Part shown: positions 1 to 64,000 of the stretch, piece by piece | Layout of the letters: each line of letters starts with the position of its first letter | Position numbering within the stretch: the first letter of the stretch is position 1 | Origin: Roseburia sp. | GTDB lineage: Bacteria; Bacillota; Clostridia; Lachnospirales; Lachnospiraceae | Length of the DNA stretch: 64,000 bases | Direction: 5' to 3' | NCBI GenBank assembly: GCA_045121975.1 | Contig: JBGVHB010000059.1 | Coordinates: 16,337-80,336, forward strand | The notes under the pieces: model-generated | Databases searched by the model: none | Seen by the model: only the letters and a program-made list of their open reading frames with translations | What the model was told of the DNA's origin: nothing | Position numbers and translations under genes: made by a program

Positions 1-1299
1 CATTTTACGACCTGTCAGACCGTTCAGATGCACAATTTAACAGAAAAAACAGTGTGCAGTCTGATTGAAGAAGCCTTTGATAACGGAATTATCACCAGAG
101 GTGGTGGCGGAGATTTTCCAAGAAATGTGATGTGTTCTCCACTTTCCGGTGTAGAAGAGGGCGAATCTTTTGACGTGCTTCCTTATGCAAAGGAGACTGC
201 CGATTACATGCTTACTTTTATTAAGAAGGTAAAGCTTCCAAGAAAATTAAAAGTAGGTTTTTCTAACAGTAAAAAGAATGCAGTTCATGCAACTTTTCGT
301 GACCTTGGATTTATGGCAAGGGAGAATGGAAACTTTGATGTTTATTGCGCAGGCGGTCTTGGAATTAAGCCAAAGTTTGGTGTGCTTGTGGCAGAGGATA
401 TTGCACCGGAGAAAATCTTATATTGTGCCAAAACAATGGTAGATATCTTTACAGAGTTCGGTAATTATGAGAATCGTGCTGCTTCAAGAACAAGATTTCT
501 ACAGGATACCCTTGGCGTGGATGGCTTAAAAGAGACTTTTGCGAAAAAGCTTGCCGAAAATCTTGCAAATGAGAATTTAGATATTCAGGTGACTGTAAAT
601 CCTGTGAAAAAGACAGGCACAGCCGATGAAGAACTTGAAAAGAATCCTAGAATCGTTAAACAGAAGCAGAACGGACTTTATGCAGTATCTTATCATCCGG
701 TTGCAGGCGTTCCAACAACAGATTTCTTTGCAAAGCTGTATGAAACTGCCAAAGATATGGAAGAAGTGAAGCTTCGTTTATCCCCGGATGAGGGTGCTTA
801 TATTATCAATCTGACAGCGGAAGAAGCCCAAAAAGTACTCGCCATTACAGAGGATAGTGCGTTGACAACGTTTGAACGCTCAACAGCCTGCATCGGTGCA
901 GATATTTGTCAGGTCGGAATTGGACGTTCCCGCATTTTATTACAGAATTGTGTGGCACGTGTGAAAAAGGAAAACTTTGCAGACGGTATCCTTCCGGCAG
1001 TTCACATTTCAGGATGTCCATCCTCCTGTGGAACACATCAGACAGCAGCAATCGGACTTCGCGGTGGGAAAAAGCCAACCGCAGATGGACCAAAGTTTGC
1101 ATTTGCAGTATATGAAAGCGGCTGCGATGAAGCAGGAAAAGAGGCAATGGGAACAGAGCTTGGTGTGATGTTAGAAGATGACATCCCGGAATTTTTCGTA
1201 GAATTAGGACATGCAGTAGAAGAAACAGGCTTAAACTATGAGGAATTCCGTAAACAGTATCCGGAAAAATTAGCAGAGGTTGCCGAAAAATATATTTAA
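1..1299 (+). CDS. Nitrite/sulfite reductase (ferredoxin-dependent, siroheme/[4Fe-4S]); 5' truncated by window edge
   Basis: Frame open from base 1 (HFTTCQTVQMH); CSPLSG, CAGGLG, CIGADICQVG and SGCPSSCG motifs. Confidence 0.85.
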   Translation, partial: HFTTCQTVQMHNLTEKTVCSLIEEAFDNGIITRGGGGDFPRNVMCSPLSGVEEGESFDVLPYAKETADYMLTFIKKVKLPRKLKVGFSNSKKNAVHATFRDLGFMARENGNFDVYCAGGLGIKPKFGVLVAEDIAPEKILYCAKTMVDIFTEFGNYENRAASRTRFLQDTLGVDGLKETFAKKLAENLANENLDIQVTVNPVKKTGTADEELEKNPRIVKQKQNGLYAVSYHPVAGVPTTDFFAKLYETAKDMEEVKLRLSPDEGAYIINLTAEEAQKVLAITEDSALTTFERSTACIGADICQVGIGRSRILLQNCVARVKKENFADGILPAVHISGCPSSCGTHQTAAIGLRGGKKPTADGPKFAFAVYESGCDEAGKEAMGTELGVMLEDDIPEFFVELGHAVEETGLNYEEFRKQYPEKLAEVAEKYI

Positions 1300-1341
1300 G
1301 ATATTTCAGTAAAATAAGACAGCAGAAAGGCAGAACAAACG

Positions 1342-2202
1342 ATGAAGATTTCAGAAATACACAAACAGAAAAAGAACGTCTTGTCCTTTGAGATATTTCC
1401 ACCAAAGAAGGATGAAGAATTAAAAAATATCGACGAAACATTAGGAATTTTATCCGAATTAAAGCCGGATTTTATCAGTGTAACCTTTGGTGCAGGCGGA
1501 AGCACTAATAATAACCGCACCATTGAGCTGGCAAAGAAAATCAGAGATGAATACAAAATTGAACCGGTGGTTCATTTGACCTGTCTTTGCTATGACAAAA
1601 AGGAAATTGACGAATTTTCCAAGGTTTTAACAAGTGAAGGCATCCACAATGTGCTTGCACTGCGCGGTGACAGAAATCCAAACGTGCAGGAAAAAGACGA
1701 TTTTAAACATGCGTCAGAATTAATTACCTATTTAAAAGACAAAGGTGATTTCTGTGTGGCAGGTGCATGTTACCCGGAATGCCACCCGGAATCATTGAAC
1801 CGAGTAGATGAGATTCGCAATCTGAAAAAGAAAGTGGATGCAGGCGCAGAGGTGCTATTATCTCAGCTTTTCTTTGAGAATGAGTATTTTTATCGTTTTG
1901 TAGATGACTGCCGTATCGGAGGCATTTATGTACCAGTAACACCGGGCATTATGCCGGTGATTAATGCAGCGCAGATTAAGCGTATGGTAACTTTATGTGG
2001 TGCATCCCTGCCGCCAAAGTTTGAGCGTATTATTAATAAATACGCAGATAACAAGCAGGCATTATTTGATGCAGGAATGTCCTATGCGTTAAGCCAGATT
2101 ATTGATTTACTTGCGAATGATGTGGATGGAATCCACCTTTATACCATGAATAACCCGGTAGTGGCACGCAGAATCTGTGAAGGAATCCGCAATATTATAT
2201 AA
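1342..2202 (+). CDS. metF: 5,10-methylenetetrahydrofolate reductase
   Basis: SFEIFPPK, SVTFGAGG, HLTC, LALRGD, SQLFF, GIHLYTMN motifs. Confidence 0.95.
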   Translation: MKISEIHKQKKNVLSFEIFPPKKDEELKNIDETLGILSELKPDFISVTFGAGGSTNNNRTIELAKKIRDEYKIEPVVHLTCLCYDKKEIDEFSKVLTSEGIHNVLALRGDRNPNVQEKDDFKHASELITYLKDKGDFCVAGACYPECHPESLNRVDEIRNLKKKVDAGAEVLLSQLFFENEYFYRFVDDCRIGGIYVPVTPGIMPVINAAQIKRMVTLCGASLPPKFERIINKYADNKQALFDAGMSYALSQIIDLLANDVDGIHLYTMNNPVVARRICEGIRNII

Positions 2203-2226
2203 ACGAAATGTAGATTTTGCCGATAT
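2200..2226 (+). promoter_or_regulatory. Sigma28 (FliA/SigD)-type promoter
   Basis: TAAA (2200-2203), 15-nt spacer, GCCGATAT (2219-2226), ~30 nt upstream of ATG 2258. Confidence 0.7.
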
Positions 2227-2257
2227 ATAAAATATCACAAAAAAAAGGGGAGTAAAC

Positions 2258-2989
2258 ATGGGAATTGGAGCAACAGGTTTTACCACAAATGATGCAAGTG
2301 TTTTGATTGCTCAGTACAAGGCAGATATCCTGAAGAAAATTGAATCCGGGGAAACAGAAGAATCGATTTCTATCGGAGCGTCAGAGTTCACAGAATCAGC
2401 TTGGAACAAGTTAATGGAGCAGTTGGATACGAATTTAGAGGTTGTGAAAGAGGAACAGGAGCTTCATGCAGCACAAATGCAGGAGCAGGCAGAAGCGCAG
2501 GAGCTGTTTCAGGAAATGGCACAAAAGGCGCAGATGGATGAAGAAGTGAAAAATCATCTGGTGGAAAAGCGCAAGGAGTATGATAAAGTTCCTTATGGTT
2601 TCATGGCAAAGGATGGAGTGATTACTTATAATGGTGTTACTTTTATCTGTGATGAGAGAAGCAATTCCATCACCCTTGGAGATGTTAGTGATGCCAAAAA
2701 AGTCATTAATATTCCACTTGTTGGTGGCGGCTGTTTAAAGGTAAACCGCGAGAACCTCGGTGATTTATCAAAAGCAATCGGCATGTTTTCGCCGGAGGAT
2801 GTGAAAAGAATCATGCAGGCAATTACAACAGATGCAAAGCTTCAGCAGATGAAAGAAGAGATTGAAGAGGATAAGGCAAGCATTGGAGACAGTGCAGATG
2901 CCACAACTGAGCTTAATAACGAAGAATTGGATTCGTTGACAGCGGTGCAGTTAGAGATGCTGCTTCGTGATGAAGATGAAAAACAATAG
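2258..2989 (+). CDS. Hypothetical acidic/coiled-coil protein
   Basis: 243-aa ORF with GGGGAG RBS, followed by a terminator; no function recognised. Confidence 0.8.
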   Translation: MGIGATGFTTNDASVLIAQYKADILKKIESGETEESISIGASEFTESAWNKLMEQLDTNLEVVKEEQELHAAQMQEQAEAQELFQEMAQKAQMDEEVKNHLVEKRKEYDKVPYGFMAKDGVITYNGVTFICDERSNSITLGDVSDAKKVINIPLVGGGCLKVNRENLGDLSKAIGMFSPEDVKRIMQAITTDAKLQQMKEEIEEDKASIGDSADATTELNNEELDSLTAVQLEMLLRDEDEKQ

Positions 2990-3012
2990 AAAAAGTAATA
3001 ATAACAGATACC

Positions 3013-3043
3013 AAAAGCGGCTGTGTAACAACAGCTGCTTTTT
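3013..3043 (+). terminator. Intrinsic terminator
   Basis: AAAAGCGGCTGT..ACAGCTGCTTTT hairpin plus T-tract. Confidence 0.75.
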
Positions 3044-3063
3044 AAATTCATAGAGAAAAATTC

Positions 3064-3093
3064 ACCACTTACCTCTAATAAAAAACCACTTAC
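3064..3093 (+). promoter_or_regulatory. Direct repeat ACCACTTAC-N12-ACCACTTAC, LytTR-type operator geometry
   Basis: Perfect 9-mers at 3064-3072 and 3085-3093, upstream of TTTACA (3104)/TATACT (3128). Confidence 0.55.
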
Positions 3094-3189
3094 TTTCTAG
3101 CTATTTACAAATTTTATCGAAACTTCTATACTTTACCTTGTTAAAAATGATACTTGAATATCCATAAAAACAGAGAGGAAAAGACAGTT

Positions 3190-5015
3190 ATGAAGGACAA
3201 CAAGGAAAAACAGTACAAAATAACTCCGGTTGTGAAACGAATGCTGCAAAATATGAAGGTGCAGGATTCTAAGCAGTTTGGAAGAATTGCGTGTATACTA
3301 TTATGGCAGCAATTTATCCGTTTTTGGGAGTGCTTCTGCCAAAGCTTGCAATTGGGATTTTAGAGCAGGGTGGTGAAGATGCCGGGAAGAATCTTATAAT
3401 TGCAATGGCAGTATATGCAGTCTTTGCCGGAGTGGTTGGCTTTGTATCAACAAAGATGCTATATATTATCCAGTCGCAGAATATAAGAATACGTTTGCGT
3501 TATTTAGGGGATACCGCACATAAGCTTATGACAATGGATTATAAATATGTAGAAGATGCAAAGTTCTTAGATGAAAATGAACGCGCATTAAATGCTGGAA
3601 ATAACAACGTCAATGGTATTGAAGGGGTATATAACCGTCTTAGCATTTTACCTGCTAAGTTTTTAAGCATCATTGGAATGATTGTAATCGCAGGCGTATT
3701 AAGTCCTTGGATTCTTTTAGCACTTATTGCTCATGTGGCAGTAACGATGTGGGCATCAAGACAGAATCACAATTACCGTTATGCGAGAAAAGAGGAAGAG
3801 GCTAAGGCATCAAGAAGAATTTCTTATTATTATAAGACCACACATGATTTTTCTTATGGAAAAGATATTCGTATTTATAATTTTCGTGACCGTATCATGA
3901 AAAATTATCAGGAAGAAATATTAGCACTTACTTCGCTTGTGAAAAAATTTGCAAACAGAGAATATCTTCTTGGATTTGCCGGACTTTTCACATTAGCAGT
4001 TACGAATGTTTTGATGTATGGAATTTTAATTTACCGGGCTTACAATGGAATGCCAGTCAGCTCATTTACCATGTATGTTTCCCTGATTACAACATTGATG
4101 ACTTCCATGTTAAGTTTTGGAGAAGACCTTACCTTTATTATGAATGAAGGACAGTATGTTGGTGATTTCTATCGTCTGATGGATGAACAGTTAGAAAAAG
4201 AGGGCGAGGGCATAGAAGTGCCAGAGGGAACATTAGAAATTGTTTTCGACCATGTATCGTTCCGTTATCCGCATACCGAAAAGGATATTTTTAAGGATTT
4301 AAACTTTACCATACATAAAGGTGAGCGTCTTGCAATCGTTGGTGTCAATGGTGCAGGAAAGTCAACGCTTGTGAAACTTATGACAGGACTGTTTGAGCCG
4401 ACAGAGGGACATATTTATATCAATGGCACAGATATTACGAAATACAGCAAAAAGGAATTATATAAGCTTTATTCCGCAGTATTCCAGGATGTCAATATTT
4501 TAGCATTCCCAATCCGCGAAAATGTTGCCTGTGCAGATAAAAACGTAGATGATGAAAGAGTAAAAGAAGCCTTAGATAAGGTTGGACTTTTAAAGAAAGT
4601 CGAAGGCTTTGAAAAGGGCTTAGACCAAATGATGTTAAAAGTTATTGATGAAAACGGCACTGATTTCTCCGGTGGAGAACGCCAGAAATTATCAATTGCA
4701 AGAGGTCTTTATAAAGATGCTCCAATGGTCATTATGGATGAGCCGACAGCAGCACTTGATGCACTTGCAGAAGCAGAGATTTATGAAAGCTTTAGCAGCA
4801 TGGTGGAGGGCAAAACAGCGGTTTACATTTCTCATCGTCTTGCCAGCACCAAGTTCTGTGACAAAATCGCATTGTTTGACAAAGATGGTTTAAAAGAATA
4901 TGGAAGCCATGAGGAATTAATGCAGCTTCATGGAAGCTATTATGAGATGTTTACCGTACAGGGAAAATATTATCAGGAACAAAATGATGTGATGCGAAAG
5001 GAACAGGCGGTATGA
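3190..5015 (+). pseudogene. ABC exporter subunit (TMD+NBD), split by a 1-nt frameshift at ~3290
   Basis: ATG 3190 frame reads MKDNKEK...FGRIA; the ABC frame resumes at GTG 3291. Walker A GVNGAGKS, signature FSGGERQ, Walker B IMDEP. Confidence 0.75.
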
Positions 5016-6799
5016 AAAAATTAGCAAGCTTTTTTAAACTCGTATGGAAGGTTTCCCCTTCTTATGTATTGATATTAGTGATGCGTGCGCTCGTTTCCGG
5101 CGCAAAGCTGATGCTTAACGTGATTCTGCCAAAATTTTTGGTGGATGAGCTGACAGGAGCAAAGGATGTGCAGATGCTTTTGCTTTTTGGAGCACTGATT
5201 ATATTAAATAATGTAGGAATGACTCTTTTAGAAAATACGTTTAAACGTTTTGTTGAGGTAAAGGAAACCTATGTCCGCAATGCCATGAATAAGAAAATGG
5301 CAGAAAAGATTATGAATTTGGAATATTCTTACTTAGAAGACCCGTATTATCTGGATTTAAAAGAGCGGGCAGTTTTCGCAATTTCGAATCAGGATGCCAT
5401 TGCACAGTTGATTTCCTGTGCTGCATCTGTATTCAGCGGTGCAGTAACCTTAATTGGTTTAATTACCATTTTAGCAACCTTAGGACCTGTTTTAATCATT
5501 GTATTAGTGATTGGTATTGCAATTATGCTGTTATTATATGGTGGAATGGCAAAATCGCTGGTATTTTTCCAGAATGAGATAATTCCACTTAACCGGAGAT
5601 TTGGCTATTACATGGGATTAAGCTGGGATAAACAGTATCAGAAGGATATCCGCCTTTATGATATGGAAGATATGATTTATAACCGTATGTCAGAATTTAC
5701 AGAAGGAACTTGTGATATTTTTTATAAGCTTAATCAGAAACAGGGAAATGCCTTAGGCGGCATGAATGTTGTAAACGACGTAATTGCGGCAATCTGTTAT
5801 GCCTATGTCGGACTTCGTACATTAGCAGACACTTTTGGCACAAAGCTTTCCATTGGTTCTTTGACGATGTATGTGACAGCAGCCATTAATTTTTCTACTT
5901 CCATTATAACTTTTGGAGAAAGCGTGACGCAGTTAATGACCATACTTTCTTTCTTAGAGCCATATATGGAATTTATGGGCTTAAAAGAAGAGACTCAGGC
6001 GGTAGGAAAAGAGCAGTTTTCGGGAGTTGTGGAAACAGTTGAATTTGAGCACGTGACCTTTACTTATCCAAAGGCAGAAAAGCCGGTATTAAAGGATGTG
6101 ACATTTTCGATTCATCGTGGAGAAAAGATTTCTATCGTTGGTTTAAATGGTGCAGGAAAGTCTACCTTAGTGAAGTTAATCTGCCGGATGTATCAGGCAG
6201 ACAGTGGCGTGATTAAGATTAATGGAAAAAATATCTACGATTATGACTATTTTTCCTATATGAAATGTATTGCAGCAGTATTTCAGGATTTTCGTTTATT
6301 TAATTTTTCCATTGCAGAGAATATTTCCTGTCAGGAAAAGGATGCCAACCAGAAGGAAATTAATCGTCTGATTGACGAGGTTGGACTTCGTGCTAAGATA
6401 AATAACTTAAAGGATGGCATTTACAGCCGCTTTGGAAAAGAGTACGACGAGGACGGAATCGAAATGTCGGGTGGTGAAAGTCAGAAGGTTGCCATTGCAA
6501 GAGCACTGTATAAAGAAGCTTCTATGGTAATTTTAGATGAACCAGCAAGTGCCCTAGACCCAATTGCAGAAGCAGAGATTTATGAAAAATTCAACAGTTT
6601 AGTGGAAGATAAGACGGCAATCTATATTTCCCACCGAATGTCCTCTAGTGTATTTTGTGACAAAATTCTCATTATTGACGGCGGTTCTGTAGCAGATTTT
6701 GACACACACGAGAATTTGATGAAAAAGACAGAAAGCCTGTATTATAAGCTTTTTAACTCTCAGGCAGAAAATTATAAGTTAGAAGGCTACGAATACTAA
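5012..6799 (+). CDS. ABC exporter subunit (TMD+NBD), partner of the upstream gene
   Basis: GLNGAGKS, MSGGESQ, ILDEP; ATGA overlap with upstream stop. Confidence 0.92.
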   Translation: MKKLASFFKLVWKVSPSYVLILVMRALVSGAKLMLNVILPKFLVDELTGAKDVQMLLLFGALIILNNVGMTLLENTFKRFVEVKETYVRNAMNKKMAEKIMNLEYSYLEDPYYLDLKERAVFAISNQDAIAQLISCAASVFSGAVTLIGLITILATLGPVLIIVLVIGIAIMLLLYGGMAKSLVFFQNEIIPLNRRFGYYMGLSWDKQYQKDIRLYDMEDMIYNRMSEFTEGTCDIFYKLNQKQGNALGGMNVVNDVIAAICYAYVGLRTLADTFGTKLSIGSLTMYVTAAINFSTSIITFGESVTQLMTILSFLEPYMEFMGLKEETQAVGKEQFSGVVETVEFEHVTFTYPKAEKPVLKDVTFSIHRGEKISIVGLNGAGKSTLVKLICRMYQADSGVIKINGKNIYDYDYFSYMKCIAAVFQDFRLFNFSIAENISCQEKDANQKEINRLIDEVGLRAKINNLKDGIYSRFGKEYDEDGIEMSGGESQKVAIARALYKEASMVILDEPASALDPIAEAEIYEKFNSLVEDKTAIYISHRMSSSVFCDKILIIDGGSVADFDTHENLMKKTESLYYKLFNSQAENYKLEGYEY

Positions 6800-7165
6800 A
6801 ATTTACGAAAAAATGTGTGACGAAAAAATGCAGAAAAATCCAGTAAAATAAAAGGTTTGCGCCAAAAGTGCAGGCAGAATTATTGTTAAAAATTGCAATA
6901 GATTTCCCATTTTCTGGAAAAATTTGGTGTATGTGCCCATTCACACTTTAGCTCACAAAAGTCATAACTGGTTTAGAAGTAGATTATTTTAAAAATGTTT
7001 CGAAAAATTATAGCAATACTGGAAAAAATTTTGAAACTTTTTTCTGATTAAGAAATTTGACTTTTGGAAAAAATTAAGTATGATATGGTTTGTAATGAGC
7101 GGCAGATGAATGAATAATTTATCTGTCGCTTCGTTTATGGTATCATTCTTGAGGAAAGGAGCAAA

Positions 7166-7861
7166 ATGAGGAAAAAAATATTGGGCGCAGCAAATTTATT
7201 TATCTTCTGCTTGTTTTTAATTGTTACGTCCAACATTCAGGAAGCAGCATCAAGTGATTGCAGTGATGTGAAAATGGAAGCAGGTGATGCAAAGACTTGT
7301 GACGATGCCGAAGGAATTCAGTGCGCAGATGAAGTCCCAGAGAGCAAAGAACAGGTAGATGCAGTATCAGAATCCGAATTGAACGTCCGCGCAGGAATCT
7401 GTAATGCAATTTCCAAAGAGTCATTTACCGCAGAATCAGATGAAGAAACAGAGATTGAAAGAAAAGATAACGTTGTAGTATCAACACCGGCATATGAGAA
7501 TCGGTGGGGAATTGAATTAAACGAGGAAGAAATCGACCTGCTGGCGAAAATTGTTTACTTAGAGGCCAGAGGCGAATGTGTCGAAGGACAGGAAGCAGTT
7601 GTTGAGGTAGTTTTTAACCGAATGGCTTCCGACTTATATCCAGATACATTGTATGATGTGCTAAGCCAGACGAACCCGGTTCAGTTTACTTCATGGAAGA
7701 ACAGGGATAAGGCAGAGCCGACAGAAAAGGAATATCAATCCATTGACAATGTATTGCATGGAAATACAAACTTATTAAGAGATGATACACTATATTTTTC
7801 AACATTTATGATGACTTCAAATCTGGATGTTCAGATTGAAAATCACTATTTTTGTTATTAA
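7166..7861 (+). CDS. SleB/CwlJ-like cell wall hydrolase
   Basis: LAKIVYLEARGE, AVVEVVFNR, YPDTLYDV..QF, IENHYF; N-terminal hydrophobic anchor. Confidence 0.85.
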   Translation: MRKKILGAANLFIFCLFLIVTSNIQEAASSDCSDVKMEAGDAKTCDDAEGIQCADEVPESKEQVDAVSESELNVRAGICNAISKESFTAESDEETEIERKDNVVVSTPAYENRWGIELNEEEIDLLAKIVYLEARGECVEGQEAVVEVVFNRMASDLYPDTLYDVLSQTNPVQFTSWKNRDKAEPTEKEYQSIDNVLHGNTNLLRDDTLYFSTFMMTSNLDVQIENHYFCY

Positions 7862-7870
7862 AATTGAAAA

Positions 7871-7915
7871 AACACAAATAATACTCCCTGAAAAGGTATT
7901 ATTTGTGTTTTTTTT
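7871..7915 (+). terminator. Intrinsic terminator
   Basis: AACACAAATAATAC..GTATTATTTGTGTT plus T-tract. Confidence 0.75.
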
Positions 7916-8017
7916 GGATGTTTTTATCGAAAAAATACGATATTTTAAGGAAAAATATAGCAAAATGTCGAATGTTACGTTATAATAGAAATAATAATAT
8001 TATGATGGAGACTGCCT

Positions 8018-10201
8018 ATGGAAAAGAAGAAGAAAACAGTTCAAAAAGTAGTGAAACAAAAGACAGTTCAGAAAACAAAGAAACAGGTTTCCAAAGGAAA
8101 GAAGCCCGCTTCTAAAATAAAAAAACAGACTTCGAAAATGAACAAGCGGACCAATACAGGAAAGAAACAGTTATTATTATTCAGTATCCAGAATAAATTA
8201 ATTATCTGCTTCTTAGTTCCAATTTTATTTATGATATTATTAGGAACAGTATCCTATCAGAAGGCTGCAACAGGAATGAGTAAAGCGTTCTGCGAATCGA
8301 CACAGCAGACAGTCAATATGGCAACAGAGTATATTGATGTCAGCAATTCGTTCATTGAGTCAGAGGCGCTGAAATATGTTGTAAACGATGAATTGAGAAA
8401 ATACATTGTTGGTATGTATGATGACGATTCTGCAAAGAAGCGTTCCGTTATCGACCAGGTGCAGTCCGATATTCTTGCATCACAGGTTGGTAATTCCTAT
8501 ATCAGTCATATGCATATTGTAACTTCCTCTGAGACAAAGATGATTTCTACAAAGACGAAATCATCCACAGGAATTTATGAGGATTATATGGCAGAGACGA
8601 TGACTGGGGAAAAATGGGTGAAGTGGACAGATTATCATCATGCATTAGACGAGCATTTAAGCTTAGATACCTCTGAATATATTCTTGTCTGCCAGATGGA
8701 GACAAAGGCTGGCGATGGTATTATCGTCATTGATATTAAGAGCGAAGTCATTCAGGAGTTTTTACAGGGCTTGAACTTAGGTGAGGGAAGTATTGTTGGT
8801 TTTGTTACTGCCGGAGGAAGAGAGATAGCAGTCGAACAGCAGGCAGGTGCAGAAGAAGGAACTTTAATTACAGACCGCACCATTTTCCCGGAGCAGGCTT
8901 TTTACCAGAATATCGGCGAAGGCACAGATGCAGTAGAAGTTACATATGAAGGAACACAGTATTTGTTTTTCCATAATAAGAGTGATGTAACGGGTGCGAC
9001 AATGTGTGCACTTGTTCCAATGCAGGTAGTCAATGGTCAGGCAGAAGATATTAAGGAATTAACAGTGGTTGGTGTTATTTGTGCCAGCATTATTGTTATT
9101 ATAATCGGTATTGCGATTTCTAATGGAATCCGAAAAAATATGACACGTCTTTCCAAAGGCTTTGAGGTAGTTGCAGAAGGTAACTTAGCTGCACAGGTTG
9201 CAGTAAAAGGACGTGATGAATTCCGCGGTCTTGCAGCAACAGCAAACAATATGATTGCTAATAATAAGCAACTGGTGCAGAAAGTTAGTATGGCGACAGA
9301 CCGACTAGAAGAATCAGCAGAAGAAGTAACAGATGTATCGGGCGTGATTCAGGAATATTCTGTAGATATTACGCAGGCAATTGGCGAGATTACCAATGGT
9401 ATGGAGAAACAGTCTGTGCATGCACAGGAATGTGTTGAAAAAACAGATACGCTTTCAGAGGAGATTCATGAGGTAAATCGTCTGGCAAGAGAAGTTGAAG
9501 TGCTTGTAGGAAATGCCGAAGACATGATTCATCATGGTATGGAGCTGGTAAATGTATTAGGCGAACGTGCAAACGAGACAACCGAGGTTACTGCGAAGGT
9601 AGAAGAAAGTATCTTAGAACTTAAGAAAGAGTCTGAGATTATTAATAAGTTTGTTGCAATGATTACTGATATTTCTGAGCAGACGAACCTGTTATCCTTA
9701 AATGCATCTATTGAAGCTGTAAGAGCCGGAGATGCAGGACGTGGATTTGCAGTTGTTGCAGAAGAGATTCGTAATCTGGCAAATAACTCTGCGGATGCCG
9801 CAAACGAAATCCGCAACAATGTAGAACACATCAGTGCACAGACAATTGTCAGCGTAGAAAGTGCGCAGCAGGCAGGCTCTATGGTTGCATTACAGACAGA
9901 AGCAGTATCCGAAGTGACCGCAGTATTCCAGAATATGAACGTTGCAATGGAAGAGTTGTTTGACGGACTTAAGAAAATCATGGATGAAACAGAACATGCA
10001 GATAGAGACCGTAACGGAACTTTAGAGGCAGTCCGTAATATTTCACAGATTATTGAAGAGACAGCAGAAAGTGCTGAGGTCGTTAAGAATGTAGCAGAAA
10101 ATCTACAGGTAAATGTAGAGAAGTTAAACGGAACAGCAGAAAGTCTTGGAAATAACATGAGTGGACTTAAGACAGAGATTTCCGTATTTAAAACAGAATA
10201 A
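8018..10201 (+). CDS. Methyl-accepting chemotaxis protein
   Basis: Two TM helices, HAMP (GRDEFRGLA), signalling hairpin [31 protein letters not shown]. Confidence 0.93.
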
Positions 10202-10250
10202 ACAAAACCAAGCAAAGGGAAATGGCGCATGCCATTTCCCTTTTTTACTG

Positions 10251-10863
10251 AATGCTGTCACAAAACATTTATTGAAAGTGCATTAAACCATAATTTGCAT
10301 TATCACAAGTTTACATCATTCGCTTTGATTCTTCTGACAATAAAAAGTTTGAAGAACGTGTCAAATAAACTTGAAATTCTACTGCTTTTTCCGATGAAAT
10401 CGTTATCTTTTATGTCCGCTCAAGGTCTTTACACCCACAAAAAAGTGTTCGCATGGAAAAGGAAATTTGCGTTTCTCAGTTTTCTTAGTACATCTTACAG
10501 GGCAGCTTTGACAAAACGGAATCCGGCGGACGCAGGAGAACAGTACCTATCTTAATTAAGCAACGTAACGCCCTCCTTTGCGGTAGCCGGATTCTAATAT
10601 CGACTTTGCCAAAGCTGCCCTGCTAGATGTACTTGAAAGCTGTAGACCGAAATTTCCGTTCCAATGCGGACACTTTTTTGTGGGTGTAAAACGCGTGAGC
10701 GGACACAAAACGTTTATTCATCGGAAAAAGCAGAGAATTTCTAAGTTTTTATCCAACGTTCTTCAAACTTTTCCTTGCAAAAGAATCAATGTGAATGTTC
10801 AAAGTTTCTGATAATGCAAATTATGGCTTTGAAAAACACCACAAAATGTTTTGTGGCAGCATT
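10251..10863. repeat. ~613-bp imperfect palindrome (giant hairpin) filling the intergenic region
   Basis: About a dozen colinear inverted blocks, e.g. 10288-10305/10809-10826 (18/18) and 10428-10454/10664-10690 (26/27). Confidence 0.93.
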
Positions 10864-10932
10864 ATCTAGTAATTGCAGTGAGGATTTGGTACAATAGGAG
10901 AAGACAAATTCGAAAAGACAGGTTTGAAATAA

Positions 10933-13614
10933 ATGAGAAAATTAGTAATTGGAATTACCGCGCATGTAGATGCGGGAAAGACAACACTTTCCGAAGGAAT
11001 GTTGTATACCAGTGGCGCGATTCGCAAAATTGGGCGAGTAGATAATCAGGACGCATTTTTAGATACAGATGCTTTAGAAAAAGCAAGGGGAATCACAATT
11101 TTTTCTAAGCAGGCTGTATTTTCCTATGCGGATATGGATGTCACATTGCTAGATACGCCGGGACACGTTGATTTTTCTGCGGAGATGGAGCGAACCTTGC
11201 AGGTGCTTGACTATGCGATTCTTGTAATCAGCGGCGCAGATGGCGTGCAGGGACATACGCAGACACTTTGGAGATTGTTAAAACGTTATCAAGTGCCGGT
11301 ATTTTTGTTTGTCAATAAAATGGACCAGCCAGGAACAGACAAAGAGGCATTGCTTGCAGAGTTAAAAGAAAAGCTGTCCGATGGCTGTATCAGCTTTTCT
11401 GATGGTGAGACAGAAAGCTTTTATGAAGAGATTGCAATGGAAGAAGAAGCTGCAATGGAGGAATTTTTAGAGACAGGCAGTCTTCCTTATGAAAAAATAA
11501 AAACATTAATTGCAGAGCGGAAAGTATTTCCATGTTTCTTCGGCTCGGCGCTCAAATTAGAGGGCGTGGAAGAATTTTTGCAGGGACTGGCTTTTTATAC
11601 ACTTGAGAAAAATTATCCGGGTGATTTTGGCGCGAAGGTATTTAAAATTGCAAGAGATGAGCAGGGTAGCCGTCTTACTTATATGAAAATAACTGGTGGA
11701 AGCTTAAAGGTAAAAGCACTGCTGACAAATAAGCGGGAAGAAGATACCACAGGAGAAATCTGGGAAGAAAAAGTAAATCAGATTCGCGTTTATTCGGGAA
11801 GTAAATTTGAAGCGGTGTCAGAAGCTAAGGCAGGCAGTATCTGTGCAGTAACCGGATTAGAACATACCTTTGCAGGCATGGGACTTGGATGTGAAGAAGC
11901 GTCCATGCTGCCGCTTTTAGAGCCGGTATTGATGTACCGCATCCTTTTGCCGGAAGGATGCGAGCCGGCACAGATGCTTCCCAAATTACGTCAGCTTGAG
12001 GAAGAAGAACCAGAGCTTCACATTGTCTGGAATGAGAAACTGCAGGAGCTTCAGGCTCAGATTATGGGTGAGGTTCAGACAGAAGTTTTACAGAGCATGA
12101 TAAAAGAACGTTTTGATATAGACATTTCTTTTGGGGAAGGCAATATTGTTTACAAGGAAACAATTGCAAATACTGTAGAAGGTGTCGGTCATTTCGAGCC
12201 GCTGCGCCATTATGCAGAAGTGCATCTGTTATTAGAGCCGGCAGAGCGTGGAAGTGGCATGCAGTTTGCAACAAACTGTAGTGAGGATTTGTTAAGCAAA
12301 AACTGGCAGAGATTGATTTATACACATTTAGAGGAAAAGGAGCACATCGGTGTGCTGACAGGTTCTGTGATTACCGATATGAAAATCACTTTAATCGCAG
12401 GACGCGCACATCAGAAACATACGGAGGGCGGAGATTTCAGACAGGCAACCTACCGCGCGATTCGTCAGGGTCTGATGGAAGCAGAAAGTGTGTTGTTAGA
12501 GCCTTATTATGAATTTCGTTTAGAAGTTCCGCAGAATATGGTTGGCAGGGCAATGACAGAACTTGACCAGATGCATGGCAGCTTTGAAGGTCCATTTACT
12601 GAGGGTGACATGGCGGTTTTGACCGGAAGTGCACCAGCAGCCTGCATGCGTAATTATCAGAAAGAAGTGACTGCATATACAAAGGGCTGTGGCAGATTAT
12701 CCTTATCTTTAAAGGGATATGATGTGTGTCATAATGCAGAGGAAGTAATCGCAAAAATTGCTTACGACCCGGAGCGTGACCTTTCAAACCCGACAGGCTC
12801 GGTATTCTGCGCTCATGGCGCAGGCTTTGTGGTGAACTGGGATGAAGTGAAAAATTATATGCACTTAGAGGGCATCGGGGCAAAAACATCAGAAGAAAAG
12901 CTGGAAGATAGTGCGGCAAAAGCAGTTTACCAGTCATCCTATGAGCCGGAGGAATGGATTGACGCAGAGGAAGTGGATGCGATTATTAACCGCACCTATC
13001 ATGCGAATACCCACGAGAAAAGTGCTGTTAAGAAATGGAAAAATAATAAGCGTGTGATTCAGGCAGCGGAATCTGTTTATACGCCAATTCGAAAGACAAC
13101 GCCAAAAGAAAAATACCTGTTGGTGGATGGATATAATATTATTTTTGCGTGGGAAGAACTTCATGCATTAGCAGAAACCAATATTGATGGAGCAAGAGGA
13201 AAGCTTCTTGATATTTTAAGCAATTATCAGGGAATTCGTAAATGCAATCTGATTGTCGTATTTGATGCGTATCGTGTGGCGGGGCATCAGACAGAGATTT
13301 TTGATTACCACAATATCCACGTGGTTTATACCAAAGAGGCAGAGACTGCCGATGCTTATATTGAGAAATTTGCGCATGAGAACGGACGTAAATATGATGT
13401 AACGGTTGCGACCTCAGACGGCTTAGAGCAGATAATTATCCGCGGACAAGGATGCAGACTTTTTTCTGCAAGGGAATTTGCAGAGGAGATAAAAAATGCA
13501 AATGCTTCTATTCAGGAAAAAATGCAGGAAGTATCAGAGCAGGCGCACAATTATCTGTTAGACCACGCATCCGAAGAAGTGAAACATGCGTTGGCAAATG
13601 AGAAACAAGAATAA
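10933..13614 (+). CDS. TetM/EF-G-like translational GTPase fused to a C-terminal YacP/Rae1-type NYN RNase domain
   Basis: AHVDAGKTT, RGITI, DTPGH, NKMD, EF-G domain IV/V motifs; C-terminal LLVDGYN, VVFDA, TADAYIE, VATSD. Confidence 0.88.
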   Translation: MRKLVIGITAHVDAGKTTLSEGMLYTSGAIRKIGRVDNQDAFLDTDALEKARGITIFSKQAVFSYADMDVTLLDTPGHVDFSAEMERTLQVLDYAILVISGADGVQGHTQTLWRLLKRYQVPVFLFVNKMDQPGTDKEALLAELKEKLSDGCISFSDGETESFYEEIAMEEEAAMEEFLETGSLPYEKIKTLIAERKVFPCFFGSALKLEGVEEFLQGLAFYTLEKNYPGDFGAKVFKIARDEQGSRLTYMKITGGSLKVKALLTNKREEDTTGEIWEEKVNQIRVYSGSKFEAVSEAKAGSICAVTGLEHTFAGMGLGCEEASMLPLLEPVLMYRILLPEGCEPAQMLPKLRQLEEEEPELHIVWNEKLQELQAQIMGEVQTEVLQSMIKERFDIDISFGEGNIVYKETIANTVEGVGHFEPLRHYAEVHLLLEPAERGSGMQFATNCSEDLLSKNWQRLIYTHLEEKEHIGVLTGSVITDMKITLIAGRAHQKHTEGGDFRQATYRAIRQGLMEAESVLLEPYYEFRLEVPQNMVGRAMTELDQMHGSFEGPFTEGDMAVLTGSAPAACMRNYQKEVTAYTKGCGRLSLSLKGYDVCHNAEEVIAKIAYDPERDLSNPTGSVFCAHGAGFVVNWDEVKNYMHLEGIGAKTSEEKLEDSAAKAVYQSSYEPEEWIDAEEVDAIINRTYHANTHEKSAVKKWKNNKRVIQAAESVYTPIRKTTPKEKYLLVDGYNIIFAWEELHALAETNIDGARGKLLDILSNYQGIRKCNLIVVFDAYRVAGHQTEIFDYHNIHVVYTKEAETADAYIEKFAHENGRKYDVTVATSDGLEQIIIRGQGCRLFSAREFAEEIKNANASIQEKMQEVSEQAHNYLLDHASEEVKHALANEKQE

Positions 13615-13642
13615 AAAGCAGCAAGGAAAAGAGGAATAAAAC

Positions 13643-15049
13643 ATGCTTCCATGTGATTTTACAGATAGAATGAAACAGATGTTAAATGACGAATACGAGG
13701 AATTTTTAGCAAGCTATGATTTGCCAAAATACCAGTCGCTTCGCATCAATCCGTTAAAAGTAGAGAATGAAACATTTTTAGCACAGAATCCTTTTACCTT
13801 AGAGCAGGTCTTATGGGAAGAAAATGGATTTTATTATACGAGTGAGGATACACCGGGAAAGCATCCCTATCATGATGCAGGTGTTTACTATATTCAAGAG
13901 CCAAGTGCGATGGCACCGGCTGCTTATTTAAAGGCAGCTCCTGGAGAGAAAATCTTGGATTTGTGTGCAGCTCCGGGCGGCAAAAGCACCCAGATTGCCT
14001 GTAGTATGAATGGAGAGGGCTTATTCGTCTGCAATGAGATTCATCCGGCAAGAGCAAAGATTCTTTCAGAAAATATTGAGCGTATGGGTGTAAAAAATGC
14101 GCTTGTAACAAACGAAACACCACAGCATTTATCAGATATTTTCGAGAGTTATTTTGATAAAATTTTAGTAGATGTACCATGTTCTGGTGAGGGGATGTTT
14201 CGTAAAAATGAAGATGCCTGCGGCGAGTGGAGTCTGGAAAACGTACAGGTTTGTGCCGCACGTCAGGATGAAATCTTAGACTGCGCCGCATCCATGCTTC
14301 GTCCGGGCGGCAGATTAGTGTATTCAACCTGCACCTTTGCTCCGGCAGAAAATGAAGGCAGTATTTACCGCTTTTTAAAACGTCATGCAGACTTTCAGGT
14401 GGTGGAAGTGCCTTTGTATGAGGGAATGAGCAGGGGCAGAAGTGAATGGTGCGAGAAAGCAGGAAGCTTTGCGACAGTCGATGAAGAAATGAAAACATCT
14501 ATTGAGAAGACGATTCGTTTATGGCCACATCGTCTGCGTGGAGAAGGTCATTACCTTGCCGTTTTAGAAAAAATGGGAAGTGTGCCGGAAGGCTATGAGG
14601 GATACTGCCGTACTGGTTTAGAAAAAGGAATTTCAGAAAAAGACTGTAAAGAATTTTTTGAATTTGCAAAAGAAAATATAAAAACAGAATTATCTGGAAA
14701 ATTGCTAAAATTCGGAGAACAGCTGTATCTGATGCCGGAAAATATGCCGGGATTAAAGGGAATGAAAGTTTTGCGTCCGGGACTTCACCTTGGAACGATG
14801 AAAAAGAATCGTTTTGAGCCGTCTCATGCGTTAGCGTTAGCACTTTCTTCCAAAGAAGTCTGCCATACCTTAAACATTGCAGGCGACAGCTTCGAGGCAA
14901 AGGCGTATTTAAACGGACAGACATTAAATGCTGAAGGAGAAAAAGGCTGGTATTTAATAACCGTAGATAATTACAGCATTGGATGGGGAAAACTTGCAGG
15001 CGGCATCATGAAGAACCATTATCCAAAAGGACTTAGAAAAAATGTATAA
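13643..15049 (+). CDS. rsmF: 16S rRNA m5C methyltransferase, RsmF/RsmB-NOP2 family
   Basis: YYIQEPSAM, LDLCAAPGGK, VDVPCSGEG, YSTCTF..ENE, C-terminal KNHYPKGLR. Confidence 0.88.
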   Translation: MLPCDFTDRMKQMLNDEYEEFLASYDLPKYQSLRINPLKVENETFLAQNPFTLEQVLWEENGFYYTSEDTPGKHPYHDAGVYYIQEPSAMAPAAYLKAAPGEKILDLCAAPGGKSTQIACSMNGEGLFVCNEIHPARAKILSENIERMGVKNALVTNETPQHLSDIFESYFDKILVDVPCSGEGMFRKNEDACGEWSLENVQVCAARQDEILDCAASMLRPGGRLVYSTCTFAPAENEGSIYRFLKRHADFQVVEVPLYEGMSRGRSEWCEKAGSFATVDEEMKTSIEKTIRLWPHRLRGEGHYLAVLEKMGSVPEGYEGYCRTGLEKGISEKDCKEFFEFAKENIKTELSGKLLKFGEQLYLMPENMPGLKGMKVLRPGLHLGTMKKNRFEPSHALALALSSKEVCHTLNIAGDSFEAKAYLNGQTLNAEGEKGWYLITVDNYSIGWGKLAGGIMKNHYPKGLRKNV

Positions 15050-15197
15050 CTTTTGAACTAATTCACTGTAAAAACTGTGAAAAATAATTGATGTATTTTA
15101 ATCTGGTACTTGAAATCATTGGTAAATGTGTTGTATAATGAATAATACTTTAGCTTGTATTAAAGGAAATGTCTGACCTTAAGTGAGGAGGTATCGC

Positions 15198-16463
15198 ATG
15201 GGCAGCCAGCAGAATCATACAAAAGGAAAAAATTCTATGAATGAAAAAATGACAGATAACGGTATGCATCAGCAGTCTCAGGAAGAATTATTAGCTGCGT
15301 TAGAAGAAGCGAAGCGGATTAACCGCCAAAAAAGTGAATTTTTAGCACGTATGAGTCATGGAATCAGAACACCGATGAATGCAATTATCGGTTTGACATA
15401 TTTGAGTAAAGAAACAGCCGATGTACCTCAGAAGGTCATGGAGAATCTGGATAAAATTGATATGTCTGCACATTTTCTTCTTGATTTTATTAATGATATT
15501 TTAAACTTATCAGAATTGGAAAATGGAAGCATTGCATTCGATAAAAAACGTGTCAATATGAACAGCTTTTTAACAGAGATTCATAAAGATGTCAGCCAGA
15601 GTGCCAGCAAGAAAAAGCTGCTTTATGTACCATCTGTACATGGAGAATTAGACGAGGAATATGTGTTTGATGCGGATATGTTAAAGCATGCACTGATGAA
15701 TGTTTTAAGAAATGCTGTAAAATTTACCCCTGCAGAGGGTAACGTTATTTTTGTGACAGAATTAGAAGCACAGACACAGAATACAGCGAATCTTCGTTTT
15801 GAGATTACAGATAATGGAATCGGAATGGATAAGGACTTTCTTTCAAGAGCGTTCGAAGCATTTGAACAGGAGGTTGGAGAAAATACAACGATTTCCGGCG
15901 GTAATGGTTTAGGTCTTACAATTACAAGACATATTGTAGAACTGATGAATGGTTCTGTAGAGCTTTTGAGTGAAAAAGGTCAGGGAACAACTGTGATTCT
16001 CAATGTTCCATTAGAAAAGGTGCAGAGTGAGAGCAGAAGCAATCCGACAAAAGAAGCCGTAGATGATTACGATTTCACTGGAAAGAGAGCATTAATCGTA
16101 GAAGATAATGAGATTAATATCGAAATCGCAAAAAATATTTTAGCATATAAGAATTTTGAGACAGAAGTTGTAACCAATGGTGAGGACTGCTTAGAAGCAT
16201 TCAGCAGCCACGAGCCGGGTTATTATGATGTTATCCTTATGGATATTATTATGCCTGTTATGGATGGATTGACAACGACAAGACTTCTGCGTAATTTAGC
16301 CAGACCAGACAGTAAGACGATTCCAGTTATCGCGATGACTGCAAATGCATTTGAAGCGGATTTGAAAAAGTCTATGGATGCAGGAATGAATGGTTACTTA
16401 AGCAAACCAATTGATATTAAGAAAATGTATGCATTATTACAGGAAGTTTTATACGAAGCATAA
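15198..16463 (+). CDS. Soluble hybrid histidine kinase-response regulator without sensor domain
   Basis: H-box MSHGIRTP, N-box NAVKFT, DNGIGM, GLGL, receiver LMDIIMP..SKP. Confidence 0.88.
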   Translation: MGSQQNHTKGKNSMNEKMTDNGMHQQSQEELLAALEEAKRINRQKSEFLARMSHGIRTPMNAIIGLTYLSKETADVPQKVMENLDKIDMSAHFLLDFINDILNLSELENGSIAFDKKRVNMNSFLTEIHKDVSQSASKKKLLYVPSVHGELDEEYVFDADMLKHALMNVLRNAVKFTPAEGNVIFVTELEAQTQNTANLRFEITDNGIGMDKDFLSRAFEAFEQEVGENTTISGGNGLGLTITRHIVELMNGSVELLSEKGQGTTVILNVPLEKVQSESRSNPTKEAVDDYDFTGKRALIVEDNEINIEIAKNILAYKNFETEVVTNGEDCLEAFSSHEPGYYDVILMDIIMPVMDGLTTTRLLRNLARPDSKTIPVIAMTANAFEADLKKSMDAGMNGYLSKPIDIKKMYALLQEVLYEA

Positions 16464-16468
16464 GAGGA

Positions 16469-16502
16469 AAGAAGCCAACAAGAAACGGTTGGCTTCTTTT
16501 TT
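16469..16502 (+). terminator. Intrinsic terminator
   Basis: AAGAAGCCAAC..GTTGGCTTCTT plus T-tract. Confidence 0.8.
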
Positions 16503-16563
16503 GGTCAATCATACATTATGAAATAAAAGGCAGACAAAAAATTCTTGCAGGTAAGGAGAAAAC

Positions 16564-17595
16564 ATGAAAAAATCGTTACAAAGAATCATAGTATTAAGTA
16601 TGGCAGCAATGATGCTTTCCGGCTGTGGCACAAAAGAGAAAAACGCCAATACAAGTGAAACAGAGTATGCAGAAAACGAAACAGAGCAGACGCAAGGCGA
16701 AACAGAGCAGCTGCAAACAGAAAAGGAAGGTGCTGTGGATGGAGGAAATCTGGTAACGTTTATAGATGCACTTGGACGAAAAGTGGAGTTAGAAACACCG
16801 GAGAAAGCCGCAGTTCTTTCAGGGAGCTATGCAGACTGCTGGCTGCTTGCTGGTGGTACACTTACCGCCACATCTGAGGATGCAGAAGAGATTCTTTCGG
16901 ATGAGCCGGAAGTGGTAAGCGTTGGTTCGGTCAAGCATCCAAGTGTAGAGACAATGCTTGCAGAAGAAGTTGATTTTGTCGTATTGTCAGCATCTATTGC
17001 GGGACATGTAGACATGGAACAGACTCTTGAAAATGCAGGCGTGACAACAGCATATTTTGAAGTCGAAACCTTTGATGACTACGATGAAATGATGCAGATT
17101 TTTACCGATATTACAGGGCGTAAGGATTTGTATGAGAAAAACGTAACAGATGTACGGGCACAGATAGAAGAAACAATAAAAATGGCAGAAGATGCCTTGA
17201 AAGAGGAAGAAGCACCAACGGTTCTTTTCTTAAGAGCATTTTCTAATGGAGTAAAAGCCAAGGGAAGCGACAGCATGACCGGGCAGATGTTAAAGGATTT
17301 AGGCTGCATCAATATCGCGGATGCAGAACAGTCACTGTTAGAGGACATAAGCATGGAGGCTGTGATTGCGGCAGACCCGGATTATATCTTTGTGACAACG
17401 ATGGGAGATTACGAGGAAGCTGCCATCGCAATGGTGGAAGAGCTGCTTGTTTCGAATCCTGCATGGAATGGATTATCTGCTGTAGTGAATGGAAATTATG
17501 AGATTCTTCCACAGGAATTATTTCATAACAAACCAAATGAACGCTGGGGAGAAAGCTATCAGATGTTAGCTGAATATTTATATGGAGAAAAGTAA
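16564..17595 (+). CDS. Iron-complex/cobalamin ABC substrate-binding lipoprotein
   Basis: Lipobox LSGC, FIDALGR, SVE..LA, ISMEAVIAADPDYI. Confidence 0.85.
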   Translation: MKKSLQRIIVLSMAAMMLSGCGTKEKNANTSETEYAENETEQTQGETEQLQTEKEGAVDGGNLVTFIDALGRKVELETPEKAAVLSGSYADCWLLAGGTLTATSEDAEEILSDEPEVVSVGSVKHPSVETMLAEEVDFVVLSASIAGHVDMEQTLENAGVTTAYFEVETFDDYDEMMQIFTDITGRKDLYEKNVTDVRAQIEETIKMAEDALKEEEAPTVLFLRAFSNGVKAKGSDSMTGQMLKDLGCINIADAEQSLLEDISMEAVIAADPDYIFVTTMGDYEEAAIAMVEELLVSNPAWNGLSAVVNGNYEILPQELFHNKPNERWGESYQMLAEYLYGEK

Positions 17596-18610
17596 ACGAA
17601 GAAACGATGAGATGAAAACAAAATATCGATACAGAAAGATTCTTCTGCTTCTTTTTGGATTGCTTTTGCTTATGACAATGATTGCATTATTATACGGCGC
17701 AGTGGAGGTATCTTTGCAGGATTTCCTTCATTTATTTGATGGAAAGGAGCTTAGTGCAGAGGGGAGGATTATCCGTTATGTCAGAGTGCCAAGAGTGTTT
17801 GGTGCAATTGTAGCAGGCATGGGACTTGCACTTTCCGGTGCACTGATTCAGACAATCCTAAATAATCCGTTAGCAGGGCCAAATATTATTGGTGTCAATT
17901 CGGGTGCAGGATTTGCAGTGGTGCTTTGTACTGCATTTTTTCCAAAAGCATATGCAGCAATGCCTTTGGCTGCGTTTTGCGGAGCATTTGCGACAGTATT
18001 TTTTGTATATTATCTTGGAAAAAAGACAGGTGCATCCAGACTTACGATTGTGCTTGCGGGTGTGGCGGTCAACAGCCTTTTAAATGGTGCAACAGATGCT
18101 ATTTATACATTGTGTGATTTTTCAGTGGCATCTGGCAATTCCTTTAAAATAGGTGGGCTTTCCGGGATTAACACAGAAGTGTTAAAATGGGCGGCAGCTG
18201 CAATTTTTATTTCATTTGTGATTGTGCTGCTGCTTCACAATGAATTAGAAGTTTTTTCTCTCGGAGAGGAAACGGCGCATTCTTTAGGACTTAACGTTTC
18301 AGTTTACCGCTTTGTATTTTTGATGCTTGCGGCAGTTCTTTCCGGCGCGGCAGTCAGCTTTGCGGGACTGCTCGGATTCGTAGGTTTAATTGTTCCGCAT
18401 ATTGCAAGAATTCTTGTAGGAGAGGAATGCAGACATTTTTTACTGGCATCTGCTATTTTGGGAGCATTATTTTTACTGGCGTGCGATTTTGTGGGAAGAA
18501 CCTTTTTTGCACCATATGAGCTTCCTGTTGGAATTATTTTGTCTTTTGTGGGAGCACCATTTTTTATTTGGCTCTTATTAAAAAGAAGAAGGGGAAAAAG
18601 CTATGCTTAA
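17582..18610 (+). CDS. FecCD/BtuC-family permease
   Basis: RVPR, NPLAGPNIIGVNSGA, GFVGLIVPHIAR, ELPVG. Confidence 0.92.
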   Translation: MEKSKRRNDEMKTKYRYRKILLLLFGLLLLMTMIALLYGAVEVSLQDFLHLFDGKELSAEGRIIRYVRVPRVFGAIVAGMGLALSGALIQTILNNPLAGPNIIGVNSGAGFAVVLCTAFFPKAYAAMPLAAFCGAFATVFFVYYLGKKTGASRLTIVLAGVAVNSLLNGATDAIYTLCDFSVASGNSFKIGGLSGINTEVLKWAAAAIFISFVIVLLLHNELEVFSLGEETAHSLGLNVSVYRFVFLMLAAVLSGAAVSFAGLLGFVGLIVPHIARILVGEECRHFLLASAILGALFLLACDFVGRTFFAPYELPVGIILSFVGAPFFIWLLLKRRRGKSYA

Positions 18611-19364
18611 GTTGGAAAAACTGACTGCGGGTTACGATGGATGTCCGGTGATATCAGACATCAATGCCTACTTTGAAAAAGGGAGCATTACAACAATTAT
18701 CGGTGCAAATGGAAGTGGAAAAAGTACCCTGTTGAAAGCTGCAATGGGATTGTGTACGCTTATGGATGGAGAGGTTTTCCTGGATGGGAAAAATCAAAAG
18801 ACAATGGATACAAAAGAATTTGCAAGGAAAGTTTCCTATCTTCCACAGAGCCATACTGCAAGCTCCATAAGTGCAGGCAGAATGGTGCTGCATGGCAGAT
18901 TTCCATATTTGTCTTATCCTAGACATTACAGTAAAAAGGATTATGAACTTTGTAACCTTGCAATGGAGCGTCTTGGAATCCTGCCTTTAAAAGAAAAAAG
19001 AATGGAAGAACTTTCCGGTGGAGAACGTCAGAAGGTCTATCTTGCAATGGCACTTGCTGGTGAAACAGAAGTCTTTTTGTTAGATGAGCCAACGACGTAT
19101 CTTGATATTCATTATCAGCTGGAACTTCTTTCCTTGATGCAGGAACTTCGCACACAAGGAAAAACAGTAGTGATGGTGCTGCATGATTTAAATTATGCCA
19201 TGCAGATTTCCGATAAAATCATTGTGATGCAGAAGGGAAAAGTTTTAGCAGAGGGCACACCAAAGCAGATTGCTTCTGGTGGTGTGATTGAAAAAGCATT
19301 TGGGGTGCACAGCAAACGTCTTTATGACGAAGCAGGGGAAGTGCATTATATTTTTAATTTATAA
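18603..19364 (+). CDS. FepC/BtuD-family ABC ATPase
   Basis: GANGSGKS, LSGGERQ, LLDEPT, VLHDLN. Confidence 0.92.
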   Translation: MLKLEKLTAGYDGCPVISDINAYFEKGSITTIIGANGSGKSTLLKAAMGLCTLMDGEVFLDGKNQKTMDTKEFARKVSYLPQSHTASSISAGRMVLHGRFPYLSYPRHYSKKDYELCNLAMERLGILPLKEKRMEELSGGERQKVYLAMALAGETEVFLLDEPTTYLDIHYQLELLSLMQELRTQGKTVVMVLHDLNYAMQISDKIIVMQKGKVLAEGTPKQIASGGVIEKAFGVHSKRLYDEAGEVHYIFNL

Positions 19365-19437
19365 AATGTTTGTAAAATCCTTGAAAAATGCCAGTTTTTG
19401 GAGATTTCATGTATGAGAATAAAAACATCTTAACTAC

Positions 19438-19492
19438 TTGAAATTTCGTATATGGCACTTTATAATAGGGTATCTGGTTAAAAAATTAACAA
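19438..19492 (+). promoter_or_regulatory. SigA promoter with downstream Rex-type box
   Basis: TTGAAA-N17-TATAAT (19438-19466); TGGTTAA-AAAA-TTAACAA (19475-19492). Confidence 0.7.
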
Positions 19493-19511
19493 AGAATAGT
19501 GAGGAAAAACG

Positions 19512-20960
19512 ATGTACGCAGATGAAAATGTAATCCAAATTAAACATGATGTTCTCTACGAAGTAGCAAAGCTCGCATTTGCAGATGAACTTGATGCGAA
19601 AAGAGACCATATCGCTTTTGAATTAATTCCTGGGCCAACACCGAGGTTTCGCTGCTGTATATACAAAGAAAGAGAGATTATCAGACAGCGTGTCAGATTA
19701 GCAGAAGGCAAAGCACCTGGTACAGTAGATGATGGCAACATTATACAGGTAATCAGTTCTGCCTGTGAGGACTGCCCGATTTCAAGCTATACGGTAACAG
19801 ATAACTGCCAGAATTGTCTTGGAAAAGCATGTGTGAATGCATGTAAATTCGGTGCAATCGAAGCAGGAAGACATCGTTCTCATATAGATGCTTCTAAGTG
19901 TAAGGAGTGCGGAAAATGTGCACAGGCATGTCCATATAATGCAATTGCGCATTTGAAAAGACCATGTAAATTCTCTTGTCCGGTAAATGCGATTACATAT
20001 GATGAAAATGGAATTTCTGTAATTGATAAAGAGAAATGTATCCGCTGTGGAAAATGTATCCATAGCTGTCCATTCGGTGCAATCGGCTCTAAGACTTTTA
20101 TTGTGGATGTTATTAATGCAATCAAATCCGGTAAAAAAGTATACGCAATGGCAGCTCCGGCAACAGAAGGACAGTTTGGCGCAGATATTACGATGGATAG
20201 CTGGAAAAAGGCAATGCTTGAAGTCGGTTTTGCTGATTTTTATGATGTTGGACTTGGTGGAGACATGACCTCTGCTTATGAAGCAGAGGAGTGGGCAGAA
20301 GCTTATAAGGATGGCAAAAAGAAAGTGACTTCCTGCTGTCCGGCATTCGTAAATATGGTTCGTTTACATTATCCGGAGCTTGCAGAATGTGTATCAACAA
20401 CTGTTTCCCCGATGTGTGCAGTATCACGTCTGATTAAGGCAAAAGAGCCGGATGCGGTAACAGTCTTTATTGGACCTTGTATTGCAAAGAAATCAGAAGT
20501 GGTTGACCAGAAGATTGAAGGAAATGCAGATTATGTATTAACCTATTCTGAGATTCGTGCCATTATGAAGGCTGCAAACGTGACATTACAGCCAGTAGAA
20601 AGCAATACACAGTCAGCTTCTATTTACGGTAAGAGATTTGCAAATTCCGGCGGTGTTACCGCTGCGGTATTACAGAGCTTAAAAGAATCTGAGGATGAAA
20701 TTGATGCTAAGGTTTATGTGGCAAATGGTGCTGCAGAATGTAAAAAAGCATTATTACTGCTTAAAGCAGCAAGATTACCGGAAGATTTCATTGAAGGTAT
20801 GTGTTGCGAAGGCGGCTGTGTTGGCGGACCAAGTGCATATAATGACCAGTTCTCTTCTAAGAAGAATCGTGAAACATTACTTGCACAGGCAGATGAACGC
20901 GGCATCCATGAGAATCTTGACCATTATGCAATGGACTCATTCTCCATGCATAGAGAGTAG
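19512..20960 (+). CDS. Monomeric [FeFe]-hydrogenase, group B-like, with ferredoxin domains
   Basis: H-cluster motifs TSCCPAF, GPCIAKKSE, EGMCCEGGCVGG; several CxxCxxCxxxCP motifs. Confidence 0.88.
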   Translation: MYADENVIQIKHDVLYEVAKLAFADELDAKRDHIAFELIPGPTPRFRCCIYKEREIIRQRVRLAEGKAPGTVDDGNIIQVISSACEDCPISSYTVTDNCQNCLGKACVNACKFGAIEAGRHRSHIDASKCKECGKCAQACPYNAIAHLKRPCKFSCPVNAITYDENGISVIDKEKCIRCGKCIHSCPFGAIGSKTFIVDVINAIKSGKKVYAMAAPATEGQFGADITMDSWKKAMLEVGFADFYDVGLGGDMTSAYEAEEWAEAYKDGKKKVTSCCPAFVNMVRLHYPELAECVSTTVSPMCAVSRLIKAKEPDAVTVFIGPCIAKKSEVVDQKIEGNADYVLTYSEIRAIMKAANVTLQPVESNTQSASIYGKRFANSGGVTAAVLQSLKESEDEIDAKVYVANGAAECKKALLLLKAARLPEDFIEGMCCEGGCVGGPSAYNDQFSSKKNRETLLAQADERGIHENLDHYAMDSFSMHRE

Positions 20961-21168
20961 TGTAGATGTTATAAAATAAAAATATTTTAGAAGTCGCTGC
21001 AGGAGGATGTGGCGGCTTCTTTTTGTAAAAGAGACAGTTATTATCATTTTAGGAAGGAGAATTTTGTCAGAAGGATTCTTTGACCGCAGATTGCGTGGAG
21101 AAAATTCCTATGATATAATTTCACAAAAAGTGAGCATCAGACAGAAAAAGAAAAACGGGAGAGAACAT

Positions 21169-21954
21169 ATGAAAAAAGCAGTTTTTTTTGATATTGATGG
21201 AACGTTATGGGATGAAAAAATGCAGATACCAGACAGTACGAAAGCTGCAATTCGTAAGCTTCGTGAAAACGGACATTATGCATTTATCTGCAGCGGCAGA
21301 AGTCGTTCGAATATCCGAAGCAGACAGCTTTTAGATATCGGTTTTGACGGAGTAATTGCATCCTGTGGAACGCATATTGATTTTCATAAAGAAAAAGTAT
21401 TTGAGGTTTTATTAAATGAAAAACAGGTTTCTCATGCACTTGAAACCTTAAAAAAGCATAACATGCCGGCTGTTCTTGAAGGACCTGAGAATATTTACGT
21501 GAACCCGGATGATTTTTTAGATGACCCATATGTGATTTTCTTAAGAGAAGAGTTTGGGGATGAAGTCAGAGAAATCGGCGAGGACTGCTCTAAAATCTGC
21601 ATTAATAAAATGAGTGCAGACATTGGAGAAGCGGATGTGCATGCATTTACAAAGGATTTGGGTGAAGACTTTGATGTCATTATCCATGAGAGAGATAATA
21701 TCGTAGAAATCAATCCATCCGGTTATTCAAAGGCGACAGGAATTCAGAAAGTATGTGAAATTTTTGACATTCCGGTAGAAGCAACCTATGCATTTGGTGA
21801 CAGTGCGAATGATATAGAAATGTTACAGTTTGTAGCACATGGCGTTGCGATGGGAAATGGAACGGAAGATGCGAAAGACGCTGCAGATTATATCACAACA
21901 GAAATTCATGCAGACGGAATACAGAATGGCTTAGCATATTATGGCTTGATATAG
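21169..21954 (+). CDS. Cof-type HAD hydrolase
   Basis: FDIDGTL, CSGR, SKATG, FGDSANDIEM; start moved to ATG 21169 behind GGGAGAG. Confidence 0.9.
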   Translation: MKKAVFFDIDGTLWDEKMQIPDSTKAAIRKLRENGHYAFICSGRSRSNIRSRQLLDIGFDGVIASCGTHIDFHKEKVFEVLLNEKQVSHALETLKKHNMPAVLEGPENIYVNPDDFLDDPYVIFLREEFGDEVREIGEDCSKICINKMSADIGEADVHAFTKDLGEDFDVIIHERDNIVEINPSGYSKATGIQKVCEIFDIPVEATYAFGDSANDIEMLQFVAHGVAMGNGTEDAKDAADYITTEIHADGIQNGLAYYGLI

Positions 21955-21982
21955 AGGAAGTGGCTGTAGAGGAGGAGATGGC

Positions 21983-23134
21983 ATGGCAAATTTGATGGAT
22001 TATCTTGACTGGCGGGGAGATTTGACGTTTGAGCAGTCTGCATTTAATGAAGTAGATAATTTGATTTTGTCGCAGCTTGTATATGTGGATTTTGAGGGAA
22101 TTGTTCCAGCACCGGATGAAAAAGGAAAAATCAGTGTTGCAGAGGCATCGCGCATCTTTTTCGAAACACATGATGTGGCGGAGATTATGAAAAGAGTATC
22201 CATGACAAAAACAGCAATGTTTGTTTTGCAGAAAATGGCAGAAACAGAGCGTTTCAAAGATGCGCAGCTTTTTGGCTATGTGAATGATATCAGTTTAGAA
22301 GAACAGTCCCAGTTTTCGGTGGTCTGTGTCAGCTTAAGTGACAAGAGTATTTATGTAGCTTTCAGCGGAACGGATGAAACAATTGTTGGCTGGAGAGAAA
22401 ACTTTAATATGGGATTTCTTTCTGAAACACCGGGACAGTTAAAAGCGGTAGATTACCTGAATCAGATGATAGGAATCCGGCAGCGTGAAGTACGTGTGGG
22501 CGGCCATTCCAAGGGTGGCAATCTGTCTGTTTATGCTGCAGTGAAATGTAATCCTTCCATCAAACGTAAAATTATCGAAGTGTACAGTAATGATGGACCT
22601 GGATTTAGTCGTGAAATGGTAGAAAGCGAAGAATATCAGGAAATGCTTCCAAAAATCAAAACGATTCTGCCGGAATCAAGTATTGTCGGAATGCTTTTAG
22701 AGCATGAAGAAAGCTATGAGGTAGTAAAAAGCTCCAACAGCGGCATTGGACAGCATGATGCGATGTCCTGGGAGGTGCTGGGAGCGCATTTCCTTTATGG
22801 GGATGCCATTGCGCCACAAAGCATTTTCTGGGATGATACAATGAAAAGCTGGATGCGCCATCTGACCAAGGAACAGCGCGAAGAAATCGTTAATGCGGTA
22901 TTTTCCTTATTAGAAGAAGTAAATATCCGGACAGTGGATGATTTCGCTAAGATTAAATGGAAGACCATTTCGGACATTTTAAAGGCAAAAAAGGAAATGA
23001 ATCAGGAAACACAGCAGTTGTTTTCAAAAGCATTAAAGCTTCTCTGGAAAACAGGAAATGAAAACGTGAAGAATAATATGAAACAGATGGTGAAAGGAAA
23101 GAAGGAAAATACTGGAATTTTACCATTGAAATAA
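21983..23134 (+). CDS. Alpha/beta-hydrolase (DUF2974/lipase-like)
   Basis: GHSKGG nucleophile elbow, DGPGF, SIVGML, HD. Confidence 0.8.
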   Translation: MANLMDYLDWRGDLTFEQSAFNEVDNLILSQLVYVDFEGIVPAPDEKGKISVAEASRIFFETHDVAEIMKRVSMTKTAMFVLQKMAETERFKDAQLFGYVNDISLEEQSQFSVVCVSLSDKSIYVAFSGTDETIVGWRENFNMGFLSETPGQLKAVDYLNQMIGIRQREVRVGGHSKGGNLSVYAAVKCNPSIKRKIIEVYSNDGPGFSREMVESEEYQEMLPKIKTILPESSIVGMLLEHEESYEVVKSSNSGIGQHDAMSWEVLGAHFLYGDAIAPQSIFWDDTMKSWMRHLTKEQREEIVNAVFSLLEEVNIRTVDDFAKIKWKTISDILKAKKEMNQETQQLFSKALKLLWKTGNENVKNNMKQMVKGKKENTGILPLK

Positions 23135-23314
23135 CTGATTTTATAAAGAAAAAATGGATTTTCTAAATAAAATATGAAATAGTATAAAATTGCTGAAAAT
23201 ATAAAAAAATGAGAAAAAAAGAGAAAACAAGAGGAAAAACTAGCATATATATCCATAAATCGGAATATATTTAGTTGCGGTTTTTTAGGCAAAAACATAT
23301 TATATGACTATCGG

Positions 23315-23341
23315 TTAGCACTCAAATGAAATGAGTGCTAA
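23315..23341 (+). promoter_or_regulatory. CIRCE element (HrcA operator)
   Basis: TTAGCACTC-N9-GAGTGCTAA upstream of groES. Confidence 0.97.
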
Positions 23342-23390
23342 TAACAAACAAAAGAATGAATAACAGATAATAGAAACAGGAGGAATCGAC

Positions 23391-23675
23391 ATGAAATTAG
23401 TACCTTTAAGTGACAGAGTAGTTTTAAAACAGTGTGAAGCAGAGGAAACCACAAAATCAGGCATCATCCTTACAAGCAGTGCACAGGAGAAACCACAGGA
23501 AGCAGAAGTAATCGCTGTTGGTCCAGGTGGAATCGTTGATGGAAAAGAAATTACCATGCAGGTAAAAGAAGGACAGAAGGTTATCTATTCTAAATATGCA
23601 GGAACAGAAGTAAAATTAGATGGTCAGGAATACATTATTGTAAGACAGAACGACATCTTAGCAGTAGTAGAATAA
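23391..23675 (+). CDS. groES: Co-chaperonin GroES
   Basis: PLSDRVV, TKSGII, AVGPG, KYAGTEV. Confidence 0.98.
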   Translation: MKLVPLSDRVVLKQCEAEETTKSGIILTSSAQEKPQEAEVIAVGPGGIVDGKEITMQVKEGQKVIYSKYAGTEVKLDGQEYIIVRQNDILAVVE

Positions 23676-23695
23676 TTTAATTAGGAAAGAGGTAG

Positions 23696-25324
<1,629 letters not shown>

Positions 25325-25357
25325 TAAAAAGACAAAACGTTTTTAGAGACGTTTTTT

Positions 25358-25393
25358 CCCACAGGCAGTCGGCTGACTGTTTGTGGGATTTTT
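25358..25393 (+). terminator. Intrinsic terminator
   Basis: CCCACAGGCAGTC/GACTGTTTGTGGG plus T-tract. Confidence 0.75.
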
Positions 25394-25425
25394 GTTCTAT
25401 TCTAAAAGAAAGACAACAGGCATAA

Positions 25426-26268
25426 ATGCAGGAGCAGAAAGAAATGATACTTCATAAAATTACAGCGGACACAAAAGAAGAAAACTTAAAACAATATCTT
25501 AAAAATCTTGGCAGCATAGCTGTTGCATTTTCTGGTGGCGTGGATTCCACCTATTTATTAAAGATAGCACATGAGGTTTTAGGAGAGCGGGCAATTGCAG
25601 TTACTGCCATATCCGGCACATTTCCAAAGCGTGAGATTGATGAGGCGGAGGCATTTTGTAAAAAAGAGGGCATCAGACAGCTCGTTGTTGTCTGTGATGA
25701 AATGCAGATAGAAGGCTTTAGGGAGAATCCCAAGAACCGCTGTTATATCTGCAAAAAAGCGTTATTTTCTGCAATGCAAAATGCAGTTCATCAGGAAGGA
25801 ATAGAATTTATTGCAGAAGGCTCAAATATGGATGATTTAGGAGATTACCGTCCGGGAATGCAGGCAGTCGCAGAGCTTGGAATCAAAAGTCCACTGCGTG
25901 AGGTGGGATTATACAAAAAGGAAATCCGCGAATTATCCCAAAAGAAAAATCTTCCTACATGGGATAAGCCGTCCTTTGCCTGCCTTGCCTCCAGATTTGT
26001 TTACGGGGAAACAATCACAAAAGAAAAGCTTAAAATGGTGGAGCAGGCAGAGGAACTGCTTCGTGAAATGGGCTTTTTACAATTTCGCGTGCGTATGCAT
26101 GGCACAATGGCAAGGATTGAGGTCCTGCCGGAAGAATTTGATAAGCTGATGATAAAAGAAAACAGGGATAAAATTACGCAGGCATTTTCGGATTATGGCT
26201 TTAGCTATGTAACAATGGATTTAAATGGATATCGAATGGGCAGTATGAATGAAACCTTAAATTCTTAA
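25426..26268 (+). CDS. larE: LarE-family ATP-dependent sulfur transferase
   Basis: PP-loop SGGVDS, NRCYICK, DYRPG, SFACLASRF, RVRMHG. Confidence 0.85.
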   Translation: MQEQKEMILHKITADTKEENLKQYLKNLGSIAVAFSGGVDSTYLLKIAHEVLGERAIAVTAISGTFPKREIDEAEAFCKKEGIRQLVVVCDEMQIEGFRENPKNRCYICKKALFSAMQNAVHQEGIEFIAEGSNMDDLGDYRPGMQAVAELGIKSPLREVGLYKKEIRELSQKKNLPTWDKPSFACLASRFVYGETITKEKLKMVEQAEELLREMGFLQFRVRMHGTMARIEVLPEEFDKLMIKENRDKITQAFSDYGFSYVTMDLNGYRMGSMNETLNS

Positions 26269-26358
26269 AACGGAATTATTGTAAATTATTTGTGTATATG
26301 TTATAATTTTCAAAAAATTACATGAAATTCCAATAATTTTACTGAAAGAAGGAAAACT

Positions 26359-26862
26359 ATGGAAATACTTGCGAAATTTGATGAGAAAAATTATAACGAT
26401 ACAACAAAGATATTAGAAAAATTTTCTGTGCGTGCGATTATCATCCGCGATGGTAAATTTGCAATGCAGTGCAGTTTAGACGGCGAATACAAGATTCCGG
26501 GCGGCGGTCAGGAAAATGGTGAGAGCTATACAGAAACATTGATTCGTGAAGTGCGCGAAGAGACAGGACTTTTAGTGAAAGAAGATTCCATTCGTGAGAT
26601 TGGTGAGATTATAGAAATACGAAGAGATATTTTTGATAAAAAGCAGAAATATATCTGTCATTCCCTTTTTTATTTTTGTGAAGTTGGAGAGGAGACAGTT
26701 CCAATCCAGCTGACAGAAAGTGAGATTAAAAAAGGCTATGAGTTAAAATGGGCATCACCGGAGGAAATCTATAACCGCAATATTTTAATTGAGAAAGACC
26801 CTTGGATTGTACGTGATACAGCCTTTGTGAAAATGTATATGGATGGAAAAATAAGACTGTAA
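26359..26862 (+). CDS. Nudix hydrolase
   Basis: Nudix box GGGQENGESYTETLIREVREETG. Confidence 0.9.
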   Translation: MEILAKFDEKNYNDTTKILEKFSVRAIIIRDGKFAMQCSLDGEYKIPGGGQENGESYTETLIREVREETGLLVKEDSIREIGEIIEIRRDIFDKKQKYICHSLFYFCEVGEETVPIQLTESEIKKGYELKWASPEEIYNRNILIEKDPWIVRDTAFVKMYMDGKIRL

Positions 26863-26975
26863 AGCAGTCTTATTTTTATGTAGAAGAACGTGACAATTTG
26901 TGGTATACTATTTGTCAGTGTATGCAAAAATAAAAGCATGTTACCACACTTTAAATTGTATAAAGGAGAAATGTA

Positions 26976-27446
26976 ATGGATAACAATTATATTACTTTAA
27001 CAATCGGAAAACAGAAGAATATTGCATTAATTGCACATGATAATAAGAAACATGACCTGATTCAGTGGTGTGAAGAGAATAAAGAGATTTTAAAAAATCA
27101 TTTTCTGTGCGGAACAGGGACAACAGCACGTATGATTACAGACCATACAGGTCTTCCAGTCAGAGGCTACAACAGTGGCCCACTTGGCGGCGACCAGCAG
27201 ATTGGTGCAAAGATTGTAGAGGGAAAAGTAGATTTTATCGTATTTTTCTCTGACCCACTGACTGCGCAGCCACATGACCCGGATGTTAAGGCTCTGCTTC
27301 GTATTGCGCAGGTATATGATATTCCAATCGCAAATAACCGCGCGTCAGCAGATTTTATGATTCATTCTGAATATATGAGTCAGGAATATGAACATGAAGT
27401 GATTAATTTCCAGAAAAATATCAAAGAGCGTTCAGAGACATTATAG
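26976..27446 (+). CDS. mgsA: Methylglyoxal synthase
   Basis: IALIAHDNKK, GTGTT, SGPLGGDQQIG, PHDPDVKALLR. Confidence 0.96.
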   Translation: MDNNYITLTIGKQKNIALIAHDNKKHDLIQWCEENKEILKNHFLCGTGTTARMITDHTGLPVRGYNSGPLGGDQQIGAKIVEGKVDFIVFFSDPLTAQPHDPDVKALLRIAQVYDIPIANNRASADFMIHSEYMSQEYEHEVINFQKNIKERSETL

Positions 27447-27461
27447 GAAGGAATATACACA

Positions 27462-28334
27462 ATGAGTAAAGTAGCAATTGTATCAGATAGTAATAGCGGT
27501 ATTACTCAGGCAGAAGCGAAAGAATTAGGAATTACAATTCTGCCAATGCCATTTTTTATTAGTGGTGAGACCAAATATGAAGAAATAGATTTGTCACAGG
27601 ATGATTTTTATACTTTGTTATCAGAGGATGCAGACATTTCTACATCCATGCCATTGGTTGGAAATGTAATTGATACATGGGATGAATTATTAAAGGAGTA
27701 TGATGAAATCGTTCATATTCCAATGTCCTCTGGACTTAGTGGTTCTTGTGAGACTGCAACGATGCTTGCTCAGGATTATGACGGAAAAGTGCAGGTAGTA
27801 AATAATCAGCGAATTTCTGTTACACAGCGGCAGTCTGTATTGGATGCACTTGATTTGGCGAAAAAAGGATTTCCTGCAGAAGAAATCAAAAATATTTTAG
27901 AGCGTGATAAAATGGAATCTTCTATTTATATCATGGTTGATACCTTATATTATCTGAAAAAAGGCGGAAGAATTACGCCAGCTGCCGCAGCGCTTGGAAC
28001 ACTTTTAAAATTAAAACCAGTGCTTCAGATTCAGGGCGAGAAGTTAGATTCTTTTGCAAAAGCTAGAACTGTAAAACAGGCGAAGAGCATCATGATTGAT
28101 GCGATGAAAAGTGATTTTGAGAATCGTTTTCATGACCCGGAAGGCAAAAATATGCATCTTGAAATGGCATATACTTATGATTTAGAAGCTGCCGAAGCTT
28201 TCAAGAAGGAAGTAGAAGAAGCGTTCCCAGGAATGGAGATTGTTATGAATCCATTATCCTTAAGTGTATCCTGTCATATCGGACCGGGCGCATTAGCAGT
28301 TGCCTGCTCCAAAAAAATTCCAGAACTTGATTAA
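27462..28334 (+). CDS. DegV-family fatty-acid-binding protein
   Basis: SDSNS, STSMP, SSGLSGS, LKKGGRI, HIGPG. Confidence 0.9.
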   Translation: MSKVAIVSDSNSGITQAEAKELGITILPMPFFISGETKYEEIDLSQDDFYTLLSEDADISTSMPLVGNVIDTWDELLKEYDEIVHIPMSSGLSGSCETATMLAQDYDGKVQVVNNQRISVTQRQSVLDALDLAKKGFPAEEIKNILERDKMESSIYIMVDTLYYLKKGGRITPAAAALGTLLKLKPVLQIQGEKLDSFAKARTVKQAKSIMIDAMKSDFENRFHDPEGKNMHLEMAYTYDLEAAEAFKKEVEEAFPGMEIVMNPLSLSVSCHIGPGALAVACSKKIPELD

Positions 28335-28338
28335 AAAC

Positions 28339-28446
28339 GAAATTTAGGGACGCAGCCTAAATTCCGAAATCTGGGGACGCAGCCTAAATTCTGAAAAATA
28401 GGGACGTAGCCTAAATTTCGAAATTTAGGCTGCGTCCCTATTTTTC
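28339..28446. repeat. Three tandem 27-bp units plus one inverted unit (core GGGACGYAGCCTAAATT)
   Basis: Units 28339-28365, 28366-28392, 28393-28419; inverted copy 28420-28446 is 26/27 to unit 3. Confidence 0.92.
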
Positions 28447-29536
28447 ATTTTCGTAGCAGACATTCTAATAATCTGCTGTTATCCTCTGGGTTCATAAAGC
28501 AGAAGCGGATATATTTGTTATCTAAGAATGGGAAAGTTGAGCAGTCGCGAATCATCATTTTTTCACGAATGGTGCGGTCAAATAAATCTTCGGAAGTTAA
28601 GTCTTCGCGTAAAATGCGGGCTAACAAAAAGTTTCCGCTTGGTGCATATACCTTAAAATCACCGGAGGCGATTAAAGCATCATAACAGCGTTTGCGTTCT
28701 GCTGAAATCAGGTTTCTTGTGGCATTTATGTAGTCTGTGTCTGCAAACATGGTTTCTCCGGCGATGACAGCAAGAGAGTTAATTGTCCAAGGATTCTTTC
28801 TGGTATTGATTTCCTTGATTAAATCGCGGTTTCCGGTAATTGCATAGCCAAGACGTAAGCCCGGAGCAGCAAAGAATTTAGAAGTTCCACGTAAAATAAC
28901 AATATTATTATAGTAATTTGTCAGCGGAACAGAATCAATCTCGTCCATATTTTCTGCAAACTCTACATAAGTTTCATCCACCATAACATAAATATCATAT
29001 TCCTTGCAGGCATCTAAGATGTGGCGCATGTCTTTTCTTGTAATACAGGAAGAGGTAGGGTTATTTGGATTGCAGATGACCAAAAGGTCAATTTTTTCGT
29101 TCAAGTGAGCAATAAAATCCTCTACATTTAATTTAAAATCATCCTTTTCTTTTAAAGAATAATAAAGTGTTGTACCACCGCCTAAAGAAATCTCACGTTC
29201 ATATTCCGAATAGGTTGGGCCAATAATCATTGCTTTTTTCGGATGCTCAATTTGGATGAAAAGAGAAATCAGCTCAGTAGAGCCATTTCCAACGATGACA
29301 TTTTCATAATCGGTATTACAATAATTGGCGATACATTTGCGCAGGGAAGTATATTCTCTGTCCGGGTAGCTTGTGATTGCATCAATCTTTTCTGCAAGTG
29401 TGCTTTTTAAAAGCGGAGAAACGCCGAGCGGGTTGACATTTGCGGAAAAGCTGATAATTTCTTCTTTTTTAATGCCATAGATGGCTTCTATTTTTTCTAA
29501 ATCACTTCCATGAAAGTGGTCTTTGTGTTTTATCAT
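28445..29536 (-). CDS. PLP-dependent class I aminotransferase (CobD threonine-phosphate decarboxylase / HisC-like)
   Basis: HGSD, FSANVNPLG, CNPNNPT, DETYVEF, TSKFFAAPGLRLGY. Confidence 0.85.
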   Translation of the reverse strand: MIKHKDHFHGSDLEKIEAIYGIKKEEIISFSANVNPLGVSPLLKSTLAEKIDAITSYPDREYTSLRKCIANYCNTDYENVIVGNGSTELISLFIQIEHPKKAMIIGPTYSEYEREISLGGGTTLYYSLKEKDDFKLNVEDFIAHLNEKIDLLVICNPNNPTSSCITRKDMRHILDACKEYDIYVMVDETYVEFAENMDEIDSVPLTNYYNNIVILRGTSKFFAAPGLRLGYAITGNRDLIKEINTRKNPWTINSLAVIAGETMFADTDYINATRNLISAERKRCYDALIASGDFKVYAPSGNFLLARILREDLTSEDLFDRTIREKMMIRDCSTFPFLDNKYIRFCFMNPEDNSRLLECLLRK

Positions 29537-29613
29537 TGATTACTCCTCCAAATTAGTTTATAATTTATTATAGTCATTGTTCGTAAAAATGCAATGGAAA
29601 TCCGGTAAAGAAA

Positions 29614-32600
29614 GTGAAAGCAGGTGTCGAATTGCGTAAAAGAATGAAACAGCTTGCAAGTGGAAAATTCGAACATACTGGACCAAAGCTTTCCTTATCT
29701 ACAACAAAGATTGAGCTTGAGGTGTTAGAAGGCAGGGATGCCACTGGTGAATTTACGATTACCAGCACAAATCATGTGAAGATGAGAGGAGTTATTTATT
29801 CGTCTAATCCACGAATGGAATGTCTGACTCCACAGTTCGAGGGAGAGGAAGTAAGGATTCGGTATCAATTTCATAGTGAAGGCTTAATTGAAGGGGATAT
29901 TCAAAAGGGCGACTTTTTCATTGTCTGCAATCAGGGAGAATATAACCTTTCTTTTGTTGCGTCCATTTCTAAGCTTTATGCGGATTCCTCCATTGGAAAA
30001 GTTAAAAATTTAACAGACTTTGCGAAGCTTGCGAAAGAAAGCTTTGAAGAAGCATACCGCCTGTTCTATTCGAAAAATTTTCCAAACATTATCAAGCCGC
30101 AGGAAGAAAAAGAACGTCTTTTATATGAAGCAATCCAGCACGAAGTACCATCCGGGCAGAAGGTAGAGGAATATCTTACTGCCATTGATTATAAAAAGCC
30201 GGTACAGATTTCTCTTGCGCAGGACGAATTTGAATTTTATGAGGTAGAGATTTCAAGAAAAGAACAGCTTGAATTAAGAAAAAATCAGTGGGGTTACACA
30301 TCCATTCAGGTATCCTCCGATGCAGAATTTTTGATTCCATCAAAAACAAGAATTACGGCAGAAGACTTTTTAGGAAGTACCTGCTTTTTTGAATATTATA
30401 TTGATAAAGAAAAAATGCATGCCGGTAAAAATTATGGCACGCTGACATTCGAGTATCCGGGCGGAATTTTACAGACTGCCATTATGGCATCTGTGGCTGT
30501 AAAGGCAGAAGAACAAAAGCCGTCGCTGCATCGGGAAATTACAGAGGGACGAATCCAGTTAATGAAGCTTTACATGGATTACCGCCTGAAAAAAATTGTA
30601 ACAGGTGCATGGGCAAAGCAGTCAATTGCGATTTTAGACCATCTGATGATGATTGAGCCGAACGAAGAATTGTTTTGTCTGATGAAGGCACAGGCACTTA
30701 TTATTAATAAACAGCGGCAGGAAGCAAGCTGGATTTTAGATGACTTTAAGAGAGAATGCATTGATAGAACAACGCCTATCTGGGGGTATTATTTATATCT
30801 TTGTACACTAATGGAGCGCGAAGAATCCTATGTTGACCGATTGACAGAAGAAATCGAGGAATTATTCCGCAGGCATCCGAAAAGCTCTCTTTTATTCTGG
30901 GTGCTGCTTTTTGTAAAAGAAGAGTACTATCGGAATGGGGCAAAGCGGTTAAGAGCATTAGAGCAGTGGATAGGAAATGGAAATGATTCGCCATTTTTCT
31001 ATCTGGAGGCATATTATTTAATCTGGCAAGACCCATATCTTTTTGTGAAATTAGGAAAATTTGAACTGAAAATTTTAAATTGGGCAAGGAAACAGAACGC
31101 GATTTCTAAGGATATTGCATTGCAGGTGTTAAATCTTTTGTCAAGCCAAAGAGAATATGAGCCAAAAGTATATAAGCTTTTATGCAGCTGTTATGAAGTG
31201 AATCCATCCGAAGAAATGCTTTCTGCAATCTGTTCTTATTTAATCAAAGGACAGAAGCTTACGAAAGAGTACCATAAATGGTATCAGCTTGGAATTGAGC
31301 AGGAGATTCGTATTACGAATTTATATGAAGCATTTTTGATTTCAATGGAGCGTACAGAGATTACCTCCGTACCAAAGGTGATACAGATGTATTTCCAGTA
31401 TCACAACCATTTATCCTATCGGCAGCTTTCTGTACTTTATGTGAATATTATTGCAGGAAAAGAAAAACAGCCGGAGGTCTATCACAAATACCGGAGAACG
31501 ATTGAGCAGTTTGCAATGGAGCAGATAGAGGCTGGAAGGATTGATGATAATCTGGCAGTCATCTATGATGATATGCTACAGCTTGGCATCTTAAATGAAG
31601 AGTTGGCGCATCATTTGTCAAAGATATTGTTTACACATAAGCTAACCTGCCCGGATAAAAAAATGACAAAGGCTGTGATTGTACAAAAGCAGATGAAACA
31701 GTGTCAGGTGGTAAACTTTGTGAATCAGACAGCTTATTTTCAGGCGTACTCAAAGGATTATTGTATTGTGCTTGTGGACGCCTATGGAAACTGCTATGCG
31801 CAGAAGCGTTTTTATCAGGATGAACCGCTGCTTCGGGCTGAGCGTTATATGAAACAGTGTTTAGAGGCAGCACCAAAGGAACTGCCATATCTGATACAGT
31901 TTTTTGCAAAAAAAGAGCGTTATGCTGAATTTTATGAAAAGCAGGAAGATTATTTCCCGGTAATCCTACAGTCAGATGCGATTACTGATAGATATCGTGC
32001 AGCATTGCTTCCGGTTGCAATCGAATATTATAGCGAGAAGCACCATGAGGAAAGCATGGAGCAGTATTTGAAAAAGGCAGATTTTCGTCATATTTCGCCA
32101 AAGAGCAGAATTCTTCTTGTAGAGCTTTTGGTGGAGCTTCATTTATATGAGGAAGCTTATTATCAGGTAGAGCAGTATGGATATGAGAAGTTGGGAAGTG
32201 CAGCGAGAGTAGCATTGTGCAGTTACGAGATTACGCGCTGCGGATTTGAAGAGGATGAATTTTTATTAGGTTTTGCAGAGACTACCTTTTTCACCGGAAA
32301 ATATAATGATGTCATGTTGATTTATCTTTGCAAATTTTACCAAGGACCGACGAAACAGATGGCGAAGTTGTGGAAGGTGGCTGGCAAATTTGAAATTGAT
32401 ACCTTCGATTTGGAGGAGCGGATTATTACGCAGATGCTTTATTCTACAGATTATGTAGATTGTATTGACGATATTTATGACAGTTACTATTCCGGCGGAG
32501 GAAGAGAGCTTGTATGCATGGCATATCTGTCTTATTTTTCTCATTATTATCTGGTCAATGATATGCTTGTGGCAGAGCAGGTATTTTTACAGGTGCAGGA

Positions 32601-33174
32601 GCGTCTGTTAGAGGAACAGGAATTAAATGATGCCTGCAGGCTTGGACTGATGAAATATTATTCTGAGCAGGAAAAATTAAGCGAGGTACAGCGGAAGCTG
32701 TTAGATGGATTGCTGCTGCAATATACCTGCAAAAACATCTATTTTTCTTTTTATAAGAAATATGAGAAGTCCTTGATATTAAAATATCATTTTTATGATA
32801 AGAATTTCATTGAATATCATGCAAAGCCGGGCAAAAGAGTTGTTTTGCATTATACCTTTGACAATGGCGAGTATCAGGAAGAGGATATGCAAGAGGTGTA
32901 TGACGGAGTTTTTGTGAAGCGTATCACACTTTTCTTTGGAGAGACATTGCAGTATTATATTTCAGAAGAGGATGATGCAAGAAAACAGAAGGTTGCATCA
33001 AGTAATCAGATTTCTAATAATGATATGTACAGTGAGGAAGACCAGAGCCGCTATGCATTGTTAAATGATATGCTGCTTCAGGCGGCATTGCAGGAAAATG
33101 CACAGTTGAAGCGTGCGATGAAGTCATATCATGGAATGAAGAAATCAACCGAGCAGATATTTAAACTGTTATAG
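29614..33174 (+). CDS. Large hypothetical protein (DUF5717-like; beta-rich termini, alpha-repeat core)
   Basis: 1186-aa ORF, first of four closely spaced genes; family recalled, not searched. Confidence 0.7.
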   Translation: MKAGVELRKRMKQLASGKFEHTGPKLSLSTTKIELEVLEGRDATGEFTITSTNHVKMRGVIYSSNPRMECLTPQFEGEEVRIRYQFHSEGLIEGDIQKGDFFIVCNQGEYNLSFVASISKLYADSSIGKVKNLTDFAKLAKESFEEAYRLFYSKNFPNIIKPQEEKERLLYEAIQHEVPSGQKVEEYLTAIDYKKPVQISLAQDEFEFYEVEISRKEQLELRKNQWGYTSIQVSSDAEFLIPSKTRITAEDFLGSTCFFEYYIDKEKMHAGKNYGTLTFEYPGGILQTAIMASVAVKAEEQKPSLHREITEGRIQLMKLYMDYRLKKIVTGAWAKQSIAILDHLMMIEPNEELFCLMKAQALIINKQRQEASWILDDFKRECIDRTTPIWGYYLYLCTLMEREESYVDRLTEEIEELFRRHPKSSLLFWVLLFVKEEYYRNGAKRLRALEQWIGNGNDSPFFYLEAYYLIWQDPYLFVKLGKFELKILNWARKQNAISKDIALQVLNLLSSQREYEPKVYKLLCSCYEVNPSEEMLSAICSYLIKGQKLTKEYHKWYQLGIEQEIRITNLYEAFLISMERTEITSVPKVIQMYFQYHNHLSYRQLSVLYVNIIAGKEKQPEVYHKYRRTIEQFAMEQIEAGRIDDNLAVIYDDMLQLGILNEELAHHLSKILFTHKLTCPDKKMTKAVIVQKQMKQCQVVNFVNQTAYFQAYSKDYCIVLVDAYGNCYAQKRFYQDEPLLRAERYMKQCLEAAPKELPYLIQFFAKKERYAEFYEKQEDYFPVILQSDAITDRYRAALLPVAIEYYSEKHHEESMEQYLKKADFRHISPKSRILLVELLVELHLYEEAYYQVEQYGYEKLGSAARVALCSYEITRCGFEEDEFLLGFAETTFFTGKYNDVMLIYLCKFYQGPTKQMAKLWKVAGKFEIDTFDLEERIITQMLYSTDYVDCIDDIYDSYYSGGGRELVCMAYLSYFSHYYLVNDMLVAEQVFLQVQERLLEEQELNDACRLGLMKYYSEQEKLSEVQRKLLDGLLLQYTCKNIYFSFYKKYEKSLILKYHFYDKNFIEYHAKPGKRVVLHYTFDNGEYQEEDMQEVYDGVFVKRITLFFGETLQYYISEEDDARKQKVASSNQISNNDMYSEEDQSRYALLNDMLLQAALQENAQLKRAMKSYHGMKKSTEQIFKLL

Positions 33175-33202
33175 GTAGAGGATAAAGAGAAGAGGATGAA
33201 GA

Positions 33203-34429
33203 ATGGAGTACGGCTATTACATCGGATTAGATATTGACGATAAAAATGTAGTTGTCAGCGTATTTCAAAATGGAATGAAAGAGCCGGAAACTGTCAGCAC
33301 AGTTGCAGGAAGTGAGCTTTTTCAGATACCGTTGCTTTTAAGCAAAAAAAGAGGAATCGGTCAGTGGTTTATTGGTGAGGATGCCAAAAAGATTGCTGCC
33401 GGACAGGGAGAAGAGCCTTTTTCTAATATTCTTTCGATGGCACTTTCTAAGGAAGAAGTGCTAGTGGAAGAGGAAGCATATCAGGCAGTCGATTTGCTGA
33501 CGCTTTATATTCGAAAGGTTCTGCTCATAGCAGTGCGTTTTGGTGCACAGATGCTGCCGGATAAGCTTGTGATTTCTGTGGATGAAGTATCTAAGGACGT
33601 GACAGAGCTGTTTGCTTCTGTCGGAGAGCGGCTTGGATTAGATAAGAAAAATATCACTGTGATTGACAGAAAAGAAGCATTTTATTATTTTGCATTAAAT
33701 CAAAAAGCGGATTTGTGGCTGCATGATGTCTATCTTTTTGATTACCGCACAGAGGATATGGTTTGCTGTCATTTAAAGCGCAATCAAAAAACAGTTCCTC
33801 AGCTGATTACGATAGAAAGTAAAGTGAAAAAGATGCTTCCGGCAAAGGATGACGGAAGGTTTTATCAGATATTGCTGGATTGTTTTCGAGGAAACATCAT
33901 ATCTTCAGTATATCTGGTAGGAGATGGTTTTGAAGGCGGCTGGATGAAGAGAGCACTTTCTTATATGTGTCAGGGAAGACATGCGTTTATGGGAAAGAAT
34001 CTTTATTCAAAAGGCGCATGTTATGCGGCAATCGTATCAAAAGAGGGCACAAACTGGCCATATGCGTACATTGGCGACAATGAGATGAAGGTCAATGTCA
34101 GCTTAAAGGTAAGAAACCGCCGCAATATGGAATTTTTTACGCTGGTTTCTGCTGGGGACAACTGGTATGAAGCAGAAGGCAGCTGTGAAGTGATTTTAGA
34201 CGGAACGCCGGAAATTGATTTCTGGTTACAGTCACCACATGGCAAAGATGCGAAGGTAGAAAAGCTTAAGCTTGCAGATTTGCCGGAGCGTGAGAATAAA
34301 ACAACGAGACTTCGTATTATGGCAAAGCCTGTTTCAGATACTAAGGTGCAAATCAAAATCCGCGACATGGGCTTTGGCGAAATTGTAAAAAGCTCAGAAA
34401 AAACGTGGGAATATATTATGTCGTTATAG
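33203..34429 (+). CDS. Degenerate Hsp70/actin-fold protein (DUF5716_C-like)
   Basis: IGLDID phosphate-1 motif, QIP..WFIGEDAK, C-terminus LPERENKTTRL..IRDMGFG resembles an Hsp70 SBD. Confidence 0.65.
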   Translation: MEYGYYIGLDIDDKNVVVSVFQNGMKEPETVSTVAGSELFQIPLLLSKKRGIGQWFIGEDAKKIAAGQGEEPFSNILSMALSKEEVLVEEEAYQAVDLLTLYIRKVLLIAVRFGAQMLPDKLVISVDEVSKDVTELFASVGERLGLDKKNITVIDRKEAFYYFALNQKADLWLHDVYLFDYRTEDMVCCHLKRNQKTVPQLITIESKVKKMLPAKDDGRFYQILLDCFRGNIISSVYLVGDGFEGGWMKRALSYMCQGRHAFMGKNLYSKGACYAAIVSKEGTNWPYAYIGDNEMKVNVSLKVRNRRNMEFFTLVSAGDNWYEAEGSCEVILDGTPEIDFWLQSPHGKDAKVEKLKLADLPERENKTTRLRIMAKPVSDTKVQIKIRDMGFGEIVKSSEKTWEYIMSL

Positions 34430-34438
34430 GAGAAAAGC

Positions 34439-35272
34439 GTGGGCGAATTATTATTATGCAATCAGGAAATGGCAGCAATGCCATATTATCTGGAGAGCAT
34501 TTCTCTAAATGTTTATTCAATGGAAGAAATCTGTTATTATATAGAAAATAACCTTTATCTGCTGGATACCGATTTTATGGATATGGAGCTGTGCAGCTGG
34601 GTGGAACAGGAACTTGGTGAGAAACAGCTATCGGAGCAGCTGAAAAATGTGATTTATCAAAATGGCAGTTTGGATAAGTTTGTTTCGCTGATTTTGCAAA
34701 GCTGTTGTTATTGCAGTAAGGAAACAGAAGCACACATTATGGCAGTACTTAGTGAGATGCAGAGTAAATCAGCTTTTGAGTGTGGCAAAATCCGGGCAGA
34801 CCGTTTTATGGAGAATCAAAGGTATTATAACGCTGTCATGGAATACCGCAGACTTTTGCAGATGGAGGAAGAAAATAAAAAACAGCCGGAATTGTCTGGA
34901 AATATCTGGCACAATCTTGGTACAGCCTATGCGAGATTATTCTTATTTCAGGATGCGGCAGAATGTTTCTTAAGCGCGTATTCGAGAAATCAGAATAAAG
35001 AATCTTTACTGGCGGCAATGGCAGCCTTTCGCTGTGGAAATGACATTGACGGTTTAGAAAAGATGCAGAAGGCTTATGGCATCAGCATGGAAGAACTCCA
35101 TGAGATAACGGAAGGCTGGACACAAATCAGCAGGAGTACAGAAATAACAGAATTTGAACAGCAGATAGATATGCTGTTTGAAGGTAATTCTGACAGTGAA
35201 GAAGAAAAACAACAGATTCTTGAAATACTTGAGAACTGGAAAACAGAGTACAAAAAAAATTGTGGAATGTAA
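34439..35272 (+). CDS. TPR-containing hypothetical protein
   Basis: GNIWHNLGTAYARLFLFQDAAECFLSAY TPR-like helices. Confidence 0.7.
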   Translation: MGELLLCNQEMAAMPYYLESISLNVYSMEEICYYIENNLYLLDTDFMDMELCSWVEQELGEKQLSEQLKNVIYQNGSLDKFVSLILQSCCYCSKETEAHIMAVLSEMQSKSAFECGKIRADRFMENQRYYNAVMEYRRLLQMEEENKKQPELSGNIWHNLGTAYARLFLFQDAAECFLSAYSRNQNKESLLAAMAAFRCGNDIDGLEKMQKAYGISMEELHEITEGWTQISRSTEITEFEQQIDMLFEGNSDSEEEKQQILEILENWKTEYKKNCGM

Positions 35273-35281
35273 GGGTAGGAT

Positions 35282-36451
35282 ATGTGGTTTTTTAAGAGAA
35301 GAAAAAAAGAGAAGACACTGGAGAAAAAATTTGACGACTTAAATCAGGAGGTTTTAACCGAACGGGATAAAAAGAATCCGAAAAAGGTAGAACAGTACGT
35401 CGTAGAGCATTTAAAACAGATGGTGGAGCTGACAAAAGAGGTCGAAGAGGAAAAGGCTGAATATAAGATGATTACCTCTTACCTTAACGATATTCATACG
35501 ATTGAAGGTCTGCCGGAAGAGGAGCACGATAAAATCGTAGATATTGCGCAGAATGTTGTCAGCTTAAATCAGGCGCGGTATGAATTTTTGCATGCAGAAA
35601 GAAAGATTTCTGACGCGCAGTATGTACAGATGCAGCAGGAAGAAGCTGAAATTCCAAATGCGATTAGGCGTTTAAAGGAAAATGAAAAATATCTTGCAAA
35701 AATCAAACAGGATTTAAAATATTTAGAGCGTGAAAAAGAAGAATGGTTCTTTTATAAGGATGACTTAAAACGTGAGCAGAAGAGTCTGCAGAATATTATT
35801 TATGCGGTAACAGGATTTGCGATTTCTCTGGCAGTTTTATTTTTGATTTTACAGATTGTATTAGAGCTGCCAATGCAGATGGCATGGACAATCTTGCTTT
35901 TTGCTGCTGTTATGGTAATTTGTCTGTTATATCTTAAAATTTTAAATGCGCAGTCAGAGTATAAGCGGGCAGAAGCGAATGCAAATAAGGCAATCGTGCT
36001 TCAGAATAAAGTAAAGATTAAGTATGTAAATATGCAGAATGCAGTAGATTATGCCTGTGAAAAATATCACGTAACTTCTTCCGCAGAGCTGAACAAAACA
36101 TGGGAGGCTTATATGGAGGCAATTAAGCAGCGTGAGAAGTTCGAAAAGAATAGTGATGATTTGGAATACTATTCCTCACGTCTGGTGCGTGAATTATCCA
36201 AATTCCGTCTTTATGATGCGAAGGTATGGATTCCACAGGTGCAGGCAATTGTAGACCATAAGGAAATGGTTGAGATTACGCATAGTCTGATTACAAGACG
36301 ACAGAAGTTAAGAAGCAGAATGGAATATAGTATGGGAATGGTAAAAAACTTAAGAGCAGAGGTAGATAAGCTGATGTTAAATGTCAGCGCAATGAAACCT
36401 GAAATGCAGGAAATCCTCAATTCCATCGACCAGATAAGCGGAGCTAATTAA
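35282..36451 (+). CDS. Coiled-coil membrane protein with two central TM helices
   Basis: Long heptad-rich arms flank the hydrophobic hairpin IIYAVTGFAI..VICLLYLKIL. Confidence 0.75.
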   Translation: MWFFKRRKKEKTLEKKFDDLNQEVLTERDKKNPKKVEQYVVEHLKQMVELTKEVEEEKAEYKMITSYLNDIHTIEGLPEEEHDKIVDIAQNVVSLNQARYEFLHAERKISDAQYVQMQQEEAEIPNAIRRLKENEKYLAKIKQDLKYLEREKEEWFFYKDDLKREQKSLQNIIYAVTGFAISLAVLFLILQIVLELPMQMAWTILLFAAVMVICLLYLKILNAQSEYKRAEANANKAIVLQNKVKIKYVNMQNAVDYACEKYHVTSSAELNKTWEAYMEAIKQREKFEKNSDDLEYYSSRLVRELSKFRLYDAKVWIPQVQAIVDHKEMVEITHSLITRRQKLRSRMEYSMGMVKNLRAEVDKLMLNVSAMKPEMQEILNSIDQISGAN

Positions 36452-36464
36452 GCTCCGCTTTTTT
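36435..36464 (+). terminator. Intrinsic terminator overlapping the stop codon
   Basis: AAGCGGAGCT-AATT-AGCTCCGCTT plus T-tract. Confidence 0.8.
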
Positions 36465-36482
36465 ATGTGATAGGAAATTGCT

Positions 36483-36549
36483 CGTACATAGTGTACGCCA
36501 AGTGAAAACGCGCAGCGTTTTTAGAAGCGTCGCGCGGCGACGCTTTTTT
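36483..36549. repeat. Cluster of three short GC-rich hairpins (REP-like)
   Basis: CGTACA/TGTACG, AAAACGC/GCGTTTT, AAGCGTCGC/GCGACGCTT. Confidence 0.55.
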
Positions 36550-36605
36550 GCACCAATTTTTCAGGCTGACATAAATTATAAAGAGGAAAAGAGAGGAAAA
36601 TTGGA

Positions 36606-36881
36606 ATGAGAAATTATAATATGCCAAATTATACAATGCAGCCGGGAAATATGCCGGGACGCATGGATTATACAAGATGTGGTATGCCAGCTCAGCGGGA
36701 GACTTCATCCTGCGGCAGGAAGGATTCCTGTCTGGAAAGAGATTATGAGGTTGCAATGGCTTATGTGCCTTGGCAGAGCTTTGGCGAACTTTATGAGCCG
36801 GAAAAATCATTAGATGCAGGAACAATATTCGTAGAGATGGATAAACCATTTTTAGGAAGAGGAGGTATGATGCGGCGATGA
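36606..36881 (+). CDS. cotJA: Spore coat-associated protein CotJA
   Basis: VAMAYVPWQ..GTIF.E.DKPF. Confidence 0.9.
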   Translation: MRNYNMPNYTMQPGNMPGRMDYTRCGMPAQRETSSCGRKDSCLERDYEVAMAYVPWQSFGELYEPEKSLDAGTIFVEMDKPFLGRGGMMRR

Positions 36882-37138
36882 ATCAGATGTGTAAAGAAGA
36901 ATTATTACATTATATTGACCTTGTCAGCTTTCAGGTGATGGATGCACAGCTGTTCTTAGATACCCACCCGGATTGTGAAGAGGCAGAAAGACATTTCAGA
37001 CATTTTTTAGAACTTCGTGATGAAGCCATGAAATTGTATGCAATGAAATTTGGACCGCTGACAATCGATAGCATGGTTGTATCCGATGGCTTTGGCTGGG
37101 CAGATATGCCGCTGCCTTGGGAAGGAGGCTGCTTATAA
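36878..37138 (+). CDS. cotJB: Spore coat protein CotJB
   Basis: LFLDTHP, FGPLT, W...PLPWE. Confidence 0.9.
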   Translation: MNQMCKEELLHYIDLVSFQVMDAQLFLDTHPDCEEAERHFRHFLELRDEAMKLYAMKFGPLTIDSMVVSDGFGWADMPLPWEGGCL

Positions 37139-37762
37139 ATGTGGAATTATGAGAAAAGATTAGAATATCCAATAAACATTACAAAACCAAATGCAAAAAT
37201 TGCACAGGTTATTATGAGCCAATATGGCGGCCCGGACGGCGAAATAGGCGCGTCCATGCGGTATTTATCCCAACGTTACAGCATGCCGGACAGAAAAGTA
37301 GCAGGACTTTTAACGGACATCGGAACAGAAGAGCTTGCGCATATGGAAATGGTAGCAACAATTGTCAGACAGCTGACAAAGGGCTTAAGTGCAGAAGAAT
37401 TAGAAGCTGCCGGCTTTGCGCCTTATTATATTGACCATACGGCAGGTATCTGGCCGCAGGCGGCGGGTGGTGTGCCATTTAATGCAAACCAGTTCCAGTC
37501 AAAAGGAGATGCGATTACCGATTTATTTGAAGATATGGCGGCAGAGCAGAAGGCGAGAACTGTATATGATAACATCCTTCGATTAGTAAAAGACCCTGAG
37601 GTATGCGACCCAATCCGTTTCTTAAGAGCGAGAGAGATTGTGCATTTTCAGCGTTTTGGTGAAGGTCTGCGTATGATACAGGATGATTTGGACAGCAAGA
37701 ACTTCTATGCATGCAATCCTGGATTTGATGCAGATTGCGGAAAAAACAGCTGCAAGGGATAA
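37139..37762 (+). CDS. cotJC: Mn-catalase family spore coat protein CotJC
   Basis: QYGGPDGE, DIGTEELAH, AAEQKAR, REIVHFQRF. Confidence 0.93.
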   Translation: MWNYEKRLEYPINITKPNAKIAQVIMSQYGGPDGEIGASMRYLSQRYSMPDRKVAGLLTDIGTEELAHMEMVATIVRQLTKGLSAEELEAAGFAPYYIDHTAGIWPQAAGGVPFNANQFQSKGDAITDLFEDMAAEQKARTVYDNILRLVKDPEVCDPIRFLRAREIVHFQRFGEGLRMIQDDLDSKNFYACNPGFDADCGKNSCKG

Positions 37763-37832
37763 GTGATGAGAAAATTGCGTAAACAAGTATATTGATACAA
37801 AAGAAAAGTGTTTTGATTATCAAAATATTTGC

Positions 37833-38042
37833 TTGACATGGGAAAAAGGTGGATTCTTATGGGGATTACTTGGATGCTGTATTCCACTTGTTGGTTTAAT
37901 TTTATTCCTTGTATGGAAAGATAGCAAACCAAACTCAGCAAAAGCTGCTGGTATTGGTGCACTTGTATCTGTAATCGTATGCGTAGTATGCTACATTCTT
38001 ATGGCAGTACTTGGCATCGGTTTAATGAGCCTTGGCTACTAA
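37833..38042 (+). CDS. Small membrane protein, probably N-terminally truncated
   Basis: GGFLWGLLGCCIPLVGLILFLVWKD..AKAAGIGAL; only a TTG start without RBS. Confidence 0.55.
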   Translation: MTWEKGGFLWGLLGCCIPLVGLILFLVWKDSKPNSAKAAGIGALVSVIVCVVCYILMAVLGIGLMSLGY

Positions 38043-38439
38043 GATTGGCAGATTTCTTCAGATTTGCTTTGGCTGTCATGCGAGACCAGACAGGTCGTTT
38101 TTCTTTCGGGGAAAACAGTTCCCAATCTGTGCACGCTGTACAGGTGAGCTAATCGGGATGATTGCCGGAATTCCAATTGCTATATTTATTGGATACCCAA
38201 GATTTCTAGTAGTAGTCTTAATGATGGTACCAATGGTTTTCGACGGCTTTTTGCAGTTATTGACCTCGTATGAGAGCGGTAACATCCGAAGACTGATTAC
38301 AGGAATATTATTTGGTGTTGCGTTTATTTTTGGGTTCATTTATTTTCATAGGGCATGCTTTATGCTTGCAGCTGAAATATTGAAATTATTTGCAGATGAC
38401 CCGGAGAAAATTGAACGTGCATTGGAAGTTTTTTTATGA
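38032..38439 (+). CDS. DUF2085-like membrane protein
   Basis: CHARPDRSF..QFPICARCTG, DG..Q, RLITG. Confidence 0.8.
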   Translation: MATKIGRFLQICFGCHARPDRSFFFRGKQFPICARCTGELIGMIAGIPIAIFIGYPRFLVVVLMMVPMVFDGFLQLLTSYESGNIRRLITGILFGVAFIFGFIYFHRACFMLAAEILKLFADDPEKIERALEVFL

Positions 38440-38625
38440 AAATGATATGATTAAAGGTAAGAGACGGCTGCGTTTTCAGTATAAATTGGAAACGCAGTCG
38501 TTTTTATGTTCGTCAAAAATGTTTTTAACAACAGCACTTTTAATTCCGTTGAATGCCTTGTGGCAAAAGTTAAAAAATGATATAATTTTATGCGCAATAG
38601 AACGCAAAAATGGGGAGGCTTTGAT

Positions 38626-39990
38626 ATGGTCGCAAAAACATCCGTTATTAAAGAATTAGAAGCACTGTTTGCTGAAAGCGGCAATCAGCTTTGTATTGTA
38701 TATGGAAGAGAAGATTCTGAAAAAGAACAGCTCCTAAAAGCTTTTTTACAAAACAAAAAGAGCTTTTATTATCGCGCAAGATGTGCATCGGTAGAGGAAC
38801 AGCTACAGCAGATGGGAAGAGAAATCGCAGCGCGTTTTGATACATCAATTACGAAATATACCTATGAGGAATATTTGAAACGAATCAAAAGCGGCGGACC
38901 AGAAAAGCTTGTGCTTGTGATTGATGAGTTTCAGTTAATGGCGAAAAAGGATGCTTCTTTTATGGAAGCAATTTTAAAATTAAAAGAGCGCAGACTTTAT
39001 CCAGGGCCTGTTTTGATTCTTCTTTGCAGTTCATCACAGGTGTGGGTGGAAAAGGATTTTGTAAATCAGCTTGAGGAATCAGACATTAAGAAAATCGACA
39101 AACAGATTCGAATTAAAAATTTAAATTTCTTAGAGGTTGTACGGGCGTTTCCTGAGTATCAGGTCAGCGACTGCATCAAGGTATATGGAATTATTGGTGG
39201 CGTGGCAGGTTACATCAATCATTGGGACCAGCGGGTTGATTTAAAGACAAATATCTGTAGGAATATCCTTTCGAGAAATGGCTATATGAATCAGGCGGCA
39301 GAGCGGTTGATTTCGTCAGAACTGCGCGAACTTTCCGTTTACGAGACGATTCTTTCTTATATAGCTGCCGGTTATGATAAACTGAATGATTTATATTTGA
39401 AGACAGGATTTTCCAGAGCAAAAATCAGTGTTTATATGAAAAATCTGGCAGCCTTTGATATTATCGAAAAAGTTGTTTCCTTTGAAACAGGCGGCTGGGA
39501 AAATGCGAAAAAAGGTGTTTATCGGATAAAAGACCATTATGTGAATTTCTGGTTTCATTTTATTTATCCGCATTTATCAGACCTTTACATGATGAGCACA
39601 GAGCAGTTCTATAATACTTATATTGAGCCGGGTTTAGATGAATATTTGAGCAGATATTTTATCGAGGTCTGCATGGAGTATTTAGGGCTTTTAAATATTG
39701 TAGGAAAGCTTCCGATGAAGCTTACAAAAATGGGTACATGGATTGGAAAAGAGGGCAATATTGATATCGTTGCGCAGAACAGTGTGCGTGAAAAAATTGC
39801 CTGCCGATGCAACTGGAATGCACCGGAATTTACAATGGACATGTGCGAGGAGCTTTTTGCCAATATGCAGAAAGCGAAAATTGATGCAAAATATTATTTC
39901 CTGTTTTCTGCACAGGGATTTTCAGAGAAACTGGTAAAAAAAGCAGAAGAAGATAAATCATTTATATTAATCGATATGAATGAATTGTAA
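38626..39990 (+). CDS. Archaeal-type AAA ATPase + wHTH + DUF234-like domain with degenerate catalytic motifs
   Basis: IVYGREDSEKE in place of Walker A; LVIDEFQ; YRIKDHYVNFWF; IDIVA..RCNW. Confidence 0.8.
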   Translation: MVAKTSVIKELEALFAESGNQLCIVYGREDSEKEQLLKAFLQNKKSFYYRARCASVEEQLQQMGREIAARFDTSITKYTYEEYLKRIKSGGPEKLVLVIDEFQLMAKKDASFMEAILKLKERRLYPGPVLILLCSSSQVWVEKDFVNQLEESDIKKIDKQIRIKNLNFLEVVRAFPEYQVSDCIKVYGIIGGVAGYINHWDQRVDLKTNICRNILSRNGYMNQAAERLISSELRELSVYETILSYIAAGYDKLNDLYLKTGFSRAKISVYMKNLAAFDIIEKVVSFETGGWENAKKGVYRIKDHYVNFWFHFIYPHLSDLYMMSTEQFYNTYIEPGLDEYLSRYFIEVCMEYLGLLNIVGKLPMKLTKMGTWIGKEGNIDIVAQNSVREKIACRCNWNAPEFTMDMCEELFANMQKAKIDAKYYFLFSAQGFSEKLVKKAEEDKSFILIDMNEL

Positions 39991-40028
39991 AAACAGCCAC
40001 AAATTTGGCTGGTCGGAGGTTTAAAAGT

Positions 40029-43000
40029 TTGGCAAAATCATTAATTATTACGGAAAAACCGAGTGTCGCGCAGGAATTTGCGAAGATTCTCGGTGTCTCA
40101 GGAAGAAATGATGGATATATAGAAAATGACTCCTACGTGATTACCTGGTGTGTAGGCCACCTTGTAGAAATGGTTTACCCGGAGGAGTATGACGAGAAAT
40201 ACAAGAAATGGAGATTGGAAGATTTACCGTTTCTTCCTAAAGATTACAAATACAATGTTATTCCGGCAGTAAGCAAGCAGTATGATGTGGTACATAGAAT
40301 GCTGCACAGAGAAGATATTGATACTGTTTACTGGGCAGGCGATGCAGGAAAAGAAGGACAGACCATCGAGGAAAATATTCGTAATTTCGGTGGTGTCAGA
40401 GAAGGCATGAAGGAACTTCGTGTCTGGATTGACTCTCAGACAGAGGAAGAAATCAGAAGAGGAATTGCAGAAGCAAAACCAATGTCAGATTACGCAAACC
40501 TTGGAAAATCAGGAATTATGCGTACTATCGAAGACTATGCGATGGGAATTAACTTTTCAAGGGCAATGTCTGTAAAATATGGAAATCTGTTAAATGATGC
40601 AGCAGGTACACAAAGCTACACCGCGATTGCAGTCGGAAGAGTTATGACCTGTGTGCTTGGCATGGTTGTAATTCGTGAACGTGAAATCCGAAATTTTAAC
40701 GAGACACCATTTTATCGTGTGATGGGAAGCTTTGCACCAGCAGGCATGGGAAATGATGCTACAGCACAAAACGGAATTGCACAGGCAGAATGGAAAGCAG
40801 TCGAGGGTTCAAAATATTTTGAATCCCCAGTTTTATATAAAGAAAATGGTTTTAAAAAGCAGGAAGGTGCAGAAAATTTAATTTCTGAATTGACTGGAAA
40901 GCGTGCAGTTGTTGCTTCGATTGAGAAAGGAATTTCAAGAAAAAAAGCACCTCTTTTATTTAACTTAGCAGAATTACAGGCGGAATGCTCAAAACGTTTT
41001 AAAATCAGCCCGGATGAGACATTACAGGTGGCACAGGATTTATACGAAAAGAAGCTTACAACCTATCCAAGAACGGATGCGCGAGTGCTTTCTACTGCTG
41101 TTGCAAAGGAGATTGGTAAAAACATCAGCCGCTTAAAAGGCTATGAGCCGACAGCACAGTTCGTAGAGCGCATTATGAAGGAAGGGCTTCATTATAATAT
41201 CGCAAAAACGCAGTATACAGATGATTCGAAAATCACTGACCATTATGCGATTATTCCAACCGGGCAGTTGACAGAGTTAAATTCGTTGACACCATTACAA
41301 AGAAGCGTGTTTGATTTAATCGTGCGACGTTTTTTAAGTATATTTTATCCGGCGGCAGAGTATCAGAATGTAAAGCTTGTGGTAGAAATCAAGCATCCGG
41401 GAAAAACAGCTTCCGGAGTAGAAGCTGAGACAGCAGAAAATATGGCAACAGAAGCTTTTAGTGCAGATGCCGCTTCGGAGCAAACTATTGTCGAAGGAAA
41501 AGTTTACACAGAAAAGCTTTTTGCATCTGCGAAAACCTTAAAATCCTTAGGTTATTTAGAAATTGCAGGAAGAAAACGTCCAAATCAGGAAGATGCCGAA
41601 GGAAAAGCTGACGACGAAAACGAGAACGAAGAAGAAAATGCCGGACTTTTTACAATGGCAGAAACTTTAAAAAATGGAGATGAATTAGCTGTCTGTGGTT
41701 TTGAAATTAAAGAAGGAAAAACTTCTCCGCCAAAACGCTACACCTCAGGTTCTATGGTGCTTGCTATGGAAAATGCCGGACAGTTAATCGAAGATGAGGA
41801 ACTTCGTGCACAGATTAAAGGCTCTGGAATTGGAACTTCTGCAACACGTGCGGAAATCATCAAAAAGCTGGTTCGCATCGGTTATCTGAATCTGAACAAG
41901 AAATCCCAGATTTTATCACCGGAAATGCTTGGTGAAATGGTCTATGAAGTAGTGAATATGACAGTTCCTGCATTGTTAAATCCGAAAATGACTGCTTCGT
42001 GGGAAAAAGGCTTAGACGGAATCACACGCGGAACAGTTGTCATGGAAGACTACCGCGAGAAGTTAGAGGATTTCATTCGAAGAGAAACAGTGGCAATGGT
42101 AGAGCGTGATTTAAAACAGCAGTTAATCGCGCAGATACAGCCATTAACCGGAAAAGGCTCCCGGGGAATTGCCGCCAAGAAAAAGCTTGGTATTGCCTGT
42201 CCGGTCTGTGGCGGTGAACTTGAAACCACACCATTTGGTTATGGCTGTGGCAACTATAAAAAAGACGGAAGCGGCTGTAAATTTTCTGTTGGAACGATTG
42301 CAGGACGTGACCTTTCTGAAGAAGAATTTAAGTCACTGATTACCAATAAAAAAACTGAGGTTTTAAACGGTTTTGTTTCAAAAAGCAAAAAGAAATTCAG
42401 TGGTGCGCTTGTCCTTGAAAAAGACGAAGAAGGAAAAGTAAGCATCAACTTCGATTTTTCAGAAAACAAACCGGAGGTTATTGAAGGTTTATCCTGCCCG
42501 GTCTGCGGTGGTGAAATTGCCAAAACAGCCTTTGGTTATAGCTGTGTGAAGCACTTAGAAAAGGCAGAAGACTGCTACTTTTCCATTGGAAAGCTGGCAG
42601 GGCGTGCTTTGTCGATTGATGAATTAACAGAACTTTTGACCAATAAAAGAACAGAGACGCTTCGCGGATTTAAGTCCAAGGCTGGAAATAAATTTGATGC
42701 CTGCATCGTTTTAAATCAGGAAGAAGATGGACGCATCAGCTTAAAATTTGACTTTGAGAATGTGCAGGCGGATGTGATTGCAGATGTGAAATGTCCGTCC
42801 TGTGGCGGTGCGATTGTAAAAACGCCGTTTGGCTATGCCTGTGAGCACCGCAATCGCAATATCGAAGGAAGCTGCAGCTTTGCGATTGGAAAAATGGCGG
42901 AAAAGGATTTAAATCCTGCTCAGATAAAAGAACTTTTAAATAATGGAAGAACTTCAACGATTCGTGGCTTTAAGGGAAAAAGCGGGAAAAAATTTGATGC

Positions 43001-44516
43001 CTGTGTTGCCCTTGAAAAAGATGAGACAGGAAGATTTGTTACAAAGTTTGATTTCGACCATGTAGAGATGAAAAAGGTCAAAGATGCTTTCTGCCCGAAA
43101 TGCGGTGGCGAAATCCTGGTAGTTTCTTTTGGTTATGTCTGTGCAAACCGCAATCCAAATACTGCCGATGGCTGTGATTTTGTCATTGGAAAGATTGCAG
43201 ATAAAGATTTAAACGAGGCGCAGGTGAAAGAGCTTTTAGAAAATGGAAGAACTTCAACCATCCGCGGCTTTAAGTCCAAGGCAGGAAAGAAGTTTGATGC
43301 CTGTATCACCTTTGATAAGGAAGAAGACGGCAATATCAAAGGTTTAAAATTCGATTTTGAAAATGTGGAAGCTAAAAAAGTCAAAGATGTCCGATGTCCT
43401 TTATGTAAAGGTGATATCGTGCAGACACCGTTTGGTTTTGGCTGTGCGAAATACACCAAGGATAACCCGGAAAGCTGTCGTTTTTCCATTGGTAAGATGG
43501 CGGAAAAGGCGTTAAATGAAGCGCAGGTAAAAGAATTATTAACCTATGGAAGAACTTCAACCATTCGTGGCTTTAAGTCCAAGGCTGGCAAAAAGTTTGA
43601 CGCTCGTGTTGCTTTAAATAAAGATGAAAATGGTAAAGTAACCGGATTGAAATTTGACTTTAACGACTTAGAAGCACCAAAGGTAAAAGATGTAAGATGT
43701 CCGCTTTGTGGCGGTGATATTGTGCAGACACCATTTGGCTTTGGCTGCGCGAAATATTCTAAGGACAATCCGGAAAGCTGCCGTTTTTCCATTGGAAAAA
43801 TTGCAGGTGTGAAGTTAAAGGAAGCACAGGTCAAAGAGCTTCTGATTCGAAAGAAAACTGACGTTATCAAGGGTTTTGTGGCAAAAACAGGCATGTTATT
43901 TGATGCTCCATTAAAGCTGACAGAGGATGGTCAGATTACCTTTGATTTCCCGGAGAAACCAAAGCCGGTAGAGTCACAGGTGAAATGTCCAAAATGCGAA
44001 AAGCTATTAATGAAATCCCAGTGGTATTATGAATGCGAGTGTGGCTTTAAGGTGTCCCACACTGTTGCAAAGGTTGCGCTGTCAGAAGAAGTAATTAGCG
44101 AACTTTTAACAACCGGAAAAACAAGAAATAAGGTCATTGGATTTACTTCAAAAGCAGGCAATGTATTTGATTCCTGCCTGAAATTTGAAAATGACCAGAT
44201 TAGCTTTGATTTTGATAATCCGGGCGAAAATTCTGTTTCTACTGGAGATTCGGATGAGAAACCATTCTACGAAGAGTTAGAAAATCAGCCGGTGGAATTG
44301 GGCGAACAGCCGGAAGCAGATTTTGCATCAGAACAGGATAATGCGTTTGTGGACAGTTCCAACGAAAATGACCACGCGCAGTACATTGACGACGATGTAC
44401 CACCATTTTACGATAATATGTCAGAAGATGCATTTGCGGCTGATATGGCAGCAATGCAGGAAGCAGAGGAGGCAGAGCAGATGTTAGGAGACAATTTCTT
44501 AGAGCTGTTTCAATAA
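40029..44516 (+). CDS. topB: DNA topoisomerase III with seven C-terminal Zn-ribbon repeats and an acidic tail
   Basis: ITEKPS, WCVGHL, DAGKEG, TYPRTD, DHYAIIPT, GIGTSATRA; TTG start behind GGAGGT. Confidence 0.92.
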   Translation: MAKSLIITEKPSVAQEFAKILGVSGRNDGYIENDSYVITWCVGHLVEMVYPEEYDEKYKKWRLEDLPFLPKDYKYNVIPAVSKQYDVVHRMLHREDIDTVYWAGDAGKEGQTIEENIRNFGGVREGMKELRVWIDSQTEEEIRRGIAEAKPMSDYANLGKSGIMRTIEDYAMGINFSRAMSVKYGNLLNDAAGTQSYTAIAVGRVMTCVLGMVVIREREIRNFNETPFYRVMGSFAPAGMGNDATAQNGIAQAEWKAVEGSKYFESPVLYKENGFKKQEGAENLISELTGKRAVVASIEKGISRKKAPLLFNLAELQAECSKRFKISPDETLQVAQDLYEKKLTTYPRTDARVLSTAVAKEIGKNISRLKGYEPTAQFVERIMKEGLHYNIAKTQYTDDSKITDHYAIIPTGQLTELNSLTPLQRSVFDLIVRRFLSIFYPAAEYQNVKLVVEIKHPGKTASGVEAETAENMATEAFSADAASEQTIVEGKVYTEKLFASAKTLKSLGYLEIAGRKRPNQEDAEGKADDENENEEENAGLFTMAETLKNGDELAVCGFEIKEGKTSPPKRYTSGSMVLAMENAGQLIEDEELRAQIKGSGIGTSATRAEIIKKLVRIGYLNLNKKSQILSPEMLGEMVYEVVNMTVPALLNPKMTASWEKGLDGITRGTVVMEDYREKLEDFIRRETVAMVERDLKQQLIAQIQPLTGKGSRGIAAKKKLGIACPVCGGELETTPFGYGCGNYKKDGSGCKFSVGTIAGRDLSEEEFKSLITNKKTEVLNGFVSKSKKKFSGALVLEKDEEGKVSINFDFSENKPEVIEGLSCPVCGGEIAKTAFGYSCVKHLEKAEDCYFSIGKLAGRALSIDELTELLTNKRTETLRGFKSKAGNKFDACIVLNQEEDGRISLKFDFENVQADVIADVKCPSCGGAIVKTPFGYACEHRNRNIEGSCSFAIGKMAEKDLNPAQIKELLNNGRTSTIRGFKGKSGKKFDACVALEKDETGRFVTKFDFDHVEMKKVKDAFCPKCGGEILVVSFGYVCANRNPNTADGCDFVIGKIADKDLNEAQVKELLENGRTSTIRGFKSKAGKKFDACITFDKEEDGNIKGLKFDFENVEAKKVKDVRCPLCKGDIVQTPFGFGCAKYTKDNPESCRFSIGKMAEKALNEAQVKELLTYGRTSTIRGFKSKAGKKFDARVALNKDENGKVTGLKFDFNDLEAPKVKDVRCPLCGGDIVQTPFGFGCAKYSKDNPESCRFSIGKIAGVKLKEAQVKELLIRKKTDVIKGFVAKTGMLFDAPLKLTEDGQITFDFPEKPKPVESQVKCPKCEKLLMKSQWYYECECGFKVSHTVAKVALSEEVISELLTTGKTRNKVIGFTSKAGNVFDSCLKFENDQISFDFDNPGENSVSTGDSDEKPFYEELENQPVELGEQPEADFASEQDNAFVDSSNENDHAQYIDDDVPPFYDNMSEDAFAADMAAMQEAEEAEQMLGDNFLELFQ

Positions 44517-44615
44517 GTGAAAAGAAATTTCCCTGCCGCCTTATGCAGAAATGGAGAATAAAAAATAATCTAATATAATGAAATATTTTCAATATTTAAG
44601 AAAAGAGGAACAATC

Positions 44616-45281
44616 ATGGAAAACGCAAAAATTAGTAATTTATATAATTTAGAAGAAACAATCGCAAAAGAATATGTGGCACAGTTTACTTATCCTTGGG
44701 AGGCTTTAAAAGGAATCAGTGACTTCATTAAAAAATTAGGTGCGTCTCTTGATACAGAAAAATTCGAGCAGCGCGGCGAAGATATCTGGGTGGCAAAAAG
44801 TGCAAAGGTTGCTCCGACAGCCTGTTTAAATGGCCCGCTTATCATTGATGAGGAAGCAGAAATCCGTCACTGTGCATTTATCAGAGGAAGTGCAATTGTC
44901 GGAAAAGGCTCTGTGGTTGGAAATTCTACCGAGTTAAAAAATGTTATCATTTTTAATTCCGTACAAGTACCACATTATAACTACGTTGGAGATTCCATTT
45001 TAGGTTACAAATCCCACATGGGCGCAGGCTCGATTACATCTAACGTAAAATCTGACAAGACACTTGTTGTGGTAAAAGACGGGGAAGAAAAAATCGAAAC
45101 AGGCTTGAAAAAATTCGGAGCTATGTTAGGCGATAACGTAGAAGTTGGCTGTAATTCCGTTTTAAATCCGGGAACAGTTATTGGAAGAAACAGCAATGTT
45201 TATCCATTATCTATGGTGCGTGGTGTTGTTCCTGCAAACTCCATTTATAAAAACCGTAATGAGGTAGTGGAGAAGCAGTAA
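44616..45281 (+). CDS. Hexapeptide-repeat acyltransferase (GlmU C-terminal-like)
   Basis: PHYNYVGDSILG, LGDNVEVGCNSVLNPGTVIG. Confidence 0.8.
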   Translation: MENAKISNLYNLEETIAKEYVAQFTYPWEALKGISDFIKKLGASLDTEKFEQRGEDIWVAKSAKVAPTACLNGPLIIDEEAEIRHCAFIRGSAIVGKGSVVGNSTELKNVIIFNSVQVPHYNYVGDSILGYKSHMGAGSITSNVKSDKTLVVVKDGEEKIETGLKKFGAMLGDNVEVGCNSVLNPGTVIGRNSNVYPLSMVRGVVPANSIYKNRNEVVEKQ

Positions 45282-45895
45282 TGTCAGAGAGAATTTTAAG
45301 TAAGGAAGAAAGAAAATATATAAGCAGGGCATATGGTGGGACAAAGGTCTTTGGATTATATGTGTTATGCGCTGGTTTTCTCGTATCTGTGATAGTAATG
45401 CTGACATTAATTATAACCTTTCAATTTGATGATAGTGCGGCAGCAAAAGAGTTTAACAGCGGAGCTGGTGGCATGCTTTTAGTATGTGTCATATTTGTGT
45501 TTCTGTTTCTTTTATGTATCAGGGATATTAATAAGAAGAAAGCCGTTAAAAAGGGCAGATATTCCGTAAAAGAAGGAATGGCAGAAGAATATATGCCTTA
45601 TAGCATTTCCGGTGGTGAGGAAAGTGCTTTTCCGGCAGACAATGGTGGAGAACGTACAACAGCATCCGTATCAATGAAGGATGGAGAGATATTCTTCCGC
45701 GGCAATGACGGCGTAAAGAAATTAGACTGGATTCCTTTAAAATATAGAAGTTGTCCGAAAGGGAAAAATTTGGGAGAGTTCCCGGTTTTATTAATAGAAA
45801 CGGATAATGGAGAAACCTTTGCAGTAACAGATTGGCGTAGAATTCGTGAGAATCCTGCGTATGCGCATATCAAACCCTTCATGCTTAGCTTATAA
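45281..45895 (+). CDS. Hypothetical membrane protein (2 TM)
   Basis: 204-aa ORF overlapping the upstream stop; two hydrophobic segments. Confidence 0.65.
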   Translation: MSERILSKEERKYISRAYGGTKVFGLYVLCAGFLVSVIVMLTLIITFQFDDSAAAKEFNSGAGGMLLVCVIFVFLFLLCIRDINKKKAVKKGRYSVKEGMAEEYMPYSISGGEESAFPADNGGERTTASVSMKDGEIFFRGNDGVKKLDWIPLKYRSCPKGKNLGEFPVLLIETDNGETFAVTDWRRIRENPAYAHIKPFMLSL

Positions 45896-45945
45896 TAAAA
45901 TAAAAGTAACCATAAATCATTTTTTCAGAAAGTGGGGAATGAGCT

Positions 45946-47514
45946 ATGAAAAAGAAAATTGTTATGGGAATGTTGTTGTCACTTTGCATGTTGACGTTGG
46001 CGGGTTGCGATAAGAATGCATCTTCGGGAAAAACGGAATCGCAGTCTGAAACCACTGGTACAGCCCTTGACGAGAGTGGCGGAGATGAAGCAAAAAACAA
46101 TGATGCTGTGGGCGAAGATGGTAACACTTTTTCATGGAATGAAATCACAGTTACGATTCCTGACAGTTGGAAAGAAAAATGCATTGTATTAGAGGATGAA
46201 GACGGTTTTTCTTTTTACCAGAAAGCTTCTTATGAAAAAGAAGAATACATGGGTTATCTCTGTGGAATTGTAAAAAGCGATAAACTTATGAATTATGGGG
46301 CAGGAGAAATGTTAATTGCCTACACTGAAAGCGGCAGTTTTTATTATATGATGCAGCCGACGGATGTTACTTTTGACGTGGAAAATGAAGAAACAGCGGC
46401 AGAATATCATGCGTTAATGGAAGAAATTGATGCTGTATCAGCCAGCGTTTTGATTGCAGCTGACGATATACGTTATGATGCAAATCAGTTTATTTTTCCA
46501 AACAGCAGCGTACACGAACTGGAAGATTATGAGCTTGTAAACTTAACGAATAATGAGCTTTGGATTGCCAGAAATGAAATCTATGCCCGTCATGGAAGAA
46601 CCTTCAAAAATGAATATTTGCAGAGCTATTTTAATTCCTGTAGCTGGTATCAGACGGTGGAAGGCAAGTCAGAGGTAGCAGACAGTGAGTTAAGTGAGAT
46701 TGAAAGAGCCAATCTTGAAAAAATTGTTTCCGCGGAAATTGCGTTCGATGATGCGCATCCGTATCCGGTTCAATATCAGACAGGAAGTACTGTATTAGAG
46801 GCAATTGCAGGAAATGGTTTGCTTCAGGATGTGGTTTATGAGGTAAAAGAAAAAGATGAGTACGAGTATGATTGTATTCTTACAATAGAAGGAACTGCTT
46901 ATAATCTGCAGGATTATGCCTATATGACCAGTCCGGTAACAGATGTTTTTTACATAACAGACCTTGCAGAATATGATAGTATTTCAGAAAATGATGACGG
47001 TCTTGAGATTGCGGTTTTAGATGAAGGACCAAGCAATGACCCGGTGACACATTTTTATAAATATGACGGCGAATTAAAATATATTGGTGAAGTCGGTGGA
47101 TTCCCATTCAAAGAGGAAAATTATGGCATTGATGGTTTCATATATTATAATGGTGTAAAAGGCAGAATGCGGACGGATTTGATTGAAACAGCATACATTG
47201 AGGGTTACTGGTGGTATGACGTTTCTGAGTGGAAGTTAGAGTATAGTGAGTTGGGCATGCATAAATATTTATGGTACAATGCCCACGAGCTTTTCATCGA
47301 CCTTCCAGTTTACTGTTCAATGGACGAAAATGCGCAGACAACAACGTTAAAAGCACAGAAGGAAGTTTATTTTATTGAAACAGATTTAAAAGAATGGATT
47401 CTTGTGCGTGGAAAAGATGGAACGAGCGGTTATATCCGCGTAAAAGATGGAAAAGTGTTAAATGTAAACGAACTGGCAGAAAATGTCTTCTCAGATTTAT
47501 ACTTTTTTGATTAA
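45946..47514 (+). CDS. YARHG-domain lipoprotein
   Basis: Lipobox LAGC; LWIARNEIYARHGRTF..YF..CSWY. Confidence 0.88.
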   Translation: MKKKIVMGMLLSLCMLTLAGCDKNASSGKTESQSETTGTALDESGGDEAKNNDAVGEDGNTFSWNEITVTIPDSWKEKCIVLEDEDGFSFYQKASYEKEEYMGYLCGIVKSDKLMNYGAGEMLIAYTESGSFYYMMQPTDVTFDVENEETAAEYHALMEEIDAVSASVLIAADDIRYDANQFIFPNSSVHELEDYELVNLTNNELWIARNEIYARHGRTFKNEYLQSYFNSCSWYQTVEGKSEVADSELSEIERANLEKIVSAEIAFDDAHPYPVQYQTGSTVLEAIAGNGLLQDVVYEVKEKDEYEYDCILTIEGTAYNLQDYAYMTSPVTDVFYITDLAEYDSISENDDGLEIAVLDEGPSNDPVTHFYKYDGELKYIGEVGGFPFKEENYGIDGFIYYNGVKGRMRTDLIETAYIEGYWWYDVSEWKLEYSELGMHKYLWYNAHELFIDLPVYCSMDENAQTTTLKAQKEVYFIETDLKEWILVRGKDGTSGYIRVKDGKVLNVNELAENVFSDLYFFD

Positions 47515-47560
47515 ATTAGGACTTTACTATTCAAGAAAAATGTGCGAAAATGTTTGCAGT

Positions 47561-47578
47561 ATGTTAAATGTATAACAA
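47561..47578 (+). promoter_or_regulatory. Rex-like box
   Basis: ATGTTAA-ATGT-ATAACAA versus TTGTTAA-N4-TTAACAA (2 mismatches). Confidence 0.45.
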
Positions 47579-47627
47579 ACTTTAACAGTTACAAATTACA
47601 TATTATTTATGTGAAAGGAGACTTATA

Positions 47628-48320
47628 ATGATTTACACAAAGGAAGTCGAAAACATGTGCCCAGTAGCAAAAGGCGCAAAACATGAACCAGCTCCAATTC
47701 CAGAAGAAGGAAAATGGGTTCACTCTAAAAAAATTGAAGATATCTCAGGTTTTACACATGGTGTAGGCTGGTGTGCTCCACAGCAGGGTGCATGTAAGCT
47801 CTCATTAAATGTAAAAAATGGTATTATTGAAGAAGCTTTAGTAGAGACTATCGGATGTTCTGGTATGACTCATTCAGCAGCTATGGCAGCTGAAATCTTA
47901 CAGGGTAAAACAATCCTTGAAGCTTTAAATACAGACTTAGTTTGTGACGCTATTAACACAGCTATGAGAGAATTATTCTTACAGATTGTTTACGGACGTA
48001 CACAGAGTGCATTCTCTGATGACGGTTTAGCAATCGGTGCTGGTCTTGAAGACTTAGGAAAAGGACTTCGTTCTCAGGTTGGTACAATGTACGCAACAAG
48101 AGAAAAAGGTGTTCGTTACCTTGAAATGGCAGAAGGCTATGTAACAGGTATCGCACTTGATGAAAACAACGAAGTTATCGGATACCAGTTCGTTTCTCTT
48201 GGAAAAATGACTGACTTCATCAAAAAAGGTGATGATCCTAACACAGCTTGGGAGAAAGCAAAGGGACAGTATGGTCGTGTAGCAGACGCTGCTAAGATTA
48301 TCGACCCACGTCACGAATAG
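47628..48320 (+). CDS. NifU/IscU-like Fe-S scaffold-fold protein
   Basis: WCAPQQGACK, TIGCSGMTHS, LVCDAIN; typical partner of GGGtGRT proteins. Confidence 0.8.
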   Translation: MIYTKEVENMCPVAKGAKHEPAPIPEEGKWVHSKKIEDISGFTHGVGWCAPQQGACKLSLNVKNGIIEEALVETIGCSGMTHSAAMAAEILQGKTILEALNTDLVCDAINTAMRELFLQIVYGRTQSAFSDDGLAIGAGLEDLGKGLRSQVGTMYATREKGVRYLEMAEGYVTGIALDENNEVIGYQFVSLGKMTDFIKKGDDPNTAWEKAKGQYGRVADAAKIIDPRHE

Positions 48321-48344
48321 GATAAAGGAAGGAGAACGAAAACA

Positions 48345-49355
48345 ATGGCATTATTTGAATCATATGAAAGAAGAATTCCACAGATTAACGCTGTGTTGAA
48401 TAGTTATGGTATCAGCTCTATCGAAGAAGCTGAAAAAATTACAAAAGATGCTGGACTTGATGTTTACACACAGATTAAAAACATCCAGCCAATCTGTTTC
48501 GAGAACGCTTGCTGGGCTTACATCGTAGGTGCTGCAATCGCAATCAAAAAAGGTGCTGTAAGAGCCGCTGACGCTGCTGCAGCAATCGGTGAAGGTCTTC
48601 AGGCTTTCTGTATTCCAGGTTCTGTTGCTGACCACAGAAAAGTAGGTTTAGGACATGGTAACTTAGGAAAAATGTTATTAGAAGAAGAGACAGAATGTTT
48701 CTGTTTCTTAGCAGGACATGAGTCTTTCGCAGCTGCTGAAGGTGCTATCGGTATCGCTGAAAAAGCAAACAAAGTACGTCAGAAACCATTACGCGTTGTA
48801 TTAAACGGTCTTGGAAAAGATGCTGCTCAGATTATTTCCCGTATCAACGGATTCACATTTGTTGAAACAAAATATGACTACAAAGAAGCTAAATTAAACG
48901 TAGTTTACGAAAAAGCTTACTCTGATGGACTTCGTGCAACTGTAAAATGTTACGGTGCAGACGATGTTCAGGAAGGTGTTGCAATCATGCATCATGAGAA
49001 CGTAGGTGTATCTATCACAGGTAACTCTACAAACCCAACACGTTTCCAGCATCCAGTAGCAGGTACATACAAAAAAGAATGTATCGAGCAGGGTAAAAAA
49101 TACTTCTCAGTAGCATCTGGCGGTGGTACAGGACGTACATTACATCCAGATAACATGGCTGCAGGTCCAGCTTCCTACGGTATGACAGATACAATGGGAC
49201 GTATGCATTCTGACGCTCAGTTTGCAGGTTCTTCATCAGTACCAGCTCACGTAGAAATGATGGGTCTTATCGGTGCAGGTAACAATCCAATGGTTGGTAT
49301 GACTGTAGCAGTAGCAGTAGCTATCGAAGAGGCTCACAAAGCTGGTAAATGCTAA
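48345..49355 (+). CDS. GGGtGRT-family protein
   Basis: SVASGGGTGRTLHPD signature. Confidence 0.93.
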   Translation: MALFESYERRIPQINAVLNSYGISSIEEAEKITKDAGLDVYTQIKNIQPICFENACWAYIVGAAIAIKKGAVRAADAAAAIGEGLQAFCIPGSVADHRKVGLGHGNLGKMLLEEETECFCFLAGHESFAAAEGAIGIAEKANKVRQKPLRVVLNGLGKDAAQIISRINGFTFVETKYDYKEAKLNVVYEKAYSDGLRATVKCYGADDVQEGVAIMHHENVGVSITGNSTNPTRFQHPVAGTYKKECIEQGKKYFSVASGGGTGRTLHPDNMAAGPASYGMTDTMGRMHSDAQFAGSSSVPAHVEMMGLIGAGNNPMVGMTVAVAVAIEEAHKAGKC

Positions 49356-49403
49356 TTATTCTATACGAGTTTGAATTGAAGAAATTCAGTTGAATGAATA
49401 GCT

Positions 49404-59233: not shown

Positions 59234-59548
59234 TTATAAACTTAATGCCAAAACATATAAAATACAGGAAATAAAACTTAATACCAGTGCAATCGAAGAG
59301 ATTACAGTACCGACAATCGCAATTGTCTGATTTTTATGCTTTTTAACAATACATAAGCTGCCTGTAATGACCCCTGCGATGCTGATAATTAAATTCCAAA
59401 TAAAAGCCCAAAAACAAATGAGCCCAAGGCTTCCTAAAACAATACTGCAAACAGATAAAGTGCTGCTGCTTTTTTCTGGAATAGCATTTTTAACAATTGG
59501 TTTTGCAATGTTTGGTTCGTTGTTATATTCGTTATTAAATTCGTTCAT
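59234..59548 (-). CDS. Small 2-TM membrane protein
   Basis: SIVLGSLGLI..AGVITG..KH..IAIVG. Confidence 0.7.
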   Translation of the reverse strand: MNEFNNEYNNEPNIAKPIVKNAIPEKSSSTLSVCSIVLGSLGLICFWAFIWNLIISIAGVITGSLCIVKKHKNQTIAIVGTVISSIALVLSFISCILYVLALSL

Positions 59549-59551
59549 AGT

Positions 59552-60031
59552 TTAGTATCCTGCCATCATTAAATTTAAGCCAAAGAAAACAACGAGAATT
59601 GCAAGAAAACCGATAAATATACCGATAACTGCGCCATTCTTTTTCTGTAAACCGAACTGTACATAAAGAATACTTAATAAGCATCCGATAAAGCAGCAGA
59701 GAAGTCCGCCGAAGAACCATCCGCCGATAACGCTTAATGCTACTAAAACCCAAATCCATGCAGGCATATTGCTTACAGGCTCGTATGCATTGCCGTTGCT
59801 TTTGTAAATGCCATTAACAGCTAAGTCAGCTTTTCTGCCGATTACAACAAGGTTACAGACTGCTCCAGGTAATTCGATTGAATAATCAATTAAGTTAATA
59901 AACCAGTTGCTGGATTTTACTTTGTAAGTTTCACCGTCAACAGTGATAACGTTTTTCCCACCTTTAATATTGTGAGAAATGTTGTGTACAGCCCCATTAG
60001 AATCTGTTACTTCCCAAGAATTCATTTTCAT
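59552..60031 (-). CDS. Hypothetical protein, soluble N-terminus plus C-terminal TM helices
   Basis: AGGAGG RBS on the - strand; 159 aa. Confidence 0.75.
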   Translation of the reverse strand: MKMNSWEVTDSNGAVHNISHNIKGGKNVITVDGETYKVKSSNWFINLIDYSIELPGAVCNLVVIGRKADLAVNGIYKSNGNAYEPVSNMPAWIWVLVALSVIGGWFFGGLLCCFIGCLLSILYVQFGLQKKNGAVIGIFIGFLAILVVFFGLNLMMAGY

Positions 60032-60176
60032 TTACCTCCTAAAATTTAAAAATCCCGATATATTATACCTAATATGTCGAATTTTGGAAACTATTTTTTT
60101 AATCTTATTGCAAATAACTTTAAGAAAGGCTATGATAAACCCAGTTTTATTAAATTTACGATAGGAGAAAATCGAT

Positions 60177-60353
60177 ATGGTTTTAATATGGGCAGTTTTA
60201 ATTTTGACAGCAATTCTTATGATTGCATCACCGGCAGCCTGCACGAGAAAATCAGACAGAGGTAATGCCGAAGCAGAGAAGAAAACAAGAACCTTAGGTA
60301 TGTGGCTTTTTTTCGCGGCAGTCATATGGATGATAACAGCAAAATTAGCATAA
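60177..60353 (+). CDS. 58-aa 2-TM membrane protein not in the ORF track
   Basis: AGGAG RBS; MVLIWAVLILTAILMIASPAAC..LGMWLFFAAVIWMITAKLA. Confidence 0.6.
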   Translation: MVLIWAVLILTAILMIASPAACTRKSDRGNAEAEKKTRTLGMWLFFAAVIWMITAKLA

Positions 60354-60383
60354 TGATAGAATGAGTGTTAAAAAACGTAACAG

Positions 60384-60527
60384 TTCGTCCCACGCCATTC
60401 GCAATCTCGCACTTCGTGCTCCAAAGCCTGCTATCGCAAGCGGATTGCTCATAAACAGGCGTTCCGCTCATAAGTCATGTAACATTCAAATACATGCAAG
60501 CATGATTTGTCTGTCACATGACTTATG
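60384..60527. repeat. Multi-hairpin intergenic cassette (REP-like)
   Basis: GCAATC/GATTGC, GCAC-TTC-GTGC, CATAAGTCATGT/ACATGACTTATG (12/12), CATGC-AA-GCATG. Confidence 0.55.
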
Positions 60528-60613
60528 GTTGAACTGTGACAAAAAAATATTTACAAACGGTTGCGATATGATAGAATTAGGTGTGAAAATGTTAAAGGAA
60601 CGGAGGAAAGGAA

Positions 60614-61048
60614 ATGTTTTGTAGAAATTGTGGGCAGGAATATGTGTCCCCAGAGGCAGTTATCTGCGTCAAATGTGGAGCACAGAAAGGTATGGGAGTG
60701 AATTATTGTCCGAATTGCGGTGCACAGACACAGCCGGATACACAGGTATGTATGAGTTGTGGTGTGGCTATGAGAGCATATGAGCCAAAGGGAGAAAAAT
60801 CAAAGGTTCTTGCAGGGGTGCTTGGAATATTTTTAGGATGCTTTGGCGTACATAATTTTTATCTTGGATATACACAAAGAGCAGTAATTCAGCTGGTATT
60901 ATCAATTGTCAGTTTCCCATTAATGTGTGTATTTGGGCTTGGTGCATTTTTACTTTTAGCAGTTGAAATCTGGGGCTTTGTAGAAGGCATTATGATTTTA
61001 TGCGGTAAAGTTGACCGCGATGCCGAAGGTAGATTATTAAAGGATTAA
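60614..61048 (+). CDS. Zn-ribbon + TM2-domain protein
   Basis: Four CxxC; KSKVLAGVLGIFLGCFGVHNFYLG. Confidence 0.88.
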   Translation: MFCRNCGQEYVSPEAVICVKCGAQKGMGVNYCPNCGAQTQPDTQVCMSCGVAMRAYEPKGEKSKVLAGVLGIFLGCFGVHNFYLGYTQRAVIQLVLSIVSFPLMCVFGLGAFLLLAVEIWGFVEGIMILCGKVDRDAEGRLLKD

Positions 61049-61059
61049 TGGGAGGATTT

Positions 61060-61572
61060 ATGTATATTTGTAGAAATTGTGGTATGCAGTATATGTCGGA
61101 TGAGGCAGTCATGTGTACCCGTTGTCAAGCTCCGAAGGGAGAAGGAAGTCAGTTTTGTCCATGCTGTGGCATACCGACAAAGCAGCCAATGCAGACAGTC
61201 TGTTTAAACTGTGGTGTAGATATGACAGGATTTGGAAATACAAGTCCAAAGTCCAAAATTGCGGCAGGAGTGCTTGGTCTCTTTTTAGGACTGTTTGGTG
61301 CACATAATTTTTATCTTGGTTATACCAAAAAAGCAGTGATTCAGTTGTTGCTTACAATTAGTGCATATATTTTATATTTTGTAGGGATTATTGGAGCAGC
61401 CATATCGGAAACGAGTTATTATAATTCAGAGGCAATAGTTGTTTTTGCGGTAATAGCAATTATTTACTTTTTACTTGCCGTATGCGGAGTTGGAATCTGG
61501 GTATTTGTAGAATCAATTATGATATTTTGTGGGAAAATCAAAAAAGACGGTAAAGGCAGAATGTTAAAATAA
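61060..61572 (+). CDS. Zn-ribbon + TM2-domain protein (tandem paralog)
   Basis: Four CxxC; KSKIAAGVLGLFLGLFGAHNFYLG. Confidence 0.88.
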   Translation: MYICRNCGMQYMSDEAVMCTRCQAPKGEGSQFCPCCGIPTKQPMQTVCLNCGVDMTGFGNTSPKSKIAAGVLGLFLGLFGAHNFYLGYTKKAVIQLLLTISAYILYFVGIIGAAISETSYYNSEAIVVFAVIAIIYFLLAVCGVGIWVFVESIMIFCGKIKKDGKGRMLK

Positions 61573-61708
61573 GTCTGTTAGTTATTTTTGGTATTCCTAA
61601 TAGATATAACCATTTTTTGTACAATTTATTGACAAAATAGCGGAATATGCTATTATCTTTTTTAGTGTGATGTGTAATTAAAGTGTGAATAAAAAGAGAG
61701 GTTTTCTT

Positions 61709-62209
61709 ATGAGAAGACGGGTGTTATCGCTCCTTGTTGAGAATAATCCGGGTGTTACAAGTCATATTTCCGGTTTGTTCAGCCGCAGAGGTTATAATAT
61801 CGATAGCTTTTCATCTGGTGTTACAGCAGACCCTAGATATACCAGGATTACCATTGTTGCAACAGGTGATGAGCAGATTTTAGAACAGATTGAGAAACAG
61901 CTTGCAAAGCTTGAAGATGTCGTAGACATTCAGGTGTTAGAACCGGGTTCATCTGTAACAAGAGAACTGATTTTAGTTAAGATTCGTGCGAAAGATACCG
62001 AACGCCAGCCGATTCTTAATGTAACAGAGATTTTTCATGGAAAAGTCGTTGATGTAACTCGTGATGCTATGGTCATTGAATTGACAGGTCATCAGGATAA
62101 GTTAGACGCATTCATGGATTTATTACAAGGATATGAAATCTTAGAATTAGCGCGTACGGGAATCACCGGATTGTCCAGAGGGACAGCGGATGTAAGAATT
62201 ATGGAATAA
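61709..62209 (+). CDS. ilvN: Acetolactate synthase small (regulatory) subunit
   Basis: LVENNPGV..GLFSRRGYNI, KQLAKL.DV, ELARTG. Confidence 0.95.
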   Translation: MRRRVLSLLVENNPGVTSHISGLFSRRGYNIDSFSSGVTADPRYTRITIVATGDEQILEQIEKQLAKLEDVVDIQVLEPGSSVTRELILVKIRAKDTERQPILNVTEIFHGKVVDVTRDAMVIELTGHQDKLDAFMDLLQGYEILELARTGITGLSRGTADVRIME

Positions 62210-63253
<1,044 letters not shown>

Positions 63254-63276
63254 TTATAACATTAGAATTCATAAGA

Positions 63277-63308
63277 AAGAGCGTGCACATTTGTGTACGC
63301 TCTCTTTT
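63277..63308 (+). terminator. Intrinsic terminator
   Basis: AGAGCGTGCACA/TGTACGCTCT plus T-tract. Confidence 0.75.
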
Positions 63309-63369
63309 GTTACAACTATGATGCAATTCTGATGTAAATTAGATGAAAAAAGGGGGAGTATGGCAAAAG

Positions 63370-64000
63370 ATGAATCGGATATTGGTAGTAGAGGATGAAG
63401 AAGCGATTGCAAACTTAATTCGAATGAATCTGACAAATGCGGGATATCTGTGTGATATTGCATATGACGGAATTACAGGCGCGGACAAGTTAGAGGCAAA
63501 TTATTATGATTTATGTCTGTTTGATATTATGCTTCCGGGCTTAGATGGCTATGAACTTTTAGAATATGCAAAAAGATTAGAAATACCAGTAATTTTTCTG
63601 ACAGCAAAAGGCGAGGTGTCAGATAAAGTGAAAGGACTTCGCGCCGGAGCAGATGATTACATCACAAAACCATTTGAAGTGTTAGAGCTTCTTGCAAGAG
63701 TAGAAAATATTTTAAGACGTTTTCATAAAACAGAGCAGATATTAATTGTTAGAGATTTAACAATCGATACCGTATCAAGAACTGTAAAACGAAAAGAAAC
63801 AGTGATTGATTTAACCTTAAAGGAATTTGATTTGCTGCTTTTATTTGCACAGAATCCAAATGTAGCGCTTTATCGGGAGACGATTTATGAGAGAGTCTGG
63901 AACAGTCCATATCTTGGTGACAGCCGTACCGTAGACTTACATATCCAGCGTCTGCGAAAAAAGGCTGGTTTAGAGCATGCAATTGAGGCAGTATATAAAG
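63370..64000 (+). CDS. OmpR-family response regulator, 3' truncated by window edge (absent from the ORF track)
   Basis: ILVVEDE, FDIMLPGLDG, LTAK, GADDYITKPF, RTVDLHIQRLRKK. Confidence 0.92.
   Translation, partial: MNRILVVEDEEAIANLIRMNLTNAGYLCDIAYDGITGADKLEANYYDLCLFDIMLPGLDGYELLEYAKRLEIPVIFLTAKGEVSDKVKGLRAGADDYITKPFEVLELLARVENILRRFHKTEQILIVRDLTIDTVSRTVKRKETVIDLTLKEFDLLLLFAQNPNVALYRETIYERVWNSPYLGDSRTVDLHIQRLRKKAGLEHAIEAVYK

Follow-up and report, generated by a model that had tools for sequence, protein, structure and literature searches.

The window, the whole stretch of 64,000 nucleotides analysed here, comes from a Roseburia genome (G000) of 3.95 Mb in 129 contigs. Between a chemotaxis-receptor (MCP) gene and a GTPase gene it holds an imperfect palindrome of 613 bp (window 10251-10863, centre near 10557), located 7 nt 3' of the MCP-gene terminator and 70 nt 5' of the GTPase gene start (10933). 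The original prediction had read this palindrome directly from the letters, and a repeat search of the window recovered its arm pairs: 10251-10270/10844-10863 (95%), 10338-10398/10717-10777 (79%), 10408-10468/10650-10710 (85%), 10487-10515/10605-10633 (90%), and 10519-10534/10579-10594 (81%). When folded, either strand gives a single unbranched rod in which 486 of the 613 nt are paired, with a minimum free energy (MFE) of -305.7 kcal/mol on the + strand (shuffles about -133; z about -34) and -318 kcal/mol on the - strand (shuffles about -142; z about -30). The parts of the locus are as follows.

10214..10248, + strand: conventional intrinsic terminator that closes the preceding MCP (chemotaxis-receptor) gene, AAAGGGAAATGGC GCAT GCCATTTCCCTTT (10214-10243) then a T-run
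10251..10288, unstranded: left outer arm, copy-specific, paired with 10826-10863
10289..10825, unstranded: core of 537 bp, common to all family copies, an imperfect palindrome about 75% self-complementary
10289..10305, unstranded: left core terminus CATAATTTGCATTATCA, exact complement of 10809-10825, retained in small deletion derivatives
10413..10422, unstranded: sequence-conserved helix TGTCCGCTCA, paired with TGAGCGGACA at 10696-10705
10445..10452, unstranded: GTGTTCGC, paired with GCGGACAC at 10666-10673 and including a T-G wobble
10505..10532, unstranded: left apical conserved motif GCTTTGACAAAACGGAATCCGGCGGACG, with AAAACG[G/T]AATCCG near-invariant across species
10533..10579, unstranded: variable apical hairpin, centre CTTAATTAAG at 10551-10560
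10580..10615, unstranded: right apical conserved motif GCGGTAGCCGGATTCTAATATCGACTTTGCCAAAGC, with the asymmetric bulge (C)TAATAT
10809..10825, unstranded: right core terminus TGATAATGCAAATTATG, pairing with the left terminus
10826..10863, unstranded: right outer arm, outer part TTTTGTGGCAGCATT(ATCT)

The MCP terminator (10214..10248) lies outside the repeat and is kept at the orthologous site in the sister species G156, the closest species available, whose flanking genes share about 82-86% DNA identity with those of G000. Five Roseburia species keep the helix TGTCCGCTCA/TGAGCGGACA, one of whose pairs covaries (C-G to A-U). The difference between GTGTTCGC and GCGGACAC, described earlier as a G-U-compatible change within a helix, is indeed a G-T wobble (pair 49-298), present in all aligned G000 and G156 copies (15 of 20 sequences). 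The apical hairpin (10533..10579 in the window copy) differs between species in both sequence and length, from about 11 to 95 nt. At the outer edge, the orthologous spacer of G156 has no counterpart of the left outer arm (10251..10288), which therefore resembles the right-hand flank copied in inverted orientation; that element-less spacer does contain TTTTTGTGGTAATTATCT, a homolog of the TTTTGTGGCAGCATT(ATCT) in the right outer arm.

A second strain of this species, diverged by about 0.9%, also has the element here, and its 731-bp spacer shows 0 differences; the surrounding sequence of the two strains has 80 differences in 8.7 kb. This identical spacer in an independent assembly, together with dozens of copies elsewhere in the genome, establishes that the palindrome is not an assembly artefact, which the original prediction had already thought improbable. 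Over window positions 9720-11004, the comparison with the other strain (L151) gave 0 differences in 1.28 kb, and the MCP gene gave 18 in 2.2 kb. No insertion polymorphism or empty allele was seen at the window locus between the two strains available. Exact protein matches to the GTPase led to one strain that has the element and to one contig that breaks off within it, and an exact-protein look-up with the MCP for further strains returned no record.

No conserved open reading frame was found across copies and species, the longest frames differing in strand, frame, and position, in line with the earlier view that the palindrome holds no credible one. A 108-aa frame on the + strand (window 10229-10555), which runs through the left arm, is conserved in no other copy and is best ignored in annotation. 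An Rfam scan (E <= 1) produced sub-threshold noise, with a best match of 23 bits against a gathering score of 57, and this absence of any Rfam family match agrees with the original statement that no known feature type fits.

The palindrome is one of about 45 loci of a dispersed family in G000, a fact that cannot be seen from the window alone. About 33 copies are at least 460 bp long and 82-94% identical to the window copy, and at least 12 more are shortened by deletion, some of them to very short remnants; because some copies lie at contig ends, the total is a minimum. Together, the roughly 45 rods make up about 0.5% of the genome. Copies in G000 match the window copy at 87-94% in one relative orientation and at only 70-76% when reversed, which means that the differences between the arms are inherited features of the family.

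The core has a mean identity of about 88% among G000 copies. Outside it, each copy remains self-complementary for 40-75 nt more, in a sequence that differs from copy to copy: within the outermost 50 nt, complementarity is 75% between the two arms of one copy, compared with 60% for arms of different copies and 55% for shuffles. The ends of the element are its least conserved part, at 58-60% between copies versus about 88% for the core. One subfamily has a loose consensus end, consisting of an A-run and GRSCTGTTGCAAAAAC and also given as (A)nGRSCTGTTGCAAAAAC. Two pairs of copies 6-7 kb apart (C27:21762-22268 with C27:28275-28776, and C121:240813-241350 with C121:247568-248103) are mutual closest relatives in the copy tree, which suggests local copying or local gene conversion. 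G000 also contains a second, unrelated family of near-perfect palindromic repeats, GGGACGCAGCCTAAATTT(C/T)(G/A)AAAT, with about 150 half-site matches on 23 contigs (e.g., to the right of the copy at C98:13487-14026); in G156, members of this family (loci L158 and L162) fill gene-end sites that hold a giant rod in G000.

BLAST against 40 relatives found no family match outside G000 except a faint apical one, and diverged relatives were detected instead through the conserved pattern of the right apical motif. Rod-like families of 0.52-0.75 kb, multi-copy and often at contig ends, are present in G024, G130, G135, G156, and G060, all of them Roseburia. A motif scan of one genome per species, covering 185,579 species, returned Roseburia MAGs only, plus a handful of chance matches that have no palindrome. 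The viral contigs, phage records, and plasmid records searched held no family match, and metagenome matches with a palindrome comprised three contigs, one labelled red deer, with G000-like or G024-like sequences. Thus, the family was found only in a subset of Roseburia species. Our literature search found no description of these repeats in Roseburia, and the family is one of undescribed, non-coding, giant fold-back repeats. Another rod-like palindrome of about 500 nt occurs in a different Roseburia species (G008, loci L091 and L092); it was detected only through AATATAATATAGTTTTTGCCAAA and has no other motif in common with the family studied here.

Conservation between species was assessed in 20 copies drawn from five species, aligned over their central 270-335 nt. 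Near-invariant motifs (TCCGCT.AAGG; CTT.CTTAG; CAAAACG[G/T]AATCCGG.GGACG; CGG.AGCCGGATT..ATATCGA.TTTG.CAAAG; CTT.G.AAGCTG; T.AGCGGACA.AAAA) are interspersed with helices of differing sequence, and the loop and apical motifs are kept even between species in which the helices have almost wholly diverged (G000 versus G024 and G130). RNAalifold predicted 92 pairs for this alignment, 48 of them with compensatory double changes. Paired cells amounted to 96.0%, compared with 84.5% in shuffles, none of 500 of which reached so high a value, and with 38-46% in a control in which the partner was slid by 1-3 columns. Covariation combined with retained asymmetric loops indicates that the fold-back is under constraint. 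The proposal that selection acts on a fold-back structure, rather than random decay of an inverted duplication, is thus upheld by the covariation check on homologs that had been suggested for it.

A giant structured RNA had been one of the candidates put forward, but tests of strandedness did not favor it. Mismatches of the G-U type number 290 on the + strand versus 363 on the - strand over whole elements, and 9 versus 13 among copy-private changes. The central domain has a mean MFE of -160 on the + strand and -157.5 on the - strand, whereas the consensus fold favors the + strand somewhat (-103 versus -83). Copies between co-directional genes are oriented with transcription in 7 cases and against it in 11, which is no bias, and orientation relative to replication direction, as given by the sign of GC skew (|skew| 0.14-0.24), is 19:17. 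A promoter scan found no conserved sigma-70-type promoter; one weak - strand site, TTGACA-16-TATTGT at 10364-10337, is present in only about half of copies. Such strand symmetry is expected from a palindrome maintained at the DNA level and is not usual for an RNA gene read from one strand.

Position relative to genes is far less even. Among 34 copies with two called neighbors, 16 have convergent neighbors, 18 have co-directional ones, and 0 have divergent ones, so that copies adjoin gene 3' ends only. The distance from core to stop codon is mostly 25-60 nt, and the outer arms accordingly start at or just past stop codons (0-40 nt from them). At C112:14650-14717 in G000, the frame of the upstream gene runs about 14 codons into the outer arm before its stop, and insertion or arm extension may there have replaced the C terminus of the protein. 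In 12 of 23 copies, the base of the rod is marked by a left-hand A-run and a right-hand T-run; the window copy lacks this pair, and several copies, the window copy included, adjoin a separate conventional terminator.

Many copies are decaying from within. Internal deletions that leave common ends form a graded series, whose largest members measure about 390 bp and whose smallest are hairpins of about 55-60 bp that resemble bidirectional terminators (C86:129342-129728, C121:246745-246890, C74:108590-108665, and C113:86645-86700, together with C122:182610 and C53:125715 from the comparison with G156). The same internal deletion occurs at C86:47409 and C86:94496, 47 kb apart, in flanks that differ between the two loci and are mutually complementary at each; judging from these sequences, gene conversion could explain the shared deletion as well as transposition.

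The comparison with G156 shows both persistence and turnover. At least six loci are filled in both genomes between orthologous flanking genes; for instance, the flanking genes of C35:7052 share 82-84% protein identity between the species and are best matches in the genome. About 10 loci of G000 are replaced in G156 by other hairpins, ordinary terminators, or remnants, of which one (L154) retains a recognisable piece of the core and another retains both outer arms, and about six loci filled in G156 are short or empty in G000, two being mini-derivatives that retain the termini. The family therefore predates the species split, and copies have been gained, lost, and eroded from the center. The element-less orthologous sites may be ancestral or may be deletion remnants, the sequences accommodating both readings. 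Identity between orthologous copies is only 70-71%, whereas a copy and its paralogs within one genome share 92-95%, and the copy tree groups by genome except for one old subfamily. This pattern implies that cores are homogenised between copies, by gene conversion or repeated overwriting, which would explain why cores are alike and outer arms are not.

A second kind of copying appears to act within each element. We compared 25 copies of the main subfamily and collected substitutions private to one copy; these are somewhat rarer in helices, at 0.22 per paired column versus 0.33 per unpaired column. Within helices, 18 private changes were double changes that restore a Watson-Crick pair and 37 were uncompensated, where we would expect only about 0.25 compensated pairs by chance on our own rough estimate. 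Frequent one-step compensation among recent, copy-specific changes points to copying from arm to arm, not to slow selection of second-site changes. Template switching in quasi-palindromes repairs stems and expands inverted repeats (PMC8794818; PMC7202029; PMC13100816), and one-step compensation with stem extension is a known signature of template-switch mutation (PMC8794818; PMC13100816).

Two loci bear on the outward growth of the palindrome. At each (the window locus compared with G156:C1, and G156:C64 compared with C116 of G000, L115), all that the element-less ortholog retains is the right-outer-arm sequence, which recurs in inverted form as the left outer arm of the filled allele. After the left flank, the filled allele presents the right flank inverted, then the element, then the right flank in its normal orientation, an arrangement that fold-back copying would produce; a one-sided deletion is the alternative. 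From these patterns, we infer that the arms are probably kept complementary mainly through arm-to-arm copying by template switching. Such copying should erase asymmetries between the arms, so the survival of the loops across species argues for selection on the loops themselves. Quasi-palindrome template switching would account for multi-base one-step compensation, homogenisation of the arms, and outward growth of the inverted repeat (PMC8794818; PMC7202029; PMC13100816). However, it is a mutational process and not an element family, and it leaves unexplained both the dispersal to about 45 loci and the conserved asymmetric loops.

A search for an enzyme that might move the rods in G000, by end motifs and by Y1 transposases, identified none. 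Genome-wide, no pair of end motifs brackets an open reading frame as in an autonomous parent. The only Y1 transposase is of the IS200 type (152 aa, C122:21384-21827, Pfam Y1_Tnp E = 3.5e-41), a match confirmed with Pfam. We rejected it as a partner: its end hairpins (CCACC..GGTGG) bear no relation to the rods, the closest of which lies at a distance of 107 kb. A 120-bp fragment of the IS200 element lies at C121:259137-259249. Palindromic elements derived from IS200/IS605 (PATEs) were set aside as well, since their insertion is expected to follow replication direction (the lagging-strand template) and 19 versus 17 was observed. Among the three hypotheses first proposed, a non-autonomous hairpin element is the best fit, given about 45 dispersed loci and turnover between species, but the part that attributed its movement to an HUH/Y1 enzyme found no support, the sole Y1 having unrelated end hairpins and the copies being oriented 19:17 relative to replication.

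Among known systems, the closest likenesses are to small hairpin repeats. Like the rods, REPINs are non-coding, extragenic, present in dozens of copies, and fold as whole units into a long hairpin in single-stranded DNA or RNA; they show compensatory changes on both sides of the hairpin, vertical persistence, and remnants left by decay (PMC3116915, PMC3337134), and compensatory change, extragenic location, and vertical persistence were each observed for the rods. REPIN excision products are reported to leave part of the right end behind (PMC3116915, PMC3337134), which resembles the one-arm remnants at two rod loci. Yet a REPIN measures about 0.1 kb and the rods 0.54-0.75 kb, 5-6 times larger; the terminal REP sequences are the conserved part of a REPIN, whereas in the rods the center and internal loops are conserved and the termini are most variable; and a RAYT is flanked by the same repeat, whereas the rods, whose host is a Firmicute, have no such cognate RAYT. 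Membership in REPIN/RAYT was rejected, as neither conserved REP ends nor a repeat-flanked single-copy RAYT was found.

Long-palindrome, MITE-like repeats (Correia/NEMIS, ERIC/IRU, YPAL, RPE, Coxiella QMITEs, and pneumococcal SPRITE) share AT-rich, intergenic, non-coding, multi-copy sequences (PMC10969869, PMC3184786), and they too form stable stem-loops as transcripts or single strands, some of them acting as or resembling Rho-independent terminators, and nest with other repeats (PMC10969869, PMC3184786). The rods differ in having neither conserved terminal inverted repeats (TIRs) with a target-site duplication (TSD) nor a related autonomous insertion sequence that we could find. They differ further in that the rod is the entire 0.6 kb, with conserved asymmetric loops, locus-specific complementary arms, and concerted evolution of the core. 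Neither a target-site duplication nor sharply bounded conserved termini were found at the copies, whose flanks are mutually complementary and not direct repeats. A classical MITE was therefore rejected, there being no family-wide conserved TIR (the consensus end occurs in one subfamily only), no TSD, and no parent insertion sequence.

Integron attC sites, which are recognised as folded single-stranded DNA, resemble the rods in combining variable sequence with a conserved fold and unpaired or extrahelical features. They are 57-141 bp long, stand in cassette arrays beside an integrase, and end in R-box GTTRRRY motifs; the rods, at 540-750 bp and dispersed at ordinary gene ends, are not attC sites. 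Viroids, Obelisks, OLE, GOLLD, and ROOL are alike in their length of about 0.6 kb, and viroids also in being an unbranched rod with a central conserved region. In contrast to these RNA replicons and large non-coding RNAs, the rods are chromosomal DNA at about 45 loci, fold equally on both strands, are randomly oriented, and have no Rfam match. The rods are best filed as unusually large hairpin-forming intergenic repeats of the REPIN or long-palindrome MITE type.

The reading we prefer, and to which we give about an even chance, is that the rods are selfish fold-back elements resembling REPINs or MITEs, maintained at the DNA level and served by a putative mobilising partner. Such an element would live as DNA and not as a dedicated RNA, snapping into a hairpin on either single strand exposed by replication. 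Template switching within the quasi-palindrome would keep the arms complementary and could extend the palindrome into the flank, and recombination between copies would homogenise the cores. The loops and the apical motif would most plausibly be recognition features for a putative trans-acting protein that copies or moves the element, by analogy with REPIN and RAYT. As a by-product, many copies probably act as transcription terminators or insulators of the adjacent genes. Points against this reading are that the search turned up no mobilising enzyme, no target-site duplication, no sharp conserved ends such as classical MITEs or REPs have, and no insertion polymorphism between the two strains.

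Persistence, conserved loops, and zero differences between strains would also fit a function for the host, and the preferred reading must be weighed against a domesticated element that spread anciently and is now under selection locus by locus, serving as a host-maintained bidirectional terminator or insulator or as a site for nucleoid or replication proteins that bind the loops. The restriction of copies to gene 3' ends, with arms starting at stop codons, fits this view well, as do the A-run and T-run at the base of 12 of 23 copies, the tightness of most loci, which leaves no room for another terminator, the orthologous copies kept across species, the lack of strain differences in an element whose flanking genes differ, and the other hairpins or terminators that stand at rod-less sites in the sister species. 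However, a 0.6-kb rod with sequence-conserved loops far exceeds what termination needs, and several copies, that of the window among them, sit beside a separate conventional terminator. Moreover, over half of the loci compared differ between sister species, many copies are decaying by deletion, and private substitutions are common in helices and loops alike. We regard domestication as rather unlikely. Structured RNA, whether as non-coding RNA genes or as cis-acting 3' UTR elements whose product is the rod itself (acting, for example, as a sponge for proteins, as a substrate of RNase III, or as a viroid-like rod with a central conserved region), seems less probable still. Strong covariation with conserved loops is what it would predict; a few + strand wobbles are conserved (such as pair 49-298, U-G in 15 of 20), the + strand has a somewhat more stable consensus fold (-103 versus -83), and read-through from the upstream gene is likely from position. 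Against this stand the lack of overall strand bias in G-U versus A-C mismatches, mean MFEs that are equal on both strands, an orientation random with respect to neighboring transcription (11:7), a weak promoter site in about half of copies in place of a conserved sigma-70-type promoter, the absence of an Rfam match, and the many truncated copies.

The data also bear on whether an enzyme is needed at all. Runaway palindromes could spread and grow through template switching and homologous recombination, with loop conservation reflecting nothing but recent ancestry, and the private one-step compensated changes, the two loci at which an outer arm is the inverse of an opposite flank found alone in the element-less ortholog, the homogenisation of cores within a genome, and the failure to find a partner gene all speak for such a process. 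We nevertheless consider it very unlikely, because loops and apical motifs persist where helices have diverged (G000 versus G024 and G130), when unselected copying should have erased them, and because recombination alone could hardly carry copies to unrelated loci that lack flanking homology. A more speculative possibility, which we judge improbable, is a DNA replicator defined by its structure. Here, the 0.6-kb hairpin would be the thing inherited, would be recognised through an asymmetric-loop "central conserved region", and would insert at gene ends by fold-back or copy-choice, duplicating the target flank in inverted form and relying either on no transposase at all or on a hypothetical enzyme able to read single-stranded DNA in its folded state.

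In bacteria, a palindrome several hundred base pairs long is generally expected to be short-lived, and here about 45 large ones lie in a single genome and have persisted since before a species split. With many copies at contig ends, the rods evidently break Roseburia assemblies, and they yield textbook-looking "covariation" even though nothing indicates an RNA gene, a pattern that pipelines for RNA discovery should guard against. The family offers a natural system in which to study how large DNA hairpins are maintained by template switching (copying from arm to arm) and by recombination among copies, how such hairpins become terminators, and which protein might read a folded 0.6-kb rod of DNA.

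Follow-up and report, generated by a model that had tools for sequence, protein, structure and literature searches.

The four-gene operon at positions 29614-36451 of the window (i.e. the whole 64,000-nucleotide stretch of Roseburia sp. DNA that was analysed) is a single-copy, near-universal and vertically kept core gene set of the Lachnospiraceae, and its second gene encodes a protein that truly descends from Hsp70 and keeps the Hsp70 fold, but has none of the Hsp70 nucleotide motifs. The reading that we favour, with a probability of about 0.55, is that the operon specifies a stable, non-enzymatic, ATP-independent scaffold complex whose ancestor was a dedicated multi-Hsp70 chaperone machine. 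Lachnospiraceae, which are major producers of butyrate, count among the most abundant colonic bacteria in humans. Approximately 6 kb of coding sequence is present as a single copy in ~97% of their genera, yet no paper on this operon was found. The lack of a functional description, as stated in an earlier interpretation made from the DNA alone (i.e. the sequence-only reading), was thereby borne out: a literature search on DUF5716 and DUF5717 returned no paper on either family (its one text match was a cancer paper without relevance), the Pfam records are catalogue entries without an assigned function, and a search on Tn-seq in Lachnospiraceae found nothing relevant.

Organization and control region of the operon

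The features of the operon and its surroundings are as follows.

28445-29536, reverse strand: divergent neighbour encoding a CobD/HisC-like PLP enzyme (PF00155, 6e-56; TIGR01140, 277 bits, which is under the cut-off of 290)
29536-29572, forward strand: promoter-like region from a consensus scan, with TTGATT (29536-41), a 17-nt spacer and TATAAT (29559-64)
29632-33174, forward strand: gene 1 (DUF5717), 1180 aa from TTG 29632, with the longest ORF starting at GTG 29614
33203-34429, forward strand: gene 2 (DUF5716), assigned by PF18980 (DUF5716_C, 5e-107), a structural model and Foldseek
34439-35272, forward strand: gene 3, in which a short TPR domain (residues ~110-200) comes after an N-terminal domain specific to the family
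35282-36451, forward strand: gene 4, with a hairpin of two transmembrane helices by hydropathy (residues 172-190 and 203-221)
36436-36460, forward strand: terminator-like hairpin of the intrinsic type, with a 10-bp stem, six G-C pairs and a T-run
36606-36881: cotJA, downstream of the operon and followed by cotJB and cotJC

Re-examination of the window confirmed four co-directional ORFs on the forward strand (29614-33174, 33203-34429, 34439-35272 and 35282-36451) of 1186 (from GTG), 408, 277 and 389 aa, respectively, separated by gaps of 28, 9 and 9 nt. These genes are one real operon, as had been proposed; it is bounded by a single promoter-like site and a single terminator, and the terminator-like hairpin that closes it overlaps the stop codon of gene 4. 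The proposed host-like composition was likewise seen, with a GC content of 0.38-0.41 in the operon versus 0.35-0.44 in the flanks. One detail required revision. A 1186-aa ORF does exist from GTG 29614, but translation of gene 1 most likely begins at TTG 29632, with a putative ribosome-binding site at 29622-29626, because the homologues are 1180 aa in length and, in five further genera, a conserved AGGTG precedes a TTG start by 5-6 nt at the 5' end of gene 1.

The promoter of the operon looks conserved and sigma-A-like on the basis of its sequence. An inverted copy (i.e. ATTATA) lies at 29567-72, right behind the TATAAT, and five further genera likewise have the pattern TTGCC(A/T)-17-(TGn)TATAAT-N1-2-ATTATA 5' of gene 1. 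An Rfam scan detected no RNA element within or close to the operon. Membership of the heat-shock regulon was rejected: no CIRCE element was present near the operon, and the sole, perfect CIRCE of the window lies 5' of groESL, which is 6 kb away from the operon.

Distribution and conservation

Among the Lachnospiraceae genera sampled, ~97% have genes 1-3, single-copy and adjacent; the three genes were not detected in 290 genomes of other Clostridia. Gene 2 alone was detected in 292 of 301 genera and was almost invariably single-copy. Protein identities for gene 1 range from 52 to 90% among Lachnospiraceae. Co-conservation was evident from the order and adjacency of genes 1-3, which were kept in all 16 loci from other genera, from the joint loss of genes 1 and 2, and from a natural fusion of genes 2 and 3 in at least one metagenomic protein. 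Gene 4 is optional: it occurs in ~52 of 121 genera (~43%), invariably right behind gene 3, and genome-wide searches did not find it elsewhere in five complete genomes in which it does not follow gene 3. From these comparisons, the genes form one conserved unit, which probably encodes a multiprotein complex that is membrane-tethered where gene 4 is present. The membrane-anchored multiprotein machine of the sequence-only reading therefore survives as a conserved unit and probable complex, but its membrane tether is limited to genomes with gene 4.

Gene 2 has an Hsp70 fold without the nucleotide motifs

An Hsp70/actin fold had been suggested for gene 2, and a Foldseek comparison of its predicted model (pLDDT 82) with the PDB agreed with this assignment. 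All 50 matches listed were members of the Hsp70 family (DnaK, Hsp110, BiP, Ssz1 and others), with E-values among the matches listed of 1.6e-18 to 1.7e-13, and they spanned both the nucleotide-binding and the beta substrate-binding domains, a fold shared with canonical Hsp70. Gene 2 is further tied to DnaK by successive significant matches at the sequence level, from gene 2 to the gene 2-like protein of a long (i.e. eight-gene) cluster (2e-12), from the latter to Hsp70B of such clusters (5e-61) and from Hsp70B to DnaK (2e-47). The gene 2-like protein itself scores with both DUF5716_C (1.5e-26) and HSP70 (1.4e-17).

When gene 2 was tested for the Hsp70 motifs, phosphate-1 (DxGTTNS), phosphate-2 (DxGGGTxD) and adenosine (GGxxRxP) were all absent, with DLGTTNS replaced by DIDDxN, DLGGGTFD by FDYRGE and GGSTR by GDGF. 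The protein retains lobes IA and IB, most of lobe IIA and the beta-sandwich substrate-binding domain. Only 16 of 78 residues of lobe IIB are left, 10 of 100 lid positions could be aligned, and the protein stops directly behind its very highly conserved beta-domain. Thus, in comparison with the canonical DnaK/DnaJ/GrpE system, gene 2 is without lobe IIB, lid and nucleotide motifs, and the operon is without J-domain, GrpE and CIRCE (no J-domain/DnaJ or GrpE domain was found in genes 1-4 with Pfam or NCBIfam models). The description of the system as chaperone-like holds for ancestry alone, because gene 2 lacks the nucleotide motifs of Hsp70. Loss of these motifs is not proof of lost nucleotide binding; the residues that stand in their place (D12, D13, D180 and R182) are invariant too and might make up another site.

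Sister families retain an eight-gene version with intact Hsp70s

An eight-gene version of the operon was identified in sister families (e.g. Defluviitalea). These clusters encode three lid-less Hsp70s with intact motifs, one of them a vWA fusion, as well as a GrpE-domain protein, to which the relatives of gene 2 are adjacent, a beta-sandwich/TPR scaffold and a 3-TM protein. The Hsp70 A, B and C paralogues keep all three nucleotide motifs; the gene 2 lineage is already degenerate in these clusters, beside the three intact paralogues. No orthologues of Hsp70 A, B or C were found in the genome of the window or in five complete Lachnospiraceae genomes. As sister families keep eight genes with motif-intact Hsp70s, the operon of the window can be viewed as an ATPase-less remnant, its reduction from eight genes resting on parsimony without a rooted tree.

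The Hsp70s encoded elsewhere in the cell were also considered. DnaK was the sole DnaK-like Hsp70 detected in four of the five complete Lachnospiraceae genomes, the fifth having an extra distant Hsp70 with 37% identity. A second DnaK paralogue of the window's genome was dropped as a trans-acting partner because none of the five complete genomes had a comparably close paralogue. The only GrpE gene in the genome of the window adjoins dnaK on another contig.

Genes 1, 3 and 4

Gene 1 matches PF18984 (DUF5717_N) at 1e-279 and PF18983 (the C-terminal domain of DUF5717) at 3e-100. The bit scores for PF18984, PF18983 and, in gene 2, PF18980 were 930, 336 and 358 (gathering cut-offs of 25, 25 and 34.7, respectively) with full coverage of the models; both genes are complete members of their families. 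The AlphaFold model of gene 1 (pLDDT 76) consists, in order, of two beta-sandwiches, an alpha-solenoid, a beta domain, a second alpha-solenoid, a beta-sandwich and C-terminal helices, and the protein carries no catalytic motifs. Its description as repeat-rich is apt in the structural sense, given the alpha-solenoid repeats in the model, but in no other. Foldseek retrieved only generic TPR/HAT scaffolds (Ctr9, Ski3, IFT-A, Naa15 and APC subunits), and the similarity is regarded as one of generic repeats because the TM-scores did not exceed 0.16. With these scores and a profile search of the PDB that gave no match, a specific fold relative for gene 1 was rejected. Residues 1-59 were modelled with a pLDDT of <50, yet contain many nearly invariant residues.

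For gene 3, Pfam TPR matches to the single sequence were under the cut-off. A profile of 17 orthologues matched designed TPR structures with E-values down to 5e-34 (CTPR3, 2.5e-11) and natural ones, including Hop (3.6e-7), Sti1 (1.2e-6) and the other co-chaperone TPRs of Tah1, RPAP3 and SGTA; the orthologue from eight-gene clusters matched TPR_2 at 5e-26. The suggestion of a TPR adaptor was thus supported at the profile level. This protein resembles the TPR co-chaperones of the Hop/Sti1 type, which bind Hsp70 or Hsp90, in these matches and in always adjoining (or, in the fusion, being joined to) an Hsp70-like gene, but differs from them in having only ~2-3 repeats and a unique 110-residue N-domain without a known relative. 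The view of gene 4 as a 2-TM protein with long arms was confirmed by hydropathy, the hairpin being flanked on both sides by charged helical arms. Gene 4 had no Pfam, PDB or PHROG match, the PDB search giving coiled-coil noise only, and it shows no homology to the 3-TM protein that the long clusters encode.

A proposed scaffold complex and its alternatives

Pseudo-Hsp70s acting as structural subunits have been described for eukaryotes (i.e. Ssz1). Entries for the ribosome-associated Ssz1-Zuo1 complex RAC (PDB 6sr6, 5mb9 and 7x3k) were among the Foldseek matches of gene 2, and the title of one of them describes the RAC core, in which a pseudo-substrate is bound by the substrate-binding domain (SBD) of Ssz1. 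In RAC, a degenerate Hsp70 is a permanent subunit and stands beside active Hsp70 paralogues; the same role is proposed here for gene 2, the likeness being a suggested functional analogy and not orthology. The two systems differ in that the operon has no J-protein partner and the Lachnospiraceae have no dedicated active Hsp70 paralogues. On the model of the RAC entry with its pseudo-substrate, the dead Hsp70 encoded by gene 2 would serve as a permanent clamp whose beta-domain holds a fixed partner segment and does not cycle on clients. The clamped segment might be supplied by gene 1, through its conserved, unstructured N-terminus, or by gene 3, through its N-domain. The products of genes 1-3 would form a platform, with gene 3 as TPR adaptor and gene 4, where it exists, as an optional two-TM anchor tethering the platform to the membrane. 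Expression would be expected in growing cells from a housekeeping-type promoter, and any ATP-driven remodelling that is still needed would be supplied by the housekeeping DnaK, for whose recruitment no J-domain was found in the operon. If this scaffold reading is true, a bacterial pseudo-Hsp70 subunit and a surviving eight-gene ancestor would provide a natural series from an ATP-driven chaperone machine to a static complex, and the operon would serve microbiome research as a marker specific to the family and as a potential target. A closer parallel to RAC is conceivable on a tentative footing, with the pseudo-Hsp70 locked through its SBD on the giant TPR scaffold near the membrane and recruiting DnaK to a specific Lachnospiraceae-wide process; such a system would be the first RAC counterpart in a bacterium and would amount to lineage-defining cell biology in an abundant gut family.

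Other explanations differ in whether clients are handled and in what the ancestry is taken to imply. Gene 2 might be an active but atypical chaperone that binds and hydrolyses nucleotide by means of invariant acidic and basic residues of its own, with gene 3 as a Hop-like co-chaperone and gene 1 as a dedicated client or a substrate-recruiting platform. The substituted positions (D10, D12, D180, R182, G240 and G245) are indeed invariant and show no drift, the TPR profile of gene 3 points to Hop and its relatives, and the ancestral Hsp70 machine was a working one that included a GrpE-domain protein. We nevertheless consider activity of this kind unlikely: gene 2 has lost both the glycine-rich loop of phosphate-2 and the Thr-Thr of phosphate-1, the lobe IIB that holds adenosine is deleted, the operon provides neither an exchange factor nor a J-domain, and the lineage of gene 2 is degenerate even in the eight-gene clusters. 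A structural, cytoskeleton-like or coat-like assembly, in which gene 1 oligomerises to a large membrane-proximal lattice that genes 2-4 organise or anchor with no handling of clients, seems rather improbable. Beta-sandwiches and long alpha-solenoids are typical of the scaffolds of large assemblies, including those matched by gene 1, membrane proteins are encoded in both the short and the long clusters, and the conserved TTG start of gene 1 suggests a tuned stoichiometry; against this, the TM-scores reflect generic repeat similarity and gene 4 is absent from more than half of the genera.

The two roles named in the sequence-only reading, namely defence and sporulation, both fared poorly. Firmicute neighbourhoods of the GAP1-N2 GTPase-centric systems contain HSP70, GrpE, an HSP70 without a peptide-binding domain, vWA and a protein of beta-sandwich repeats that is fused to TPR or DnaJ (Kaur, Burroughs, Iyer and Aravind 2020; PMC7159879). 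The eight-gene clusters resemble these neighbourhoods in their Hsp70s, GrpE-domain protein, Hsp70-vWA fusion and beta-sandwich/TPR scaffold, and an anti-phage or conflict system akin to this HSP70-GrpE theme was therefore weighed. However, the defining GTPases were not seen in any cluster examined: no GTPase domain was detected in the operon or in the scanned long-cluster proteins with Pfam or NCBIfam, neither of which has a model for GAP1, and there was no effector domain in short or long clusters. The supplement of PMC7159879 does not list the taxa concerned with Hsp70 systems, none of the four proteins matched PADLOC-DB at E <= 0.1, and a comparison with PHROGs was uninformative. A single-copy, syntenic core gene set of host composition in ~97% of genera is the opposite of patchy, island-borne defence genes, which leaves a conflict function highly improbable. 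An envelope or sporulation morphogenesis machine had been proposed from the adjacent cotJABC genes. These genes are present and begin 155 nt behind gene 4, itself a membrane protein, but a terminator separates them from the operon, cotJB/cotJC adjoin the operon in none of 16 loci of other genera, and the operon promoter is sigma-A-like. Phylogenetic profiling detected SpoIVA in 78 of 121 genera (64 of 97 high-quality genomes) and DUF5716 in all but one genome of that sample; operon-bearing genomes without SpoIVA include G026, G304, G305, G315, G322 and G354. Nor does the presence of gene 4 track that of SpoIVA, which was counted by hand in 36 of 52 genera with gene 4 versus 42 of 69 without. 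A sporulation role is accordingly the least probable of the readings considered.

A persistent neighbour outside the complex

The gene for the divergent CobD/HisC-like PLP enzyme is a persistent neighbour of the operon across loci, with a 95-bp control region in common. This enzyme is outside the operon's complex.

Layout and control of the operon

The four co-directional ORFs of the sequence-only reading, with gaps of 28, 9 and 9 nt, were found at their places, and the operon has the base composition of its flanks, as expected from the host-like composition claimed. A single terminator for the operon was likewise borne out, with a hairpin at its end and no comparably strong terminator on the plus strand inside it. 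Gene 1 exists as an ORF of 1186 aa, but its start is most likely the TTG at 29632, six codons downstream (1180 aa), because homologues are 1180 aa in length, with alignments beginning at residue 7 of the longer ORF, and because the AGCAGGTG-N5-6-TTG arrangement (here AGGTG at 29622-29626, then 5 nt) is kept in five other genera.

Features of the operon and its surroundings
23315-23341, perfect CIRCE element, TTAGCACTC-N9-GAGTGCTAA, about 50 nt upstream of groES
23391-23675, groES
23702-25324, groEL
29536-29564, promoter-like site from a consensus scan, TTGATT-17-TATAAT
29614-33174, plus strand, gene 1, DUF5717 scaffold
33203-34429, plus strand, gene 2, DUF5716 protein of Hsp70 fold
34439-35272, plus strand, gene 3, TPR protein
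35282-36451, plus strand, gene 4, 2-TM protein
36436-36460, G+C-rich hairpin with T-run, terminator-like, overlapping the gene 4 stop
36463-36849, minus strand, 128-aa ORF without family match, overlapping cotJA on the opposite strand; probably not a gene
36606-36881, cotJA (PF11007, 2.8e-16)
53220-53271, 6A RNA (RF02925, 66 bits), the only Rfam match at gathering threshold in the whole window

A promoter pattern, TTGCC(A/T)-17-(TGn)TATAAT, is conserved upstream of gene 1 in the five other genera compared and is, by its sequence, of the housekeeping type. A scan of the 64-kb window with up to three mismatches found no CIRCE element near the operon. Classical heat-shock control was rejected, as the sole perfect CIRCE element of the window belongs to groES-groEL and none lies by the operon.

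Gene 2 is a degenerate Hsp70

Gene 2 is a DUF5716_C protein (Pfam, 5e-107) whose predicted model has a pLDDT of 82. The suggested Hsp70/actin fold was confirmed, as all 50 of the Foldseek PDB matches listed were Hsp70-family structures (E 1.6e-18 to 1.7e-13), including DnaK, Hsp110/Sse1, BiP, Hsc70 and Ssz1, with alignments spanning the nucleotide-binding domain and the beta substrate-binding domain. Motifs were compared by alignment with DnaK of the same genome and with the Hsp70 paralogues of a related eight-gene cluster. The phosphate-1 loop (DLGTTNS in Hsp70s) is replaced by DIDDxN, the phosphate-2 loop (DLGGGTFD) by FDYRGE and the adenosine motif (GGSTRIP) by GDGFxGxW. Of lobe IIB only 16 of 78 positions are filled, and of the lid 10 of 100. 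These losses of the canonical nucleotide motifs, lobe IIB and the lid mark gene 2 as a dead Hsp70. The residues that replace the motifs are the same in all 23 orthologues compared, indicating that the protein is strongly constrained, though not for canonical ATP chemistry. The beta-domain is among its most conserved parts, with >40 invariant positions in the same 23 orthologues.

Scaffold, TPR and membrane proteins

Gene 1 contains full-length DUF5717_N (1e-279) and DUF5717 (3e-100) domains in Pfam. Its predicted model (pLDDT 76) consists, in order, of a beta-sandwich (residues 46-130), helices, a beta-sandwich (199-293), an alpha-solenoid (305-668), a beta domain (674-738), a solenoid (742-1057), a beta-sandwich (1063-1134) and C-terminal helices. 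A profile search against the PDB gave no match, and Foldseek returned only generic TPR/HAT superhelical scaffolds (Ctr9, Ski3, SYF1, IFT-A, Naa15 and APC subunits), all with TM ≤0.16.

The TPR assignment of gene 3 held up. The single sequence falls under the Pfam TPR cut-offs, and a profile of 17 orthologues strongly matched TPR structures over residues 110-200, including Hop (3.6e-7) and Sti1 (1.2e-6). In a 692-aa metagenomic protein, P0019, orthologues of genes 2 and 3 are naturally fused, with 51% identity to gene 3 over 275 residues. It is a single sequence, and a stop codon may have been missed in its assembly; the fusion supports a putative contact between the two proteins.

Hydropathy agreed with the 2-TM description of gene 4, with a 12-residue loop between hydrophobic segments at residues 172-190 and 203-221, and Lys/Glu-rich arms on both sides. 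No relatives were found in Pfam, PDB or PHROGs.

Conservation of the core genes

PF18980, the Pfam family of gene 2, was present in 9/9 other genomes of the Lachnospiraceae and in 0/290 genomes from other sampled families of the same class. Among genus representatives of the Lachnospiraceae, 292 of 301 carried it, as did 244 of 250 high-quality genomes; with few exceptions each had one match only. Genes 1, 2 and 3 were adjacent and in the same order in all 16 loci of other genera, as anticipated for a co-conserved unit. Four of the five high-quality genomes without gene 2 also lacked gene 1; in the fifth, gene 1 was at a contig edge. Gene 4 is accessory. It follows gene 3 in 6/16 of these loci, and a profile search detected it in about 52 of 121 genera, each time on the strand of gene 2 and a short distance downstream of that gene. 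In five complete genomes without gene 4 at the operon position, no copy was found elsewhere. All absences refer to the genomes sampled and searched.

Residues 747-825 of gene 1 (1180-aa numbering; window 31870-32106), a 79-residue stretch forming the first helices of the second solenoid, were exactly deleted in 7 of 10 loci without gene 4 and kept in 7/7 loci with it. As a candidate docking site for gene 4 this stretch offers only a weak hint, because the seven deletions seem to belong to a single clade and the three other gene 4-less loci keep it.

Probable descent from an eight-gene Hsp70 cluster

At the order level, DUF5717_N was found in 84 of 151 genomes, with families that were fully positive (f81, 11/11; f84, 11/11; f103, 6/6) or fully negative (f77, 0/11; f95, 0/11; f96, 0/10). 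Eight genes in a fixed order were present in 10 of 12 loci from other families; two families have their scaffold genes and Hsp70 genes at separate places. The sources are named as Defluviitalea raffinosedens, D. phaphyphila and MAGs labelled Epulopiscium sp.

Gene order in the eight-gene cluster
1, scaffold N part, ~396 aa
2, scaffold C part, ~890 aa (N and C parts fused in some loci, ~1326 aa)
3, Hsp70A, ~559 aa (HSP70, 5e-76)
4, 565-654 aa, C-terminal GrpE domain (3e-13)
5, g2-like, the relative of gene 2 (DUF5716_C, 1.5e-26; HSP70, 1.4e-17)
6, Hsp70B
7, Hsp70C, 692 aa, C-terminal vWA domain (1.9e-10) with a DTTGSM MIDAS-like motif (loci L029:11495-13573 and L030:605-2692)
8, gene 3 orthologue, 385 aa, clear TPRs (gene 3 HMM, 3e-30; hhalign probability 99.2)

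Hsp70A, B and C keep all nucleotide motifs, A and B being without a lid; the g2-like lineage is already degenerate, with lobe IIB still there. A chain of homology connects gene 2 to g2-like (2e-12), g2-like to Hsp70B (5e-61) and Hsp70B to DnaK (2e-47). Five genomes with the cluster have DnaK and the cluster paralogues. The genome of the window has no Hsp70A, B or C orthologues; it encodes only DnaK, accompanied by GrpE and DnaJ, and a close paralogue of DnaK. Of five complete genomes from other genera of the Lachnospiraceae, four had DnaK as their sole match and the fifth had an extra, distant Hsp70 (37% identity). On the simplest reading, which rests on parsimony, the ancestor of the Lachnospiraceae would have given up all ATP-using parts and retained the others.

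In some clusters the scaffold genes are preceded by a conserved 3-TM protein of ~440 aa with a long helical C-terminal part (loci L018:11828-13150, L020:6489-7826, L025:7017-8366 and L026:10417-11664). It belongs to no Pfam family, shows no homology to gene 4 that could be detected, and may serve as an anchor in the same way. Hsp70A (L017:5847-7526 and orthologues) ends in a conserved motif, (L/I)S(V/I)D(E/D/K)(L/M)Y, to which the TPR protein of the cluster might bind, in parallel with the EEVD tail of Hsp70 in eukaryotes.

Sporulation, defence and conflict systems

A sporulation role had been proposed from the neighbouring cotJABC. A terminator separates the operon from cotJA, and neither cotJB nor cotJC, both used as queries, lay beside the operon in any of the 16 loci of other genera. 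SpoIVA was detected in 78 of 121 genera and 64 of 97 high-quality genomes and DUF5716 in all but one genome of the same sample, so that many SpoIVA-less genomes carry the operon. With an unconserved cotJ linkage, occurrence in SpoIVA-less genomes and a housekeeping-type promoter, this reading was rejected. A tie between gene 4 and SpoIVA was also discarded, as their presence does not track (SpoIVA in 36/52 genera with gene 4 vs 42/69, counted by hand).

The alternative proposal of a defence complex was not upheld either, since PADLOC gave no match for the operon proteins and inheritance follows a core-gene pattern. The nearest described neighbourhoods are those of the HSP70-GrpE theme of GAP1-N2 GTPase-centric conflict systems, which combines HSP70, GrpE, a truncated HSP70 and vWA and also has a beta-sandwich-repeat protein fused to TPR or DnaJ (PMC7159879). 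None of the clusters examined here showed the defining GTPases, and the operon is distributed like a core gene set; for these reasons the operon was not assigned to these systems. In line with the earlier statement that no functional description was known, the literature search turned up nothing on DUF5716 or DUF5717; its single text match was an unrelated cancer paper.

A proposed ATP-independent complex

We consider it somewhat better than an even chance (about 0.55) that the products of genes 1-3 form one ATP-independent complex, descended from an Hsp70 machine, in which the dead Hsp70 would act as a fixed clamp. The identity of the proteins and the dead Hsp70 remnant, with folds, loss of ATPase features, co-conservation and ancestry demonstrated, are much more secure than the clamp and platform, which we infer. 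The clamp idea draws on the strong conservation of the gene 2 beta-domain and on the first 59 residues of gene 1, which are modelled as disordered (pLDDT <50) yet nearly invariant in sequence, a combination typically seen in segments that become folded upon binding a partner. It also draws on the presence among the gene 2 Foldseek matches of a RAC core entry, the title of which gives a pseudo-substrate bound to the Ssz1 SBD. In genomes with gene 4, the complex would be located at the membrane. Any energy required for remodelling would most obviously come from DnaK; no J-domain to recruit DnaK was found, and this is the weakest link of the proposal.

Other features of the genome

The close DnaK paralogue (L031:1468-3270, on contig C33 of the same genome) has 59% identity to DnaK and adjoins an XRE-type regulator; a comparably close paralogue was found in 0/5 complete genomes of other Lachnospiraceae genera.

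A CobD/HisC-like PLP enzyme, divergent from gene 1 (region 28445-29594), is a persistent neighbour. Orthologues (E ≤1e-60) occur in 55 of 121 genera; by coordinates, the gene lies directly against the operon in about 35 of the 48 genomes that could be assessed, and among eight-gene loci from other families 5/12 have it in the same divergent position. The operon also occurs without this enzyme, and a second CobD-like paralogue lies on another contig. The 95-bp spacer contains back-to-back -10 hexamers, one per strand (TATAAT-TT-ATTATA, 29559-29572), followed by a conserved AAAAATGCAA(C/T)G motif that could be an operator, a leader element or a weak minus-strand -35.
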